Of a stretch of DNA of 64,000 bases, positions 1 to 64,000 are shown piece by piece. Under the pieces are notes generated by a model, which made no database searches, was not told the origin of the DNA, and worked only from the letters and a program-made list of their open reading frames with translations. The DNA comes from Macrostomum hystrix. Lineage: Eukaryota; Animalia; Platyhelminthes. The position numbers were made by a program, and so were the translations under genes. How positions within the stretch are numbered: position 1 is the first letter of the stretch; each line of letters begins with the position of its first letter. The DNA lies in assembly GCA_950097015.1 (NCBI GenBank), contig CATNEN010000012.1, positions 1,612,001-1,676,000 of the forward strand. Direction: 5' to 3'.

Positions 1-2554
1 CTTGAGGACAATCGAACAATTTAGGCGTTTCTGTAATTAATAGTGATTGTTTTATTATTTTTCGCACATTTTGTATACTGCTATACACTTACACTACTTA
101 TGCCTTTCAGATAATGGGTATTCATTTGTTGAGCACATTTTTGTATTATAATATTTCCTGCCTGGCGCAAGCAGATAGCTACGAGCGTATTATTAGCATG
201 GGCTACAAGCTATTTCAGATACTTATCTCGTGTGTGTGTGCCTGTCTTAATATTTTCTTTAAAAATAATTTTGCTCTTATATTTTTAGTGCTCAGAAGAG
301 TCTACTCGCCAATACTGGGCAGTAAACTGCACCGCCGCACCACCTGTATGTCCGAATCAGAGTGCTGAGTGATTGTTCAGAATGTGTTCAAAGTGCCTAT
401 TCTTATTCACTTTACTCTGTCATTCTGTTTGTAGTTTAGCTGATTTAGTGTCTGTCTGTTTGTTCTTTTATTTTATTCGCTAACTAGTGTCACCTTTCTG
501 TTTTCTATTCTTTGTTTTCTGCTTGGCGATATTGCCTTCTATATTTGAGTTGCCGGGCTAAACTGAAATTAAATCTAAGCCAATCAGAACAAAATTTTAA
601 TTATATGGCGTGAGGTGGGTTCCTGAAGACAGCCAATAAGAGCCGAGTAACCTAGTCAGTGTAGGGACAGATTCCTGAGGACTAAGTATGTCCGCCTTTA
701 GTTTAAGCTCGCCTGTTGTCCTGTTATTTTATTAGAGTTTGCTGTACGAATTAATTTCATTGTTTATTTCATAATTTCTTTTAAAACTAATAAGCAAAAT
801 TATTCGCTAAACTTGTACTGAAAGTAGACGACAATGTCTAGAATTAGTGGCCTGAATTCTCATCTCTCCCCACACTGACTCCCACTGTTCATTCCGTTAA
901 GTGTTGTATTGCGTGCATACCTGATCTGATAGTTGCTATGGCTTCTAAAATATTATTTTCCTAGATGTTTTTTGCTGCTTAGTTGAGCCACAAGTACTTA
1001 AAAATGCAGTATCACATCGCCTCTGGCGCGAATGAATTTGTATTTTGCAGCCCAAACATCGCTGAGCAGAGGCCTGAGCATGATGCGCAGCAGTTTCAGG
1101 CGCGCCAATCACAGTCACATTAGGACTATGCATCGAAGCCACCTTTTCAGTGCTGCTACTGGTCGGTTGTGCACAACTTATAATAGGCTTTATGTTCATT
1201 TAACGAATGAGAAACCTACTGATCAATACTCACTTCTAGCTAGTAGTCTGTCAGTAACAATTGTAGATATCAATTGCAACAATCAGCACAGATCAATCAC
1301 TGTATTTAATTTGGCTGCTCTCTCTCTCACACAAATGAGTGAATCAGTAATCTAATCCTTGTTGGCTAAATGATAAAAATCTGCACTCCAGCTACATTTA
1401 AATGCAGAGTTTGCTGGTGCAAATATTTATTCTTGCTTTTCGTTTACCGTTACCAACAATACGATATCATTGTTGTCAACCCATGCGTCTGATAAGCCTA
1501 TTTTGAAGACATTTAGCTATTGGCCATTTGCACATCTCTACTTTACCCTTCATTTTCCTTTCCAACCTCGACATCCACCTCAAGCCCTGTAATACCCCGT
1601 TTGTCGCCCACCTCGCGCCATAGCCTTCGTTCATTCACTCGTCTCCCTTCTTATCTATTTTTAGCAACATGTGTACATTGAAGTTTGTACACTGGCTAAG
1701 CTTATCTAAGCTATTCGATTATTTTCCTACCCGTCTTGACACCAACCTCACGCGCGAGTTTTTTATGATCCAAAGTCGTCCCCTGACCCGCTAGTTAGTT
1801 CGGTCTGCTTGCCAAAAATAAAAATGCCATATCCAACCGTAATCTTTGGATCTTCGCAGCCGCTACAGTTGCTAACCAATCAGTTCGCGGCAGTCGCCTA
1901 TCGCTGTCGGGCGGCGGTGCCTGGCTTCAGTTAGATGGCAGCCATAGAAGCGCCAGGCACCGTCAGACTATGATGGGTATTTTGCACTGCACTTTTATTG
2001 CCTTCCAATCATGGGTATTGCAAGATTTCACAGCCTACGGTGTTTCTCTAATCAAAATTTCCTATAATGATTAGATTTCAACTGTGATGATGACACAAGA
2101 TATACTATTTTCTTTATTGAAAGCTAATTTGATTAAAACAAATTCAGTCAGTGATTTAGTTGCTTAAAAGTCCATTTTTATGCTAACGAGTAAGCCTACT
2201 AGCTCGTAGTACTCGTAGCAACTTCTATTGGTTACCTTGATTTTTAAGCAATATATTCAATAGCCGATCAAAGTTGTTTTACTCTGTGACAGCTTACCCC
2301 ATGCTTAGATCATTATATACCAATACGTTTATTTATACACGTTTATTACTTCACCTGTTTATAAGTTTAGATGCTTTCCTGATATTCATGTACATATACA
2401 GAAAAGCACCGCTTTGCTAAATTTCTTTCAAATTGCACCCCCTTACTAATTCTATAAAACGCTCCACGCAGACTCAATGGAGCAACCCTCTCTCACGCTC
2501 TTGTGTAGCACTTTTTCCAGCTTCTACTTCAATATGGCATCACTCTACTTCACT

Positions 2555-2815
2555 CTAGCCAATAGGGTTAGCCCAACACTGTACCTCACTCCAGCCGAGG
2601 AGGCAGTCTAATTCACTCCAGCCAATGAGGTTAGCTCAACCCTCTCTCCCACTACAGCCAATCAAGCAAGCCCAACCCTCTGCCTCACTCCAGCCAATTA
2701 GGTTACAGCCAATACAGCCACTACAGCCAATCAAACTAGCCCAACACTCTGCCTCACACTAGCCAATGAGGTTAGCCCGAGGCTTTGCCCCACTCTAGCC
2801 AATCGGGTTAGCGCG
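2555..2815. repeat. Degenerate ~45-bp tandem repeat with AGCCAAT core (Sbf intron)
   Basis: Recurrent CACTCCAGCCAATGAGGTTAGCCCAAC-like units. Confidence 0.7.
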
Positions 2816-2929
2816 AAATTCTATTTTAGTCCATTCAGGCCCATCGGGTTAGCTATCATTCTGTCTTCTATTAATTTTACCCGATTTCTTTACTATCTAC
2901 TTCACTGAACCCGCTTGCTTCAATTCCAG

Positions 2930-5385
2930 GTGAAAATTCGCCAGCCTCCATAGCTGACCTGTCCACTGCCGATCAGACGGGTAACGACTCAGTGGCTCGG
3001 ACGGCCCTGTACATCTTTACGGACAGAGCTTTCTTAAATAAGGTTCGCATGCTTGATTTAATATGATACTTGTTACACAATCAGATTATCGCAGGTGTAT
3101 ATTGTATTTTAGTTTAAATTGTGGGTAAACTTTGTTATAGTTGTTATTGATTGCTATTCCGTGCCCCTATTTGCAGATCAAGGCACACCGCACCGAGGGC
3201 GTCGAGCTTTTGGCTGTGGACGATTATCCGACGCGCCAGTCGGTGCGGGAGGCCTTCAAGAAGCTGATGCGCGTCTGTCTGCCCAGCAAGCAGCTGCTGG
3301 CTGGTGAAGAGAAGCGGCACAGATTCCTGCGCAAATTTGACGAGTCTGGCTGGCTGGCTCTTGTGCGCCGCTCTCTGCGTCTGGCCGGAGCTGTGGCTGA
3401 TCTGGTGGACTGCGGCGCCTGCTCGGTGCTGGTGGCGCTGGAGGATGGCTGTGACGCTACGGCTAGCGTCCTGGCGCTGGCCCAGCTGATGCTGGACCCG
3501 CACTACCGATCCATGTCCGGCTTCAGGGCTCTGGTAGAGAAGGAGTGGCTGTTGTTCGGCCATCCGTTTGACAGCCGGTTAGTTTTCTGATTGGCTGATT
3601 GTTTTACATCTCTGTGATTGGCTGATTTTCTAGCATCTCTGTGATTGGCTGATTGTCTAGCATCTCTGTGATTGGCTGATTGTCTAGCATCTCCGTGATT
3701 GGCTGATTGTCTAGCATCTCTGTGATTACCTAAGAAGATGAAAGCCTATGCTTGTCCCTAGGGGGTAAATGGCACAGTGAGAGTTTCAAACTGTGGAACA
3801 ATAAAAAGCATCAGGACAGCTGTACACCTGTGTGAGTGTGTGCCTGCGTACGGTATGCTTGGCAGTGGAATGTGAAGAATTTCCTGCGGTTCTACTGTCA
3901 CTAAATAATGTGCCAGTACCCACAGCCCTCCCGCAAATATTATTACGATACGATTATGATGATATTAAAATTAAAAGGCTTGGCTCATCCCTGATTGGCT
4001 GACAAGATCCAATCTTATGAATGTTCCCGATTCTAGAAATCGCGATCGCTCCACTTATTATTTGTCATTCTTCTGCCCTCTGTAGCTTCGGCCGGCTGAA
4101 GGGCGCCGACAATCAGCACTTCTCGCCCCATTTCCTCCTGTTCGTCGACTGCGTCCACCAGCTGCTGCACCAGTTCCCTCTGTCCTTCGAGTTCAACCAG
4201 TTCTTCCTGGCCACCGTAGCCTATCACTCTGTGTCCTGCCGATTTCGTAATTTCCTCGGCAACTGCGAAGCTGACCGCCTGGCCTGGATGCCGCCGACGG
4301 GAACTGCCGGCGCCGAGGACGACGACTTTTGGCAGTTCATCGGCGAGCAGAACAGCCAGGCGGCGCATTTCTTCAACCTGGCATTCAGCCCGGCTCTGGC
4401 AGGCCGGCGGGAATTCCGCGTCCTCCGACCCGCCACCGTCTCCGCGCTGCTGCAGCCATGGCGCTTCCTCACCTCCGAGGACGCCGCCTACGGGCCGCCC
4501 TACGATGCAGATCTGTGCGCAGCTGAGCGGCGCCAGCAGGCCGAGGTGGCCGCCACGGCCTGCTCCGGCATCGCTGACGCGCCCGACTCTGCCGAGTCCG
4601 CCGAAGCCGAGCTCGGCTACAACTACAGCTGGGCCCTGGGGGCCGCCTGCCCCCTGGCCAGGGGACTCGAGGAGCTGGCCTCTATACAGGTCTGCCTGCC
4701 CGCCTGCCTGCCTGCCTGCCTGCCTGCCTGTGTGTCTGTCTGTCTGTCTGTCTCTCAGATGTTTAACTTTGCATTCAATTTGAACCCTAGACTCGTCAGT
4801 ATAGATGTAAGCTATCATTTGTCTATTTCGCCCCGCAATATCAGGGCTCCTCGTGTCACGAGCTTTGGCACAGCCTGCTGCGAGACACCTACTTTGGCGG
4901 CTCCGCTGTGAGCGTCGAACCGTCGTTGCTATGCCAACGGGAGGCCGTTAAACAGATGCACATTAACGCCACGCGTGAGCTCCTTTGCCAGCAGCAGCAC
5001 CAGCAGCAGCAGGATCTGCAACAGCAGGAGCAGCAGGCTGCCCAGCAGCAGCAGCAGCAGCAGGATGGTCTGTTTACCAGGCAGCACAAGTTTGTGAGCC
5101 ACCTGTTCCCAAGCCCGGTGCACTGCCAGTACTGCGACCACCTGGTGTGGATGATCTGCGGCGGCGGTGTCAAGGTGATTTGCTGAGCTTGCCAAGCTAT
5201 CTGATTTCTCGTCTTCTCCGTTTTATCCATTCAAAATGAGATCAATTTCCTACTCAAGGACGGCGGAAAATCCGGCGCTGGCCGACGAGTCGCCACTGGC
5301 GGCCTTCGCTGCGTCGCCTGCGGCTTCGCCTGCCACGAGAAGTGCGCCGCTCACGTGCGGGCCGACTGCACACCGGCTAGTAATA

Positions 5386-5420
<35 letters not shown>

Positions 5421-5927
5421 AAGCTAGCAGTTCAGCCAGAGGGAACAGCCACCTCCTCGTCCAGGACCCTTCCACCGCATTCAGTGGGTCAGCAGCAGCA
5501 GCAGCAGCATCATCAGTCGCAGTCGTCAACCCTTTCAACTGTAAAGTCGCCTTCATCGCAGCATCAGCACCTGCACGAGGGCCACCTATTCAAACAGGGC
5601 CAGGTGTTTCGCCAATGGAAGCGGCGTTACTTTGTTCTAGATCCAGCCAATCACAGAATGCGCTACTTTGAGAACAGGCAGCAGCAGCAGCAGCAGCAGC
5701 AGGACCCGTCCGCCTCCCTGACGGCTGTTGTTCGCGGCGAGATTGACCTGGCCGATGTGCGCTCAGTCCGTCTGGCGGGACGGGCGCCGATGGGCGCGCC
5801 GAAGCGGGTGCCCGAGTCTGCTTTCCTAGAACTCGAGACTGCTCAACGGACTTTCCGATTCTACGCCGAGGAGGCCAAGTCAGCTGCCGAATGGGTCGAG
5901 AGAATTAATCACCTCATTAGCCAGTAG
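2930..5927 (+). CDS. Sbf: 3' part of SET-binding factor / myotubularin-related pseudophosphatase (MTMR5/MTMR13 family) with C-terminal C1 and PH domains; 5' exons lie upstream of the window
   Basis: In-phase GT-AG exons 2930-3042, 3177-3577, 4086-4689, 4845-5174 and 5259-5927 (TAG). Translation shows ALYIFTDRAFL, FKKLMRVC, the inactive signature LVALEDGCDATASV in place of CX5R, LVEKEWLLFGHPF, FSPHFLLFVDCVHQL..QFPLSFEFN, a C1 domain (H..CQYC..CVAC..CHEKC..C) and a PH domain (EGHLFKQG..WKRRYFVL..WVERI). Confidence 0.9.
3590..3726. repeat. 27-bp minisatellite, about 5 copies, starting just after an Sbf donor
   Basis: Unit GATTGGCTGATTGTCTAGCATCTCTGT. Confidence 0.9.
3770..3960 (+). mobile_element. 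Diverged 3' fragment of SINE family A in an Sbf intron
   Basis: Blocks GGCACAGTGA, CAGGACAGCTGTACACCTGTGTGAG, TCTACTGTCACTAAATAATGTGCCA and CAGCCCTCCCGCAAATATTATTA align with the 43k and 60k copies. Confidence 0.5.
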
Positions 5928-6019
5928 GGGCTTAGCTTATTATTCTCAACTCTAAACTGCTTTTATTCTGTGCTTGCTTGTTCTGAACTTTCGCCTTTTA
6001 TGCGAAATGCGGCCAGAAC

Positions 6020-6432
6020 TGAATGCTTAATTGGTTACTCAATGGCTACTCTATTGGCTGCTCAATCGACTGTTCAATCGGCTGCTCAATTGGCTGCTCA
6101 ATCGGCTGCTCTATTGGCTACTCAACTGGCTGCTCAATTGGCTACTCAATTGGCTACTTAATTGGCTGCTCAATCGGCTACTCAACTGGCTACTCAATTG
6201 GCTGCTCAATCGGCTACTCAACTGGCTACTCAATTGGCTGCTCAATTGGCTACTCAATCGACTGTTCAATCGGCTGCTCAATCGGCTGCTCAATTGGCTA
6301 CTCAACTGGCTGCTCAATTGGCTACTTAATTGGCTGCTCAATTGGCCACTTAATTGGCTACTCAATTGGCTGCTCAATTGGCTACTCAATTGGCTGCTCA
6401 ATCGGCTACTTAATTGGCTGCTCAATCGGCTG
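6020..6432. repeat. 12-bp minisatellite downstream of the Sbf stop
   Basis: Unit ATTGGCT(G/A)CTCA; explains ORFs 6023-6453. Confidence 0.95.
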
Positions 6433-7639
6433 CTGAAATTGATGCTCCATTGAACTAATTCTAAGTAATATAGCCTTCATATTTTGTAATAAAAATCTGC
6501 CGTTGGTTGTAAAGTCTGATATTCGACAATAATCAGTGCTGTGATTTGCATCCAGCCACTGATATATGAATAAATGTATATTCACAATGGTCTGCACTTG
6601 TGTGGCATAGAATCACGTGACGTCAGTTGAATAATAAACTTCAATAACTTATATAATACTACTGTTGCCCATTGCAATCAACTGTTTTTAGTTCCAATTT
6701 CAATTATTAGCTTTAAGTCTAGGTATGCGCATATTTTACTTAAATTCACTTTCTAGACCTTATCGATGTGAATTTCTGTGTTTAATTGCTCTTACTCGAA
6801 TTTGACAATATATTCTAGCGCACTCTTGCTTTCTTTTGCTCTCGTATTATTCTCCTGTGCAATATTAATTCACCTTTCAAATTTTGCCTGCTTGTGTCAA
6901 ATGTCTCGATTTTTTCTTTACAGCCGCACTTTTAAATGTGTACTTTTTAAAGTACATTCGAGTATGCACTTTCTAATCTCGAGCTCTCAGGTGCAGTTGA
7001 ATTTCATAACAGAGATTTTTCTACAATTATTTGTACAAGGACTCCCTGCCAGCGACTGTGAAAATGGATAAAAAACAATTAATTAATTGATATTCTCTGT
7101 CTCCTGTCTGCTTTTCCTTCGCTGTTCTGTCTACCTTGAATAAACTTCAATATCGGCTATCATGTGTATTTAACAATATTTAATATATAGCAATTTCATT
7201 TAGCTATTTTTACGGACTAAATGCCAATTTTTGTAATTAAAATTCGTATTTGAACTTCTTCATTTTTAACTGGTAATGAAACTGTGTTTAATGGCATGTT
7301 TATTTTGTTAAAATTTCAAAAGGCACATTTTGGTATAAAATAAAACTCGGGTTTAGGATCGATGAAGGCTGCCGGCTCTAAATTTTAGGCAATCGATAAT
7401 AAAAGAATTGGAAAAACTGTAAACAATACTTCTTTTTTATGCTGAAAAATAACTTTTGTCCAAAAGAAGAAGATAAAAACCTATGGCATAAGCTAGCAAG
7501 AATGCCGACACAGGTTAAAGCAGAGCAAAGTAAAATGCGCCTGCATTTAGTCAGCATTCACTATGGGAGCGTTGGATTTTTCTGTACATCGTACTACATA
7601 AAAACCATCATGTTAATGTTTTGTTATAATCCTAATTCG

Positions 7640-7975
7640 TCAGCCAATCAGCGTCAGCGCCAAGTGAGCGGCGGTTCGCCGGAAGTGGATCGATAATGAC
7701 AGCCAATCGGCGCCAAGTGAGGGGTTTCTGGCCATAGGTGGGTGGATAAATCGATATTGACAGCCAATTAGCGCTCAAGTGAGAGGTGATTGGAGTGGGA
7801 TCTGTGATCTGTAATCTTATAACCAATATTATAAGTAAATATCGACAGCCAATAGGCGCCAAGGGAGCAGCGGTTTGCCTGAGGTGGGTTGGATAGATCG
7901 ATATTGACAGCCAATCGGCGCCAAGTGGGGGGTGGCCATAGATTGGTGGATAGATCGACATTGACAGCGAATTAG
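7640..7975. repeat. Degenerate ~60-bp repeat downstream of the ABCG stop
   Basis: Recurrent ATCGATATTGACAGCCAATCGGCGCCAAGTG. Confidence 0.75.
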
Positions 7976-8032
7976 CGCGGCGTACAAATGCTGACGATTA
8001 TTTAAAAAGTAGAAAATGTTAAATTGCTTGTA

Positions 8033-11000
8033 TCAAACTTTGCGGAAGAATCGCAGAATTATGTAGCCAAGCAATCGAAAAGTGAAGAACATAAAAACAG
8101 TCACAAGGATGTTGGCCCAGATAGGCAGGATGTTATCGGGCTGCAAGCCGAGGATCACCGAACCCGGAATCGTCAGCGGCTGGGTGCCGTTTCCTGCGGC
8201 GGCGCTGACGCTCGTGCCGTTTTGATTGCACACCGCGTAGAGGCTGGGATGGCCGCACCTGTTGAGAAAATACCAAAATACCAGTATACTTAATGTGTCT
8301 ACTATAAGTAGGCATTGACTGAAACTGGCAAGAAAAAACAATAATTTATCATATTCAACAAGATACTTACTTAAAATCCGAAGTCCTCTCCAGGATGATG
8401 ATTAAGCCAAAGTGGTAGCAGTAGCGAATGTAGGACAAATATTTTGCCCAGTCGAACCAGAACGGAATGCTCTTGGTGAAGAAACCGCCTGCATGTGGGC
8501 GCGATTTGGGCTAGATGTTAGCGAGGCAAAAATTACTCACTACTCATGGACTGTGGATTAGCAACTGATGGACTGGGATTAGCTACTGATAGACTGGGAT
8601 TAACTACTGATGGACTGGGATTAGCTACTGATAGACTGGGATTTGCTACTAATGGACTGGGATTAGCTACTGATGGACTGGGATTAGCTACTGATAGACT
8701 GGGATTAGCTACTAATGGACTGGGATTAGCTGCTGATGGACCGGGAATTAGCTACTGATGGACTGGGATTAGCTACTGGTGGACTGGGATTAGCTACTGA
8801 TAGACTGGGATTAGCTACTAATGGACTGGGATTAGCTGCTGATGGACCGGGAATTAGCTACTGATAGACTGGGATTAGCTACTGATGGACTGGGATTAGC
8901 TACTGATGGACCGGGGATTAGCTACTGATGGACTGGGATTAGCTACTGATGGACTGGGATTAGCTACTGATGGACTGGGATTAACTACTGATGGACTGGG
9001 ATTAGCTACTGATGGACCGGGGTTAGCTACTGATGGACTGGGATTAGCTACTGATGGACCGGGGTTAGCTACTGAAAGCCTGCAGCAGCATCAGCAGCAG
9101 CAAGTTGTCACCTGTCAGAAAGCAGAAGATCATGTAGATGAATGCGAAGGTCATGTTGGTCCTGGGGTTGGTGGCCAGAAGGCTGAAGAAAATCCCAATG
9201 CCCTGCAAGTCAGGTGCGAAATTAGGAATCGTTGGCTGATATTGAGCAGTATAAACATTAAAATTTAACCGCAAAATCGATATTACAGATTATAAATTTC
9301 GATCCCAAATCTTCTATCCTAAAATTATATTTCAACTATTTAATCCGAATATCAATTCCCCAAGATCCCAAAACTTCAAACCCAAAACAATATCCCCAGA
9401 TCCCAAAACTTCAATCCCAAAACAATATCCCCAGATCCCAAATCTTCAATCCCATACAATATCCCAGATCCCAAATCTTCAATCCCATACAATATCCCCA
9501 GATCCCAAATCTTCAATCCCATACAATATCCCCAGATCCCAAATCTTCAATCCCATAAAATATCCCCAGATCCCAAATCTTCAATCCCATACAATATCCC
9601 CAGATCCCAAACCCTCAATCCCAATACCATATCCCCAGATCCCAAATCATTAATCCCAATACCAATTCCCAAAATTTCCTCACCTGAGAGGCCAGGCTGT
9701 TCAGCGTGATGACAACCAGGAAGGCGAAGAAGGTGCCAACATCGGCAAAGCCAATGCACCAGAAGGCCGGCGTGATGATGAAGATGGGCACGACCAGCAG
9801 TAGAGGGATTTCAACCACCATCTTGGCCAGGTAGTAGGCACCGATGCGGTACATGCCGGACTTTCGCTCGTGCTTCACAATGGCCAAATCGGCGTAAACT
9901 GCGCAACGGAGATTCCGAAATTGAGTTTTCAGTGCCAATAATTACTCGTAACTTGGTGAGATCCAAGAAATAAAAATCAAATAGCACTACTAACAGTAGT
10001 GTAATGTAGTTAAACAAACTCATCTATTTTCGTTCTAACAACGTGAAGTTACAGAGAAGAGCAGGCATTTTCAATCGCACTTACATGTAATTATGGCCTC
10101 GAAGAATGGCGCGAATGTGATGTATGACGTCAGGAAGAAAATCTGCAACGAGCAAAAAATTTTGGGGGATGTTACTGATGTTCAGATTGATCCTCATTGT
10201 GCCGGATCCCCACTGTGCCGGATCCCCATCGTGCTAAAGCCCCATTGAATCAAATCCCAATTCAAAGAATCACATATCCAATTTCTAAGAATCTCAGATT
10301 CCATTTTCAACTCTAAGAATCACAGATCCCAACTCTAAGGCATCACAGATCCCAACTCTAAGCATCACAGATCCCAACTCTAAGCATCACAGATCCCAAC
10401 TATAAGCATCACAGATCCCAACTCTAAGCATCACGGATCCCAACTCTAAGCATCACAGATCCCAACTATAAGCATCACGGATCCCAACTCTAAGCATCAC
10501 AGATCCCAACTCTAAGCATCACAGATCCCAACTATAAGCATCACAGATCCCAACTCTAAGCATCACAGATCCCAACTCTAAGCATCACAGATCCCAACTC
10601 TAAGCATCACAGATCCCAACTCTAAGCATCACAGATCCCAACTCTAAGCATCACAGATCCCAACTATAAGCATCACGGATCCCAACTATAAGCATCACAG
10701 ATCCCAACTATAAGCATCACAGATCCCAACTCTAAGCATCACAGATCCCAACTATAAGCATCACGGATCCCAACTATAAGCATCACAGATCCCAACTATA
10801 AGCATCACAGATCCCAACTATAAGCATCACGGATCCCAACTCTAAGCATCACAGATCCCAACTATAAGCATCACAGATCCCAACTCTAAGCATCACAGAT
10901 CCCAACTCTAAGCATCACAGATCCCAACTCTAAGCATCACAGATCCCAACTCTAAGCATCACAGATCCCAACTCTAAGCATCACGGATCCCAACTCTAAG

Positions 11001-14000
11001 CATCACAGATCCCAACTATAAGCATCACGGATCCCAACTATAAGCATCACAGATCCCAACTCTAAGCATCACAGATCCCAACTATAAGCATCACGGATCC
11101 CAACTATAAGCATCACAGATCCCAACTATAAGCATCACAGATCCCAACTATAAGCATCACGGATCCCAACTCTAAGCATCACAGATCCCAACTATAAGCA
11201 TCACGGATCCCAACTATAAGCATCACAGATCCCAACTCTAAGCATCACAGATCCCAACTATAAGCATCACGGATCCCAACTCTAAGCATCACAGATCCCA
11301 ACTCTAAGCATCACAGATCCCAACTCTAAGCATCACAGATCCCAACTATAAGCATCACGGATCCCAACTATAAGCATCACAGATCCCAACTCTAAGCATC
11401 ACAGATCCCAACTATAAGCATCACGGATCCCAACTATAAGCATCACAGATCCCAACTATAAGCATCACAGATCCCAACTATAAGCATCACGGATCCCAAC
11501 TATAAGCATCACGGATCCCAACTATAAGCATCACAGATCCCAACTCTAAGCATCACAGATCCCAACTATAAGCATCACGGATCCCAACTATAAGCATCAC
11601 AGATCCCAACTATAAGCATCACAGATCCCAACTCTAAGCATCACAGATCCCAACTATAAGCATCACAGATCCCAACTATAAGCATCACAGATCCCAACTA
11701 TAAGCATCACAGATCCCAACTCTAAGCATCACAGATCCCAACTATAAGCATCACGGATCCCAACTCTAAGCATCACAGATCCCAACTATAAGCATCACAG
11801 ATCCCAACTCCAAGCATCACAGATCCCAACTATAAGCATCACGGATCCCAACTATAAGCATCACGGATCCCAACTATAAGCATCACAGATCCCAACTCAC
11901 CGCCGCGATGAAGTCGCCAATGTTATCCTCAGTCTTGGGCACCTGGAACCACAGCACGCTGACAATGAAGGCCACGAATGCAGTCTGCACCAGCACCTGC
12001 ACGGATAGGATGCTCTCCCTGGAGACCAGGAAGCCGCGCACACTCAATGCCAGGAACTGGGTCCACCAGCCTACTTCAGGTGCTAGACTGTCCGGCTCAT
12101 CCGCCTGCTGCTGCTGCTGCTGCTGCTGCTGAACAAAATCCGGACTGGTGAAGCGAACCCTCACCGATCCGTCTGCAAACGCGGCATCGCCATTGGATTT
12201 GGAACCATTGCCCGCGGCATCGTCAGCTCGGTAGGCCAGATTCAGGTGAACCTGGTCCAGCCGGCTGGTCTGGGAGCCACCGCCTGGCGGCAGCTGCTGC
12301 TGACGCGCCATGTCAGCGAACCGCTTGCCGCTGTCCAGGATGTGCGCCTTGTGCTCGGAGCTCTCCTTCACGACCTCCACTGATGAAGGGGCGAAGGCGG
12401 CAAGATGAGAGCCTGACAATAGGCTATCTGATCCCAGATTAACTTCACCTGCCCCTTTAATCTTCACATCCCACCTGCCTCATCAATCCCCCTTCTCATC
12501 TCATCTATCCAATTTCATCTATCCCATCTCATCTATCCCATCTCATCTATCCAATTTCATCTATCCCATCTCATCAATCCCATCTCATCTATCCCATCTC
12601 ATCAATCCCATCTCATCTATCTCATCTCATCTATCCTATCGTATCTTTCCCATCTCATCAATCCCATCTCATCAATCCCATCTCATCTATCCCATCTCGT
12701 CTATCCCATCTCATCTATCCCATCTCATCTATCCTATCTCATCTATCCCATCTCATCTATCCCATCTCATCTATCCCATCTCATCTATCCCATCTCATCA
12801 ATCCCATCGCATCTATCCCATCTCATCTATCCCATCTCATCTATCCCATCTCATCAATCCCATCTCATCAATCCCATCGCATCTATCCCATCTCATCTAT
12901 CCCATCTCATCTATCCCATCTCATCTATCCCATCTCATCTATCCCACCTCATATATCCCTTCTCATCTATCCCACCTCATCTATCCCTTCTCATCTATCC
13001 CACCTCATCTATGTCCATCTCATCTCTGTTTTCAAACATTTCCTAGATAAGATAGCCTAATTAGCTTCCATATTTCAGCAAAGACAATTACTGTTCTACC
13101 ATTTTTATTTGCCAATTGTACCTTTAATTAAGTCGGCCTAATTAATTATTCAATGCTAATGCTAGACAGTCTAACAGTCAGTGAGTCAGACAAATGTACC
13201 TGTGCAGCAAAACATGCTATCTGCAAAATTTTCTAGATTTTTGCGCAAGCTTCGCATGGCTCGACGGCTGATCTAGTTTGTACTTTAAGAATGCTAGAGA
13301 AATTTTTAATGGGGCCCTTCACCTACCACCTAAATGGTGTCAGATGAACACACACACACACACCTGAACCATGTCAGATAAACATCAGCTGACACACCTG
13401 AACCATGTCAGATAAACAGCAGCTGACACACCTGAACCATGTCAGATAAACATCAACTGACACACCTGAACCATGTCAGATAAACATCAACTGACACACC
13501 TGAACCATGTCAGATAAACATCAACTGACACACCTGAACCATGTCAGATAAACAGCAGCTGACACACCTGAACCATGTCAGATAAACATCAGCTGACACA
13601 CCTGAAGCATGTCAGATAAACAGCAGCTGACAGGGTCACTCACGCATGAAGTCCGCCGCATTCCAGTGCTTGTGAAACGGCACGCCGATACCTTCGAAGT
13701 ACTCGACCATCTCCTCGCGCCGACCCGAGTAAGCTATTTGGCCGTCGGCCAGCAGTAAAAGTTCGTGAAACTCGTGAAACGTCTGCGAAGACGGCTGGTG
13801 AATGCTGGTGACAACAATGCTGCTCTGCTCAACCACCCAGCGGCCAAGGATCTCCATCAGCTTCAGCGCGAGACTGGAGTCCAGTCCGGAGGTGGGCTCG
13901 TCCAGCAGCAGCACTTTGGGATTACGCAATAGCTCGCAGGCGATGTTCGCCCGCTTCTTTTCTCCACCAGACAGGCCTTGAACTGACATGCCGCCTATTT

Positions 14001-15829
14001 CTGGTGGGTGAGGGGTGGGTGAGGCTCACGATGGCAAATGTAAAAAGGCACTTGGGATTCCCTTCATATTTAAACTATTTTCTTCTTCGGATGTGATTGA
14101 GCGTAACTCATGTAACACTGGAATCCACCGTGACGAAATCTATTTTTAGATCAATCTGTCTTAAGGTCTACTTTCTAATTGGCCAACGAGAATTGACCTT
14201 GACGTGTTTCAAATGGTCTCGCTCGCAGCGAATGTACTATGATATTTTACTTCCTTCCCTCAAGGTCAAGCTTCAGCTGCGGACCAATCAGACGAAAGTA
14301 AAAGTAATTTTTCAGTAGAACTACCAAGGGCCCCCCTGACAATTTTTTGCTGCACCCGAACGGAGAAACGCAAGCACATGAAACTCAAGAACACGGGCCA
14401 ACTTTTTGTTGCGCATCTTTTGAAACAAGAATCAAGTCGCCCGGTCTTCAGACCGTCAAGATAATCAATGGTTCTGGCCGAAGGTCAAATTTTTCCCATA
14501 AGCGCTAGTGTATTTCATACACCCCTATACACGAATTAGCACTGCGCCTTGCGGCCTTGCCAGGCCTTCAAAATTTATCAGCATGTCACCCGAATGTGCC
14601 TGCATCATCTCTGTCTTCGGTGGTCACCTACCTTTATCTAGACGGACTGATGGACCTTCAAGGGTTACAACTGGTGAAACTAGGCCACTATGGACGCAGG
14701 CTATTACTAAGGCCACTTAATATTAGGCGCAGCTCAACCACAGGACACTCTCGCCAAGTCTGTCAACCAATCAGTCACCACCCAACGCTGTTAGCATACG
14801 GGCGCTGCGAAAAAATCTCCCCTTAGTAAAAAATCGGGCAGCAAAATGGCTTTGTAGTCCTACTGTTAATGGTGAGTCCCATAGTCTTACTGGTATCGAG
14901 ACACTTGGTCAGCTGCAGTAGCTCAACAACGTCGTCCACTCGCTTTTTCTTGTCTTTGGCGCTCATTGAGCTGGGCAGTTTCACCTGAGAGAAGAACTGC
15001 AATTCGGAACTCGATGGGATTAGAAACAGCTCAGCAGGAATTGCATACTACTACATAGAAGAGGCGCATTCATGATGTAATTAACTCACCCATAGAGTCT
15101 GCTTCAGTGTGAGCTGGTTGAAGAATATGTCCTCCTGGGTTACATAGCCGAAGCTTTTTCTCACACGCGAAGTAATCTTTCTATTGTTAAGCAGAATGTC
15201 CCCCTCCATGGTTGACGAGGGCGGCTTCCTGCCGCAGATGAGGTTCATCAGGCTGGTCTTGCCGGAGCCTGAGGGAGAATTAGGCCATGTACTATTACAC
15301 TTCTGAGGGCATAGAAGATTAGCGACAGGGCACCTGAAAGAACCGGATTAGCAACAGTACACCAGAAGGAACAGTGGATTAGCGAAAATCCAGCTGAAGG
15401 AACATGGGATTAGCGAAAAGACACCTGAAGGAACATGGGATTAGCGAAAAGACACCTGAAGGAACATGGGATTAGGGACAAGACTCCTGAAGGAACAGTG
15501 GATTAGCGAAAATCCAGCTGAAGGAACAGTGGATAAGCGACAAGACACCTGAAGGAACATGGGATTAGGGACAAGACTCCTGAAGGAACAGTGGATTAGC
15601 GACAAGCCACCTTAAGGAACAGGGGATTAGCTCAAGAAGGAACAATGGGCTTTCGCAAGGCTTTTCAATATATGAATTTTGAATTTCAGCACTCACCGCT
15701 AGGTCCCATTACAGCCAGCATCGAGCCAGACTTTGCTGTCAAATAGACATCTTTCAGGATCTGGCGACCACCGTCCACGGTCAGATTTACACCGCGAACA
15801 CTCAGTATTTGGGTTGCTTCGTCTGTCAT
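8033..15829 (-). CDS. Half-size ABCG (White-like) ABC transporter, NBD-TMD, 10 coding exons, 653 aa
   Basis: Exons 15829-15697, 15268-15090, 14996-14891, 14000-13644, 12379-11901, 10142-10085, 9898-9684, 9202-9112, 8488-8371 and 8258-8033 sum to 1962 nt in phase, ATG to TGA. Walker [11 protein letters not shown]-loop GYVTQED, signature LSGGEKKR, Walker [14 protein letters not shown]-loop SIHQPSS, then ABC2 membrane motifs ([30 protein letters not shown]). Two acceptors (14000, 12379) were chosen by fit to family consensus. Confidence 0.92.
8545..9075. repeat. 21-bp minisatellite (ABCG intron 8)
   Basis: Unit ACTGATGGACTGGGATTAGCT. Confidence 0.95.
9345..9675. repeat. ~33-bp minisatellite (ABCG intron 7)
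   Basis: Unit approximately CCCCAGATCCCAAATCTTCAATCCCATACAATAT. Confidence 0.9.
10310..11897. repeat. 22-bp minisatellite, about 70 copies (ABCG intron 5)
   Basis: Unit AAGCATCAC(A/G)GATCCCAACT(C/A)T. Confidence 0.97.
12480..13025. repeat. 14-bp minisatellite (ABCG intron 4)
   Basis: Unit CCATCTCATCTATC. Confidence 0.95.
13355..13632. repeat. 34-bp minisatellite, about 8 copies (ABCG intron 4, next to the donor)
   Basis: Unit CAGCTGACACACCTGAACCATGTCAGATAAACA(G/T). Confidence 0.93.
15330..15640. repeat. ~31-bp minisatellite (ABCG intron 1)
   Basis: Unit approximately CCTGAAGGAACATGGGATTAGCGAAAAGACA. Confidence 0.88.
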
Positions 15830-17004
15830 ATTACTAAATACAAAATACACTATTCTGCATTTATTTCTTAGAATTCTGCTCGTTTAATGCTGTCTTCTGT
15901 TGTACTCTTATAAACCGGAGAAATATTATAACAAGGCTTGCTGACTATATATATGCACTTTATTGTTGCCGATTTAAAGAACAAATTTAGAACTGCGCAC
16001 GGGCGCCCTTTTATACAATTCGCGAGCAGAATGGCTGAATGGGCCACTATAGACGCTGGGAGTTGAAGTGGATAATAGGGTAGGGAATGTCTTGCATTAA
16101 CCGTTGTGCGTTTCACCAATCTTGTGCAATCATAATAAGCCAACACAAGTAGGACTGTCTTTTGTGAGTCACTCAGCTATCCTGGCACTGACCCCCCCGT
16201 ATTTTTAGACCCCCAGTCCTATGTACATTGGGCCATGTACATTCTTCAACATATGGGGTGTTTAAGCGACGAGAAGAGAGATAGGACTTTTCGACTAAAA
16301 AAGGACAGGAAGATACTCTTAATTATGTCTACGCTAGTTTTTATCGTTATCTTAGCAGATATTGCTTCTTTTTTGCTAGATTTTTACTACCAAAATAAAA
16401 TCATTATTTTAGCATTATCAAGCTTTCACTGTTCTGACATGGTGCAATCTCTAAAAATTATATACTTTTTACTATATAGTTGCTCGCTAAATAACCTATA
16501 TTTGCTATTTTTTTATTTTAGTTATTTTATGTACTTTTTTTTCTTCGGCCACGCATTGCGTTTGTATTATTATAGTATATGCTACTATGAAAACAGCAGC
16601 ATACATATTATTAGTTTTTTTGATGGGAGTGACGGACAACAATAAACCTGTTGTTTATCTGCACTATAGCAGGAGCATGGGGGCGATTCGATCTGTTAGT
16701 GGCATATATTTGCCAGCTTTTTTGCTATTATTTGCTATTAGAATGCCTTGTTTCAATGTAGCAGGCTCTATATCTGCCTATCCTTTTTCTTGAAACTCCA
16801 CTTCAATATCGGCATCGGCAAACTACATGCGATTTTGACATAGACGTTGAAAAAATGGAAGAAGAGAGATTTAGTAGAATTTTACCATAGAGTGTCACTT
16901 TCGAAGCACCGAGTGTTGAATCTGAAAACGAATTTCAAGATATCGTGATTAGCAGCATGTTGAGGAGCATGTTGAGGAAACAGACTGAACAGGCCATTTT
17001 AAGC

Positions 17005-18150
17005 TAAAGAGGGAAGAGGACAGTTAAAATGTGAGAAGAGAGTTGGGAGGGGAGAAGACAGTGAGGAGGGGAGAAGACATGAGGAGGGGAGAAGACATGA
17101 GGGGAGAAGACATGAGGAGGGGAGAAGATGGTGAGGAGGGGAGAAGACAGTGAGCAGGGGAGAAAACAGTTAAAGGTGAGAAGACAATTGGGAGGGGAGA
17201 AGACAGTGAGGAGGGGAGAAGACAGTGAGGAGGGGAGAAGACAGTGAGGAGGGGAGAAGACATGAGGAGGGGAGAAGACAGTGAGCAGGGGAGAAAACAG
17301 TTAAAGGTGAGAAGACAATTGGGAGGGGAGAAGACAGTGAGAAGGGGAGAGGACAGTGAGGAGGGGAGAAGACAGTGAGGAGGGGAAAAGACAGTTAAAA
17401 GGTGAGACGACAGTTGGGAGGGGAGAAGACAGTTAAAAGGTGAGAAGACAATTGGGAGGGGAGAAGACAGTGAGGAGGGGAGAAGACAGTGAGGAGGGGA
17501 GAAGACAGTTAACGGTGAGAAGACAATGGGGAAGGGAGAAGACGGTGAGGAGGGGAGAAGACATTGAGCAGGGGAGAAGACATGAGGAGGGGAGAAGACA
17601 GTGAGGAGGGGAGAAGACAGTGAGGAGGGGAAAAGACAGTTAAAAGGTGAGACGACAGTTGGGAGGGGAGAAGACAGTTAAAAGGTGAGAAGACAATTGG
17701 GAGGGGAGAAGACAGTGAGGAGGGGAGAAGACAGTTAACGGTGAGAAGACAATGGGGAGGGGAGAAGACAGTGAGGAGGGGAAAAGACAGTTAAAAGGTG
17801 AGAAGACAATTGGGAGGGGAGAAGACAGTGAGGAGGGGAGAAGACAGTTAACGGTGAGAAGACAATTGGGAGGGGAGAAGACAGTGAGGAGGGGAGAAGA
17901 CAGTGAGGAGGGGAGAAGACAGTGAGGAGGGGAGAAGACAGTGAGGAGGGGAGAAGACAGTGAGGAGGGGAGAAGACAGTGAGGAGGGGAGAAGACAGTT
18001 AAAAGGTGAGAAGACAATTGGGAGGGGAGAAGACAGTGAGGAGGGGAGAAGACAGTGAGGAGGGGAGAAGACAGTGAGGAGGGGAGAAGACAGTGAGGAG
18101 GGGAGAAGACAGTGAGGATGGGAGAAGACAGTTGGGAGGGGAGAAGACAC
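17005..18150. repeat. Purine-rich ~20-bp minisatellite
   Basis: Unit GAGAAGACAGTGAGGAGGGG with variants. Confidence 0.95.
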
Positions 18151-18614
18151 TAAGGCAAGAGTCTGTCAGAAGTGAAAGGAAATAATTTCAGCAAGTTATC
18201 TGGACTGAGCTTATTTTTTGTTAAAATTCCAGCATTCCGGTCCAATATCCAGTTCAACTCGCTCACTATAACAATGCTGATTTGCAGTGAGATCGCGACC
18301 TTCTGTTAGAATTACTTTTTCTCTCGCGCTAAAAGTGCAGTAACCGTGCCCTTTTTAGGGCGTAAAAAATGCCCTTTGAAGTTATTATATTACTCACAAT
18401 TCTGTTGAGCTGACAGAATTAGGAATTTCCTACGTTGAAGATTTTGTGTGTCAAGACAAACACAAAAGACTATTTTGTTTTGTATCTTCAGCGTAGCAAG
18501 TCATGTCTTCTATACCCACTGGTGCAAGCGTTTTTATACACTCCCGTCTTATGAATAATGTACTTATATCACTAAAGCATGAAACTATAGGTGCATAGCA
18601 CGTATGTATGTTTC

Positions 18615-19810
18615 TGGCCTGAGACACTGAAGGACACTGGTATAGCGCCTGAGACACTGAAGGACATTGGTATAGCGCCTGAGACACTGAAGGACATTGG
18701 TATAGCGCCTGAGACACTGAAGGACATTGGTATAGCGCCTGAGACACTGAAGGACATCGGTATACCGCCTGAGACACTGAAGGACACTGGTATACCGCCT
18801 GAGACACTGAAGGACACTGGTATACCGCCTGAGACACTGAAGGACATTGGTATACCGACTGAGACACTGAAGGACATCGGTATACCGCCTGAGACACTGA
18901 AGGACATTGGTATACCGCCTGAGACACTGAAGGACATCGGTATACCGACTGAGACACTGAAGGACATTGGTATACCGACTGAGACACTGAAGGACATTGG
19001 TATACCGCCTGAGACACTGAAGGACATTGGTATACCGCCTGAGACACTGAAGGACATTGTATACCGCCTGAGACACTGAAGGACATTGGTATAGCGCCTG
19101 AGACACTGAAGGACATTGGTATAGCGCCTGAGACACTGAAGGACATTGGTATACCGCCTGAGACACTGAAGGACATTGGTATAGCGCCTGAGACACTGAA
19201 GGACATTGGTATAGCGCCTGAGACACTGAAGGACATTGGTATAGCGCCTGAGACACTGAAGGACATCGGTATACCGCCTGAGACACTGAAGGACACTGGT
19301 ATACCGCCTGAGACACTGAAGGACACTGGTATACCGCCTGAGACACTGAAGGACATTGGTATACCGACTGAGACACTGAAGGACATCGGTATACCGCCTG
19401 AGACACTGAAGGACATTGGTATACCGCCTGAGACACTGAAGGACATCGGTATACCGACTGAGACACTGAAGGACATTGGTATACCGACTGAGACACTGAA
19501 GGACATTGGTATACCGCCTGAGACACTGAAGGACATTGTATACCGCCTGAGACACTGGGGTAGCGCACTGAAGGACATGGGGTAGCACACTGAAGGACAT
19601 GGGGTAGCACACTGAAGGACATGGGGTAGCACACTGAAGGACATGGGGTAGCACACTGAAGGACATGGGGTAGCACACTGAAGGACATGGGGTAGCACAC
19701 TGAAGGACATGGGGTAGCACACTGAAGGACATGGGGTAGCACACTGAAGGACATGGGGTAGCACACTGAAGGACATGGGGTAGCACACTGAAGGATATGG
19801 GATAGCGCAC
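18615..19810. repeat. 30-bp minisatellite switching to a related 22-bp unit at about 19555
   Basis: CCTGAGACACTGAAGGACATTGGTATACCG, then GCACACTGAAGGACATGGGGTA; both share ACACTGAAGGACAT. Confidence 0.95.
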
Positions 19811-20139
19811 TGAATGAGTTAACAGTTTTAAGCCTTGCTTTGAGTAGACAATTTTGTCGTAGAATGATTTAAAACCACCTGCCTAAACTCCCTAATCCAT
19901 ATCTGCGCAATTTTGCAGCGGCAGCCAATGTGCTTTTAATTTCCATTGGCCTAGAAATGGCATAAAATGTGTGGCGTACTGTTAATCAAATCCTACTGTT
20001 AGTAACACTGAAAGCAAGATTTTTTTTAGATTCTTTAATTCCAATTTGATGACATTTTTATTCTCAAGATTTCCGAATTTTCTGGAAGGTTTTCAACCTA
20101 CAAATGCATTGTTCTTTAGAGTAGGGTTTCTGTAGAATT

Positions 20140-21055
20140 CTGGTTCCTGTAGGGATCTAATTCCTGTAGGGATCTGGTTCCTGTAGGGATCTGGTTCCTG
20201 TAGGGTTCTGGTTCCTGTAGGGTTCTGGTACCTGTAGGGATCTGGTTCCTGTAGGGATCTGGTACCTGTAGGGATCTGGTTCCTGTAGGGTTCTGGTTCC
20301 TGTAGGGTTCTGGTTCCTGTAGGGTTCTGGTTCCTGTAGGGATCTGGTTCCTGTAGGGATCTGGTACCTGTAGGGATCTGGTTCCTGTAGGGATCTGGTT
20401 CCTGTAGGGTTCTGGTTCCTGTAGGGTTCTGGTTCCTGTAGGGTTCTGGTTCCTGTAGGGTTCTGGTTCCTGTAGGGTACTGGTTCCTGTAGGGTTCTGG
20501 TTCCTGTAGGGTTCTGGTTCCTGTAGGGTTCTGGTTCCTGTAGGGTTCTGGTTCCTGTAGGATTCTGGTTCCTGTAGGGTTCTGGTTCCTGTAGGGTTCT
20601 GGTTCCTGTAGGGTTCTGGTTCCTGTAGGGTTCTGGTTCCTGTAGGGATCTGGTTCCTGTAGGGTTCTGGTTCCTGTAGGGTTCTGGTTCCTGTAGGGTT
20701 CTGGTTCCTGTAGGGTTCTGGTTCCTGTAGGGTTCTGGTTCCTGTAGGATTCTGGTTCCTGTAGGATTCTGGTTCCTGTAGGGTTCTGGTTCCTGTAGGG
20801 TTCTGGTTCCTGTAGGATTCTGGTTCCTGTAGGGTTCTGGTTCCTGTAGGATTCTGGTTCCTGTAGGGTTCTGGTTCCTGTAGGGTTCTGGTTCCTGTAG
20901 GGTTCTGGTTCCTGTAGGGTTCTGGTTCCTGTAGGGTTCTGGTTCCTGTAGGGTTCTGGTTCCTGTAGGGTTCTGGTTCCTGTAGGATTCTGGTTCCTGT
21001 AGGATTCTGGTTCCTGTAGGGTTCTGGTTCCTGTAGGGTTCTGGTTCCTGTAGAA
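20140..21055. repeat. 17-bp minisatellite
   Basis: Unit GGTTCCTGTAGGGTTCT. Confidence 0.97.
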
Positions 21056-21649
21056 TCAGATCCGATAATGTTGAAGGACAAGTATGTTCAGCAGGGTTTA
21101 GTCATGTGGCCAAAGTGTCCCAATTTTTTTGCTTTGAATAATATAACGCTTTTGACAAGTTTTGTTAAAATCTAGTTTTGTTATAACCCTACAGGAGGTA
21201 TTGAATTGTGAATGAATGAATTGATCAGAATGTCTGCTGATTGAAGAATACTTCAATTTCTCGCACAAACATCCCTCTTTGCTGATCTAGCCCTTTCGCA
21301 GGACCAGAAATTCATGAGATGAATAAATTGAAGGCTGCTCAAACTGTTCTCAGAAGCGGCCCTATAAGTTGAGGGACAGAATCGGTCAGGCTTGAAGTGC
21401 TCAGAATTGAATTGATTGATTTAGCCTGTCTATCTTTGTCTCTCTAATAAGAGAAGCACCTATATTTGTTGCGTGCTTCAGTGTTTTTCTCTACAAAAAT
21501 GTTCCTCTTCTTCTTTCATAATTTCTTTTTTTAATTAACCGAACTTGACTTCAAGCTGATCAGCCAAGTTGATCACTCAAGTTGATCAGCAAGTGAAAAT
21601 TGGACAGTCCGAGTGGAAACATTATAGCTGGCTCGCACTGAGACTTCCA

Positions 21650-21790
21650 ACTACGATTCCAGCATCGATTCTAGCTGCGATTCCAGCTTCGATTCTAGCT
21701 GCGATTCCAGCTTCGATTCTAGCTGCGATTCCAGCATCGATTCTAGCTGCGATTCCAGCTTCGATTCTAGCTGCGATTCCAGCTACGATT
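21650..21790. repeat. 24-bp minisatellite, about 6 copies
   Basis: Unit ATTCCAGC(T/A)TCGATTCTAGCTGCG. Confidence 0.9.
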
Positions 21791-22004
21791 CTTTTGTGAC
21801 TCATGTTAAATTTTACCTGCTATCATAGCTGCGGCTGCAGCGATGTTTCTAGCTGAGATTCTCGCTACGATTCTTTCTGGCACTCCAGATACAATTCTAT
21901 CTGCGATTCCTTCTGCAATTCTAGCCATGATTCCTGCACAGACACAAGCTGCGATACTTTGCGGCGTGCTTTACGCAGTGAATTTGATGCATGTTATTAC
22001 ACAT

Positions 22005-24297
22005 AACACTTGAGTACATATGCGTGTGAGTATACATACACTTGAGTACATGTCCGTGTGAGTATACATACACTTGAGTACATATGCGTGTGAGTATACA
22101 TACACTGTACATATGCGTGTGAGTATACATACACTGTACATATGCGTGTGAGTATACATACACTGTACATATGAGTGTGAGTATACATACACTGTACATA
22201 TGCGTGTGAGTATACATACACTGTACATATGAGTGTGAGTATACATACACTGTACATATGCGTGTGAGTATACATACACTGTACATATGCGTGTGAGTCT
22301 ATACATACACTGTACATATGAGTGTGAGTATACATACACTGTACATATGCGTGTGAGTATACATACACTGTACATATGCGTGTGAGTATACATACACTGT
22401 ACATATGAGTGTGAGTATACATACACTGTACATATGCGTGTGAGTATACATACACTGTACATATGCGTGTGAGTCTATACATACACTGTACATATGAGTG
22501 TGAGTATACATACACTGTACATATGCGTGTGAGTATACATACACTGTACATATGCGTGTGAGTATACATACACTGTACATATGCGTGTGAGTATACATAC
22601 ACTGTACATATGCGTGTGAGTCTATACATACACTGTACATATGAGTGTGAGTATACATACACTGTACATATGCGTGTGAGTATACATACACTGTACATAT
22701 GCGTGTGAGTATACATACACTGTACATATGCGTGTGAGTATACAAACACTTGAGTACATGTCCGTGTGAGTATACATACACTTGAGTACATATGCGTGTG
22801 AGTATACATACACTGTACATATGCGTGTGAGTATACATACACTGTACATATGCGTGTGAGTATACATACACTGTACATATGAGTGTGAGGATACATACAC
22901 TGTACATATGCGTGTGAGTATACATACACTGTACATATGCGTGTGAGTCTATACATACACTGTACATATGAGTGTGAGTATACATACACTGTACATATGC
23001 GTGTGAGTATACATACACTACATATGCGTGTGAGTATACATACACTGTACATATGAGTGTGAGTATACATACACTGTACATATGCGTGTGAGTATACATA
23101 CACTGTACATATGAGTGTGAGTATACATACACTGTACATATGCGTGTGAGTATACATACACTGTACATATGCGTGTGAGTCTATACATACACTGTACATA
23201 TGAGTGTGAGTATACATACACTGTACATATGCGTGTGAGTATACATACACTGTACATATGCGTGTGAGTATACATACACTGTACATATGCGTGTGAGTAT
23301 ACATACACTGTACATATGCGTGTGAGTCTATACATACACTGTACATATGAGTGTGAGTATACATACACTGTACATATGCGTGTGAGTATACATACACTGT
23401 ACATATGCGTGTGAGTATACATACACTGTACATATGCGTGTGAGTATACATACACTGTACATATGCGTGTGAGTATACATACACTGTACATATGCGTGTG
23501 AGTATACATACACTTGAGTACATATGCGTGTGAGTATACATACACTTGAGTACATATGCGTGTGAGTATACATACACTGTACATATGAGTGTGAGTATAC
23601 ATACACTGTACATATGAGTGTGAGTATACATACACTTGAGTACATATGAGTGTGAGTATACATACACTGTACATATGAGTGTGAGTATACATACACTTGA
23701 GTACATATGAGTGTGAGTATACATACACTTGAGTACATATGAGTGTGAGTATACATACACTGTACATATGAGTGTGAGTATACATACACTGTACATATGC
23801 GTGTGAGTATACATACACTGTACATATGAGTGTGAGTATACATACACTGTACATATGAGTGTGAGTATACATACACTGTACATATGAGTGTGAGTATACA
23901 TACACTGTACATATGAGTGTGAGTATACATACACTTGAGTACATATGAGTGTGAGTATACATACACTGTACATATGCGTGTGAGTATACATACACTGTAC
24001 ATATGAGTGTGAGTATACATACACTGTACATATGCGTGTGAGTATACATACACTTGAGTACATGTCCGTGTGAGTATACATACACTGTACATATGAGTGT
24101 GAGTATACATACACTTGAGTACATGTCCGTGTGAGTATACATACACTTGAGTACATGTGCGTGTGAGTATACATACACTTGAGTACATGTGCGTGTGAGT
24201 ATACATACACTTGAGTACATGTGCGTGTGAGTATACATACACTTGAGTACATGTGCGTGTGAGTATACATACACTTGAGTACATGTGCGTGTGAGTA
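22005..24297. repeat. 29/32-bp minisatellite, 2.3 kb
   Basis: Unit GTGTGAGTATACATACACTGTACATATG(C/A), with a +3 variant ..CACTTGAGTAC.. Confidence 0.97.
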
Positions 24298-24591
24298 GAA
24301 AGCTGCAAAAAGCGTGGCAGCTAGCAAAGTGGAAAAGTTTGTCTCAACTCAAAGCAAAAATTACGCCTGCTTGACAAACGGGCGATAAAAAGCATCGAGT
24401 GTTTAACAAAGCCGACTTGCTCATGGAATTTCAATGATTGCACTTCCTGGCTGACTGGCGCCAGGGCCAGCTCTGCAGACAATGCAATGTGAGAAAGTTG
24501 AAGGAAAAACAATCTTTCTTGATTAATGACGTAATTCACGGCATGACTATAATCTAATTATTCATTCATCTACGAGTCTTTCTTTGCGGGA

Positions 24592-27500
24592 TTTGATCTG
24601 ATTATGACCCAATCTATTAGATCTGATTATGACCGAATCTATTAGATCTGATTATGACCGAATCTATTAGATCTGATTATGACCGAATCTATTAGATCTG
24701 ATTATGACCGAATCTATTAGATCCGATTATGACTGAATCTATTAGATCTGATTATGACCGAATCTATTAGATCTGATTATGACTGAATCTATTAGATCTG
24801 ATTATGACCCAATCTATTAGATCTGATTATGACTGAATCTATTAGATCTGATTATGACCCAATCTATTAGATCTGATTATGACTGAATCTATTAGATCTG
24901 ATTATGACCGAATCTATTAGATCTGATTATGACTGAATCTATTAGATCTGATTATGACCCAATCTATTAGATCTGATTATGACCCAATCTATTAGATGTG
25001 ATTATGACTGAATCTATTAGATCTGATTATGACCGAATCTATTAGATCTGATTATGACCCAATCTATTAGATCTGATTATGACCGAATCTATTAGATCTG
25101 ATTATGACCGAATCTATTAGATGTGATTATGACCGAATCTATTAGATCTGATTATGACCCAATCTATTAGATCTGATTATGACCCAATCTATTAGATCTG
25201 ATTATGACCGAATCTATTAGATCTGATTATGACCGAATCTATTAGATCTGATTATGACCCAATCTATTAGATCTGATTATGACCCAATCTATTAGATCTG
25301 ATTATGACCCAATCTATTAGATCTGATTATGACCGAATCTATTAGATCTGATTATGACTGAATCTATTAGATCTGATTATGACCCAATCTATTAGATCTG
25401 ATTATGACCCAATCTATTAGATCTGATTATGACCCAATCTATTAGATCTGATTATGACCGAATCTATTAGATCTGATTATGACCGAATCTATTAGATGTG
25501 ATTATGACCGAATCTATTAGATCTGATTATGACCCAATCTATTAGATCTGATTATGACCCAATCTATTAGATCTGATTATGACCCAATCTATTAGATCTG
25601 ATTATGACCGAATCTATTAGATCTGATTATGACTGAATCTATTAGATCTGATTATGACTGAATCTATTAGATCTGATTATGACCCAATCTATTAGATCTG
25701 ATTATGACCGAATCTATTAGATCTGATTATGACTGAATCTATTAGATCTGATTATGACCGATTCTATTAGATGTGATTATGAAAGAATCTATTAGATGTG
25801 ATTATGACCGAATCTATTAGATCTGATTATGACCGAATCTATTAGATCTGATTATGACCGAATCTATTTGATCTGATTATGACTGAATCTACTAGATCTG
25901 ATTATGACCGAATCTATTAGATGTGATTATGACCGAATCTATTAGATCTGATTATGACCCAATCTATTAGATCTGATTATGACCCAATCTATTAGATCTG
26001 ATTATGACCGAATCTATTAGATCTGATTATGACCGAATCTATTAGATCTGATTATGACCGAATCTATTAGATCTGATTATGACCGAATCTATTAGATCTG
26101 ATTATGACCGAATCAATTAGATCTGATTATGACCGAATCTATTAGATCTGATTATGACCCAATCTATTAGATCTGATTATGACCCAATCTATTAGATCTG
26201 ATTATGACCGAATCTATTAGATCTGATTATGACCGAATCTATTAGATCTGATTATGACCCAATCTATTAGATCTGATTATGACCCAATCTATTAGATCTG
26301 ATTATGACCCAATCTATTAGATCTGATTATGACCCAATCTATTAGATCTGATTATGACCGAATCTATTAGATCTGATTATGACTGAATCTATTAGATCTG
26401 ATTATGACTGAATCTATTAGATCTGATTATGACCCAATCTATTAGATCTGATTATGACCCAATCTATTAGATCTGATTATGACCCAATCTATTAGATCTG
26501 ATTATGACCGAATCTATTAGATCTGATTATGACCGAATCTATTAGATGTGATTATGACCGAATCTATTAGATCTGATTATGACCCAATCTATTAGATCTG
26601 ATTATGACCCAATCTATTAGATCTGATTATGACCCAATCTATTAGATCTGATTATGACCGAATCTATTAGATCTGATTATGACTGAATCTATTAGATCTG
26701 ATTATGACTGAATCTATTAGATCTGATTATGACCCAATCTATTAGATCTGATTATGACCGAATCTATTAGATCTGATTATGACTGAATCTATTAGATCTG
26801 ATTATGACCGAATCTATTAGATGTGATTATGAAAGAATCTATTAGATGTGATTATGACCGAATCTATTAGATCTGATTATGACCGAATCTATTAGATCTG
26901 ATTATGACCGAATCTATTTGATCTGATTATGACTGAATCTACTAGATCTGATTATGACCGAATCTATTAGATGTGATTATGACCGAATCTATTAGATCTG
27001 ATTATGACCCAATCTATTAGATCTGATTATGACCCAATCTATTAGATCTGATTATGACCGAATCTATTAGATCTGATTATGACCGAATCTATTAGATCTG
27101 ATTATGACCGAATCTATTAGATCTGATTATGACCGAATCTATTAGATCTGATTATGACCGAATCAATTAGATCTGATTATGACCGAATCTTTTAGATCTG
27201 ATTATGACCGAATCTATTAGATCTGATTATGACCGAATCTATTAGATCTGATTATGACCGAATCTATTAGATCTGATTATGACCGAATCTATTAGATCTG
27301 ATTATGACCCAATCTATTAGATCTGATTATGACCGAATCTATTAGATCTGATTATGACCCAATCTATTAGATCTGATTATGACCGACTCTATTTGATTTG
27401 ATTATGACCGAATCTATTAGATCTGATTATGACCGAATCTATTAGATCTGATTATGACCGAATCTACTAGATCTGATTATGACCGAATCTATTAGATCTG

Positions 27501-28182
27501 ATTATGACCGAATCAATTAGATCTGATTATGACCGAATCTATTAGATCTGATTATGACCGAATCTATTAGATCTGATTATGACCGAATCTATTAGATCTG
27601 ATTAGGACCGAATCTATTAGATCTGATTATGACCGAATCTATTAGATCTGATTATGACCGAATCTATTAGATCTGATTATGACCGAATCTATTAGATCTG
27701 ATTATGACCCAATCTATTAGATCTGATTATGACCGAATCTATTAGATCTGATTATGACCCAATCTATTAGATCTGATTATGACCGACTCTATTTGATTTG
27801 ATTATGACCGAATCTATTAGATCTGATTATGACCGAATCTATTAGATCTGATTATGACCGAATCTATTAGATCTGATTATGATCGAATCTATTAGATCTG
27901 ATTATGACCGACTCTATTTGATCTGATTATGACCGACTCTATTTGATCTAATTATGACTGAATCAATTAGATCTGATTATGACCGAATCAATTCGATCTG
28001 ATTATGACCGAATCTATTAGATCCGATTATGACCGAATCAATTAGATCTGATTATGACCGAATCAATTAGATCAGATTATGACCGAATCTATTTGATCTG
28101 ATTATGACCGAATCTATTAGATCTGATTATGACCGAATCTATTAGATCTGATTATGACTGAATCTACTAGATGTGACTATAA
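24592..28182. repeat. 25-bp satellite, about 143 copies, with higher-order structure
   Basis: Unit AGATCTGATTATGAC(C/T)(G/C)AATCTATT. Confidence 0.98.
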
Positions 28183-28689
28183 TCACTTTGTTTAAATTAG
28201 CAGTGTATCGCTTCTAAACACCGGAATAAAAATCCTGAAACACTCAGGAAGTATGCGAAACCATACCTCTATATGGAAATGAGGTTCTTAAGTTGGAAAT
28301 TCTCTAAATTTCCCTCGAGCAAGAAGAAAATGTAACCGTTGAAATTGAAGTCCCGTGTTCCGTAGGCACAGGACCCGACGGGACACCCCAGTCTGGCTAT
28401 CAAGGAAGTTATTAATTTTTAATTGGCCAATTAGCGGCCACCGCTCGGCTGCACGGTCCAAGCCAAGAAATGCCTGCTTCAAATAAAAAGGAAGGACTCG
28501 ACTCTCCGGATCTCCTAAAAATCTGGGCATGGCAACTTTGAGTCAGCGGCTGGAATTCAAGAATTTGCCGAGTTTTTCGGTGGCTTTACAAACTGAAGGA
28601 GAGCAGGGCACCGCCATTGAGCTCGTAGATTTGAATCCAGCAGTGTTTGAGTTTTCTGGACTCCTATTCTTTGAGAATTTTCTAAATGG

Positions 28690-29560
28690 ATTGGGATTCT
28701 CTGAAGTGATAGGGATTCTCTGAAGTGATAGGGATTCTCTGAAGTGATAGGGATTCTCTGAAGTGATAGGGATTCTCTGAAGTGATAGGGATTCTCTGAA
28801 GTGATAGGGATTCTCTGAAGTGATAGGGATTTTCTGAAGTGATAGGCATTTTCGGGATGGGATCGGGATGGGATCGGGATTTTCGGGATGGGATCGGGAT
28901 TTTCGGGATGGGATCGGGATGGGATCGGGATTTTCGGGATGGGATCGGGATGGGATCGGGATTTTCGGGATGGGATCGGGATAGGATCGGGATTTTCGGG
29001 ATGGGATCGGGATTTTCAGGATGGGATCGGGATTTTCGGGATAGGATCGGGATTTTCGGGATGGGATCGGGATGGGATCGGGATTTTCTGAAACGATAGG
29101 GATTTTCTGAATTGATAGGGATTTTCTGAAGTTATAGGCACTTTCGGGGTGGGATTGGGATTTTCTGATATGATTGGGATTTTCGGGATGGGATCGGGAT
29201 TTTAGGGATTGAATTGGGATTTTCGGGATGGGATCGGGATTTTCGTGATGGGATCGGGATTTTCTGAAATGATTGGGACTTTCTGAAGTGATAGGGATTT
29301 TCTGAAACGATAGGGATTTTCTGAATTGATTGGGATTTTCTGAAGTGATAGGGATTTTCGTGATGGGATTGGGATTTTTCGAAGTGATAGGGATTTTTTG
29401 AAGTGATAGAGATTTTCGGGATGAAATTGGGACTTTTGGGATGGGATTAGGATTTTCGGGATGGGATTCGTACTTTCGGGTTGGGATTGGGATTTTCTGA
29501 AGTGTTTGGGATTTTGGGGTTGGCATTGGGATTTTCGGCATGGGATTGGGACGGTATAGG
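28690..29560. repeat. 19-bp minisatellite followed by GGGAT-rich degenerate repeats
   Basis: ATTCTCTGAAGTGATAGGG units, then (GGGAT, GGGATC, GGGATTTTC)n. Confidence 0.93.
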
Positions 29561-30165
29561 ATTTGATTGATTAAACTGAGATTCGGATTTCGCTGGTGGG
29601 TTTGTAAATTTCGGGTTGAGATCAGGATAGTCCGGGTCGGGATGGTGAGATTTCGAAGGGGATTAGGATAGTCCGGGATGGGAATAAATTTATCGGCACT
29701 GGGTAAAGATAGTCCATATGAGACTTCGATAGAAAAATTATTGACAATTCACAATGGGTTTGTGTAGCACAATATCGCAGTCAGTTAGACACAGTTTTCC
29801 CGGATTTGTTTCACTAAAAATGTCATTATCAATCAGAAGACAAAAGACCAGTTCGTTTTGGTATTTAAAAGGCCATTCTAGACAGCCATGTCATTGTCAT
29901 CTGCCTACTGCTGGCTGAGGCTTTCAAAATAGGCCCATAATATTTATTTTTTCTTTTCTGATATGCTGATCTGATAAATTCATTGAAAGCAAAATACCAA
30001 CCTCAAGCAGTCCCGTTGCTTAACCGTCAAAAATTATTTTATTAAATTCAAATTTGTTTGTCTCCGAGCGACAAATCGGCTTTGTGGCTGGCGCGAGTTT
30101 GAATTGTCAATAAAAAATTTTCAAACATTTGAAACTGTCTGAGTCTGTTCAACATTTCGCAAAGA

Positions 30166-30198
<33 letters not shown>

Positions 30199-30229
30199 TG
30201 CGGGTCTTTGAACAGTAAAGACAGGTCTG

Positions 30230-30762
30230 TTAGCCGATGGGGCAGGCCCTGTAATCCTTCAGGCGACACCGCTTACTCAAGCGCTGAAAGTGCTGAAGAA
30301 TGTCAAGGTCGTCATCGACCAGGGGCTCTTCAAATATCGGCCATTGCTCCTGGGGCGGCTGCGGCGGCGGCTGCGGCTGCGGTTCGGCCAAGCCAATGGA
30401 TGCTGCGGCAAGCTGCGGCATCGCGTCGTCGTCTTCGTAGTCTGAAAAGGTATGGACGTTCTGGATATGATTCAAACGGTTTGTCGTGTTTTGGAGGATA
30501 CTAGATGGGATTAGGATAGTCAGGATGGGATTGGGATATTTGGATGGGATTGGGATGTTTGCATGGTATTGGGGAAGGTCACAATTTATGCACATCAGGG
30601 CCAACCCCGAGGCAGGTCACCTGTGTGAGTGTATGCCTGCACAAACATCACTCTGCATGCTTGTGCTCAGGACTTACCGTAGTTGAAGGGCCAGCTGGGT
30701 GGAAAGGCGGCAGTCAGTGACACATACGCAGCTACCAGTACCAGAGCAGTGAGCCTCACCAT
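30230..30762 (-). CDS. Putative 98-aa secreted prepropeptide (neuropeptide-precursor-like): signal peptide, acidic/Pro-rich pro-region, KR, then CRLKDYRACPIG-stop
   Basis: Exon 1 30762-30678 (ATG..TAC G|gtaagt) and exon 2 30441-30230 (ccttttcag|AC TAC..GGC TAA) join in phase (85+212 nt). Product MVRLTALVLVAAYVSLTAA/FPPSWPFNYDYEDDDAMPQ..DILQHFQRLSKR/CRLKDYRACPIG. AATAAA on the minus strand at 30038-30043. Confidence 0.75.
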
Positions 30763-31344
30763 TGCCAATTGCTCAATCGAGTATTGGCTTGAGTAGAGCC
30801 GCGGATGAGAATATACGGTCCGCTTTTAATTTCCCCTGACGGTGGTGATAAGAATTGAGTGGCCGGTTGGAATCGCTTTGGGGGTTGTTAAATGCGGCTG
30901 GTTCTGCAATAGTCGCAAACAGGTCGCATCTGATTGGCTAGGAGAATTCACTGCTCAGCTGCCAGTGGTTGAGCAGTTTGTCTCGAGTGACGGGTGCTCA
31001 TAGAAGATGCTCGATTGTACTTTTGTGTAATTAAAAAATCTTTTCGATCTCTGATAAGTGCTCTCGGTTGTCATTCGTTGCAAGGTAAAGGCGAATAAGC
31101 CTTTACCTTGATCCTCAGAACCTCATTTTTTACAGATTGTCTTCATATCGATTGCAAAGTAGCTCATGCTTGAAATTTTCAGTGAGACACTGACACACTG
31201 AGAACCACATAGACACTTTTTTCTATTATGAGAAAATTGGTCAAGGAAAATGTTTTATTGGTCACCGCTAAGCAAATAAAAGAGTGTATTCATTTTATTC
31301 ATTAAGTTATCACTAAAAATGGAAAATTTTATTACATTTTTTGG

Positions 31345-32712
31345 CTGTAGAACTGCTGCTGCTGACTGTGGAACTGCTGCTGCTGAATCTGGAACTGTTG
31401 CTGGCTGTGGAACTGCTGCTGACTGTGGTACTGCTGCTGGCTGTGGAACTGCTGCTGGCTGTGGAACTGCTGCTGGCTGTGGAACTGCTGCTGGATGTGG
31501 AACTGCTGCTGCTGAATCTGGAACTGTTGCTGGCTGTGGAACTGCTGCTGGCTGTGGAACTGCTGCTGGCTGTGGAACTGCTGCTGGCTGTGGAACTGCT
31601 GCTGGCTGTGGAACTGCTGCTGGCTGTGGAACTGCTGCTGGATGTGGAACTGTTGCTGGCTGTGGAACTGCTGCTGCTGAATCTGGAACTGTTGCTGGCT
31701 GTGGAACTGCTGCTGACTGTGGAACTGCTGCTGACTGTGGAACTGCTGCTGGCTGTGGAACTGCTGCTGACTGTGGAACTGCTGCTGACTGTGGAACTGC
31801 TGCTGGCTGTGGAACTGCTGCTGACTGTGGAACTGTTGCTGGCTGTGGAACTGCTGCTGCTGAATCTGGAACTGTTGCTGGCTGTGGAACTGCTGCTGAC
31901 TGTGGAACTGCTGCTGACTGTGGAACTGCTGCTGGCTGTGGAACTGCTGCTGACTGTGGAACTGCTGCTGACTGTGGAACTGCTGCTGGCTGTGGAACTG
32001 CTGCTGACTGTGGAACTGCTGCTGGCTGTGGAACTGCTGCTGTGTGGAACTGCTGCTGTGTGAAACTGTTGCTGGCTGTGGAACTGCTGCTGACTGTGGA
32101 ACTGCTGCTGGCTGTGGAACTGCTGCTGTGTGGAACTGCTGCTGTGTGGAACTGTTGCTGGCTGTGGAACTGCTGCTGTGTGGAACTGCTGCTGTGTGAA
32201 ACTGCTGCTGGATGTGGAAGTGCTGCTGAATCTGGAACTGCTGCTGGCTGTGGAACTGCTGCTGTGTGGAACTGCTGCTGGCTGTGGAACTGCTGCTGTG
32301 TGGAACTGCTGCTGGCTGTGGAACTGCTGCTGTGTGGAACTGCTGCTGGCTGTGGAACTGCTGCTGTGTGGAACTGCTGCTGGCTGTGGAACTGCCGCTG
32401 CTGACTGTGGAACTGCTGCTGTGTGGAACTGCTGCTGGCTGTGGAACTGCTGCTGCTGACTGCGGAACTGCTGCTGCTGGCTGTGGAACTGCTGCTGTGT
32501 GGAACTGCTGCTGTGTAGAACTGCTGCTGGCAGTGGAACTGCTGCTTGCTGTGGAACTGCGTCTGCTGACTGTGGAACTGCTGCTGCTGGCTGTGGAACT
32601 GCTGCTGTGTGGAACTGCTGCTGTGTAGAACTGCTGCTGGCAGTGGAACTGCTGCTTGCTGTGGAACTGCGTCTGCTGACTGTGGAACTGCTGCTGCTGG
32701 CTGTGGAAGTGC
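31345..32712. repeat. 18-bp minisatellite with CTG-length variants
   Basis: Unit GGCTGTGGAACTGCTGCT. Confidence 0.95.
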
Positions 32713-33216
32713 AGCTATGAACTATAATGAACTATATTCTTAATAATTCACCCGACTAGACTTGAATCCATCTAATTTGAATTGCATCCGTCTATTTTTT
32801 TGCCTTTTTTCTATAGAAAACCTTGATTATATTTTTAAGCATGACCTTTTACTAGCAATAAAGCTATAGTTCAGAAGAACTTGAAAATCAAATTAATTCA
32901 CGCTAAGAAGGCACCCTACAATCATGAGTTGGGAATTCATCAGAAACTTTTTTGTTTTAAATCTTTAGAGACATTTTCAATTTAAAAGTTCTATTTTTAG
33001 AATTGGTGCTTCATTGTCCAAAGCGAGCACAATGGCACAATAAATTATATGGACCACCCCTCTGGCACTGCCAACCCACCCCAGGCCCTGAGGACGAAGA
33101 GCTCAAATGATCCAGGATTTGCTCGCAGCATCAAATCTTGGATGCTTGATAAGCAAATCTTAAACAAGCCACTCAAAGCATTCTGCTTAGCGACAACAGC
33201 TCAACAGCCCAGAACA

Positions 33217-36200
33217 ATGCGACCTGGCGATGTCGGCCTGGCTGCGGCCTGCGCCATCGCAGCAGTCGTGCTTTTAGCTGCTGCAGCCGCAGCCTTGGCT
33301 CTCTGGCTTCGGCGGCGCGATGAAATCGGCGAATCCCGACCGGCTGCTGGTAGCCCGGAGGCGCCAAGAGTCTGCTCAGAGCTGCTGCTGAGGCCCCTGC
33401 CGACACCTCCGATGGACACCGCCTTGACGGCCGTGCAGCCGCAGATTCCAGCGTTGGACGATCCCTTCGAAGTCGAGTTCGACCCCGACAATTTGCGGCT
33501 GGGAAATTCTGCCCACCTAGCCATGCTGGAGAAGCTCGGGCAGCTGCGATTGGTGGAAGGTTGGTCACATGACCTATGCTGCCAGCAATCCTGTGTCTAT
33601 GCTGATAGCAATCCTGTGTCTATGCTGATAGCAATCCTGTGTCTATGCTGCCAGCAATCCTGTGTCTATGCTGATAGCAATCCTGTGTCTATGCTGATAG
33701 CAATCCTGTGTCTATGCTGCCAGCAATCCTGTGTCTATGCTGCCAGCAATCCTGTGTCTATGCTGCCAGCAATCATGTGTCTATGCTGATAGCAATCCTG
33801 TGTCTATGCTGCCAGCAATCCTGTGTCTATGCTGCCAGCAATCCTGTGTCTATGCTGATAGCAATCCTGTGTCTATGCTGATAGCAATCCTGTGTCTATG
33901 CTGATAGCAATCCTGTGTCTATGCTGATAGCAATCCTGTGTCTATGCTGATAGCAATCCTGTGTCTATGCTGCCAGCAATCCTGTGTCTATGCTGCCAGC
34001 AATCCTGTGTCTATGCTGATAGCAATCCTGTGTCTATGCTGCCAGCAATCCTGTGTCTATGCTGATAGCAATCCTGTGTCTATGCTGATAGCAATCCTGT
34101 GTCTATGCTGATAGCAATCCTGTGTCTATGCTGATAGCAATCCTGTGTCTATGCTGATAGCAATCCTGTGTCTATGCTGATAGCAATCCTGTGTCTATGC
34201 TGCCAGCAATCCTGTGTCTATGCTGATAGCAATCCTGTGTCTATGCTGATAGCAATCCTGTGCCTATGCTGATAGCAATCCTGTGTCTATGCTGCCAGCA
34301 ATCCTGTGTCTATGCTGATAGCAATCCTGTGTCTATGCTGATAGCAATCCTGTGTCTATGCTGCCAGCAATCCTGTGTCTATGCTGATAGCAATCCTGTG
34401 TCTATGCTGATAGCAATCCTGTGTCTATGCTGATAGCAATCCTCTGTCTATGCTGCCAGCAATCCTGTGTCTATGCTGATAGAAATCCTGTGTCTATGCT
34501 GATAGCAATCCTGTGTCTATGCTGATAGCAATCCTGTGTCTATGCTGCCAGCAATCCTGTGTCTATGCTGCCAGCAATCCTGTGTCTATGCTGATAGCAA
34601 TCCTGTGTCTATGCTGATAGCAATCCTGTGTCTATGCTGATAGCAATCCTGTGTCTATGCTGCCAGCAATCCTGTGTCTATGCTGATAGCAATCCTGTGT
34701 CTATGCTGCCAGCAATCCTGTGTCTATGCTGATAGCAATCCTGTGTCTATGCTGATAGCAATCCTGTGTCTATGCTGATAGCAATCCTGTGTCTATGCTG
34801 ATAGCAATCCTGTGTCTATGCTGCCAGCAATCCTGTGTCTATGCTGATAGCAATCCTGTGTCTATGCTGATAGCAATCCTGTGTCTATGCTGATAGCAAT
34901 CCTGTGTCTATGCTGATAGCAATCCTGTGTCTATGCTGATAGCAATCCTGTGTCTATGCTGCCAGCAATCCTGTGTCTATGCTGCCAGCAATCCTGTGTC
35001 TATGCTGATAGCAATCCTGTGTCTATGCTGCCAGCAATCCTGTGTCTATGCTGATAGCAATCCTGTGTCTATGCTGATAGCAATCCTGTGTCTATGCTGA
35101 TAGCAATCCTGTGTCTATGCTGCCAGCAATCCTGTGTCTATGCTGCCAGCAATCCTGTGTCTATGCTGATAGCAATCCTATGTCTATGCTGATAGCAATC
35201 CTGTGTCTATGCTGATAGCAATCCTGTGTCTATGCTGATAGCAATCCTGTGTCTATGCTGCCAGCAATCCTGTGTCTATGCTGCCAGCAATCCTGTGTCT
35301 ATGCTGATAGCAATCCTGTGTCTATGCTGATAGCAATCCTGTGTCTATGCTGATAGCAATCCTGTGTCTATGCTGATAGCAATCCTGTGTCTATGCTGAT
35401 AGCAATCCTGTGTCTATGCTGATAGCAATCCTGTGTCTATGCTGCCAGCAATCCTGTGTCTATGCTGCCAGCAATCCTGTGTCTATGCTGATAGCAATCC
35501 TGTGTCTATGCTGATAGCAATCCTGTGTCTATGCTGCCAGCAATCCTGTGTCTATGCTGATAGCAATCCTGTGTCTATGCTGATAGCAATCCTGTGTCTA
35601 TGCTGATAGCAATCCTGTGTCTATGCTGATAGCAATCCTGTGTCTATGCTGATAGCAATCCTGTGTCTATGCTGCCAGCAATCCTGTGTCTATGCTGCCA
35701 GCAATCCTGTGTCTAAGCTGCCAGCAATCCTGTGTCTATGCTGCCAGCAATCCTGTGTCTATGCTGCCAGCAATCCTGTGTCTATGCTGATAGCTGAAAT
35801 CTCACCATTGTGTCTCACCATCATATTTTAAGACTCTTTTATCCAATCTGCTAGTCTCAGCATATCCAGCATTTTTAGCCATTGCTTTAGGTTCTCTTTG
35901 AGGCGCTCCGGAAACTTACAAAGTCTGGTGCCTTTGGAAATTCCGAACAAATCAACTCGGCTGTTTCCGCCCCTTCCTGGCTGTCCTTATCTATTTTGGT
36001 CTTGACTTTGGCTTTATGTGTTGAAATTCTCATAGTTGCGACAGATCTCAAAAGCCGTTTTAAGACATGTCGAAAATCGTATTTTCAGCTACTTGAGGCC
36101 CAAGTATTTTTCTATCTACTCAGTTCTATTTGAGCTCACTTCCCACCTCTCTGGAAAGCCTTTGTCACCTGAGCGACACTTCTGAAGCTCGAGTGTCACC

Positions 36201-37729
36201 TCCTAGCAATTCAGTCGCTTAAGTCGTGTGAAAGTCTATTGTAATATACACTTTCCTTATATTTCCTCAAGTGCATATTCCGCCACTAATCATTTGCTGC
36301 GCTGGCTGATTGGAAATGTTCAACGGAATTTCTGCAGGCCCGTGCAGCCCTCCAGCAGATTGGAAGCCGTCTCACCCGGCCACCCACCCCACTCCTCTCA
36401 GGCCCGTGCACCCTCCAGCAGATTGGAAGCCGTCTCACCCGGCCACCCACCCCACTCCTCTCAGGCCCGTGCACCCTCCAGCAGATTGGAAGCCGTCACA
36501 CCCGGCCACCCACCCCACTCCTCTCAGGCCCGTGCACCCTCCAGCAGATTGGAAGCCGTCTCACCCGGCCACCCACCCCACTCCTCTCAGGCCCGTGCAG
36601 CCCTTCAGACTGGAAGCTGCTGCTATTCATGCAGCGCATCCCGTCGGAGCGATCGTTCACTGTTGGCATTGTGAAAGCCGAGCCCAATTCCAACTACGAT
36701 CCAATCAAAGAGCTGGAAAATGCAGTTTACTACGGCGAATCGCAGGTGCGAGAACAACTTTTGCGAGTGACCTACCAGTGTCGTCTGTCCATCACCATCC
36801 AGGATCAAATTGGTACCTGGATGAAGCAGGCCACACCTCCGAGCAAGACGCCTAACTGGTCAACTGCATCCGATAACGGAGCCGAGTTTCGTTTTACTGA
36901 CTGGCCCGGCGAGCATGACCTTGACTACAAGCCATGCATTCTATTAGAGTTGGTGCGCTGCGTTTCCGTAGCAACCGAGGACGCGGTGGCTGTTAAAGAG
37001 GATGAGGATAACCGAAAAAAAGGTAACTGTGGCCTCCCCAGTCAATATTTGCTCAATTGTAGTCCTGGATTGTTGAAGAAATACAGAAAAGATTTCGATT
37101 TTCTTTCAGCTTTTCGCAGAGCATCCAATTCCAGCATTGGCAGCTCCAAGCTGACGACCACCAGCGTCCTTGGCTGCGGCCAGGTGCTGGCGAACCTCCC
37201 GTCAAGCGGCCGGCTCTGCCTGTGGAAGCGTCTGGACAGCTCCGTCAGCTCGCCGCCCATCCACCGCGGCTGCGTCCTGCTGGAAGTGACGCCCGCGACT
37301 GCCGCCGCTGCCACCGCAGCCACATCCGGCCGTTTAGAAATCTCGCTGCGACTCCTGGCCTGCACCGGCCTGTTCGAGTGGCCGACTCGACCCCACAGCT
37401 GCCGGGCCGCCGTGTGCCTTCGCCTGGCGCCGGGCCTGCGACCTGCCAAGCTGCGGAAATGGCCCCCCGTCACGGCCTCCGAGCCCGTCGGCGACTTTCG
37501 CTGGTCGCACAAGGCCGTCCGCTTCCGAGTGCCGGCGGCGTCACTTGCCGTGGCGAGGCTGGAGATCTCAGTCGAGGTGGGCGACCCTCCACGGCTTCGC
37601 TGGCAGCCGGCGGGCTCACTGCATCTCGCCTGGACAGCCGACCGGCCCGACTGTCGCAAGCTCTGGCGCTGGCTGACCGCTCGAGATACCGACACAGAGC
37701 CGCGAAGGGCTCGACTGCCGCTAGACTGA
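33217..37729 (+). CDS. Synaptotagmin-like protein: N-terminal TM anchor plus two divergent C2 domains, about 487 aa
   Basis: Exon 1 33217-33559 (MRPGDVGLAAACAIAAVVLLAAAAAALALWLRRR.., phase-1 donor G|gttgg) and exon 2 36609-37729 (cccttcag|AC TGG). C2-like segments WKLLLFMQRIPSERSFTVGIVKAE and GRLEISLRLLACTGL..VRFRVPAASLAVARLEISVEVG..AGSLHL. The start codon is inferred; an in-frame ATG also exists at 33049. Confidence 0.6.
33575..35792. repeat. 23-bp minisatellite, about 96 copies (intron of the C2 gene)
   Basis: Unit ATGCTG(AT/CC)AGCAATCCTGTGTCT. Confidence 0.98.
36335..36620. repeat. 63-bp tandem repeat (4 full copies plus a partial one) overlapping the exon-2 acceptor of the C2 gene
   Basis: Unit GGCCCGTGCACCCTCCAGCAGATTGGAAGCCGTCTCACCCGGCCACCCACCCCACTCCTCTCA. 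Confidence 0.93.
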
Positions 37730-38364
37730 CTAACCGACTGACTGACTCGCTACTTGCTGCTGAAGCTCTACTCAGTAGTGTACTGTGAGCATGAGTCAGC
37801 TAAATCATAAGTAGCTAGTCACATTCCCAGGCAGAATAGTAAAGTGAAATACAATTTTCTGTCCATCCAAGCCACATAATTATTGGTGAAAGCAGCATAA
37901 CAAAGTAGACTGTAATTCGATTGCTAAAAATAACTCGAACGCGCATTACTGAACCACAGCGACAGGAAGTGCCAGAAATTTCTAACAAATTCAACATCCC
38001 CCCGATTTGTTTGCGCTACGAGTAAGTAAGATTCATCAAATCGCACGCGTGTTACGCAATCAATTTACAGATCATTGCGACTGCAACCGTTTGGACAATT
38101 TCTATTCATGCGGCCAGCGAGATGTCTACTTTGATTTGAGATACAGAGTAACCTGCATACGAGCGTAATATTCTCCTATGGAGCAATGGGTTGCAGTAAG
38201 AACGCGAGACACTCAGTTCCACTGTCTGTTGTCCGAAAGCTAAATTTAAGTTGACATCTCTGCCCGGCTAGTTCGGAAGAAGCGATAAAACAATAAGTCT
38301 AGTCTCCAGGCGGTTGTCATGCAGCCAATTAGAGAAAGACGAAACAGACAGGCTTAAGCAAGAC

Positions 38365-39545
38365 ATACAGGCTTGAACATCACAGATAGACAGGCTTGAA
38401 CATGACAGATAGACAGGCTTGAACATCACAGATAGACAGGCTTGAACATGACAGATAGACAGGCTTGAACATCACAGATAGACAGGCTTGAACATCACAG
38501 ATAGACAGGCTTGAACATCACACATAGACAGGCTTGAACATCACAGATAGACAGGCTTGAACATCACAGATAGACAGGCTTGAACATCACAGATAGACAG
38601 GCTTGAACATCACAGATAGACAGGCTTGAACATCACAGATAGACAGGCTTGAACATCACAGATAGACAGGCTTGAACATCACAGATAGACAGGCTTGAAC
38701 ATCACAGATAGACAGGCTTGAAAATCACAGATAGACAGGCTTGAACATCACAGATAGACAGGCTTGAAAATCACAGATAGACAGGCTTGAACATCACACA
38801 TAGACAGGCTTGAACATGACAGATAGACAGGCTTGAACATCACAGATAGACAGGCTTGAACATCACAGATAGACAGGCTTAAACATCACAAATAGACAGG
38901 CTTGAACATGACAGATAGACAGGCTTGAACATCACAGATAGACAGGCTTGAACATCACAGATAGACAGGCTTGAACATCACAGATAGACAGGCTTGAACA
39001 TCACAGATAGACAGGCTTGAACATCACAGATAGACAGGCTTGAACATCACAGATAGACAGGCTTGAACATCACAGATAGACAGGCTTGAACATGACAGAT
39101 AGACAGGCTTGAACATCACAGATAGACAGGCTTGAACATCACAGATAGACAGGCTTGAACATGACAGATAGACAAGCTTGAACATCACAGATAGACAGGC
39201 TTGAACATCACAGATAGACAGGCTTGAACATCACAGATAGACAGGCTTGAACATCACAGATAGACAGGCTTGAACATCACAGATAGACAGGCTTGAACAT
39301 CACAGATAGACAGGCTTGAACATGACAGATAGACAAGCTTGAACATCACAGATAGACAGGCTTGAACATCACAGATAGACAGGCTTGAACATCACAGATG
39401 ATAGGCTAAAGCCACTAAGTTAACAGGTGAAAGCCTTTGAGCTAACAGGTGAAAGCCTCTGAGCTAACAGGTGAAAGCCTCTGAGCTAACAGGTGAGAGC
39501 CACTAAGTTAACAGGTTAAAGCTTCTAATTTGACAGGTGAAATCT
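38365..39545. repeat. 23-bp minisatellite followed by a short 22-bp array
   Basis: ACATCACAGATAGACAGGCTTGA, then GAGCTAACAGGTGAAAGCCTCT from about 39410. Confidence 0.95.
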
Positions 39546-40311
39546 AAAAAATTTACCGGCAAAAGCAACGCAATTACCAGCTCGAATTATTACATGCAGA
39601 ATATTTCAATCGAGAAGGTAAATTTAGTTAGTGAAATGTTAGCCAAAACAGTCGCGACCATGTTTTACGCAAAAAAAATAGTTTAGTGTTTGTCTGTGTT
39701 TCTACAGCTGCATTCTACACACAGGGCTTCGTGAGACTTCCTGTGGGACATCGGCCAAAACAAACTGGCCCTGAAATTCGGCCTCCCTCAGGTCCGCTTA
39801 GTCCTGGCCAGCAATTCAATTTGGCAAATTATTGAATCACTTTAACGCTCCTGGGCCCCAGTGTCCGAAAGATGCCGCCGCCGCCGCCTAAGCCACTTCT
39901 TTTAGTCCGTGAAATCCGCCAAGTCCATAGGCTCTTCCCTCAAAGCAGCTTTGATCCGGGCCTGGGATGCTTTTCCTTCCTTATGCAAATTTTATTGCCG
40001 CAGTCGGTGCCTAAAACACTCTCCTCCCTAACTCTCTATTCTCCCACTTTCCTTTTTCCCATTCACTGGCCGGCTGTGCTCAAAGTGATGCACTCAAATA
40101 TGCGGCGGCAATTCTTAGCGGCTGTATGGTTGCTATGCTCACCTGGTCGATAATACTTTTTGAGCGAAGGCATGTAAGTTTCAATGGAATTTGAGACGGC
40201 AGCATTGTTTCACCCTGTCATGGTCGCCTTAGGTTAGAATTAAAGAAATATTTTTAACTGCTACATTAAAAGGATATTCAGTAGTTTGTAACATACTGCA
40301 ATAAAATAGCA

Positions 40312-41070
40312 GTGGCACAGCTGATAGAGACTGGCACAATTGATAGAGACAATTGATCAGCTGATAGAGACAATTGATCAGCTGATAGAGACAATTGATC
40401 AGCTGATAGAGACAATTGATCAGCTGATAGAGACAATTGATCAGCTGATAGAGACAATTGATCAGCTGATAGAGACAGTGGCACAGCTAATAGAGACAGT
40501 GGCACAGCTGATAGAGATAATTGATCAGTTGATAGAGACAGTGGCACAGCTGATAGAGGCAATTGATCAGTTGATAGAGACAGTGGCACAGCTGATAGAG
40601 GCAATTGATCAGTTGATAGAGACAGTGGCACAGCTGATAGAGGCAATTGATCAGTTGATAGAGACAGTGGCACAGCTGATAGAGGCAATTGATCAGTTGA
40701 TAGAGACAGTGGCACAGCTGATAGAGGCAATTGATCAGTTGATAGAGACAGTGGCACAGCTGATAGAGGCAATTGATCAGTTGATAGAGACAGTGGCACA
40801 GCTGATAGAGGCAATTGATCAGTTGATAGAGACAGTGGCACAGCTGATAGAGACAGTGGCACAGCTGATAGAGACAGTGGCACAGCTGATAGAGGCAATT
40901 GATCAGTTGATAGAGACAGTGGCACAGCTGAAAGAGACAATTGATCAGTTGATAGAGACAGTGGCACAGCTGATAGAGACCATTGATCAGTTGATAGAGA
41001 CAGTGGCACAGCTGATAGAGACAATTGATCAGTTGATAGAGACAGTGGCACAGCTGATAGAGGCATTGGA
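40312..41070. repeat. 21-bp minisatellite with 42-bp dimer
   Basis: CAGCTGATAGAGACAATTGAT / CAGTTGATAGAGACAGTGGCA. Confidence 0.95.
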
Positions 41071-42365
41071 TCATCTGACAAAGCTGACCATTTTATCAAG
41101 CAGCGTGCTAAATTAGCCGAAAATTCACATGAACATGCGGAAACAACTGGCAGATGGACCCCGCATTTTCAAGCGAAATCTCTCAGCCCAGCTCAAGCGT
41201 GACACCTGCTGGGTCATCGTCAAAGCCCGAGCTGAGAGCTCTGAGTGAACTCAAAATTTATGAGAACAAGTTTGCCTCACTCGCGCTCAACTTGAGTAGG
41301 TCCTTGTGGAACGTGACTGCACGCGTGTTGCGTTCTGAATTGGGCACATTGGGCCAGCAAGCTGGACAATGCCTTTCAACGTCGCTAATTGGTCCCCAGA
41401 GTCCAGGCGAACACACATTTAGGGAAGTCTAGCGTTTTTTCTACATCAGAAAACGCTGCTGAGTTTGTCCGCTGATATTTGAAACGTCCGCTAGAATCCA
41501 CTTACTCTACAACTGGTCTCCGAGGAGAAATATGAAGCAAATTAGATAGATAGATAAATGATGGAGCGAGACAGACAAGGACGGACTGTTGAGTCTAGTT
41601 CTCAAGTCATTCGATCCTTTGCTGAGCACCTCAGGGACTTGACCAATAGTTTCGGCAGCAATTTTATCTCCTTCATTCCAAATTCTCAATCTGATTGCCC
41701 GATCAATCAATCAAGTGAGTGGAGGAACTTCTCTTTGCAAACACCTCCGCAGCTGACTGGGTCTCAGGCCAATCTTCGCTGGCGGAGGGAGGCGGTTGAT
41801 GAGCAATTCAAGCTGTAAGAGTAGAATTTCAAGTCTATAGTGTAACTTCGCCAAGGATGTTGCCTGCTATTGACTCCGATGGGGATTTTCCTCCCTACGA
41901 TAGAAGAAGCAGTGTTTTCTTCTCCTAGAACTGACTTTCTTATATTTCATTGTCTCGAAAGGCTTGCGATTCAGGCATCATCAATTGAGGCGGTTCGAGT
42001 CTGTTGGACAAGTAAATCCCAGTTACTAGGCCAGGAAACTGGGCTGCTTCTGCTTTTCTGCTGTTTGTGCTTTAGCTCTTCCAGGATTGAAAGAGCTGTG
42101 CAACATCGCCCAGCTCAGCTATCTGATTTACTCTCTGCTGGGTGGCCGCCAACCCCCAGCTGAATCAGCCAATGGAAGCTCTCCAACCTGACATCCACCC
42201 CAGCCTCCAAGCCTCACCTCCATAGATTAGGGCGGCTAGCTCAGGGAAGCATTTCTCATGGTCAGTCAGAAAAGGCTACTGTTAGAGCGGAAGCTTTGAA
42301 AATTATTCGACGTCGACAGGCCTCTCAAACGGTTCGGGAAGGACTGTCCGGCTGCCCGACCTGAC

Positions 42366-44145
42366 ATGGCTGCTGCGACCGCTGTCATCTGCGCTCTAGT
42401 CAGCTGTCGGTGGCCTCTGTCAGTGGCTGCGGCAGTGTCAGTAGAAGCAACGTCCTCGACTGACCCATTCGACTTCGACTTCACCTGGCTGCCCCACAGT
42501 CCAGTTGCCAATGACACCGTACGGTTCATGGCGCTGCAACCGTATAGCAACACCAGATCCTGGCTTCCCGATGACCGTTTCCGCTGGTTCCACCTGCGGC
42601 CCAAAGCTGGCTTCCGCCTCATTTCCATCGGACCTAGATTCGAGGCTAACGCTAGCTCGGAATACTTCCAGGTAAGGCTGGGCATTGTGCAGGTTCGGAA
42701 CGCCAGGGACTGCAAACAGGGACTGCAACCAGGGACTGCAACCAGGGACTGCAACCAGGGACTGCAACCAGGGACTGCAACCAGGGACTGCAACTCTGGA
42801 CTGCAACTTGGGACTGCAACTTGGGACTGCAACTTGGGACTGCAACTTGGAACTGCAACTTGGGACTGCAATTTGGGACTGCAATTTGGGACTGCAACTT
42901 GGGACTGCAAGGGGGGTCGGTGGCAGAGCGGTTATCGCGTTTGCCTCTCGCACCACGGTCCCTAAGTTCAATTCCATGGCGAGGCCACATTTATTTGGGG
43001 CGCAGCCGCGGAGAGAAGGCTTGATGGCTTGTCGTGCAATTTACGCCCTTGAGGGCCAACCTCCAAGGCACAGTGAAATGTACACTGCCTGACGATGAGA
43101 AAGTCAGGGCAGATGTACACACCTGTGTGAGCGTGCGTACAGTATCTGTGTGCGTGTGTGCTCAGGAGTCAGCGAAATGGGCAGAATTGCCTCCTCGCTG
43201 GCTGCGAGTCTAGTATCACCAAATGATGTGGCACTGCCCGCAGCCCTCCTGCAATTATTATCATTATTATTATTATTATTATTATTATTGGGACTGCAAC
43301 TTCAGACTTCAAATGGGGATTGCAACCAGAGACTGCAACCAGGGACTGAAACTTAGGACTGCAAAAATAGACTGCAATTATGAATCGCAACCAGGGACTG
43401 CAAACAGGGGTTACAACCAAGGGTACGGTTCTTTAGTTTTGCAAAGTGGACCTCTAGATGTTTTATTTACATCGTGGTAACGTCATTAACGCCGTTTTCG
43501 TTAAGTTTGTCCTTGTCTGTTCTCCATCCGCAGGGACTCTACAAACTGCGAGTTGAGTTAACCCACAGAAACGACAGTCTAAAAAAATATACTCACCGCT
43601 ACATTGACATTATCAAATACGTCGGCGTACAGTCCCGAGTTCGCGCCCTACTACTAGCCGACGGTCGAAGCATCAGACAGGAGCGTGACATCATCGATAA
43701 GAGGCCAATCGGCAACTTGACCTGCCGATTCTGGGGCCAGCCGCGCCTGGATCGAATCCGGTTTTGGGCCCCGGCCACTGCCGGCTGCTCCGAGCCGCAG
43801 TTCGCGCAGCACGAGCAGGACCGCCCGTACCTCGACCTGGTGACCAGGTGTCGCACGCTGGCGCCTGGACGCTACGTATGCGCCGGCGGCAACGACCTAG
43901 GAGACTGGCAGCTGCACTGCGAACTGCCGGCTCTGGCCTCCGCCTCAAGCGGGCTGGGAAATTCGCTGTGCTACCAGCCGGGGCCGTGGCCGAGGCACGG
44001 CATGTGGCGCATGGACGCCGACAAAAGAACGAACGGTCGAGGAACTAACGGAGCCCCCCGACTAACTGATGCTGTTCGCGGCCTGTTGCTGCTGGTGTTT
44101 GAGCTTTGCCTGATGGCGTGTTTAGCCTCTTTCGTGCAAGTGTGA
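42366..44145 (+). CDS. Cell-surface Ig-superfamily protein (signal peptide, PKD/Ig-like domain, I-set-like Ig domain, hydrophobic C-terminus), about 305 aa
   Basis: Exon 1 42366-42671 (CAG|gtaagg) and exon 2 43534-44145 (ccgcag|GGA), phase 0. Ig pattern LTCRFWGQP..IRFW..L..PGRYVCAGGNDLG; C-terminal hydrophobic tail GLLLLVFELCLMACLASFVQV. Confidence 0.7.
42700..43415. repeat. 13-bp minisatellite interrupted by SINE A (Ig-gene intron)
   Basis: Unit GGGACTGCAAC(CA/TT) at 42700-42910 and 43290-43415. Confidence 0.9.
42911..43289 (+). mobile_element. tRNA-derived SINE (family A) with (ATT)n tail, inserted into a 13-bp intronic minisatellite
   Basis: A-box TGGCAGAGCGG, B-box-like AGTTCAATTCC, body closely similar to 60157-60477, (ATT)n tail; the 13-bp array resumes after the tail. 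Confidence 0.7.
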
Positions 44146-44164
44146 TTGTGTACTCAAGCGTGCC

Positions 44165-44940
44165 TTATAGTGTGCTCAGTTGTGCTTGATAGTGTGCTCG
44201 AGACTGCTTGATAGTGTGCTCGAGGCTGCTTGATAGTGTGCTCGAGGCTGCTTGATAGTGTGCTCGAGGGTGCTTGATAGTGTGCTCGAGGGTGCTTAAT
44301 AGTGTGCTCGAGGGTGCTTGATAGTGTGCTCGAGAGTGCTTGATAGTGTGCTCAGTTGTGCTTGATAGTGTGCTCGAGGCTGCTTGATAGTGTGCTCGAG
44401 GCTGCTTGATAGTGTGCTCAGGTGTGCTTGATAGTGTGCTCGAGGCTGCTTAATAGTGTGCTCGAGGCTGCTTGATAGTGTGCTCGAGAGTGCTTGATAG
44501 TGTGCTCAGTTGTGCTTGATAGTGTGCTCGAGGCTGCTTGATAGTGTGCTCGAGGCTGCTTGATAGTGTGCTCGAGGCTGCTTGATAGTGTGCTCGAGGC
44601 TGCTTGATAGTGTGCTCGAGGCTGCTTGATAGTGTGTTCGAGGGTGCTTAATAGTGTGCTCGAGGCTGCTTGATAGTGTGCTCGAGGGTGCTTAATAGTG
44701 TGCTCGAGGGTGCTTGATAGTGTGCTCGAGAGTGCTTGATAGTGTGCTCGAGAGTGCTTGATGGTGTGTTCAGGTGTGCTTGATAGTGTGCTCAGGTGTG
44801 CTTGATAGTGTGTTCAGGTGGGCTTGATAGTGTGCTCGAGGATGCTTGATAGTGTGTTTAGGTGTGCTTGATAGTGTGCTCAAGCGTTCTTGATAGTATG
44901 CTCAATTTTGTGCTTGATAGTGTGCTCAGGTGTGCTTGTT
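44165..44940. repeat. 22-bp minisatellite just downstream of the Ig-gene stop
   Basis: Unit TGCTTGATAGTGTGCTCGAGGC. Confidence 0.95.
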
Positions 44941-46260
44941 AGTTTTGATGAGATGGGCCTGACAAATTGATCGGGTGTGCTTGATCGTATCCTGTTATAA
45001 TTCACTTTATTTGAGTGTGAATGCTGAGAAGTCGGGGCAATAGTTAATGTTGTGAAAGCCAGAGACCACTTAGCTCTCAACTAAATAAAAAACGCGTGTA
45101 CTGCCGCCTGCTTTCATCGGCCTGTTCAACAATTCGGTATTATTATTATATGCAATTTTTTATGAGCGAATTTCGTTGCCCTCCTCATTGCTAGTAAAGT
45201 TATTATTGCACTGGCTTTTGCTACTGAATCTCATATTTGTTAGCGTACAGTCTCACTCTTTTTATTTAGGAATTCCGTGGTGCCCTAAATCCATAATAGG
45301 ATATTGGTTGTTCAGTCTGGTTGATCTAGTACATAGACATGTGGAAATCGCATCAACAATTGAACCATGCAGCCGCTGACAAAGCTGTTCAGTCTGTGGA
45401 CTGGGGCATTAACGTGGATCACTATCTAAGCACTATTATGTACGGATATTTTTATTACCATCTTCCTAAATCGATTTCGATAATATTCTCAATAAAATGT
45501 ATGTTAGACCCACAAATCACCTTGTTGCCACCCTTATAGATGCGTGGCTGAGCCACTATGCATCCGACAAGATAGTTTTGAATTCCTGTTTTTTTATTTA
45601 ATTGATGGTTCTATGAAACAACAATTGATTTCAATTTTAATTGGATCCCTACTTTGAATCAGTAGGGATCGATGAAGCTACCGAAAATACAGCGAGTCGC
45701 ATTTCGCTTTCGCATCAGTACTATCAGGAGGTGCCAGTCTGGCTAGCCTCAACCTACTCAATCGGTAATTTGCGTGACAACGCCCCTGCAGCCAGCTTAC
45801 TAAGACGTTTTCTCCCCCCCTCCCTACCAAAACCGAGAACAAAAGCCTCACAAAGAGGATTGTTGAAGAGTGTATTGTGCTCCCATCAACGCCGCCAAAA
45901 AACACGGCGGACGGAATCAAGAGCAAATGCGGCACCGCATTTCTCTCTGTCTTTCTTAGTCTCTCCGTCTCCTAAATGTGTTTTCTTCTGTCTGTTAACT
46001 CCAATGAGTTAGGAAACTGCGCTGTTGCAGCCGGGTAACAATGAGCCGCTTCCTTTTTGAGGCGGCTATTTTTTCTCCCCATTGTCTATAGCCTACTGTG
46101 GCTATACTGCATCGGGTTTTCTAGCACTTGACACAGATCCTTGTTGAATGAAGCCTTGGCAATCGATTCAAACGCTCATACTTAAAAGGGCTTATACTTT
46201 TAGCCCTAACTGTTTAGCCTCTTCCGCAGCGATTGATTTACGAGTATAACAAAAACAGCT

Positions 46261-47623
46261 GTGCGTTTCATTTAGTAACAAATATATTTTTACTCATGCA
46301 CTAGCTACACTCACATCCTATACTTAATTCGCAAATGTGAACACAAACAACGCGACATGAACGGACACTCACAGTCACAGCACAGAGATAAGGTCTTGGT
46401 GAACGAGATGATTTAAGTTTCATTTATGCGCACCACACTAGACGGTCGTCGTTCAAACTGTGTGAAAAAGCTATAACCGAAATTATTATGATCAATACTC
46501 TTCCAGCCTGCTTATAAGAAGTTGCAGATCGACTGCACATTCAGCTTCTGTCCCCGCATATTCTATCAACTTTTGATTGTCCATGGAAAGGTCCTCAATG
46601 CATGAGAAGCCTATAATTGTATTCTTTCTGCTCACCGCGAATACCCAGGAGACATATGAGACAGTGAGACGTACATGCTGGGACCTGCTGCATGCAGAAG
46701 TTCGCAGAGCTACTGGAAGGGACTGCCGGGCCATCGATGTTCTCACTGACTTCGAATTCGCAAGCATGAACACCTTTGTCGGCAAGTGGCCGCGATACCC
46801 ACTTCCCAACCTATGTGGCTGTTTTTTCATTACTGTCAGTGCCTCCCGCGTCGCGTGACTACCGGCGGATTGAAGGCGGCGTATGAAACAGATCCGAAAG
46901 TTCAGGCAACTGTCGGACGTCTGACAGCCTTGTTTCTAATGCCATTGGCTAGAATTGCGGATGCGTTCCAGTTCATCATTGCTGACATGCCAGATCCGGC
47001 GCATCCAAACCATGCACAAGTGTTCGCCCTACTAGACTAATGTGACGCCGCTGAGAGCCATCATCACGCTTTTATTCAAACGGCTGGAAACCATCGGCTG
47101 AACATTCATGCCTTTGGGCATGAAGTACGAGTAGTCAAGGAGCTTCAAAATTGCAAAACCCGCATTTAACAGCGAGAAGTTGGCATTGCCACTGCCGACA
47201 AAATGCATGTGCGAAGAGGCTGGCGACCAACATTACAAGACTCAGGAGGGAGTTCGAGCATGGACAATGTACCCTGGAGCAATACCTCGATGCGGCTGGC
47301 CATCAACTTGCGCTTTGAACAGCAAGCTTTTACGAACGTATTAATGACCAAAAGTGAGTGCGAACTACAGCTATTTTTCTAATTATTTTAAGGTTGCTTT
47401 GCTTAGCTGTCTTGGGCGTCTAGTGTGGCAAAGAAATGTCATTAATAAGAGGAGCGCATAACTGAAACTTAAATCATCTCGTTCACCAAGACCTTATCTC
47501 TGTGCTGTGACTGTGAGTGTCCGTTCATGTCGCGTTGTTTGTGTTCACATTTGCGAATTAAGTAGGATGTGAGTATAGCTAGTGCATGAATAAAAATATA
47601 TTTTAGATATGAACATAACGTCC
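46261..47623 (+). mobile_element. Non-autonomous Mutator-like (MULE) DNA transposon with long TIRs and a disrupted transposase fragment
   Basis: About 150-bp near-perfect inverted repeats (46280-46430 / 47454-47603) with degenerate outer 20 bp; 9-bp TSD AAAACAGCT at 46252-46260 and 47624-47632. Frameshifted MULE DDE remnant: FLLTANTQETY..DVLTDFEFAS..GCFFH(fs)YCQCL..GLKAAYETD..LTALFLMP..IADAF..AAESHHHAF..HRLNIHAF. Confidence 0.85.
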
Positions 47624-48555
47624 AAAACAGCTTAGCGGGATAGGGATTTGGCGAATCAGGATTTCTACGAGTCGGGATTCGGCAAAGCGAGGTTTCGGCC
47701 AATCGAGATTCGGCGAATCGGCATCCACCCGAAGCTTGGGAATTGCAGCAAAGAAAATCTAAATGCTGCTAGATGCACTTTTATCCACGCAGATTAGCTT
47801 TAAAAACTATAAAATTAAATGCCCATTTGCATCTTTTTTATTTACTTTTTTTCGACTACGCTCGTATCACAGTGAGAACACGACTATGATAGGGCAGCTC
47901 ACAGAGAATATTTCGTATACTGCTAATGCTACTCGTATGTACGAGTAAAGCAGAAAATATATCGGCTATATATATGTTTCTAGTTCACTGATTTGTAAAA
48001 GCTGTATACACATTTGAATTGACCATAATTAGTTTGCGGTTGTCATGCGCTTAATAGATAAGAATCACAGACTGCATGGACACGGTATGTAATAAAAAAG
48101 GATTCTGTTTGTAATCTAAGCTTTCTTATGAGCCGAGTCTGTCTCTTTGCTACGAGCGTTAATAGCAATCAAAACCGTGTCCTGCGTTTGCACTTTTATA
48201 CAAAGCACAAGCTCGTATACTCGTAAATGAAATTGAAGACATTCAGTTGAATTAACTTAATAAACAAGTGAATAAAAATACACGCAGGCTATATGCTTAA
48301 ACATTTTTTCTTCTCTTGGGTGCACCCAGCGTAGGCCATAGACTATGCTATGAGTGTGAGCCAAAGCGGGCATTTTCGGCCATAGACAACGAAGAGTACA
48401 GTTTGGTTGGCAGAGCTTTTCGCATGAATATCAAGCGGTCTGTGCTTTCTAAGAAGACAAGTCTAGTAGAAAGACGGCTCACTTGATCATTTCAACGCCA
48501 AAAAATAAGAGAGCCCAGATTTTCACTAAAGCCTGACAAGCGTGCAAGTATAAAA

Positions 48556-49920
48556 ATGCAAGAATTGGCGATGGCGGACCCCGAAGGCAAAATCTGCAGG
48601 TACTTTAACACTCTAGGCGGGTGCTGGTACGGCCAGCAGTGCAAGTTTCTGCACATCCCCAACCAGAAACCGCCGTGCAAGTTTTTCTTTTCCACCTCCG
48701 GCTGCCGCTTTGGAGATGCGTGCCACTTCTCTCACGATCGTATGTCGCTAAAGTCCGTGGAGAACAGCGCGCCAGAGTCCGAGGAGCTGCCAAGCCAAGA
48801 CCTAAAGGCCGCGGTCAGCACCGGTGCTTCTGGCGAGGGTTACCAATCTGGAACTAACAACAATAGCATGTTCCAAACTGTTCAACAGTTAGAAGCGGTC
48901 GATGCCGATGCAGTTGACAACAGTGTCATCTACTGCACCACATGCCGCAAGATGCTCCACCGTCAGGACAATGAGAGCTACTACAACCTTCTGCGCGACC
49001 ACTACATGGAGTGCTTCTTTGAGAAGGATGTAGATCACATTAGGAATGTGCGTGTTCGCGCCTCCATAGAATTCGGCGCGCTCTATTCGTGCAAGGCCTG
49101 CAACTTGGTATTTGAGAAGCCCTGGTCACTCTTCCAGCACTGCACCGACAAGGCCAACGGTAAAGCCATTAAATCGACCCGATTCGAGCGCAAGGTGCAC
49201 AACGAATGGTTGCAGGAAGTCGCGGGCTCCATGGCGGCGTACGACCTAGGTCTGTTCCCGCCGAATCAAGTTCGCGACAGTCTGCGCGAAAACATTCTAC
49301 CACCTGCTTTGGAAGAGGAAATCGAGTCAGCTTCCAACGCACTGAACATGTGCGTGTTGCTCAACTACATGCTGAACGGACTTGGCATGTCGCAGGGAAT
49401 GATGCCAAACGGTAGCAGTGTCGGTGCTGTCTCTGGTGTCGGCGGTGGCGTCGGTGGCGGCATGGCTATTCAGAGGTATAATGGCCGGTCGGCTAGCCGG
49501 TCCGCGGGGGCAAGCCGCGGAGGAGGACCTCGTCGTCGCTTCATCGGTAACTCCCAAGATCGAGCGGCTGCTGCAGCGGCTGCAGCTTCGGCTACGGCTG
49601 CGGCAGTGGCAGCGGTGGTAACGGCGCCAGTCAAATCGAATGCTACGGCTGATTCTCCCCAGGATAGTGAAACTTTGGACACAAAGAGCTCGTCAACACC
49701 ATCGATGGTGGACAAGAAGCCGGACCCGGCATGCGGCGATGTGGAGGTTCTACCGACATCGCCAGATCAGAGCAGCGGAAACACATACGGATTCAGCAAG
49801 GAGGACGTCAACGAGCTTCGAACGCATGGGATTAATCCGTGGGACCCGGAGGCCCAGACGGCTCTGGCTGCGATTCATGGTGAATTTGACTACTTGTTGA
49901 GCCAGAATAATTCTGAGTGA
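48556..49920 (+). CDS. Intronless 454-aa protein with two N-terminal CCCH zinc fingers, further Cys/His clusters and a low-complexity Gly/Ala region
   Basis: Single ORF from ATG to TGA. Motifs CRYFNTLGGCWYGQQCKFLH and CKFFFSTSGCRFGDACHFSH (C-x8-C-x5-C-x3-H), plus YCTTC..H..C and CKAC..LFQHC. Confidence 0.85.
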   Translation: MQELAMADPEGKICRYFNTLGGCWYGQQCKFLHIPNQKPPCKFFFSTSGCRFGDACHFSHDRMSLKSVENSAPESEELPSQDLKAAVSTGASGEGYQSGTNNNSMFQTVQQLEAVDADAVDNSVIYCTTCRKMLHRQDNESYYNLLRDHYMECFFEKDVDHIRNVRVRASIEFGALYSCKACNLVFEKPWSLFQHCTDKANGKAIKSTRFERKVHNEWLQEVAGSMAAYDLGLFPPNQVRDSLRENILPPALEEEIESASNALNMCVLLNYMLNGLGMSQGMMPNGSSVGAVSGVGGGVGGGMAIQRYNGRSASRSAGASRGGGPRRRFIGNSQDRAAAAAAAASATAAAVAAVVTAPVKSNATADSPQDSETLDTKSSSTPSMVDKKPDPACGDVEVLPTSPDQSSGNTYGFSKEDVNELRTHGINPWDPEAQTALAAIHGEFDYLLSQNNSE

Positions 49921-51538
49921 ATTCTTAACAACTTTGGACGAAAAATTTAGCTTGCTAAATTTATTACGATAACCTAAACTCACCAAGTCATCACAGGAAG
50001 CTGTTCTTCCCTACTCGCTTTACTCAACGAAAATATTATTTTGTTCCTTCGTCATCATTCTTCCATCCTTCATCACTTATATTAGCCTTGAGCCTAAATA
50101 CCATAACGCATGACAACTGCGACTCTGCCACTCGTCTCATACCAAGCATAGTAGGAAAAACATATCAGGATGAACGCTCAGTGTCAAATTTGACGTATTA
50201 GAGTTTAAATATTGCCAACGAACATTAAAGCAATTCTACTGAGTGGCGGAGGGTCGTAGTATTGTCAGTCGCCCATTCTCTTTGTTGCCTTTGTTGCCGG
50301 TCAAGTTGCATAAATTTTAGACCGGAAGCAAGCCGGCGAGATCATAACCCAACCCAAACCGCACTCAACTCTTATTTTTCAATATTCTGCAAACTAGCAC
50401 TTTCTTTTGTTTTTTCAAGACACTTTTTCTTCCGTTTGTCTGCACTGAACTCAGCCTAGGGGCCTAGCTTTTCACACCAGGTCGCCAGCGGCAAATGCAG
50501 TTCGTGCTCATTTATTGAACTTACCCGCGTTTAGAAAAATCCTATTTAGTTTGCAGCGCATCCAAACACACAGATGATACACAGCAATCTTACAACATGC
50601 GAATTCGAACGCTTTTTGAGTCCAAAAACCCTCTTCAAGCAATAAAAAACTGTTACCAATCACAATTTCTGCTCTCCGGTGTTTACGCCGGTCCTGCTCT
50701 AACAGGTAAATGCACAAAGTCTGCGAAACTTCAAACGCAGTACCGGCCTGTGAAAGCCACAACCAATTGTACGCCATCGGCCAGTGTTTCTCTCCCCAAG
50801 CTCTCTGTTGAAAAAACTTTTGAATGCTTGACAAAGCACTTTTTAGGCAGAGTAAAATGTCGATGGGATGATTTTGTCAGACAGCAGAAGTTACATTTAT
50901 AAAGCGCTCGTAAAAAAGAGGTCTTTGAATGTTTGGAAATGCGCGATGAATTTCTCTTCTGCTCACTGCAAAAGCGTTACCTTGTATGCTAAAAAGGTTT
51001 TTGTTGGCAAATTGGTGTAATTCGTTCTTTGGTTGAAATAAAATAGACACAACCTTCATTCCCTTAATAAAAACTAATTGTCTTGCCTTACAATTTATTT
51101 ACTGAACTGAAAGTGTGAAGAGGACATATGTAATGTCGTTAACCCAGGGACTTCTAAAGTCGAATGTCAGCAAGACTCTTGATTCTTGTAAAAAATATTT
51201 GAACGCAAATACTTTTGTAGTTGATGAATGGTAGTGTTCGTAAACTAATCACTCGGAAAAATACTTAATTTCCTAAATATTAGCCATCACACGAAATCAC
51301 TATTCACTTAACCTCGGCCTTTAACTATTTTTCACAAAGCAACAGCCATTCGCATTTCTACGACCATCTAACTTTAGTGATAAGTCCTTGCGTTAATATA
51401 TCTTCTTGCGTCCTATTTAGTTTTTTCTGCGTTCAAATTGGTGCGTAGCTGCCAGCAGTAAGACGTGGCAAATCAATTTGGTAAAAACTGCACGAGCAAT
51501 TTGGGCCGGATGGGGGAGGCATATAGCCGAGACGAAGA

Positions 51539-51790
51539 ATGGCGCAGAGGGGACGATACGCTAAGTTCAGTATTTTGGACAGAGAGAGGATTGTGAATGT
51601 ATAGTCTCTGGTCGCGACTAGAAGGCGCGTCGTATGATGGGAATCGCAAAGCCGTCAGTTCGAAACATCGAGACTACGTACGAAGAGACCTGGAATCATG
51701 GAAGTCATGGAAGTTGAAACTAAATTTCTGCGAGTCTTTCAAACCGGACTGGAACAGAAGCGCAAATTTGCTCGCAGACTAAAATTCGAT
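51539..51790 (+). pseudogene. Possible degenerate Tc1/mariner-IS630-type transposase N-terminal HTH fragment
   Basis: Interrupted translation MAQRGRYAKFSILDRERIVNV*...MGIAKPSVRNIETTYEE resembles the paired-like HTH start of such transposases; no TIR or DDE region found. Confidence 0.3.
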
Positions 51791-52261
51791 AATTGCTGAA
51801 ATGTGTCGATTGCGAAAATATGAAATTGTCTATGGTCTAAACCTCAAGTAATTAAACTACTGGATAAACGGAAAAAAAGTTTAAAAAAATATAAGAAGCG
51901 ACAGAAAAAAACAACAGAGTAAGTATAAACAGAATATAGTAGAAAAAACTATATACCTGTGCCTGGGTGCCTGGTTACCGAGGTATATAGTATCTGTGAG
52001 TAAAAGCGATAATTTATTATCGCTAAAAATGAAATAGCGTCTAAATGTAAAAAAATAAAAGAAGGCAGACTAAAATCTCATGCAAGAACTGTTGTGTTAG
52101 TTTAGAAGACCTCGTTGCGATATTTGTAACACTACTAAATTAACTGGTACTGGTCGGTTAGCACAAGGTCGGGATAGCTGTAAGTTCGGTTGTACCTAGT
52201 GGATCTGATATTCTCATAATATAGACGAGTATCTATAATGATTTGATTATTATTATTATTT

Positions 52262-52542
52262 GATTACGACTTGAAGGTCGGGGGTTCGATTCCCGACTCC
52301 ACTGAAACAATTTGTGTCCTTTAGCAAGACACTTAACTCTGCATTGCTTCAGTTCACCCAGCTGTTAAATGGTTACCAGCATTAGCTGGGATAATTGAAG
52401 GTGGGTATGGCGTCCCCCCAGTCCATGGACTGAACAGCTGTACGCAGTCTTCAGATGCGCCGCGCAATAGCTGCGGTTGTGCTGTCGGCTGCACATCTGG
52501 CCCGATTGGGACAGGTGTAATCAATTATTATTATTATTATTA
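52262..52542 (+). mobile_element. tRNA-derived CORE-type SINE (family B), 5'-truncated, (TTA)n tail
   Basis: B-box GGTTCGATTCCC at 52283-52294. The segment TGTGTCCTTTAGCAAGACACTTAACTCTGCATTGCTTCAGTTCACCCAGCTGTTAAATGG resembles the MIR/CORE consensus; TTA repeats follow at the 3' end. Confidence 0.65.
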
Positions 52543-52891
52543 ATATATTATTATATGTTGTTTAGAGCGCTTAATCTAACGATGAAGCTAGTCAGCTCCG
52601 AACACACGATACACCTTAACCGATTTTGCTATTAAGTTTGGGTCTTGAACTCCCTATCCGGTAGGCCAATCCCGAGCATCAGCTTTCGCTCTTGCACCTT
52701 ATTTTATTTATTTGCGAATAGTTCGAGGTACACACGATGCTCCTTAACCGATTGGAAGCCAGTTTTTCTTTATGTTCAACTTTCTGTACATCACTTATAA
52801 CAAATTTACAAAAAATAATACTACAGCAAAGATCATTAACATTAACATCTGTAAGTATAAATTAATTACCTATGAAAGGCGCATAAAATAT

Positions 52892-53748
52892 TGTACCAGG
52901 GCTTACTTCTTTTTACTTAATTTTACTGAATGCCACCAAAGTTGTACAGGTGGAAATTAATTATCTCACCGTTGTTATCAAAGTTGTACTGGGCTATTTT
53001 AATATTTCTACTACAGTTGACTCACATTAACTGGTGGACCTTAAAAGGGCCGTTTTAACTTCTCAAATGGTAGCGTTTATATATGCACGAGCGGTAATTA
53101 GGCAACTGTATACTTTTCCAGCCGATTAGGCGTCCCCGAGATTAGAGTTTAGCAGTTCCCTTCGATAATATTCTTAATATAACTTCTGAGTATAATTCTA
53201 ATTATACTTCTCACTGCTATCTTCCTTTAAAATGAATAACACAATGCAAAGCTGTCGGAAATTTATTTTTTAAACACACTTAAAACTATATTTACAAACA
53301 CCTCTTGAAAAACTACTTCAACTTTTAAACTCTTTAAACACTCTCCTGAAACACTTTAATACTCTTGTACAAAGGCTTTCAGCTTTTAACTCAACTCAAC
53401 AATTTCAACTTCAACTCTAAAAACACACACTTCGAAACACTCTTACAAACTCACTGAAACACTTTGAACACTTTCGAACTCTCTCGAACTCACACACAGG
53501 TTATTTTTCCAGACCAAAAGTGCGGCTATTTATAGTGAGAAAAATTAACTTTTGTTTAAACGGGAGCATTTTACATAATATTATTTATAATATGCGATTT
53601 AAAACAAAATTATTTACATACAGTATTACTTTTGATACGGTACAAAGATAAACAAATTATTATTTTTTTTTTTGGCGCATTTTTAATTTTATTTATTTTT
53701 ATAATTTTTATAATAGAATAACGTATATACAAGAGGCTAACTATTACA
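52892..53748 (-). repeat. 3' LTR (857 bp)
   Basis: Direct repeat of 56238-57093; the only difference I noticed is around a poly-T run near 53660. Confidence 0.92.
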
Positions 53749-53810
53749 ACTTTCCCTCTCTAAACAAAGAAATTTGAACGAAAAACAGAAAAAGAGTGAA
53801 AATTTCTTTT

Positions 53811-54479
53811 CTAAAAAGTACAGTTGTTCGGCAAGTCTTTAAAGTAGGGGAAATTTACTTGATTGAACAACCAGCGAAACTCGATATTCACCAATTGTCG
53901 TTGAAAAGTCCTCGAGTCGGCTTGCCGCAGGCGCTGTAGTTCTCGTCCGATTGCGGCGTAGAGGATTACAACCTCCGGCTGTGCCATCAGCTCTTTTAGC
54001 GCCCTTACCGCCGCCCATACTTGTGCTCGTTGGGGCAAGGCCTCGTCCAGCCTTAGGTAGGCTACTCTTGTTAAGTAGCGCAGAATGGCGAAGCGGAGCC
54101 GTTCGGCATGCTCCCCGTACTTCACCATCAACTCTTGATATGTCAGTTCGGTTGATGGCGGTGGCGGAGGCGGCGGCAGTGCTTCGGCAGCGGGTTGACC
54201 ATGCTTAGCCGCCGGCGCAATGACGATTTGGCACGTGCTTCTGGTACCCGGCGTATTCTTAGCGTGCCTCTCGACTGGTGTTACCGCCTGGGCCGCCATT
54301 ACGTCTGCTCTCCTCTTGTGGGGGTCCAGCTGTCGCACCTTAGTTGGCGAAGAAGTTCGCGGCCGCTTTCCTGCTACCGGTTGAGGCCTCGTCGGTTGTC
54401 GCTCTGGTGCTGATATTTCGGCGTCAAGATCCACTTCAGGTTCTAGAGATCGCAGTAATTCGTCCAGCTCGTTGTCCAT
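53811..54479 (-). CDS. Accessory ORF of unknown function inside the LTR element (222 aa from first ATG), in the env-like position
   Basis: Uninterrupted ORF MDNELDELL..KRPR..PPPPPPP..helical C-terminal half. TATATAA at 54549-54543 upstream; the stop lies about 60 nt before the PPT/3' LTR. Confidence 0.6.
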   Translation of the reverse strand: MDNELDELLRSLEPEVDLDAEISAPERQPTRPQPVAGKRPRTSSPTKVRQLDPHKRRADVMAAQAVTPVERHAKNTPGTRSTCQIVIAPAAKHGQPAAEALPPPPPPPSTELTYQELMVKYGEHAERLRFAILRYLTRVAYLRLDEALPQRAQVWAAVRALKELMAQPEVVILYAAIGRELQRLRQADSRTFQRQLVNIEFRWLFNQVNFPYFKDLPNNCTF

Positions 54480-54884
54480 TTCTCTGCGCAAATTAGCTTT
54501 CCTTCTCAAAATTGTTGCTCCTAGATGCTGACCCTCCCTTCATTATATAGGCTTTGGGGGTTGGCTAAAAACGAAATAATCATGGATACTGTTGTCAAGT
54601 CCTAACTCGCTTGCTATTGGCTGGCGCGGGAGGTGGGGTTAGGCAGACTCACGGCTGTGTGGCGTGGGCCGGGAGAAAAGTGGCTGAACATAGTTTGAGC
54701 ATAGTGAGCATAGAAAAATTTTCCTTTCTTTATAAAACCTTTAATTTTCAATTTTAATCTTCAAGCAAATGTTTTTGAAAAGCTGGCATCAAAACGAATA
54801 CATTGGTTTTTAAATTTTTCAAATATCATATGCCGTTCTCATTTTATTGACTGGCGGCACTAAAAAGGGCCGTTTAACTATTTT

Positions 54885-55292
54885 CTACTGTCCATTATTC
54901 ATTCTCTCGTAGTTAATCGCATTGTTACGTGGTCTAAGATTATATCTTGCTTCAGGAACTTGGTCCTCTTCATACTGCTCAGCTTCTTGTTCGATTGGTT
55001 CATCTTCTTCAGCTTCTTCTTGAATTTCTTCCTCAATTTCTTCTTCTATTACACTCTCAATTTCTTCTTCTTCAGATTCTTCAATGTCTTCAGGCTCTCT
55101 TATTCTCCACTGTAATCTTCTTTCATCTTCTTCTTCTTCTTCTTTTTCTTCTTCTTCTATCACAATTTCTTCTGTTCTCTTCTTCTCCTTGACTTTTGTC
55201 TTCTGCTTACTAATCTTCCCTCTCTTAATTTTTGGCTCTGTCTTTTCTTTTCTTTTAACTCTCGGATGTCTTCTTTCCAAACTATCAGGTCC
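54885..55292 (-). pseudogene. Basic then highly acidic open frame ending ..RYNLRPR.., probable remnant of a pol/integrase C-terminal tail
   Basis: The frame lacks an ATG. The K-rich then E-rich tract ends in a RYNLRPR motif of the kind common at LTR-retrotransposon polyprotein C-termini; AATAAA lies about 40 nt after the stop. Confidence 0.4.
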
Positions 55293-55888
55293 TTATAAAG
55301 GGGGAACTCTGTTGAACTATTGTCATCCGTTCCTACTTTTCAAGCGGACTAGAGATAGTCGGTCAGAATTTTCCGATACATGGCCTTATCACTGGCACAT
55401 TTTTCTCACTTTTTCTCTCGAGGGCTCAACTTCTTATCAGTCAGGGAAGTCTGGCAGCTCTAATGCACAAGGCTGAGGCCGCATTAAGACTACTGTTTCT
55501 GATATTTTTCTCTTCAAACACTCACTGACTTCACTTCTTTTTCCTGAAACTGGCTTCACTTCTTTTCTTGAAACATTAACTTTGATCTCCTTTCTTCTGA
55601 AGCAATCAGCTGGCATTGATTCGGATTAGTTACAGAAGTCTGATATCTCCTTTCTTTGTTTATCCTTAATTTTACTTTGCTTGTTATTTATGTGAGTAGG
55701 CATAATCGTTTATCTGACTGCGGTTACGTGTTTTTTTTTTAGCATAATAATTGCATTTTAACTTTTTATATTTTTATTGCTTTTGTTTCTTTTCTTTATG
55801 GTATGTTTACACAGTTTATATACACAAAGCATTTCTATACACTATTTACAAATTCAGCTTCATCCTTCACAGTTCCTGTCGGACACCT

Positions 55889-56173
55889 TTATTTATTCTC
55901 AGAGCGTTTCAGGACAACTCTGCACACATGGTAACCTGGTCTTTTGTCCTCTTGTTCTCTGCTGATTCTGCTTTTTATTTCTGTTGATGTTCCGGGTGTA
56001 CCACATTGATAGCACCTGTTGAACATGTGGAAATTGTCCTTCGTTATGGTCTCATGATTCCTTTTTCCTCTTCCAGCTGATCTATTCTCAGTTGTCTGTT
56101 GTTTTCCAAACAATGAGGGATGAGCTGGCTGCTGGTTCATCAGCACTGCCATAATCAACATTATAATCGACAT
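55889..56173 (-). pseudogene. Short gag-like remnant with degenerate zinc knuckle (CYQCGTPG..)
   Basis: ORF just downstream of the PBS; C-x2-C-G-x2-G is present but the H-x4-C half is missing. Confidence 0.35.
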
Positions 56174-56237
56174 CTTAACTGCTTTTCACTCTGTTTTTAA
56201 TCGCTGCTTCTCTAATCCTTTCCGCTGCCACCAAAGT

Positions 56238-57093
56238 TGTACCAGGGCTTACTTCTTTTTACTTAATTTTACTGAATGCCACCAAAGTTGTACAGGTGGA
56301 AATTAATTATCTCACCGTTGTTATCAAAGTTGTACTGGGCTATTTTAATATTTCTACTACAGTTGACTCACATTAACTGGTGGACCTTAAAAGGGCCGTT
56401 TTAACTTCTCAAATGGTAGCGTTTATATATGCACGAGCGGTAATTAGGCAACTGTATACTTTTCCAGCCGATTAGGCGTCCCCGAGATTAGAGTTTAGCA
56501 GTTCCCTTCGATAATATTCTTAATATAACTTCTGAGTATAATTCTAATTATACTTCTCACTGCTATCTTCCTTTAAAATGAATAACACAATGCAAAGCTG
56601 TCGGAAATTTATTTTTTAAACACACTTAAAACTATATTTACAAACACCTCTTGAAAAACTACTTCAACTTTTAAACTCTTTAAACACTCTCCTGAAACAC
56701 TTTAATACTCTTGTACAAAGGCTTTCAGCTTTTAACTCAACTCAACAATTTCAACTTCAACTCTAAAAACACACACTTCGAAACACTCTTACAAACTCAC
56801 TGAAACACTTTGAACACTTTCGAACTCTCTCGAACTCACACACAGGTTATTTTTCCAGACCAAAAGTGCGGCTATTTATAGTGAGAAAAATTAACTTTTG
56901 TTTAAACGGGAGCATTTTACATAATATTATTTATAATATGCGATTTAAAACAAAATTATTTACATACAGTATTACTTTTGATACGGTACAAAGATAAACA
57001 AATTATTAATTTTTTTTTGGCGCATTTTTAATTTTATTTATTTTTATAATTTTTATAATAGAATAACGTATATACAAGAGGCTAACTATTACA
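56238..57093 (-). repeat. 5' LTR (856 bp)
   Basis: Direct repeat of 52892-53748, followed on the minus strand by the PBS at about 56222-56233. Confidence 0.92.
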
Positions 57094-57533
57094 ATATCAA
57101 TACACAAAGTACCGTTTTACTGTTAGTTGAGGAGGAGCTAGGTTTTTCATTTTTCACGCGTCATTTACACCACGTTGTCAAGCTCAAGTTGTCATGCATA
57201 TTCACATTGACAGTATAAACAAGCCAGCAGCCAAATGTTTAACATTTTGCTTCAGTTTCAGTCAACCCTTGCGTACGAAGTGCGCACGTTGTAATAGATT
57301 ACATACGATACATATCGAGTTAGCACGCATGTCTCATGTTGAAGACTAGCGACAACCCTACCCCGACAATTCCAGAAACATTTCACCTAACTGGGCACCT
57401 GGCTAGTGAAGTTTCTTATAAGCACAAAGAGTATTATCACGTCCACGTGGCTCCCAAGTTTAAAGGTCGATTGCGTTATATCCTTAAATGGATGATCCAT
57501 TATATATAACTCAATACATAAGACTTTAATATA

Positions 57534-58765
57534 AAGTCTGATTTGTTTATTTATTTATTAATTCATCTTTATAAAGAAAACAAAGCTGCACTTTTTGTTA
57601 CCTTTATGTGATTTTCTTTGCTTTTGGAAATGGCTTGCTATAGATACCAAGCTTATTTAGATAAAGTAGCTAGCAAGTCAACTAGCTAAACCAGCGAGTG
57701 AATAAATAGCCATTAAACCCTACTGATCTTATCTAAGTTATTTATAACTGGCTTTTAAATTGAATAAAGCAAAAAATATCTTTGACTTTAGGTCAAATAA
57801 ATCATTTTTTATTTCATACTTTTGTGTGGAAAAGAGACCTATTAGTATTTTTGACTTAAAGTTTAGCCTTAACTTTAGTATTTATAGCAAATGTTTATAT
57901 TTCTATAGCTTCTAAATACAAATTGTTATTTAAGTACACTAGTTAAAACTTAAAGAAGCTACCTAACAAAAGTCCACTCTCAAATAGTTAGTTACATTGA
58001 CATTTTTCTTGGTGTACACTGTACTTGCCTTTTTCTGAATTCGATATATATATTTATATTTTAGCTAAAATAGCTACTCTAAATGCTAGGGTTAAATGTA
58101 TATTGTTATCTAATATTCAGTAGGCATATTTAGCAAAATTTTACTGATTATAATATCTATCTGTTAAATGTATTGCTTTAGAAATATTTATTGTTTACCA
58201 TTTTTCAAAATTCTGGGCATATTTTTCTGCTCAGCCTTTAGAATTTGGCATAGAGCTTTGGGGCCAGTTTTCCACTTGGTATTATTTGGCATAAAATGAA
58301 GAAAGCATGTCAAATTTCTTCTGGTATATGGCTAGCATGATCCAGACTAAGGCCTTCTGGCTTAAATAACTAATTCACTGAAATCAAATGGCTAATTTTC
58401 TTGTTCTATCCTGATAATACATAGTAATATCCTAGCTCAAAACAAAATTATTACATAGAGTTTTGTATATATATATATATATATAAAGTATAGGAAGCAT
58501 AACCCTAGCCTTATTTGATGCTTGTGACTTTTTCCATGCATCATGCCATAGTGCTTTCTTCTGTATTATAGGGCTTAGCTTTCAGTATTAGGTAATCTAA
58601 AAAACGACTTGCTTTTTGGTTTGCTCATAGTTTTATGAAGTCTATGATTTGTTTATTAATTTATTTATTCATCTTTATAAAGAAAACAAAGCTGCCCTTT
58701 TGTTACTTTTATGTGATTTTCTTTGCTTTTGGAAATGGCTTGCTATAGATAGCTCAAGCTTATTT
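57534..58765. repeat. Pair of ~120-bp direct repeats (57534-57657 and 58638-58765) upstream of CTPS
   Basis: Both contain TTCATCTTTATAAAGAAAACAAAGCTGC..TTTATGTGATTTTCTTTGCTTTTGGAAATGGCTTGCTATAGATA..CAAGCTTATTT. Confidence 0.85.
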
Positions 58766-59000
58766 GCTATTGATACTATTGATTTGCTATTGCTATTGAT
58801 ACAGATATATTGATTACAGAGAAATATAGAATATATAGAATATATAGAGTATATAGAAATATATATACTTCAAAAACACTTTAACACCACAAAAAATGTC
58901 ACTTTAATTGTAGAAAGTAAATCTCACTAATAACTTTCTTTTCAGCAGCTCAAGTTTAAACAAATATTAATTACAGCTAATCATATCTAAAGCTAATTCC

Positions 59001-62000
59001 ATGGCATCTTCAACTGAGAAAAGTGATAAGACTGAGGCAGACAATATGAAATACATATTGGTGACAGGTGGAGTTATCAGTGGTATTGGCAAAGGCATTA
59101 TTTCGTCATCTCTAGGCACTCTGCTCAAAGCCTGTGGTTACCGGGTCACATCTATAAAGATTGATCCTTACATAAACATTGATGCTGGTACTTTTTCTCC
59201 ATATGAGCATGGTAAGTCTCAGCTTCAGCATTATTAAGCAAACCTATTTTAAGTGTACAAGTAGTCAGTGGACCTGAAAACGTGAATACATCTTTTATCT
59301 ACCCTGTAGTTAGTGCTAAAATCTGCAATACCTAGCTGCCTGTAGTGGGCTGGCAAGGATTAATAATTGCAATATTGAGTTTTTATTTGCTTTCACAAAC
59401 CCATTCAGGTGAAGTTTATGTCCTTGATGACGGGGCTGAAGTTGACCTTGATCTAGGCAACTATGAGCGCTACTTGGATGTGACCCTGCACAGGGACAAC
59501 AATATTACTACAGGCAAGATTTATCAACAGGTTATAAACAGGGAGAGGCGCGGCGATTATCTTGGCCGGACGGTGCAGGTGAGTTCATTGTTTACCTGAA
59601 ACAAGAATTTTATTAGTTGCAAGATACTCCAATAAGTCAAAAGTTATTCAATTATAAAGGTAATTATCAATTCAAAAAGACTCAATGATCTTTGATTCAG
59701 GTCATTGAATTTATTGCGATGTATCAGTATATGACTGATTTGGAAATTGAGTTTGCTAGTTTGAGTTAATGAATCTTGTAGCAATCACTTCGAATTGGTT
59801 ATCTCTTTAAACTTATGACCTAAAGGTCGGGAGATCAAATCGCAGCCCAATGAATTTTTTGTTCTTGATTGAACCAGACACTAAATAATTCCATAGAACT
59901 TTCATTCACCCAGCTGTCAAATGAATACTAGCATTTTCTGGATTATTAAATTTAAGCGGGTTGTAGTCCAAAGACTGAACATCTGTACGCAGCCTTTGGA
60001 AGCGCCACGCCACTGGCTCCATCCGGCCTAACTAAGCTAGTTTTGGATGCTGTGCTATCAATCAGTTTATTATACCATGTTTTAAGCTAAAACCAAAAGA
60101 TTTAGGAATGCATTACGTTCTAAAATTATTCCCGTTATTTTCTGATGCTCTATAAGGGATAAGCGCTGTTCGCAACCAGGAGCTGAACACGCCTGAGCTC
60201 GATTTCGCAGCGAGGCCACATTTTTTTGGGGCGCAGCCGCGGAGAGAAGGCTTGGTGGCTTGCCGTGCAATTTATGACTTTTTAAGGCCAACATATAAGG
60301 CGCCGTGAAAGTGTACACTGCCTGACGATGAGAAAGTCAGGGCAGATGTACACAACTGTGTGTGTGCTCAGGAGTCAGCGAAATGGGCAGAACTGCCTCC
60401 TCGCTGGCAGCGGGTCTACTGTCACCAAATGATGTGCCATTGCCAGCAGCCCTTCTGAAATTATTATTATTATTATTAGGTGGTGCCGCACATCACAGAC
60501 GCCGTGCAGGAGTGGGTAAAGCGCGTTGCCCAGATCCCAGTTGACAGCACGGACAAGACGCCTCAGATCTGCATCATTGAGCTGGGCGGCGTCATCGGCG
60601 ACATCGAGTCGATGCCGTTCGTTGAAGCATTCCGCCAATTCCAGTTTAACGTTGGCGTCAACCGGTTCGCCTGCATTCACGTCTCCCTGGTACCGGAGCC
60701 GCGCACGACAGGCGAGCAGAAGACTAAACCGACTCAGATGTCTGTGCGTGAGCTGCGTGCTCTGGGCCTCAGTCCGCACCTGCTGGTCTGCCGCTGTTCA
60801 ACTCCGTTGAGCCAGTCGGCTGCCGACAAGCTAGCCATGTTCTGCCACGTGGCGCCGGCCCAGGTAGCAAAATTTATTTCACAATTCTTGTTAACAGATT
60901 CGAAATTATATAAATCCTCTAAAATTCTCTCAGGTAATAAATGTGCCAGACGCAAACAGCCTCTACAAAGTGCCCATCATGCTGATGGACCAGGGCGTGC
61001 ACCAGTTTCTGTTGCGCCACTTTCAACTGGACTGCGGCGCCCCGACTCAGGTCACCTTGGAAGACTGGCAGGAGCTGGCGAAACGGTGAGGCTTGTGCGA
61101 TTTCTTATATCCCGATCCTTCAGGGTCACATGATGTATCCCAATCCTTCAGGGTCACATGATGTATCCCAATCCTTCAGGTCACATGATGTATCCCAATC
61201 CTTCAGGATCACATGATGTATCCCAATCCTTCAGGTTCACATGATGTATCCCGATCCTTCAGGATCACATGATGTATCCCAATCCTTCAGGTCACATGAT
61301 GTATCCCGATCCTTCAGGTCACATGATGTATCCCAATCCTTCAGGATCACATGATGTATCCCAATCCTTCAGGTCACATGATGTATCCCGATCCTTCAGG
61401 ATCACATGATGTATCCCGATCCTTCAGGTCACATGATGTATCCCGATCCTTCAGGTCACATGATGTATCCCGATCCTTCAGGTTCACATGATGTATCCCA
61501 ATCCTTCAGGGTCACATGATGTATCCCAATCCTTCAGGTCACATGATGTATCCCGATCGTTCAGGATCATATGATGTATCCCGATCCTTCAGGATCACAT
61601 GATGTATCCCGATCGTTCAGGATCATATGATGTATCCCGATCCTTCAGGTTCACATGATGTATCCCGATCGTTCAGGATCATATGATGTATCCCGATCCT
61701 TCAGGTTCACATGATGTATCCCAATCCTTCAGGTCACATGATGTATCCCAATCCTTCAGGTCACATGATGTATCCCAATCCTTCAGGTTCACATGATGTA
61801 TCCCAATCCTTCAGGTCACATGATGTATCCCAATCCTTCAGGATCACATGATGTATCCCAATCCTTCAGGTTCACATGATGTATATTAATCCTTCAGGTC
61901 ACATGATGTATCCCAATCCTTCAGGTCACATGATGTATCCCAATCCTTCAGGTCACATGATGTATCCCAATCCTTCAGGATCACATGATGTATCCCAATC

Positions 62001-64000
62001 CTTCAGGTCACTTGATGTATCCCAATCCTTCAGGTCACATGTGATATCCAATGCATTTTCCGCAGAGACGCCCAGGCGCTAGACGAAGTGCACATCGGCA
62101 TTGTCGGCAAGTACGTGCAGTTCCAGGATGCGTACACCAGCATCATCAAGGCTCTGCAGCACGCCTCCCTGGATGCTAACCTGACGCTGCGCATCGAGTT
62201 TATCAACTCTGAAGACCTAGAGCAGGACGCAGGTGCAGAACGCCGGGTAGCTTATCACCAGGCCTGGCAGCGGCTCTGCTCTGCCCAGGGCATCATTGTG
62301 CCCGGCGGCTTTGGCGAGCGCGGAGTAGAAGGCAAAATTAATGCCATCGAATGGTGTCGCAAGATGCGTAGGCCATTTCTGGGTGAGATTACTTTAATTG
62401 GCCTCAGTATCTAGATACCATTGATCTGATGAATAGTTTCGGTATCGATAATTTAATTAGTGATTTTTTTATTTTACATCATCAATTAATCAGTTAGCAA
62501 TTGACAATTCGGGTATTGATATTTTCATTTTCAGCGATTTAATCTTCCATAATTCAGTTTTCAACAATGTGGGTATGCATAATTCAGTTTTCAACAATAT
62601 CCGTAATTCAGTTTTCAACAATGTGGGTATCCATAATTCAGTTTTCAACAATGTGGGTATCCATAGTTCAGTTTTCAACAATGTGGGTATCCATAATTCA
62701 GTTTTCAACAATGTGGGTATCTGTAATTCAGTTTTCAACAATGTGGGTATCCATAATTCAGTTTTCAACAATGTGGGTATCCATTATTCAGTTTTCAACA
62801 ATGTGGGTATCCGTAATTCAGTTTTCAACAATGTGGGTATCCATAATTCAGTTTTCAACAATGTGGGTATCTGTAATTCAGTTTTCAACAATGTGGGTAT
62901 CCATAATTCAGTTTTCAACAATGTGGGTATCCATTATTCAGTTTTCAACAATGTGGGTATCCGTAATTCAGTTTTCAACAATGTGGGTATCCGTAATTCA
63001 GTTTTCAACAATGTGGGTATCCATAGTTCAGTTTTCAACAATGTGGGTATCCATAATTCAGTTTTCAACAATGTGGGTATCCATTATTCAGTTTTCAACA
63101 ATGTGGGTATCCGTAATTCAGTTTTCAACAATGTGGGTATCCGTAATTCAGTTTTCAACAATGTGGGTATCCGTAATTCAGTTTTCAACAATGTGGGTAT
63201 CCGTAATTCAGTTTTCAACAATGTGGGTATCCATAATTCAGTTTTCAACAATGTGGGTATCCATAGTTCAGTTTTCAACAATGTGGGTATCCGTAATTCA
63301 TTTTTTAATAATAACTATTTAGGTTTTAATAGTTCAGTTATTGATAACTTAGATTTCGACCATAAGTGCTGCATATTTTATTTTAAATGAACTGTCCAAT
63401 CCCATTCGACTAATCTACCAGGCATCTGTCTGGGCATGCAGTGCGCCGTTATTGAATTCGCTCGCAATGTACTCGGCTGGCGAGACGCCAATAGTACAGA
63501 ATTTGCCAAGGACACCCAGCACCCCGTGGTGATTGACATGCCCGAATTCAATCCGGGGGACATGGGCGGCACAATGCGCTTAGGCAAGCGTCGGACCACC
63601 TTCACAGTGGACCAGTCGGTCAGCACGGTGCGCCGCCTGTACAGAAATGCGCCCTACATCGAAGAGCGGCATCGGCATCGTTTCGAAGTGAATCCGCGCA
63701 TGATTGACGAACTCGAACAGCAGGGCCTGCGATTCACCGGTCGCGACGGCGACCGCATGGAAGTGCTGGAACTGGCCGACCATCCTTACTTTGTTGGCGT
63801 CCAGTTTCATCCCGAGTACCTCAGCAGGCCGATGCGCCCCAGCCCTGTCTTCACTGGCCTAGTCCTAGCTGTCAGCGGCGGCCTCAAGAAGGCCCACAGG
63901 GTGCGGCTACTGTCGCAGCAGCGATCCGCCTCCATCGACGAGTCGGTCGATCAGATCAAAGCCTTGAGCTTCAACCACACGCCTGGCATTGTTGGCAGTG
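59001..64000 (+). CDS. CTPS: CTP synthase (5' part; runs off the window end)
   Basis: In-phase exons 59001-59211, 59409-59578, 60480-60863, 60934-61085, 62066-62382 and 63422->64000. Motifs [100 protein letters not shown] (GATase Cys), [21 protein letters not shown]. Confidence 0.97.
59790..60050 (+). mobile_element. Diverged SINE family B copy in CTPS intron 2
   Basis: AAGGTCGGG, TTCACCCAGCTGTCAAATG and GACTGAACATCTGTACGCAG blocks match 52262-52542. Confidence 0.5.
60157..60477 (+). mobile_element. SINE family A copy (5'-truncated) ending at the CTPS exon-3 acceptor
   Basis: Shares GCGAGGCCACATTT..GGGGCGCAGCCGCGGAGAGAAGGCTT..CTGCCTGACGATGAGAAAGTCAGGGCAGATGTACAC..GCTCAGGAGTCAGCGAAATGGGCAG..(ATT)n with 42911-43289. 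Confidence 0.75.
61105..62040. repeat. 27/28-bp minisatellite (CTPS intron 4)
   Basis: Unit CCTTCAGGTCACATGATGTATCCC(A/G)AT. Confidence 0.96.
62545..63305. repeat. 30-bp minisatellite (CTPS intron 5)
   Basis: Unit AATTCAGTTTTCAACAATGTGGGTATCC(A/G)T. Confidence 0.97.

Follow-up and report, generated by a model that had tools for sequence, protein, structure and literature searches.

A two-exon Macrostomum gene encoding a candidate precursor of a cyclic amidated peptide

A short gene on the minus strand of the window, the 64,000-nucleotide stretch of Macrostomum hystrix DNA that was analysed, is spliced from two exons and encodes a 98-aa product. That this flatworm gene is real, is expressed and encodes a secreted precursor can be stated with high confidence. 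The precursor is probably processed to a cyclic amidated 11-mer, CRLKDYRACPI-NH2, as predicted from its sequence. The 98-aa secretory prepropeptide would most likely give a neuropeptide or peptide hormone acting on a receptor, a reading held with middling confidence. It is an orphan prepropeptide and not a novel type of system.

The spliced transcript and its reading frame

The 98-aa ORF is complete once exon 1 (CDS 30762-30678) and exon 2 (30441-30230) of the minus strand are spliced in phase. The parts of the gene are:

30763-30847, minus strand: 5'UTR, to the limit of the RNA contigs, without an AUG and with an in-frame TAA at 30828-30826
30678-30762, minus strand: coding part of exon 1, 28 codons and 1 base, with the donor G/GTAAGT from 30677
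30706-30762, minus strand: predicted signal peptide MVRLTALVLVAAYVSLTAA, by the (-3,-1) rule
30442-30677, minus strand: intron of 236 nt, GT..AG, phase 1, seen in the RNA contigs
30275-30441, minus strand: exon 2 share of the acidic Pro/Gln-rich spacer, from the translation
30269-30274, minus strand: Lys85-Arg86, the sole dibasic site and predicted prohormone-convertase site
30233-30268, minus strand: CRLKDYRACPIG, the predicted mature peptide region including the Gly
30230-30232, minus strand: stop TAA, immediately 3' of the Gly codon
29871-30229, minus strand: 3'UTR spanned by the RNA contigs, with (CAG)10 and two AATAAA
30271-30276, minus strand: donor-like GTAAGC overlapping the Ser-Lys-Arg codons, used by 0 contigs

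Translation starts at the ATG 30762-30760, from which the 28 codons of exon 1 read MVRLTALVLVAAYVSLTAAFPPSWPFNY. Exon 1 closes at 30678 with the donor TACG/GTAAGT, and the acceptor TTTTCAG/ fixes the start of exon 2 at 30441, the sequence leading in being CCTTTTCAG/. The join is in phase 1: the G at 30678 and the AC at 30441-30440 together make Asp29, keeping the frame, which continues through exon 2 to GGC TAA at 30235-30230 (stop 30232-30230).

RNA contigs of four public runs, from two studies and under three organism labels, were aligned to positions 29600-31300. Each of the four runs yielded a contig with the joint 30441/30678, in which 236 nt are skipped with CT..AC borders on the plus strand, that is, GT..AG on the minus strand. 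The junction at which the original prediction could be checked against RNA is thus present in the contigs of 4/4 runs, and the predicted two-exon minus-strand model, its coordinates and its product sequence are correct. A 439-nt contig corresponds to 30847-30678 joined to 30441-30206 and includes the entire coding sequence; a second contig, found in two runs, covers 30158-29871. Within 29600-31300, RNA depth is zero in the intron, above ~30850 and below ~29870. Because both the intron and the flanks are at zero depth, the contigs represent a discrete spliced transcript and not genomic DNA.

The resulting mRNA model is 741 nt long. Its longest ORF has 98 codons, the runner-up having 35. This ORF opens at the first AUG of the message, downstream of an in-frame TAA in the 5'UTR, and is therefore complete. 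The AATAAA noticed earlier downstream of the stop is present at 30043-30038, but the contigs read through it to ~29871. In two runs they stop at 29871/29872, 72 nt beyond the AATAAA at 29948-29943.

It had also been suggested that a donor-like GTAAGC overlapping the Ser-Lys-Arg codons might allow alternative splicing to replace the mature peptide. The hexamer is there, at 30276-30271, but its use as a donor found no support: 0 contigs of the four runs splice at it, contigs being apt to drop rare forms, and the only joint found is 30441/30678.

Several features of the RNA data are recorded here as observations. The two contigs are separated by the (CAG)10 run at 30167-30196; this run is perfect, lies ~34 nt past the stop, interrupts every RNA contig and could be length-polymorphic. 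Word depth was 62.6 for a study P2 run comprising 44 million letters and 2-10 for study P1 runs comprising 114-202 million; depth per letter is ~80-fold higher in study P2 than in P1, depth being a poor measure of expression. In one run (X1) 6 of the 253 positions of the 3'UTR contig, 29872-30124, disagree with the window, 29964, 29989 and 30019 among them, and 0 differences occur in the 211 nt of the contig that spans the 5'UTR and the coding exons. The differences could represent an allele or a duplicate with a conserved coding part, or contigs of different haplotypes. Since the coding parts covered are identical to the window, the RNA contigs under three organism labels add no evolutionary depth.

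Precursor layout and predicted processing

The layout read from the DNA in the original prediction is present in the product: i) a signal peptide, by rule; ii) an acidic spacer; iii) a single KR; iv) a peptide with two Cys; and v) a Gly followed by the stop. The segment MVRLTALVLVAAYVSLTAA/FP, residues 1-19, has one Arg in its n-region, a 13-residue hydrophobic core and Thr and Ala at -3 and -1. The GRAVY of MVRLTALVLVAAYVSLTAA is 1.84, and its Thr-Ala-Ala end fits the (-3,-1) rule, by which residues 1-19 are a predicted signal peptide. The spacer, residues 20-84, is Pro/Gln-rich, with 13 Asp+Glu against 1 basic residue (an Arg) and a net charge of ~-12. KR at residues 85-86 is the only dibasic site in the product. 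The last segment, residues 87-98, reads CRLKDYRACPIG; its 3 Lys+Arg outnumber a single Asp, and the stop comes directly after Gly98. The whole product contains only 2 Cys, both of them in this last segment. The final 14 residues of the ORF hold the KR, both Cys and the terminal Gly.

Cleavage by prohormone convertases and amidation by peptidylglycine alpha-amidating monooxygenase follow established rules, and these underlie the processing predicted here. The 19-residue signal peptide would carry the protein into the secretory pathway, where a prohormone convertase would cleave after Lys85-Arg86. The two Cys would form a 9-residue ring (C-x7-C), and peptidylglycine alpha-amidating monooxygenase would act directly on the last Gly to give CRLKDYRACPI-NH2; as Gly is the terminal residue, the amidating enzyme would need no carboxypeptidase step. 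A small cationic cyclic amide would in this way be freed from a strongly acidic propiece. With a Cys1-Cys9 disulfide the predicted mature peptide has a monoisotopic mass of 1333.675 Da, and its GRAVY is -0.38.

How often such an end might arise by chance was estimated with a motif of two basic residues, Cys, 3-10 residues, Cys, 1-3 residues, Gly and stop, scanned in six frames. The window contains 1 occurrence. With local composition preserved, at least one also turned up in 13% of simulated windows, and on its own the C-terminal motif is therefore weak as evidence. What gives it weight is the combination: it closes the one long ORF of an expressed mRNA that is spliced and has a hydrophobic, signal-like start.

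The database searches for relatives of the precursor covered its exon 2 part, downstream of the 28 aa of exon 1 that hold the predicted signal peptide. Pfam gave no domain in the exon 2 product. A word-indexed search of 5.8 billion proteins returned no candidate at E<=10, and exhaustive phmmer against 1.84 billion representatives gave 0 matches at E<=0.001. The best score in the ESM Atlas was 0.45, which is meaningless, and no usable relative was obtained there. Within the window, neither tblastn nor the motif scan found a paralogue. In the literature searched, the only hits for peptides ending in CPI-amide were vasopressin/oxytocin reviews that list octopressin; neither CP[ILVFM]G nor KRC occurs in the planarian prohormone supplements; and no list of Macrostomum neuropeptides was found. 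The earlier admission that the peptide could not be assigned to a known family is thus borne out by Pfam, both protein searches, the ESM Atlas and the literature alike. Searches of this kind often miss precursors that are short and evolve fast. By the search tools used, the precursor is an orphan, and it is not proven unique; on the sequence, the best reading is that the gene belongs to a lineage-restricted family.

In the favoured reading, CRLKDYRACPI-NH2 would act via a receptor as a neuropeptide or hormone. Against signalling stands the lack of a relative in any search, and hence of any sign of cross-species conservation. That the gene founds an undescribed flatworm "CPI-amide" family of cyclic neuropeptides, which could be a much-diverged counterpart of somatostatin/allatostatin-C with its own receptor, is a rather doubtful extension of this reading.

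The catalogue of flatworm signalling peptides is still incomplete. The precursor supplies a concrete ligand candidate that is cheaply synthesised and has a predicted mass for peptidomics. The candidate can serve receptor de-orphanisation, RNAi and in situ work, in a host that is a model of regeneration and reproduction. By itself, the gene is one further orphan secreted peptide gene.

Other readings of the precursor

A signal peptide, an anionic propiece, a KR and a cationic amidated peptide would fit exocrine or host-defence peptides equally well. The product could be made by gland or epidermal cells, with the acidic propiece masking a cationic cyclic amide that is released externally, in the manner of frog skin; this is an unlikely but serious alternative. 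Its case begins with the charge pattern, since the frog-type precursor layout is found here (13 acidic residues against 1 basic in the spacer, 3 basic against 1 acidic in the peptide), a pattern that is common to neuropeptides as well. A second point is tigerinin-1R of frog skin, RVCSAIPLPICH-NH2, a 12-mer that is cationic, C-terminally amidated and closed by a C-x7-C ring. The predicted peptide shares with tigerinin-type peptides a positive charge, a length of 11-12 residues, the C-x7-C ring and amidation at the C-terminus. It differs in that tigerinin is the product of a vertebrate skin gland and has a hydrophobic, Pro/Ile-rich ring, compared with the charged ring RLKDYRA here; nothing points to common descent of the two. 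A gland product could also explain the high depth in study P2, as could a particular type of sample. However, the Macrostomum peptide is short, only moderately cationic and, at the GRAVY given above, not hydrophobic. Furthermore, defence peptides usually come in families that share prepro regions, but the precursor searches revealed no family: no propiece relative was found in the protein databases searched, and the gene is present as a single copy in the window, where no paralogue of a multigene prepro family was detected.

It is improbable that the product is a small secreted protein, e.g. a seminal-fluid or gland product, that works as a whole chain of 79 residues in which the KR and terminal Gly are incidental. 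An orphan, short, secreted product with low-complexity acidic sequence is consistent with such a protein, and so is the frequency with which the C-terminal motif arises by chance in simulated windows. Macrostomum expresses many orphan transcripts that are limited to the prostate. Against the whole-chain reading, the KR, a Cys pair nine residues apart and the very last Gly coincide within the final 14 residues.

In its build the gene resembles somatostatin/allatostatin-C precursors, a likeness of layout that does not establish membership. As in those precursors, a single bioactive peptide with one disulfide would be released from the C-terminal end by cleavage at a basic site. A very divergent precursor of this type, that is, a flatworm member of a bilaterian family and not a lineage-specific invention, would thus account for the ring-capable Cys pair and for a peptide taken from the C-terminal end after a dibasic site. 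Somatostatin/allatostatin-C-type peptides carry within the ring the core motif F-x-P (or F-x-A/V/L/I) or FWK (PMC8851493). The ring RLKDYRA has neither Phe nor Trp, and the motifs F-x-P, F-x-[AVLI] and FWK are all absent. Unlike the family examples, which have other ring sizes, the predicted peptide has a ring with seven internal residues (C-x7-C), and its end would be amidated. No search gave a sequence link to the family, and the authors of the comparison paper themselves caution that such likeness is easily convergent. Membership is therefore considered very unlikely.

The original prediction had also drawn attention to the octopus peptides cephalotocin, CYFRNCPIG-NH2, and octopressin, CFWTSCPIG-NH2, whose sequences it gave correctly; every peptide listed for their family has C-x4-C (PMC7181382). 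Vasopressin/oxytocin-type precursors are defined by a C-x4-C ring in a peptide that adjoins the signal peptide, and by a neurophysin domain at the C-terminus (PMC7181382). The predicted peptide would share with the two octopus peptides a disulfide ring followed by Cys-Pro-Ile and a C-terminal amide. It differs from them in its ring, in its C-terminal position in the precursor and in ending CPI-NH2 instead of CPIG-NH2. Three of the four features tested fail: i) the ring, C-RLKDYRA-C, has seven internal residues instead of four; ii) the peptide occupies residues 87-98 of 98 and does not directly follow the signal peptide; and iii) no neurophysin was found by Pfam, and the whole product has no Cys beyond the peptide's own pair. 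The fourth feature is the exocyclic Pro-x-Gly-amide tail. The precursor does end CPIG-stop with a single Gly, as the octopus peptides end CPIG, but family precursors keep this Gly in the mature peptide, and here it would be the amide donor, leaving a tail one residue shorter. Kobayashi and colleagues list four separate VP/vasotocin precursor entries in Macrostomum lignano; if the present genome is close to that of M. lignano, the VP role would thus already be filled by other genes. Descent from a vasopressin/oxytocin-type gene with loss of the neurophysin is hardly credible, and membership was rejected on the wrong ring size, the wrong precursor end and the missing neurophysin. A CPxG tail alone is no safe sign of vasopressin/oxytocin kinship.

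Surroundings of the gene in the window

The gene is flanked by minisatellite arrays at 27500-28180, 28677-29551 and 31342-32696, with units of 25 bp (x27), 19/20 bp (x~36-39) and 18 bp (x75), respectively. Within the intron, positions 30504-30573 hold 3.6 copies of a 19-bp repeat that resembles the unit of the downstream array. A further long tandem array, at 21997-24327, has minus-strand open frames of up to 776 codons that repeat ...YVYSHAYVQCMYTHTHMYSVCILT...; it looks like a satellite rather than a gene.

On the plus strand, 48556-49920 is an unbroken ORF of 454 codons with two CCCH zinc fingers. A homology search with it gave matches in Platyhelminthes alone, in keeping with a flatworm genome, the best being fluke, tapeworm and planarian proteins at 32-57% identity; no Macrostomum protein is among the matches listed, and the exact product is absent from the record. 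Two exon-sized ORFs on the same strand are ordinary neighbours unrelated to the peptide gene: 4021-4911 encodes the end of a myotubularin-like phosphatase domain, and 60480-61133 the N-terminal domain of a CTP synthase.
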